Assembly (NCBI GenBank): GCA_000388065.2
Contig: KB932207.1
Direction: 5' to 3' (one strand)
DNA: 17,771 nucleotides
Source of the DNA: Fonticula alba ATCC 38817
Taxonomy: Eukaryota; Protista; Nucleariida
The translations under genes and the position numbers were made by a program. The notes under the pieces were generated by a model. It saw only the letters and a list, made by a program, of their open reading frames with translations, was not told where the DNA came from and did not search any database. This document shows, in pieces, positions 1 through 17,771 of this stretch (position 1 is the stretch's first letter; each line of letters starts with the position of its first letter).

Positions 1-221
1 CCCCCCCCGCCAAGCGAGCAATCTCAGGGCCCCCGAAAACGGTGCGTGGCCCGGCCGTGCGCGGACAGCGGCAAGCCACCACATTGCCGTCCTCTCCTCT
101 CCCCCCCCCCTCTCTCTCCTCCTCCTCCTTCCCCACTCCTCCCACTTCTCCCTCTCCCCTGTGTTTGGCGGTGATCAGCTCGACGCGCGCATTCGGAGCC
201 GCGAGCAGGCAAACGATCCAT

Positions 222-257
222 GTATGTATCTGCACCAGCCACACACCCGCACGCACG

Positions 258-293
<36 letters not shown>

Positions 294-338
294 CCGACTC
301 TGATGGTCCACTTACCCTTTGCCTGCCCATGCGCAGCA
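222..338 (+). other. Putative 5'UTR intron of UTP21 (GTATGT donor at 222; tandem CAGCAG acceptor ending 336 or 339)
   Basis: Donor GTATGT is identical to the thymosin-like gene's UTR intron donor. It contains a (CA)n tract and ends in GCGCAGCAG just before A-ATG 341. Its size matches the other introns. No transcript evidence. Confidence 0.55.
249..291. repeat. (GCAC)n/(CA)n microsatellite
   Basis: Directly visible: gcacgcacgcacgc followed by about 14 AC units. Confidence 0.9.
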
Positions 339-340
339 GA

Positions 341-755
341 ATGTCCTCCCTGGATCTGGCCACCTCGGCCGTCTCCTCCCATCTGTATGAGGAGTTCCGC
401 AAAATCGGCCTCGTGTCGGACGCGGTGCCGATGCACATTCAGGCCCATGCCCGCGGCTATTTCATCATCACCAGTATCGGCAACTCCTTCCACATCTATG
501 ACGTGCGCACTCGGACCGAGTCACTTTGCCGGGGCCCTCCTTCTGCCAATCGCCCTCTCCTCTCCTTGACCATGGCCGCCCTCGTTTTTGGAAAAATCCG
601 TCGCTCACCTTCCCGCTCATACACCACCTTCAACCCACAGGGAAGCAAAATGCGTCTCCTCTTCGTCGGTACGCCCTCGAGCACACCCACGCACGCATCA
701 TCCCCACATGCTGCCCTCGTGCATGCGTCGATGTGAGCATCTTTCTGACTCCTCC

Positions 756-795
<40 letters not shown>

Positions 796-3700
796 CCCCC
801 GTTCCCCCTCCATCCAGGCCCCCAGTTTGAGCACCCAGTCGCGGCCATCTCCTCGCACCAGCAGCTGACCTTCGTGGCTACCGGCAAGGATGTGGCTGTG
901 TGCGAGCGTGGTCGCGAGCGCCGCCGCCTCCAGGCCCACAAGGCCCCGGTGACCCAGCTGTGTGTCATCGGGTCCGGGGACTTCCTGGTGTCGGCCGACA
1001 CCAGCGGCACTGTCTGCGTGTGGGATCTCCTGAACATCCGCCAATTCCCCAACCAACCTGCCGGTGCGTGCTGGCGCCCTCTGCTTTTCCTTCCCCTGTG
1101 GGCCCCCACCACCGCGGCTCTTTTGTTGCTCCCCGGTCCGGGACTCACCTCTCCCCATCCGGCGGCGGGGGGCCTCCTCCCTTTGCACAGTCACCCCCCA
1201 TATGACCCTGGAAATGGGGGACACCTTCGTCCCGACGGCCCTGCTGCAGCCGAGCACCTACGTCAACAAGGTCCTGGTTTGCTCGGCGTCCGGCATCATG
1301 CAGCTGTGGAACGTCCGCTCCGGCAAGCAGATTTTCCAGTTTGCGCAGCTCCCGGCCTCCGTGGTGTCGGTGGTCCAGTCGCCCGTGCTCGACGTGATCG
1401 GCCTCGGCCTGTCCAATGGTTCGGTGCTCGTGCACAACCTCAAGCATGACAAGACTCTGATGACCTTCCGTGTGGATGGCCCGGTCCTGAGCCTGGCCTT
1501 CCGTAGTGGTGCGCCCTCGATCACCTGCCCTTGCCTCCCCTGGGCCCCCCTGACACTGATGCCCCATTCCTTCCCTCGCTTTTCCCTGTCTCTCTTCCTG
1601 CCGCATTTGCAGATGACGCCCCCATCCTGGCGGTCGGTGACCACCAGGGCCAGATCGCCACCTTTGATTTGGAGAAGCGTCGTCTGGTGAATGTGGCCCA
1701 CGCGGCCCATGAGGCCGGCGTGAGTGCGCTGCACTTCGTCGCCAACACCGGGGTCCTTCTGTCCTCCAGCGCGGACAACAGCATCTGTGCCTGGGTGTAT
1801 GACCAGCCGAACGGTCCCTCGCAGCTGCTGCGCTCGCGCTCCGGTCACAATGCCCCCCCGAACTTCATTCGGTGCGTCCATGCTCGAGGGGGGGGGGGGG
1901 GGGGGGCCGATTTCTTGCCACCCGCGTGCCCTGTGACCCCGCATGGCGGCAACGCCCAGCATCATGCTTGGCCCCTGCGTTTCTTTCCCCGCGCCTCTCT
2001 GACTGGTCCCTGTGTCCGCTTGGGTGTCGCCATGCCACGGCAGCTTCTATGGCGCCATCGACAGCATGTCCCTCGGGCATGTGTTGCTCTCTTCCGGCGC
2101 AGATCGCGCCCTCCGGCTGTTTTCTTTGATCCGCGACGCGCAGGCCGTCGAGTTCTCCCAGGGATCCCTGCGCGCGGTGGCCAACAAGCGCCACGTCACC
2201 ATGGCCTCCCTGCGCCTGCCGCCGGTTCTGCAATTCTCCTGGTGTACGACCACTCGCAGGGCCCCCTTTCCAAGATCGCCCCCGTCTCCCTCCTCCCACT
2301 AACAGGCGCACACGCCTGGCCCTGCTGTGCTCCTCCCTTGCGCCGCACTTTTGACAGCGGATGTGCGCGAGCGCGACTGGCATAACATCGCCACCTGCCA
2401 TGTCAACCACCCGACTGTCTACCTTTGGTGGACGGAGAAGCGTGCCCTGTCCGATGTGAAGATCCTCTCCAAGGATGGCTCCAATGCCAAGGTCCGTCAG
2501 CGCGCGTCCATCCGCATGCGATATTCCTCTTCTCCATCTCCCCCCCCCCCTTTTGTTCCCACCCCCCCCCCCCCCACCCCCCCCCCCACACCCCCAACCC
2601 CCACCCCCCCACCCACCCGCTCCCGCTCCCCCATGCCCCCTCCCCCATCGCGACCACAGAGCGTTTGCATTTCCTTCTGCGGCAACTATCTGGCTGTGGG
2701 TTACGAGTCTGGGCGCATCGACACCTTCAACGTCCAGTCCGGCTACCATCGGAGCACGTATCTCGGCCACAGCCTCAGCGTAACCGGGCTCTGCTTCGAT
2801 GCCACGGCTCGGTCGCTGGTCAGCTGCAGCCTCGACGGCACGGTCCAGGTGTGGCCCTTCCACACGTCGTTCGTCTCGTCGGCCGGTGCTGGCTCCAAGG
2901 TCACCAGCCTGCCGCTGAACCTGGACCCGGAGTCTGGCCCGGTCACCCGCATGATGATCCACCGGGAAAATGGCCTGCTGGCCGTGGTGACAGATGACTG
3001 CATGATTCGCCTGTTCGATTTGGAGACCCAGCGCCTGGGGCGTGTGTTCAGCGCCCAGGACTCGCCGGTGGTGGACATCGTGCGTGCCTGTGCATCTGCC
3101 TCGCCCTCTCTCCCTCCTTCCCTCTCGCCCCCATCTCTTGCCCTTTGTTCCTCTCCCCTTTTTTCTCTCGCTCCCCCTCTACGCCTGAAAAAAAAAAAAA
3201 GGCCCACCGGGAGGGCCGTGGCTCTCGGCCCCATCCGGCCCACATGTGCTGACCATGCGCACTCACATGCACGCACCACCACTCATCAAGGCCTTCTCCG
3301 TGGATGGGCGGTCTCTGCTGGCCGTCACCACGGATGCCCACCTGCGTGTGTATGACATCCCCTCCTCGCTAACGGTGGACACGATGAAGCTGCCGGCGGT
3401 GCCGACTTCCATCGCGGTGGCTCCCCGTGGGGACTTCATTGCCATCACCTTTGTCGACGACTTGGCGGTGTCGGTGTATGCCCTGGCCACGGGGATTGCC
3501 CAGGCGCGCGCCGCTGCCGCCGACTACGAGCGTGTCACCCTGGAGCGCACGCGCCTGGATGAGGGCATGGTCGACGGGGTGGTCACCCTGAGTATGGTCC
3601 CGCGCGCTCGCTGGCACAACCTCCTCCATTTGGATGCCATCCGCGAGCGCAACAAGCCGCTCGAGGCGCCCAAGCTGCCGGAGAAGGGTGCGTTGCCCAT

Positions 3701-4714
3701 CTGCGGCCGATCACGAGGGGGGGGGGGCGGGGAACTCCTCCCTCCGGGTGGAGACCATGTGCCCTATATGCTTTTGACTCGGCTCCCTTCTGACGCCTCC
3801 CACTCCCTCCCCTTTCTCGCCTCTCTTCGCCTCTGCTTTTGCCGGACTCGCGCCGGGATATAGCTCCCTTCTTCCTTCCTTCCAAGACCGCTGTCACCTC
3901 GACGCTGCTTTCCCGCCCCGGGGAGTCCATCGAGGAGGAGGAGGCCGCCCTCAAGGAGGCCTCCCGTGTCATGCGTATGGGCACCGCCGGCGCGGAGACC
4001 CCGCTCACATCGGCCCTGCGTCAGGCCTCCGAGGCCATTGCCGCCGATTCGGAGGTGGACACTTTCTGTGCGTCATTCACCTCCCCCCCTGCCCGGCAAG
4101 GAAGAATCCCGCCCGGGGCGCGGTGTACACATGCGTGCACTCGTCCCGGGCCTCGGGGCCTTTTTTTTCTGCTTGGTGTACCTGCTCACTTGCTTCAGCT
4201 CCTGCTGGTTGCTAACCGCGTGCTCATCCTGCACCTGCCTCCCGGGGCCGGGGGGGGGGGGGCGATTTCCCTGCGCACCTCCGCAGACACTGCGGCCCTT
4301 GAGCACTTGACGCGCCTGGCTCCGTCCGGTGTGGACTTTGAGATTCGCTCGCTCCGCTATGACCCGCCCAGCGGCACGGACCCTGCGGCCAACATTTTCG
4401 CCGCCAATCCCGCCCCGGCGACCGAGCTGGCTCGCTTTGTGGACTTCCTCACCTGGGCCACGCGCCGCCATCGGGACTTCGAGCTGGTGCAGGCCTGGAC
4501 CACGGTCACTCTGCGTATCCATGGGGACCGTCTGCTGCCGGGGGTTGAGGAGTCGGCCGAGGCCGGCGACGTGCCGGTCACCGCCCTGGACATGGATCTC
4601 ACCCGGCGCATGAACACCCTTCGCCGGGAGCAGTCCCAGGCCTGGTCGCGTCTGTCGGACTCCTACCGCGAGGCCATTTGCCTGGTGGACTTTGCCCGGC
4701 GCGCGGTTGTCTGA
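341..4714 (+). CDS. UTP21: U3 snoRNA-associated protein 21 / WDR36 (SSU processome UTP-B subunit), spliced; exons 341-502, 641-668, 818-1063, 1191-1508, 1613-1871, 2044-2243, 2358-2491, 2660-3079, 3291-3687, 3864-4067, 4287-4714 (2796 nt, 931 aa + stop)
   Basis: Exon peptides follow the Utp21/WDR36 family in order: LYEEFRKIGLVSD..FHIYD, STYVNKVLV..LWNVRSGK, SPVLDVIGLG, LLRSRSGHNAPP, ERDWHNIATCH, SVCISFCGNY, TLSMVPRARWHNLLHLDAIRERNKPLEAPK..APFFL, APSGVDFEIRSL, DFELVQAW. All ten introns are GT..AG with consistent phases, and the exon sum is divisible by 3 and ends at TGA 4712-4714. Start at ATG 341 is preferred; in-frame ATG 329 is an alternative if the UTR intron is not spliced. Confidence 0.95.
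757..791. repeat. Poly-C homopolymer (35 nt) in UTP21 intron 2
   Basis: Directly visible, lying between a CTGAC branch-like motif (~745) and the CAG acceptor at 817. Confidence 0.9.
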
Positions 4715-5685
4715 GAGGTGGAGCCAAGAGAACCCCCGAGAGGGGCACAACACAGGGGTCGGTCCTTCGGTTGGCCGCTGCCGCTTGGGTGGGGATCCCT
4801 CCCCCCCCCCCCTCGCACCAACGTCGCCGGGCCATGGGGCAGAAGGAAGGGGGCTGGCATGCGCCGGGCGCGTAGGCGGAGTAGAGCGACAAGCCTAGGA
4901 CCCAAGGGGCCGGGCAAGCCGGAGCCGCCTGCCTCCTGCTGCCTCTCGCTCTCCTCTTCTTCTTCTCCCTTTTCGCCGCAGGGCACAGAGGCCGGCGCCA
5001 CGCTGCTGCCGTCCTGCTTTTGCCTGCTGTACATGCCGGCTCCCTTGTACCTCCTCCTCCCCCCCCCCCCCCTCCCCCCCGGAATCATGCAGCTGCCCGA
5101 ATATCCTCTTTTTGCACACCCAAAACACCCACACCCACCAATAGAGAAGTCAAATCACAGGCTCCCGTGTGTGCACGCAGGCCTCGCGCCCATGTCCCAC
5201 CAGCCGACGACTTGGGGACCACACGGGACGGCGGGCGAGGAAACCAAAAAGAAAACAATCTCAATACACCCTGAAAAAGAGGCACACACACACAGACGAG
5301 GGCGCTTTTGGGAACACGCGGGGACGTAGATACATTCAGCATACATGATACCACGCACATGCGCGGAGGCACATCGCCAGAAGAGGAGACAGGAGAGTGA
5401 GCGAGAGAGGAAGAAAGCGAGCGGGAGAGAGAGAGAGACAGAGGGAAACCGGAGGATGGAAAAGAGCGCGCAGGCACCAGGCCGCAGGCTGCTTGGCCCT
5501 CTTCGGTTGTCCCTCTCTCTCTCTCCGCCCCTCACCGTGGCTTCACGCCTGGGTGCGAAGAAGCAGCGCACACGTACAGACGCGCACCCTCATGCATGGT
5601 GCCTCTCTCCCCCTGCCGCCCGACGACAAAGGGAGCCGTGCACATTCACAGCGCACACACACACACACACACACGCGGGTGCGAC

Positions 5686-7474
5686 TTAGGCGATCTTCAG
5701 GCCAGCCATGGAGGACTCGATGGAGTTGATGGACCAGACGACCACCTTGCCATCGAGGCCGGAGGAGGCGAAGGCGGTGACGCGCGAGCCGGAAGACTCG
5801 TACGGCGACAGCTGGGTGATGGCGTTCTGGTGGACGGTCGGCAGGGAGGTGTCGGTCTCCTGCTGGCCGCGGGAGTCCAGCTGACGGAACATGTTCATGG
5901 CGGCCGAGGCACCGGAAGCCGGGCCGGCGGAAGAGGACTTCTTCTCGGTGGCATCCAGCGGACGGACGTAGGCCCACTGGCCATCATGGCCACGAGTGAA
6001 CAGGTGGATGTTGGCATCGTGGCCACCGGCGATGACGCTGTTGTCGGAGGCCCAAATGACGGAGCGCTGGGGCAGGCCATTGAAGTTGACGGTCTGCACG
6101 GTGGCCCCCTCGTCGCTGGTGACGAAGTGCACGCTGGAGCTGTGGGACACCCAGGCCAGGGTGTTGCCATCGGGCGAGAACTTGACCGAGTGGACCCAGC
6201 CACAGGCGCTGGTGCCGCAGGCACCGCGGAACTCATGGTAGCAAGTGTCGAAGGACAGCTTCGAGCCCCAGGGGGTGGGCTCCGGCCGGGCGGTCTCAAC
6301 CTCCTTGATGCCGGCGAAGAAGACGCGCACGGTGAAGTCCGCGCAGCCGGCCGCCACCAGCACCGAGTTCGGGTGCCAGTCCAGCGAGAGGATGGTCGAG
6401 CGGATGGGCTTCTTGATGTGACGGCAGGCCCACCAGTCGTGCTGCGGCTGGAAGTAGCAGATGGAGATGGTGCGCGCGCCGGAGGCAACGGCGATCTTGC
6501 GCTCATCCGGCGACCAGCGGACGCAGGTGGCCGCGCGGTTGATGCGCAGCAGCACCAGCTTCGGGCGCCAGGCCACACCATCCTCGAAGGACCAGACGTA
6601 GGCGTTGCGATCCTGCGAGCAGGTGACAATGCGGTTGGACTCCGGGGCCCAGTCGATGCCGGTCACCAGCTTGTCGTGCTCGGCCAGCACGAAGGCCGGA
6701 GCCGAGGTGTCCCAGTTGGCACCGTTGCGGCGGTAGATGAAGACCTTCTCGGAGTTGGCCGAGATGGCGATCACTGGCGGGGGNNNNNNNNNNNNNNNNN
6801 NNNNNNNNNNNNNNNNNNNNNNNNNNNNNNNNNNNNNNNNNNNNNNNNNNNNNNNNNNNNNNNNNNNNNNNNNNNNNNNNNNNNNNNNNNNNNNNNNNNN
6901 NNNNNNNNNNNNNNNNNNNNNNNNNNNNNNNNNNNNNNNNNNNNNNNNNNNNNNNNNNNNNNNNNNNNNNNNNNNNNNNNNNNNNNNNNNNNNNNNNNNN
7001 NNNNNNNNNNNNNNNNNNNNNNNNNNNNNNNNNNNNNNNNNNNNNNNNNNNNNNNNNNNNNNNNNNNNNNNNNNNNNNNNNNNNNNNNNNNNNNNNNNNN
7101 NNNNNNNNNNNNNNNNNNNNNNNNNNNNNNNNNNNNNNNNNNNNNNNNNNNNNNNNNNNNNNNNNNNNNNNNNNNNNNNNNNNNNNNNNNNNNNNNNNNN
7201 NNNNNNNNNNNNNNNNNNNNNNNNNNNNNNNNNNNNNNNNNNNNNNNNNNNNNNNNNNNNNNNNNNNNNNNNNNNNNNNNNNNNNNNNNNNNNNNNNNNN
7301 NNNNNNNNNNNNNNNNNNNNNNNNCGGGGGTGCGGGGGTGCGGGCGTGCGGGCGTGCGGGCGTGCGGGCGTGCGGGCGTGCGGGGAGGGGAGACGCACTG
7401 GTGCGATCCTTGTTGTAGGCGAAGCAGACAACCGGAGCCGGGGGGTTGACGAACTGCGTGATGGAGGTGCTCAT
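5686..7474 (-). CDS. ARPC1: Actin-related protein 2/3 complex subunit 1 (p40/p41, WD40); exons 7474-7399 and 6773-5686 (1164 nt, 387 aa + stop)
   Basis: The spliced product reads MSTSITQFVNPPAPVVCFAYNKDRT-M-IAISANSEKVFIY...EHDKLVTGIDWAPESNRIVTCSQDRNAYVW..WRPKLVLLRINRAATCVRWSP..ASGARTISICYF..DWWACRHIKKPIRSTILSLDWHPNSVLVAAG..TPWGSK, the ARPC1/Arc40 signature. Kozak GCCACCATG at 7474, GTGCGT donor at 7398, CAG acceptor ending 6774, phase 1 on both sides, TAA at 5688-5686. Confidence 0.97.
6784..7324. other. Scaffold gap (541 N) inside the ARPC1 intron
   Basis: Run of N flanked by a G-run and a (GCGGGCGT)n tandem repeat. Confidence 0.99.
7325..7382. repeat. 8-bp tandem repeat (GCGGGCGT)n at the 5' end of the ARPC1 intron
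   Basis: About 5 perfect plus 2 degenerate units running into the gap. Confidence 0.85.
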
Positions 7475-9700
7475 GGTGGCGATGTGTGCGTGTTTTGCGC
7501 GCGGGGCAGGAGGAGGTGGAACCAAAAACTACGCCGACGAACGCGTGTGATCGTGTCAGTTGGCCGACAGGCGGGCGGGGGAGAGGGGGGAGGGGGGAGG
7601 GGGGGGTGGAGCCGATGGGTGTAGGAGGGGCGCAAGCGGGGCAGGGCGGGGCGAGGAGAAAGGGAGGACGAGCGACGAGGCGACGGACCAGGAGAAGGGG
7701 ACTCTGGTCAGTCTACCCTGAAAATGGATTGTGCCCCCCAGGCCCGCGGCCGGGACGCCAGGGGCATGTCCCAGAAAAGTGCCCTTGAAGCAAGTGCCCC
7801 GAAGGGGACGCATCGCCCTGTGCCCTGCGCCCGTCCCGTCGTCCCCCCTCTCTCCTGCCGCGACCCCCCCCCCCCCCGCCCTGCCCCGCCCCCTCCCTCC
7901 TTGCCTTCGCTTGTGTGTCCGTCCCTGCGCCTGCCTCCTCTCGGGGTGGGCTGGTCGGGGAAAAAAACCCTGCCCCCCAGACACTCCGGGGAGGGACGCC
8001 CAAGAGGAGGGTGTGGTGAGAGAGAGAGAGAGAGACGCGCGAAAGGCACGAACCGGGCACAACGCCCGCCAAGGGCCGCCCAGGGCCGCCTGGCCGCTAC
8101 CGCAAATGGGTGAACAATGCTTCCTCATCATCACCCTCGCCCCCCCCCCCCCCCGTCTCCCCCACTGTTGATGGCCACCGGGGGGGGGGGGGGGGGGGGG
8201 GGGGCGAGAGGCCGGAGACGGGCAGTCAGGAAAAATAACAACCGCCGGAATGCGCACTCGGGAATGAGCGTCTGGAGGGAAAGCTCGAGCAACAGCAGAA
8301 TGATGCGACAGGAAATGGTGTTCCCTTCTGGGGCGTGATCCCGGCGGTGTGATACAAATATGCGCGCCTGGCCAATCACCGATGTCCAGCGGAAGCGCGT
8401 CGTCCGACACCCCACGGCTGTCCCCCCGAGAGGGAGAGGGAGGCGGGCCCCCCAGCGCCGGGGCGTGAGACAAAATTTCCCCCCACACGATCCCGGGCCT
8501 CGGCTCCGGGAAATCCCCCACCCCCTCCGGGGCCCTCCTTTGGCTGCCCGCATGCCTGCCTGCCGGGGAGGGGCAGGCGGCCGGAGCCCCGACCGCGCCC
8601 GCGCCCGCGCCCGCGCCCCCCTCCGCCAGCCGCCGCTGCCGCCGCCTCCCCTCCTCGGGCCCTGCCTGCGACCTCCGGCAGTCGCGCAGACGACCGGTGT
8701 GTAATTGCTTTCCTCAGGGGCCGGGGCGCCTCGGGGTGTGCACCTGGCCGGGGCGCGGTCATAGACGACGGTGGGAAGGGCAAGGGGAGGGGAGGGATTC
8801 GCCGCCGCGCTCAAGGCTGGAGCAGCCCGTACACACAAACGCCCGAGCCAGGGGGGGGGAGGGGGGGGGGGGGGGCATCAACAAAGGCGCCCCCGATGCG
8901 GGAGGTGCTTCGAACCCCATCTCGGTGGCCCGAGCCGCGCTGCGAGGGCGCAGGGGCGGCGCGGGGGCCGAGGCGCGGGGGAAGGCTTGGGTGGACGCGA
9001 TTGGCTTGCACACAAGACAGAGTCGGGGGACCGCGCCCGCGAATGGAAGCCGGCAGGCAGTCCCGGGGGCGGGGGGGGGGGGGGCGGGACCATCCCAGGG
9101 CAAGGAGGAATCCCCCCGGGGAATTCCCATTCAAATCAGCACCGCACAAACAGATCCTCCCAGGCGCGCGGAGGGCACACCAGGCAAAGCCCACCGGCCG
9201 GGCCACTTTACGCACCCCCCGATCGCCAGCAATGCGCCCCGCGCGGTGGGGCTATGTGTAACCAAGCAGGACGGCGGCCAAGAGGCCAGGTATGCATGCC
9301 ACGAAGGAGGTAGCGACAGCAGCAGCAACAGCGCCGGCGCCCCGGCGCCGGCGGCCGGAGGTCGCACAGCGAACGCAGCACACAGACCCCCGGGAGGGGC
9401 CGGGCGCAGGGCAGCCGGGCTTCTCTGGTGTTCTCCTGTGTGGCCTTTTTTTTTCCAGACGATGGAAGAAGGAACGCCATCAAGCATACGGAGATTCCAA
9501 AAATGGCGGGCACTAAAAATGCGGATTAAACTAGCCACCACATACAGGCACACATATCTAGAAGGGCGAGAAACGAGCGGCGCACATGCGCCGGCCCGCA
9601 CCCCCGCTCCCTCTCGCGCCCTGCGCTCGCCCCGTGCCCGGGCCGCCACTGGCAGATGCCGCACCGGAGGAAAATCATGAGTGGACATTCCACTGGGCTG

Positions 9701-9736
9701 CCCCTCGCGCCCCTCGCGCCCCTCGCGCCCCTCGCG
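9701..9736. repeat. 9-bp tandem repeat (CCCCTCGCG)x4
   Basis: Four perfect units at 9701, 9710, 9719 and 9728. Confidence 0.9.
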
Positions 9737-11573
9737 CCCCCCCCCTCTCTCTGCCACTCTCTCTCCGCCCCGTTTTATGGGACTTGTTCCCTCGTGCGCC
9801 CTGCCCCACCCATGCCAATCGCGGGGCATGACAGTGCCGCGGCCGGGGCGGCTGCGGGAAAAGGGCAGCAGGCCCCCGCACGGCCGGACACGCGCACGCT
9901 CACCCACACCCACACATGCATTGTCGACAGATGATGTGCACCCGTCGCTTGGGCCCCGCCGTGGAGGGGGCGGGGGATGGTATAGAGGAGGGGCCGGGGG
10001 GGGGGGGGGGGATGTGCCTGGCGTCTCGTCGGTCAGCACCCTGCCGGATATTTTGTTTCATTTGGCGTCCAGCCAGCTCGGTGTGCGGGGATGGGTCGAT
10101 TTTAGGGGCGAGAGGGGCGACAAGAGGCGGTCGGGTCGGCTCGGCGCGGGAGCCCGGAGGCCCGGGGTGGTGGGGGCGCGCCGCGGGAAAACGAGGGACC
10201 AGGTCACACAGCGCAGGGGGCGTGCCCCTGCCAGTCTTTCGGGCGACCATCCCGACCCAGACGAAGGGGGGCCCGGAGGAAGAGCAGGAGGAGGAGGAGG
10301 AGGAGGAGGAGGGGGGGCATGTCAGTCGCCTAGATCGCCCTCCGCCCGGACCGTCTCCCTGGCCGAGAGTGCGGGAACGTCCCGGCCCCACGGCCGAGAG
10401 GGGAAATTGCAATCAAAATTCCAGTCCTCCTGGCGAGTCGCCAGGCTGCTCGCTGCGGGGAAGAGGCTGGGCAGGGGGCGTGGATGGGGTGAGGGGGGGG
10501 GGGATAGAGGACCCCCCCCCGCCCATCGCGTTCTGCTTCTTTGCGGCCCCGGTCGAGCGGGCGCCTTTTGCCTTCTCCCGAGCAGAGGGATGTGCTGGAA
10601 TTCCCGGCTTGTCACCTGGAACGCCCCCAAGCGGGGGCCCCGGGGTTTGTCTATTCGCCCGAGTGGCCATCTCTCGGACCAAGAGCACTCGCCGTCGCGA
10701 TCGGGCTCGTTCCCCTCGCCGGGAAGATGCTTCCGGAGCCGGCAGACCCGGCGAGAGCCGGGATCCCTCCGGACGGGGAGGAACATGGCTCGTACTCGCT
10801 CACCGGTGTCGTCCCCCGCCGGCTCTTTTCGCCACTGCCTCCAGCTGCGATGCATGGATGCATGCATCCCTGCGTGCGTGCGTGCGTGCACAAACATCCA
10901 TATGCGCTCCTATGCGCCCTCGTTGCCACGGGCCCGCCGGGCCGGCATGAGGGCCGACCGGAGCCCGGCTGTCCACCGGCCCCGGTCAACGTCCTCCCCC
11001 CGTCCGTGCTCCCCCTCGGCAACTCCGGGTGGCGGGCTTCGCCAACCTGTGCCTGTTGCCCTGTGTGCTTTCCTCGGTGTCCGGCTCAAGGGACTTGCGA
11101 CCTTCTGCACAAGGGAGACACGCCTCGGGGTCGGGGCCCGGCGCGGGGCAGCCAACGCCGGCCGACTCCGCTCCCGGCCCCCGGAAATGGAATGTCCAAG
11201 AGGATCTCCCCGAGCTTCCTGTTGAATTGGCCTGATGTACGTCGCCGCCGTCCTGCACGGCCAGGACACCTCCGCAGGTCAGGGGGGCGCGCCGCCACAG
11301 GCACCGGCAAATCTCCCGACGCGACATACGCTCGCCCTCAGGGGCAACACCGGTGCCGGGGTTGGTGCCCGGCCGGCTGGTGCGCCGCCCGGCAGCGAGC
11401 ACCTCCCCCGGGGACGCGGAGTCCGACGGCCGAGGCGGTCAGGCACGCCTCCGGGGAGGATGGGCACAAGCGATCGCCAGTGCGCCGCCGCCCCTCCCCC
11501 CCCCCCCAGGGGAGCTGACCCCTCGCCCCCTCGCCCTCTGGGTGCCGTGCTCTCCCCCCCCCCTCCTCGTAGG

Positions 11574-11581
11574 TATATAAA
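11574..11581 (+). promoter_or_regulatory. TATA box (TATATAAA) of the thymosin-like gene
   Basis: Canonical TATA in very GC-rich surroundings, about 100 nt upstream of the GTATGT donor at 11679, leaving room for a short first exon. Confidence 0.7.
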
Positions 11582-11678
11582 GGAGGCCCTTCGGCGTATC
11601 CGAGAGAAGGGGAGACAACGAAGTTGTTTCCTGAATAATTTCCTTGCACCTTCCCCTCCCCCCTCCTCCTCCTAGCCA

Positions 11679-11833
11679 GTATGTCCCGAGCCTTTCCTTC
11701 ACCGCGCGGCCCTGCCTACCCCCCACCCCCCCCCTCTCTCTCTCTTTCGCCCCCGGCCTGGTCTCTCTGCCTTCCGCCATCGACACCATCACTCACCCAT
11801 GTGCCCCCCCCCCCCCCCCGCCCCCGCCTCCAG
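11679..11833 (+). other. 5'UTR intron of the thymosin-like gene (155 nt)
   Basis: GTATGT donor, ACTCAC branch-like motif (~11791), poly-C tract and CAG acceptor. Splicing joins ..GCCA to CC-ATG and creates a perfect GCCACCATG Kozak context. Confidence 0.75.
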
Positions 11834-11835
11834 CC

Positions 11836-11988
11836 ATGTCCGACAAGCCCGCCACCAACCAGCCCCTCCTCAACGAGATCAACGCCGGCAGCGCCAAGGG
11901 CGGTCTCCGCAAGACCTCCACTGCCGAGAAGGTCTGGAAGCCCTCTGCTGACGACCTGGCCACCGACAAGAAGGAGAACGCCAACTAA
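11836..11988 (+). CDS. 50-aa WH2/beta-thymosin-like actin-monomer-binding microprotein (MSDKPATNQPLLNEINAGSAKGGLRKTSTAEKVWKPSADDLATDKKENAN)
   Basis: N-terminal MSDKP as in thymosin beta-4, amphipathic helix LLNEI, LRKT (LKKT-type motif), then T.EK..PS..L..DK paralleling TETQEKNPLPSKETIEQEK. No A-ending sense codon among 50 codons, plus a TATA box, UTR intron and Kozak context. Confidence 0.85.
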   Translation: MSDKPATNQPLLNEINAGSAKGGLRKTSTAEKVWKPSADDLATDKKENAN

Positions 11989-13840
11989 AGGCCTTCGCCA
12001 TGTCTTCGTCGAGGGCCGGCGTCGTCTCCCTCGCACGGGGTGACACCCCTCGCGGCTTCGGTGGTGTGTGGGCCCTTTCATCGGGGCCCGCCCGCCGCCT
12101 CGCTCGCCACCGGGTATCATGCCCCCTGTGGGAGGGAACGCGCATCCTCGCCTCCACCGCGTGCGCTCTGTGACTGTGCGACTTGCTCCATCCTCCTCCT
12201 CCTCCTCCTCCTCCTTCTCCCTTGCGCTCGTGTGTACACATGTGTGCAGCCCTGTCTCCCTCCCTCCTCCCACACGGGTGTCTAGTTTGCCCCGCGTGGT
12301 AGTGGGTGGTGATGGGGGGCGGGGGTGGGACCGAGAGAGAGAGAGGGATGCGCAAGTCTGCCGCGCGTGGCTGCCATGAGCGCCGGGACGCACGGACCAT
12401 CATGCATGTGCCTGCCTATGTGCTTGTGTATGCGTGCGTCCGTGTCCGGCGCTCACCGGTGCCACGCCTCTCCTCCACCACCCTCCGGCAGCCTGTCAAT
12501 GACGAGGAAGATGCCAGCGCCATCCCCCCCCCTCCGTAGAGAACTCCTCACTGGTTTGATGGAGCCATCACGAGGTGCTGCCATGTCCCCCCCCCTCTTT
12601 GTCCTCCACAGAGCCGCTGGCCGTGTAGGGGAGAGTGTGCCTTGCCTGCACACTCAGTCATGCACCGATCCTGTATAATACAATACCCCGCTTCAGTCTT
12701 TGCTTTGTCTCTTTTCTTCCTGGCACGGGGGAGACGCAGATTCGGCGCGCCTCACAAAAGACCTCCTTCGCGCATCTCCCGGGAGCTGGTCTGGTACCAA
12801 ATGCGTGCCGGCCAGTCGGAAGGGGAGGGGGGGAGGGGGGCGTGTCCGAGGAGAGGGAGCCACGAATGCGACAATGGGACGCCTGCTGCTGGGCGCTGGG
12901 GCGGCCAAAGGGAAAACCAGGTCATGGGGGGAGGGCGAGCGACAAGCAGTGTCTTCCTGACAAGAGGCAGCATTTTCGGGCTGCGCACTGGGCAGAAACC
13001 CGGCCGAAGGTATTCGACACTGCGCATGCCTGACCCCCCCCCCCCCCCCCCCCCCCCCCCGGCAGGTATGGAGGCGCACAGGGGACCTTGGGGGCGGGGC
13101 GGGGAATATATTTGGCAATCGCCGGTCCAGGCTACGAAAGCAAGAGCGCCATTTTCCCCGTCATGAGCCGGGATCCGATTCCCCCCCCAGTCCCACGGGA
13201 AAAGCCAGAACAGCGGCCCCTGTTCTTTCCTCGTTCGCTGGTCCGATCTCGCCCGGGCCATTTTTCGACCCCACAGGTCTGGCCCCGGGAATGTGCAGGT
13301 CTAGCGCGATCGAGGAGGCATTTTTGACATCCGGCCTGTCCGCACGTGATGCAGCAACACACCCGCGGCTTCAGAACTGCCGGGCTGACGGTCTGGCAGC
13401 TGCGATCTGGACCGGGTCTCGACCGTGGTGCCTCGCACCGAGCACGCACGCCCCCGCCCCGCCGCCACCGGCATTCCCTTTCTTCCCGCCTCTCGCAGGA
13501 GTGTGGGACAAGCACTGGGCGGGGGGGGGGGGGGGGGGGGGGACGGCCTGGCAGCCTGGTGGCTGAAGCGTGCGTGAGACTGGCGTATCTTGCTTTTGTT
13601 TTCGGCCCCCAAGCCCCCTGGCGGGACGCCTCGGGGCATCGAATGCCCCTCCCGTCCCGCGGGACTATCGGTTCGCGGGCCGTCCTGGTCACAGCCGCGG
13701 CATGTGGGGGGAACATGCCGCGCGCGAAACCCCCTCCAGAGTGGTGTGCGCGGCTGGCGAATGGGGGCGAGCCCGGTGGAAAGAGTGTTACGCCCAGTGG
13801 CGGAGCCATTCCGTGGCAGCTGCCTCCGCCCTCCGCCCCC

Positions 13841-13882
13841 GCCTCCGCCTCCGCCTCCGCCTCCGCCTCCGCCTCCGCCTCC
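13841..13882. repeat. Hexamer microsatellite (GCCTCC)x7
   Basis: Seven perfect units, with degenerate copies upstream from ~13822. Confidence 0.9.
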
Positions 13883-14065
13883 GCCGTGTGCATGCCCCCG
13901 GCGTCTCTCTCTCGCTCTCTCTCTCCCCCTCTCTCACCTGCTGCTTCTGATCCCAGGAGAGGGAATGAGGCTCAGCTGGACGGGCGAGCCAGGGACTCTG
14001 GCCACGCCTTCCCACCACCTCCCCCACTCTGCTATGGTGATATACACCGGCGCGCTGCTGAGCTC

Positions 14066-14093
14066 TGTGTGCGTGCGCGCGCGCGCGCGCGTG
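14066..14093. repeat. 28-nt alternating purine/pyrimidine tract containing (GC)8 (Z-DNA-prone)
   Basis: tgtgtgcgtgcgcgcgcgcgcgcgcgtg directly visible. Z-DNA propensity is general knowledge and is not tested here. Confidence 0.8.
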
Positions 14094-14676
14094 GCGGAGG
14101 GGATAAAGCTAGAGCACGGAAGCGGAGCACCCTCGCCACACGAGAGGGGCAGAGGGAGGAAAGGGGCACACAAGAAACGGGTTTGGCTTCTTTTTTTTTG
14201 TCGTGGATCTATTGTTGCCGGGTGAGCACACCGCACACGGCGCGGGGCGCACGAACATGCGTACTCACCCAGGCGGCGGACAAAAAAGGAGAGGAGAAAA
14301 AAAAGGGACCCAGAATGAAGGGGAGAGAGAGAGACGGGGGGGGGGGGGGGGAAGGGGGGGGCAGGGGGAATCCTTCGGAGCGAAGTGGGGGATGATGACA
14401 GCAAACCGGGCGTGCCGCTCAGGCACACCCGGGAGGCATCACGCGCGCATCCATACCCTCAACAGAGCTCTCGAATGGCGTTCCCCCTCCCCCCACGCCC
14501 ACCCCCTTCAGGCCTGATTTCACGCGCATCTGCGGTCCCGGGGAAAGACTCCTCTCCGCCCGCGGCGCCCACACACATCTCCACACTCCCGGAAAGGGAG
14601 AGACAGAGAGAGAGGGAGAGGGAGAGGGAGAGGGAAAGGGGGCAAAGGGAAAAGGTCATTCTCCGGCACCCTTTTC

Positions 14677-16907
14677 TTACTCCTCGCGCAGGGGAATGTA
14701 GAAGACCGAGGCCTTGGCGAAGCCGTTGAACTCCGACGCGGCGGTCAGGGTGTAGGCACCCATGTTGCGGAAGGCCAGCCAGTCACCGATGGACAGGCGC
14801 GGCAGGCGGGTCTCCGGCACGATGAGGTCAATCGAGTCGCAGGTGGGGCCCCAAACACTGCAAGTGTGCAGCAGGTCGCCATCGACCTCGCCCTCGGGGG
14901 TGACCGACCGGGTGTCGGCCTGGCTGTTGTCGGCGGCGCTGCTGATGGCATCCAGCGCATGGGACAGGGCCGCCTGGTCGAAGGTCCCGAGGCAGGGCTC
15001 GCCCGAGCGGCGCAGGACCGCCGGGATGACCCGCGCATGGTCGAACTGGATGCAGTTGAAGGACCCATACACGCCGTCATTGACGTAGTACATGAACTGG
15101 TCACCGGGCTGCACGTCGGTGTTGTCATCGGCCGGGAAGGAGAGCACCGGCGGGCCGACCACGAACTCGGTGGAGCCCGTGGGGGAGGCACCACCCGGGG
15201 AGGGGGTGGCGATGCCGGCGGCACGGCGTGCCTCGCGCGCCGCCTCGGCAATGGCCTCGAAGTCGTAGGCAGCCCCGCTGTCGGCGGCCGCCAGGCCGGT
15301 GGTCAGGGCAGCGGTGGTGGCCGCCGCATCGTCGGCACCCTCATCGGAGCCCGGGACGGCCGGGATGCGCCGGCGGCTGGTGACATTGACCGCCAGGCTG
15401 AAGGCCGGCGCGGCGAAAAAGCGCCCCGGCTCGCCGATGAACCGGACCCCGGGCGGGAACCGGGCCAGCTCCGGGCGCAGGGCAGCGGCCACCTCATGGA
15501 AGGGAGCGCCATCGACATTGTCGACGCCGGGGAAGCCGCCACCAATGTCAACCAGCTCCAGCTGGGGCATGCCCAGGGCCGCGGCCTCGGCGAAAACCCG
15601 ACCAACACGGCGGACCGCATACGTGTGCTCTTCCGATCTAACCGGACCCCGGGCGGGAACCGGGCCAGCTCCGGGCGCAGGGCAGCGGCCACCTCATGGA
15701 AGGGAGCGCCATCGACATTGTCGACGCCGGGGAAGCCGCCACCAATGTCAACCAGCTCCAGCTGGGGCATGCCCAGGGCCGCGGCCTCGGCGAAAACCCG
15801 ACCAACACGGCGGACCGCATCGGCGAAGCTCTCGGGATCGAAGCAGCCCGAGCCCACATGGAAGGAGACACCGACCACGCGGACGCCCAGGGCCTGAGCA
15901 CGGGCCAGGAGAGCGCGAGTGGTGTGGGGATGGGCGCCGAACTTGCGCCCGAAGGCGCAAACGGACTTGCTGTCGTCGGCCAGGATGCGCAGAACGGCCC
16001 GGACCCCGGGGTGCTCCTGGCGCATCTTGCGCAGCTCCTCCGCATTGTCGAAGGTCATGAGGTCCACGCCGACGGCCGCCGACTGGCGAATGTGCGACGC
16101 CGGCTTGGTGGGGTTGGCATAGATGATGCGCTCCGGGGCCACGCCGAGGGCCAGCACCGAGCGGATCTCACTGATGCTGGCGCAGTCGAAGGAGGCCCCG
16201 AGATCGGCCAGGGAGATCGGAAGAGCGTCGTGCATCTTGCGCAGCTCCTCCGCATTGTCGAAGGTCATGAGGTCCACGCCGACGGCCGCCGACTGGCGAA
16301 TGTGCGACGCCGGCTTGGTGGGGTTGGCATAGATGATGCGCTCCGGGGCCACGCCGAGGGCCAGCACCGAGCGGATCTCACTGATGCTGGCGCAGTCGAA
16401 GGAGGCCCCGAGATCGGCCAGGGTCTGCATGAGGCGCGGGTCCGGGCAGCACTTGATGGCATAGTGGGGGACAACGTCCGGGAGCTCCCGGCGCCAGAGG
16501 GCCAGCCGCTCGCGGACCACATTCAGGTCGCACACGAAGAAGGGCAGGGCATCGGGATTGGCCTCAGGGCTGGACAGGGCCTCCAGCACCGAGGGGATGG
16601 TGGCACCCTGAGCGCGGCAGACCGCCGCCGCGGCCCGGGAGAGGGTCCCGTCGTCGGCGGGTGCGGCGCCGGCCTGGGCGGCCGTCTGGGCCGCCAGCGC
16701 GACCGCCTGGTCGCAGCAGGCGGCCGCACCGGCCTCGGTAGTGGTGTCAGGCTTCTCCGAAGCGCAGGCGGCGACGGAGAGCGCCCCGGCGCCGGAGGCC
16801 GCCTTGTGGGGGCAGCCACCGGCCATGGTGCCGGGGAGTCCGCAGGTGGAGAGGGCCTTCTGCTCGGGAGACATGGGCGGGGAGGGCATGGGCTGGCTGG
16901 TCTGCAT
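14677..16907 (-). CDS. ODC1: Ornithine decarboxylase (fold-type III PLP enzyme). Intronless CDS, 606 aa after removing two artefactual insertions (200 nt and 210 nt)
   Basis: Motifs PHYAIKC (PLP lysine, codon 16454-16452), FDCASISEI, RIIYANPTK, MTFDNAEELRK, KFGA, VGVSFHVGSG, DIGGGFPG, EPGRFF, YYVNDGVYGSFNC, WGPTCDSID (catalytic Cys), WLAFRNMGAYT and FNGF. 2231-200-210=1821 nt = 607 codons ending TAA 14679-14677. The exact start Met (16907 vs downstream in-frame Mets) is uncertain. Confidence 0.95.
15440..15820. repeat. Exact tandem duplication, 181 bp (15440-15620 and 15640-15820), separated by a 19-nt adapter fragment; artefact
   Basis: The copies look identical with period 200 nt, which shifts the ODC frame. 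Confidence 0.95.
15621..15639 (+). other. Illumina TruSeq adapter fragment ACGTGTGCTCTTCCGATCT
   Basis: Exact match to the 3' end of GTGACTGGAGTTCAGACGTGTGCTCTTCCGATCT. It translates as DRKSTR in the minus-strand ORF. Confidence 0.97.
16022..16423. repeat. Exact tandem duplication, 192 bp (16022-16213 and 16232-16423), separated by an adapter fragment; artefact
   Basis: The copies look identical with period 210 nt (in frame), giving a spurious 70-aa repeat in the ODC translation. Confidence 0.95.
16214..16232 (+). other. Illumina TruSeq adapter fragment AGATCGGAAGAGCGTCGTG
   Basis: Exact match to the start of AGATCGGAAGAGCGTCGTGTAGGGAAAGAGTGT. It translates as HDALPIS in the minus-strand ORF. 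Confidence 0.97.
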
Positions 16908-16943
16908 GACAGGGAGCAAACTGGAGCCGAGCTGGGTGACTGT

Positions 16944-17060
16944 CTGTGTGTGTGTGCGGGGGGGGGGGGGGGTCAGGGCTGAGAAGGGGCCATCGGAGGC
17001 GGGCAAGGGGAGGGGGGAGGAAGCACGGCGGGGCGCGCCGTCGGCCCTTCGGGCACGCAC
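16944..17060 (-). other. Putative 5'UTR intron of ODC (117 nt; alternative acceptor 4 nt downstream at 16940)
   Basis: AG|GTGCGT donor at 17060, CTGAC branch motif 16976-16972, poly-C/(CA)n tract, CAG acceptor ending 16944. Confidence 0.65.
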
Positions 17061-17240
17061 CTATCGGAGAGACACGCACGCACACACACACACGCACGCA
17101 CGCACACACACGCACGCGGACACGGACGGGGGAGGGAACTAGCCGAGACTGGACAGGGAATGTGGGGGAGAACACATTCAGGGGCCGATGTCGGAGGGGG
17201 GATGGCCGGCTGCGGGGAGAGCGCGCCCGAGCGGCGGCGC

Positions 17241-17248
17241 CTTTTATG
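17241..17248 (-). promoter_or_regulatory. TATA-like element (CATAAAAG) upstream of ODC
   Basis: The only A/T-rich box in the GC-rich upstream region, about 25 nt before a pyrimidine-rich stretch resembling the starts of the other genes. Confidence 0.45.
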
Positions 17249-17658
17249 CCTGGCGGCTCTCCCCTGCCTGGCCCCCGGGGGTGTGGTGGTGGGGCAGGCC
17301 CCGGCGGGGCCAGTGTCCGGCCCGGCGGCCATTCGCCAACAAACAGACACACACACACACACACACGCACACGCACACGCACATACACCCCGCCCAGGCG
17401 GGCGTGTGTGCGCGTGTATGTGGGACGCGCGCCAACACTCCGAAGGGAACGGGGCCGGTCCCCGCGCGTGCCTGGGCGGGCGTGGCAGCCGGATGGGCGG
17501 GAAACCGGCGACCCGGTCCTACATGGCCCATCACTAAGATCTGGCGCGGGCGCTGGCCGGCCGGCGCATGGCCCCCAGGGGGGGGGGGGACCCTCATGGC
17601 CGCGCGTGTGCGCGCGTACGAACCAACACGCCCCGCACCTGTGCCGGCTTGCCGCTCG

Positions 17659-17711
<53 letters not shown>
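17659..17711. repeat. Poly-C homopolymer (53 nt)
   Basis: Directly visible. The exact length may be unreliable in a short-read assembly. Confidence 0.9.
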
Positions 17712-17771
17712 TGCCCCCTGTTTGAGGGCCCGGGGGGGGGAGAGGGGGGGGGGGGGCGAGAGGCCGGAGAC

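Follow-up and report, generated by a model that had tools for sequence, protein, structure and literature searches.

A gene for a 50-residue peptide with beta-thymosin and WH2 features was found in Fonticula alba, a slime-mould-like crawling amoeba that belongs to the nucleariids, within the Holomycota (the fungal side of the Opisthokonta). The gene is spliced and transcribed, and the resemblance of its predicted product, MSDKPATNQPLLNEINAGSAKGGLRKTSTAEKVWKPSADDLATDKKENAN, to beta-thymosin repeats was shown at the sequence level to exceed chance. The best explanation, to which we assign a probability of about three in four, is that the product is a divergent single-repeat beta-thymosin/WH2 peptide that would bind G-actin 1:1. 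Actin binding is predicted from the family relationship and from a modelled complex with the actin of the same organism.

The gene, its transcript, and its annotation

The window analyzed here is the whole stretch of 17,771 nt (C7:963972-981742 of assembly G000), and genome searches covered 31.3 Mb in 214 contigs. An earlier note, made from the letters of the window, had proposed a non-animal host, possibly a nucleariid. This placement was correct: F. alba is a nucleariid, and the actin encoded in the searched genome is identical to XP_009496373.1 (KCV68802.1; "actin, cytoplasmic 1"). The actin gene is intronless and resides on the same contig as the window. The stand-alone ORF described in the earlier note was recovered at exactly the same coordinates (Table 1), and consists of 50 codons (MSDKP...KKENAN) followed by TAA. 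A genome search revealed that it is single-copy, with no second copy within the ORF or elsewhere in the F. alba genome.

Three other genes were recognized in the window, encoding UTP21/WDR36, the ARPC1 (p41) subunit of the Arp2/3 complex, and ornithine decarboxylase, the last in two pieces. ARPC1 lies in an island of low GC content (0.48-0.52 at 6001-8000, compared with 0.62-0.72 elsewhere). Upstream, its frame remains open for another 217 codons that lack an ARPC1 match; on the opposite strand, an open frame extends over 617 aa.

Table 1. Features of the peptide gene and of its neighbours, in window coordinates.
Feature	Position	Strand	Basis
UTP21/WDR36, flanking gene	2327-4714	+	
ARPC1 (p41 subunit, Arp2/3 complex)	5686-7431	-	Frame residues 218-579 match PDB 6yw7_C, E 4e-108
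Candidate TATA box, TATATAAA	11574-11581	+	Sequence reading; ~65-70 nt upstream of the first RNA-contig base
Exon 1, 5′UTR only, as far as contigs reach	11645-11678	+	X1, X2, and X3 contigs start at 11643-11649 and run to the donor
5′UTR intron, 155 nt, GTATGT...CCTCCAG; its polypyrimidine tract is a long C-run	11679-11833	+	Skipped by contigs of three runs
Exon 2: 2-nt leader, CDS, and ~700-nt 3′UTR	11834-12690	+	Contigs cover 11837-12690
CDS of the 50-aa beta-thymosin/WH2-like peptide, stop included	11836-11988	+	ORF, family matches, codon usage, shuffle test
Predicted WH2-type amphipathic helix QPLLNEINA, residues 9-17	11860-11886	+	Pfam WH2 alignment, residues 10-30
LKKT-type motif LRKT, residues 24-27	11905-11916	+	Counterpart of LKKT/LKNA in alignments to thymosin beta-4 and Ciboulot
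Beta-thymosin-type C-terminal half STAEKVWKPSADDLATDK, residues 28-45	11917-11970	+	Pfam Thymosin alignment, residues 21-46; hhalign; common to P0019
Ornithine decarboxylase, flanking gene, two pieces	14677-17060	-	

Transcript evidence was drawn from four runs on two samples of one 2012 study, each represented by ~11-12 Mb of contigs. The libraries are presumed to be RNA, because their contigs carry a spliced junction. Over positions 11300-12700, the X1, X2, and X3 contigs aligned from 11643, 11645, or 11649 to 11681, and resumed at 11837. The 11681 end carries two to three mismatches, where the contig letters CCA (11834-11836) were set on genomic GTA (11679-11681). This pattern is the one expected for a junction 11678|11834, and therefore defines the 155-nt intron; the evidence consists of contigs from three of the runs, on two samples of the one study, with the junction deduced from the mismatches. 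The spliced leader reads ...TAGCCA|CCATGTCC, which gives the start context GCCACCATG, exactly as anticipated in the earlier note, where a 5′UTR intron whose removal yields this context had been proposed. The TATA box claimed in the same place was read directly from the sequence, and is listed in Table 1 as a candidate. No ATG occurs in the sequence between the TATA box and the donor (11678), so that the AUG of the ORF is the first in the mRNA. The true start of exon 1 is probably further upstream than the contigs reach. Word depth over exon 2 is uniform, at about 2500-3200, out to ~12690, and contig cover stops just past ATAATACAATA at 12674-12685.

Long C-runs and CCT/CT repeats are found in the promoter, leader, intron, and 3′UTR (11480-11570, 11650-11675, 11795-11830, and 12195-12225, respectively), where they break RNA contigs and draw in unrelated ones. 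Contigs of ~1730 nt that matched 11650-11673 and 11726-11745, with 802 letters between the two matches, were rejected as CT-rich repeat matches from elsewhere.

The expectation that so small a gene would be missed by annotation was not borne out. It is already present as H696_04418 ("hypothetical protein"; KCV68998.1 / XP_009496569.1 / A0A058Z519), unnamed and mis-modelled at 99 aa; residues 50-99 of the annotated protein were identical to the 50-aa peptide in the exhaustive phmmer search described below. The precomputed Pfam annotation lists no domain for the 99-aa protein, and the exact 50-aa sequence is absent from a 15-billion-protein collection. In the annotated model, join(11235..11379, 11834..11988), the first 49 residues come from an ORF that starts at 11235 and is spliced at 11379 to the acceptor 11834, and the thymosin-like part would form the C-terminal half of the real product. 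This model is present in GenBank, RefSeq, UniProt, and EukProt, and its acceptor is identical to that used by the contigs. However, RNA-contig depth over 11300-11628 is zero in all four runs, compared with the depth seen on exon 2, and the junction carried by contigs of three runs is 11678|11834. The 49 additional residues abound in Gly, Ala, Pro, and Arg, as is typical of GC-rich non-coding frames, and with them included the Pfam Thymosin score drops to 15.5 bits, from 17.5 bits for the 50-aa form. We consider it very improbable that the 99-aa protein is the real product; a rare 99-aa isoform is possible, since contigs show presence rather than absence.

Codon usage was scored by the codon adaptation index (CAI), for which the F. 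alba actin gene supplied the weights. The 50-aa ORF has a CAI of 0.77, a GC3 of 0.90, and C-ending codons at 63% of positions. Its codon usage is the most actin-like among the window's 121 ATG-initiated ORFs of 40 aa or longer, in keeping with the extreme codon bias that had been claimed, and high expression, claimed alongside, is suggested by this bias and by the contig word depth on exon 2. The ORF that follows it on this transcript (12000-12173) has a CAI of 0.31, and the other ORFs on the transcript do not exceed this value. We infer that the 50-aa ORF is translated. These signals bear on the possibility that the resemblance to beta-thymosins arose by chance or convergence, either in a short ORF carried by an abundant RNA that is non-coding or codes for something else, or in a peptide whose role is unrelated. 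In favour of this reading, the peptide is short and of low complexity, and its CDS occupies 153 nt of a ~900-nt or longer transcript. Its start at the first AUG, in the Kozak-type context GCCACCAUG, and the best codon adaptation in the window argue against such an origin, as do the similarity tests that follow.

Resemblance to beta-thymosins and WH2 domains

The earlier note had described the peptide as WH2-like in its N-terminal half and thymosin-like in its C-terminal half, and had pointed to the corresponding Pfam families as a check. The peptide matches WH2 (PF02205) over residues 10-30 (14.5 bits, E 0.03), and Thymosin (PF01290) over residues 21-46, which fall on profile positions 13-38 of 39 (17.5 bits, E 0.0034). 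The two halves are thus placed as described, at scores that do not reach the curated gathering cut-offs of 23.1 and 24.8 bits, respectively, and these sub-threshold values leave some room for a chance resemblance. The WH2 pattern of an LLxxI-type amphipathic helix, a linker, and LKK[TV] is found as PLLNEINAG-SAKGG-LRKT. Compared with the LKKTET-type motif and tail of beta-thymosins, LRKTSTAEKVWKPSADDLATDK retains the L, the basic pair, both T residues, the EK and the P, the two acidic residues, the aliphatic position, and D-K, and departs from it in having S in place of E, A in place of Q/E, V in place of N, and K in place of a conserved L. The PROSITE family pattern for beta-thymosins would presumably not match LRKTSTAEKVWKPSADDLATDK. 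The alignments define a repeat signature that consists of the helix, a G, and [LM][KR]x[TA]xTxE[KR]xxxPxxx[DE][IL]xx[DE][KR].

An exhaustive phmmer search, in which every one of 1.84 billion cluster representatives was compared, returned four proteins at E ≤1e-3. These were the annotated F. alba protein itself, a multi-repeat beta-thymosin of the prawn Penaeus japonicus in which the PF01290 repeat occurs six times (E 2.6e-4), a eukaryotic protein of 74 aa from a metagenome, designated P0019 (E 8.5e-4), which has TAEKVWKP[ST]ADDL in common with the peptide, and a 1784-aa fn3-repeat protein, P0017 (E 1.7e-5), which was rejected as an artefact of nine summed repeats. A two-sequence profile built from the peptide and P0019 was aligned by hhalign to the six prawn repeats over 28 columns (E 3.1e-5, probability 73%). 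A beta-thymosin-repeat HMM built from the same six repeats gave the peptide 17.7 bits, and none of 20,000 composition-preserving shuffles reached this score, the best being 10.9 bits. BLASTP with a 43-aa fish thymosin beta-4 produced an end-to-end alignment at 32% identity that includes MSDKP. The nearest named clusters by language-model features were PF01290 clusters (0.89), a result used as a lead only.

Comparison with solved structures led to the same families. The best match of the single sequence was domain 1 of Ciboulot on actin (3u9z_C, E 0.034, query 3-47 versus chain 10-53), and the third was a gelsolin/Cobl-WH2/thymosin-beta-4 chimera (3tu5_B). When the two-sequence profile was used, the Cobl/thymosin-beta-4 chimera was matched with an E of 4.6e-4, and Ciboulot with an E of 0.0067. 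With Ciboulot domain 1 and an engineered Cobl-WH2/thymosin-beta-4 chimera as the top structures, the term "WH2/thymosin hybrid", used in the earlier note, is a fitting description of the peptide. Significant similarity to undisputed beta-thymosins was found by phmmer, hhalign, the shuffle test, and the PDB matches. The shuffle result, the whole-length similarity to several independent beta-thymosins, and the retention of the same C-terminal half in a second eukaryote (P0019) all argue against a chance resemblance, which we regard as improbable. Short actin-binding motifs can, nevertheless, have a convergent origin.

The single-repeat beta-thymosins of animals (thymosin beta-4, beta-10, and the fish and echinoderm proteins; PF01290) are, like the F. 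alba peptide, stand-alone proteins of ~40-50 aa that start with MSDKP; the F. alba product has 50 residues from the first AUG of the spliced mRNA to the TAA. An LKKT-type motif (LRKT in F. alba), followed by T-x-EK-x-x-x-P-x-x-[DE]-x-[IL]-x-x-[DE]-K, is common to both, and KTSTAEK is identical in the salmon thymosin beta-a-like protein. The F. alba peptide differs from the animal proteins in having six more residues between MSDKP and the LKKT motif, a WH2-type LLNEI helix with a Gly-rich linker, and W-K in place of the conserved x-L before the Pro; it also scores below the Pfam cut-off, and its host is a nucleariid of the Holomycota. With the repeats of Drosophila Ciboulot and of the Penaeus protein (LOC122248830), it has the core L[KR]xxSTxEK[VI]xxP[ST]A[DE]D[LV]Ax[DE]K in common; these proteins contain three to six repeats, whereas the F. 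alba peptide contains one, with one additional linker residue. In the 3tu5 chimera, the spacing from the helix to LRKT equals that of the F. alba peptide, and is likewise followed by a thymosin-type tail, but the chimera is artificial. Natural WH2 domains occur within large proteins, and lack a pointed-face tail.

P0019 is the sole relative of the peptide's subfamily that was found. It is 46% identical to the F. alba peptide, and G-L-[KR]-x-T-x-TAEKVWKP[ST]ADDL-x-x-DK is common to both, whereas P0019 has 26 additional N-terminal residues and a different helix (KVEYAVKSG). Its own Pfam Thymosin match is also sub-threshold (E 0.013). P0019 is encoded on a 3.6-kb contig of the JGI metagenome 3300059473, which is assigned to a eukaryote because the neighbouring genes encode zf-CW and FYRC domains.

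Predicted complex with actin and mode of action

The peptide was folded with F. alba actin, giving an ipSAE of 0.82 in three runs, compared with 0.03 for the best of three controls. Among solved complexes, 51 of 78 attained this mark, as did 2 of 108 mismatched pairs, in a calibration that peptides fall outside of. Contacts agreed among runs at a level of at least 94%, and the pLDDT of the partner was at least 80. The structure prediction with actin that the earlier note had envisaged is favourable on its face, although the high score may reflect memory of solved WH2/thymosin-actin structures. The model is best taken as a measure of likeness to beta-thymosin/actin complexes rather than as proof of binding.

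In the model, the peptide contacts actin residues 23-32, 143-148, 167-168, and 337-355, and also 55-63, 93, 201-211, and 242-245. The N-terminal helix is positioned in the barbed-face cleft, where L11, L12, and I15 touch actin 143-148 and 345-352, and L24, R25, and K26 touch actin 23-25 and 344. The remaining interface residues of the peptide reach residue 48, and contact subdomains 2 and 4 (actin 55-63, 93, 201-211, and 242-245), with low expected error for residues up to 48. These contacts are those of the thymosin beta-4 pose on actin. The proposal that the C-terminal helix caps the pointed face of actin agrees with this model, in which the C-terminal half extends to subdomains 2 and 4.

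A mechanism can be outlined from the family and the model. H696_04418 would truly encode a 50-residue, intrinsically disordered, single-repeat peptide that binds one actin monomer. Residues ~9-17 would form an amphipathic helix and fill the barbed-face hydrophobic cleft that lies between actin subdomains 1 and 3, LRKT (24-27) would latch to the acidic patch near actin residues 23-25, and the STAEKVWKPSADDLATDK tail would extend up the monomer to subdomains 2 and 4 (pointed face), such that both faces would be masked. The peptide would then hold part of the abundant actin as an unpolymerised reserve, from which profilin could draw. In animal cells, G-actin is buffered mainly by thymosin beta-4. 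A profilin gene with two exons is present in the F. alba genome (G000:C8:339905-340505), and an exchange between thymosin and profilin is therefore possible.

A different outcome, which is itself a sub-case of the best explanation, is that the peptide binds G-actin but acts like profilin. The C-terminal half would then be weak or dynamic on the pointed face, the complex would add to barbed ends, and only pointed-end growth would be blocked, as with Ciboulot domain 1 and actobindin. The top single-sequence structure match, to Ciboulot domain 1 rather than to thymosin beta-4, points in this direction, as do the WH2-like N-terminal half and its LLNEI helix with a long Gly-rich linker, as in Cobl. 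Ciboulot acts in a profilin-like mode (PMC2879411), and small differences in the linker and C-terminus are described as switching function within the beta-thymosin/WH2 family (Hertzog et al. 2004, as cited in PMC3459087). The profilin-like reading remains plausible because the outcome in this family hinges on subtle linker and tail dynamics. In the model, however, residues up to 48 are placed on subdomains 2 and 4, as in thymosin beta-4, although a static model is blind to dynamics. Taken as a separate reading, profilin-like action is somewhat unlikely. When the two modes are set side by side, a barbed-end-competent complex is about as plausible as sequestration with both faces masked, with a slight preference for sequestration, given the thymosin-like tail and its docking in the model.

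Distribution and possible origin

Word-indexed protein searches gave no candidates for the peptide alone, and nothing beyond the gene itself and P0019 for the two-sequence profile. A profile that included the prawn repeats returned 92 matches; all of the named ones are animal, and the unnamed short matches that were inspected are animal-type MSDKPD... exons with intron read-through. No named non-animal beta-thymosin was found in the protein searches, an absence that the word filter and length window make weak. A scan of metagenome contigs produced 494 pattern matches, none of which was confirmed by tblastn. Scans of the F. alba genome with the Pfam Thymosin and WH2 models gave nothing useful; the Thymosin blank is uninformative, as the control for that model was also matchless. 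In the ESM Atlas, PF01290 accounts for 52% of one cluster of 53-aa proteins, for which the few taxa on record are Nucleocytoviricota; this cluster may represent thymosin-like peptides in giant viruses. A literature search of limited coverage revealed no paper that links thymosin with Fonticula or choanoflagellates, and no paper that names H696_04418. Within the same limited coverage, papers combining thymosin and "opisthokont" do not discuss the distribution of beta-thymosins.

Acanthamoeba actobindin is counted among the proteins built from beta-thymosin repeats (Hertzog et al. 2002, as cited in PMC3459087), which places repeats of this type outside animals, and the kind of protein found here is therefore already known. 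The actobindins of Acanthamoeba and Dictyostelium are, like the F. alba peptide, small non-animal (Amorphea) G-actin binders with beta-thymosin/WH2-type repeats. By description, they consist of two tandem repeats in ~88 aa, whereas the F. alba peptide has one repeat in 50 aa and falls outside the actobindin family so defined. A pre-metazoan origin had been inferred in the earlier note on the condition of a protist host. The host is such a protist; the idea is less new than supposed, given the class assignment of actobindin. What is new here is a single-repeat, MSDKP-starting, and apparently abundant member in Holomycota, together with a corrected gene model. Within the searches run, the F. alba peptide is apparently the first single-repeat beta-thymosin-like peptide found in Holomycota.

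One scenario, which we put forward tentatively and at less than even odds, is that the animal-fungal ancestor possessed an abundant G-actin buffer that resembled thymosin beta-4 and started with MSDKP, and that this buffer was kept by nucleariids and animals and lost by walled fungi. The Fonticula peptide would then be a natural WH2/thymosin intermediate that links the two families by descent. If this ancestral reading is true, single-repeat beta-thymosins would be no animal invention. The finding corrects the model of H696_04418 in public databases, and shows that micro-proteins of this kind escape family thresholds. It also adds a data point on the relationship between beta-thymosins and WH2 domains. 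How non-animal crawling cells keep a large unpolymerised actin pool is less clear than in animals, and the F. alba peptide offers a cheap synthetic model for whether thymosin-type actin sequestration predates animals.
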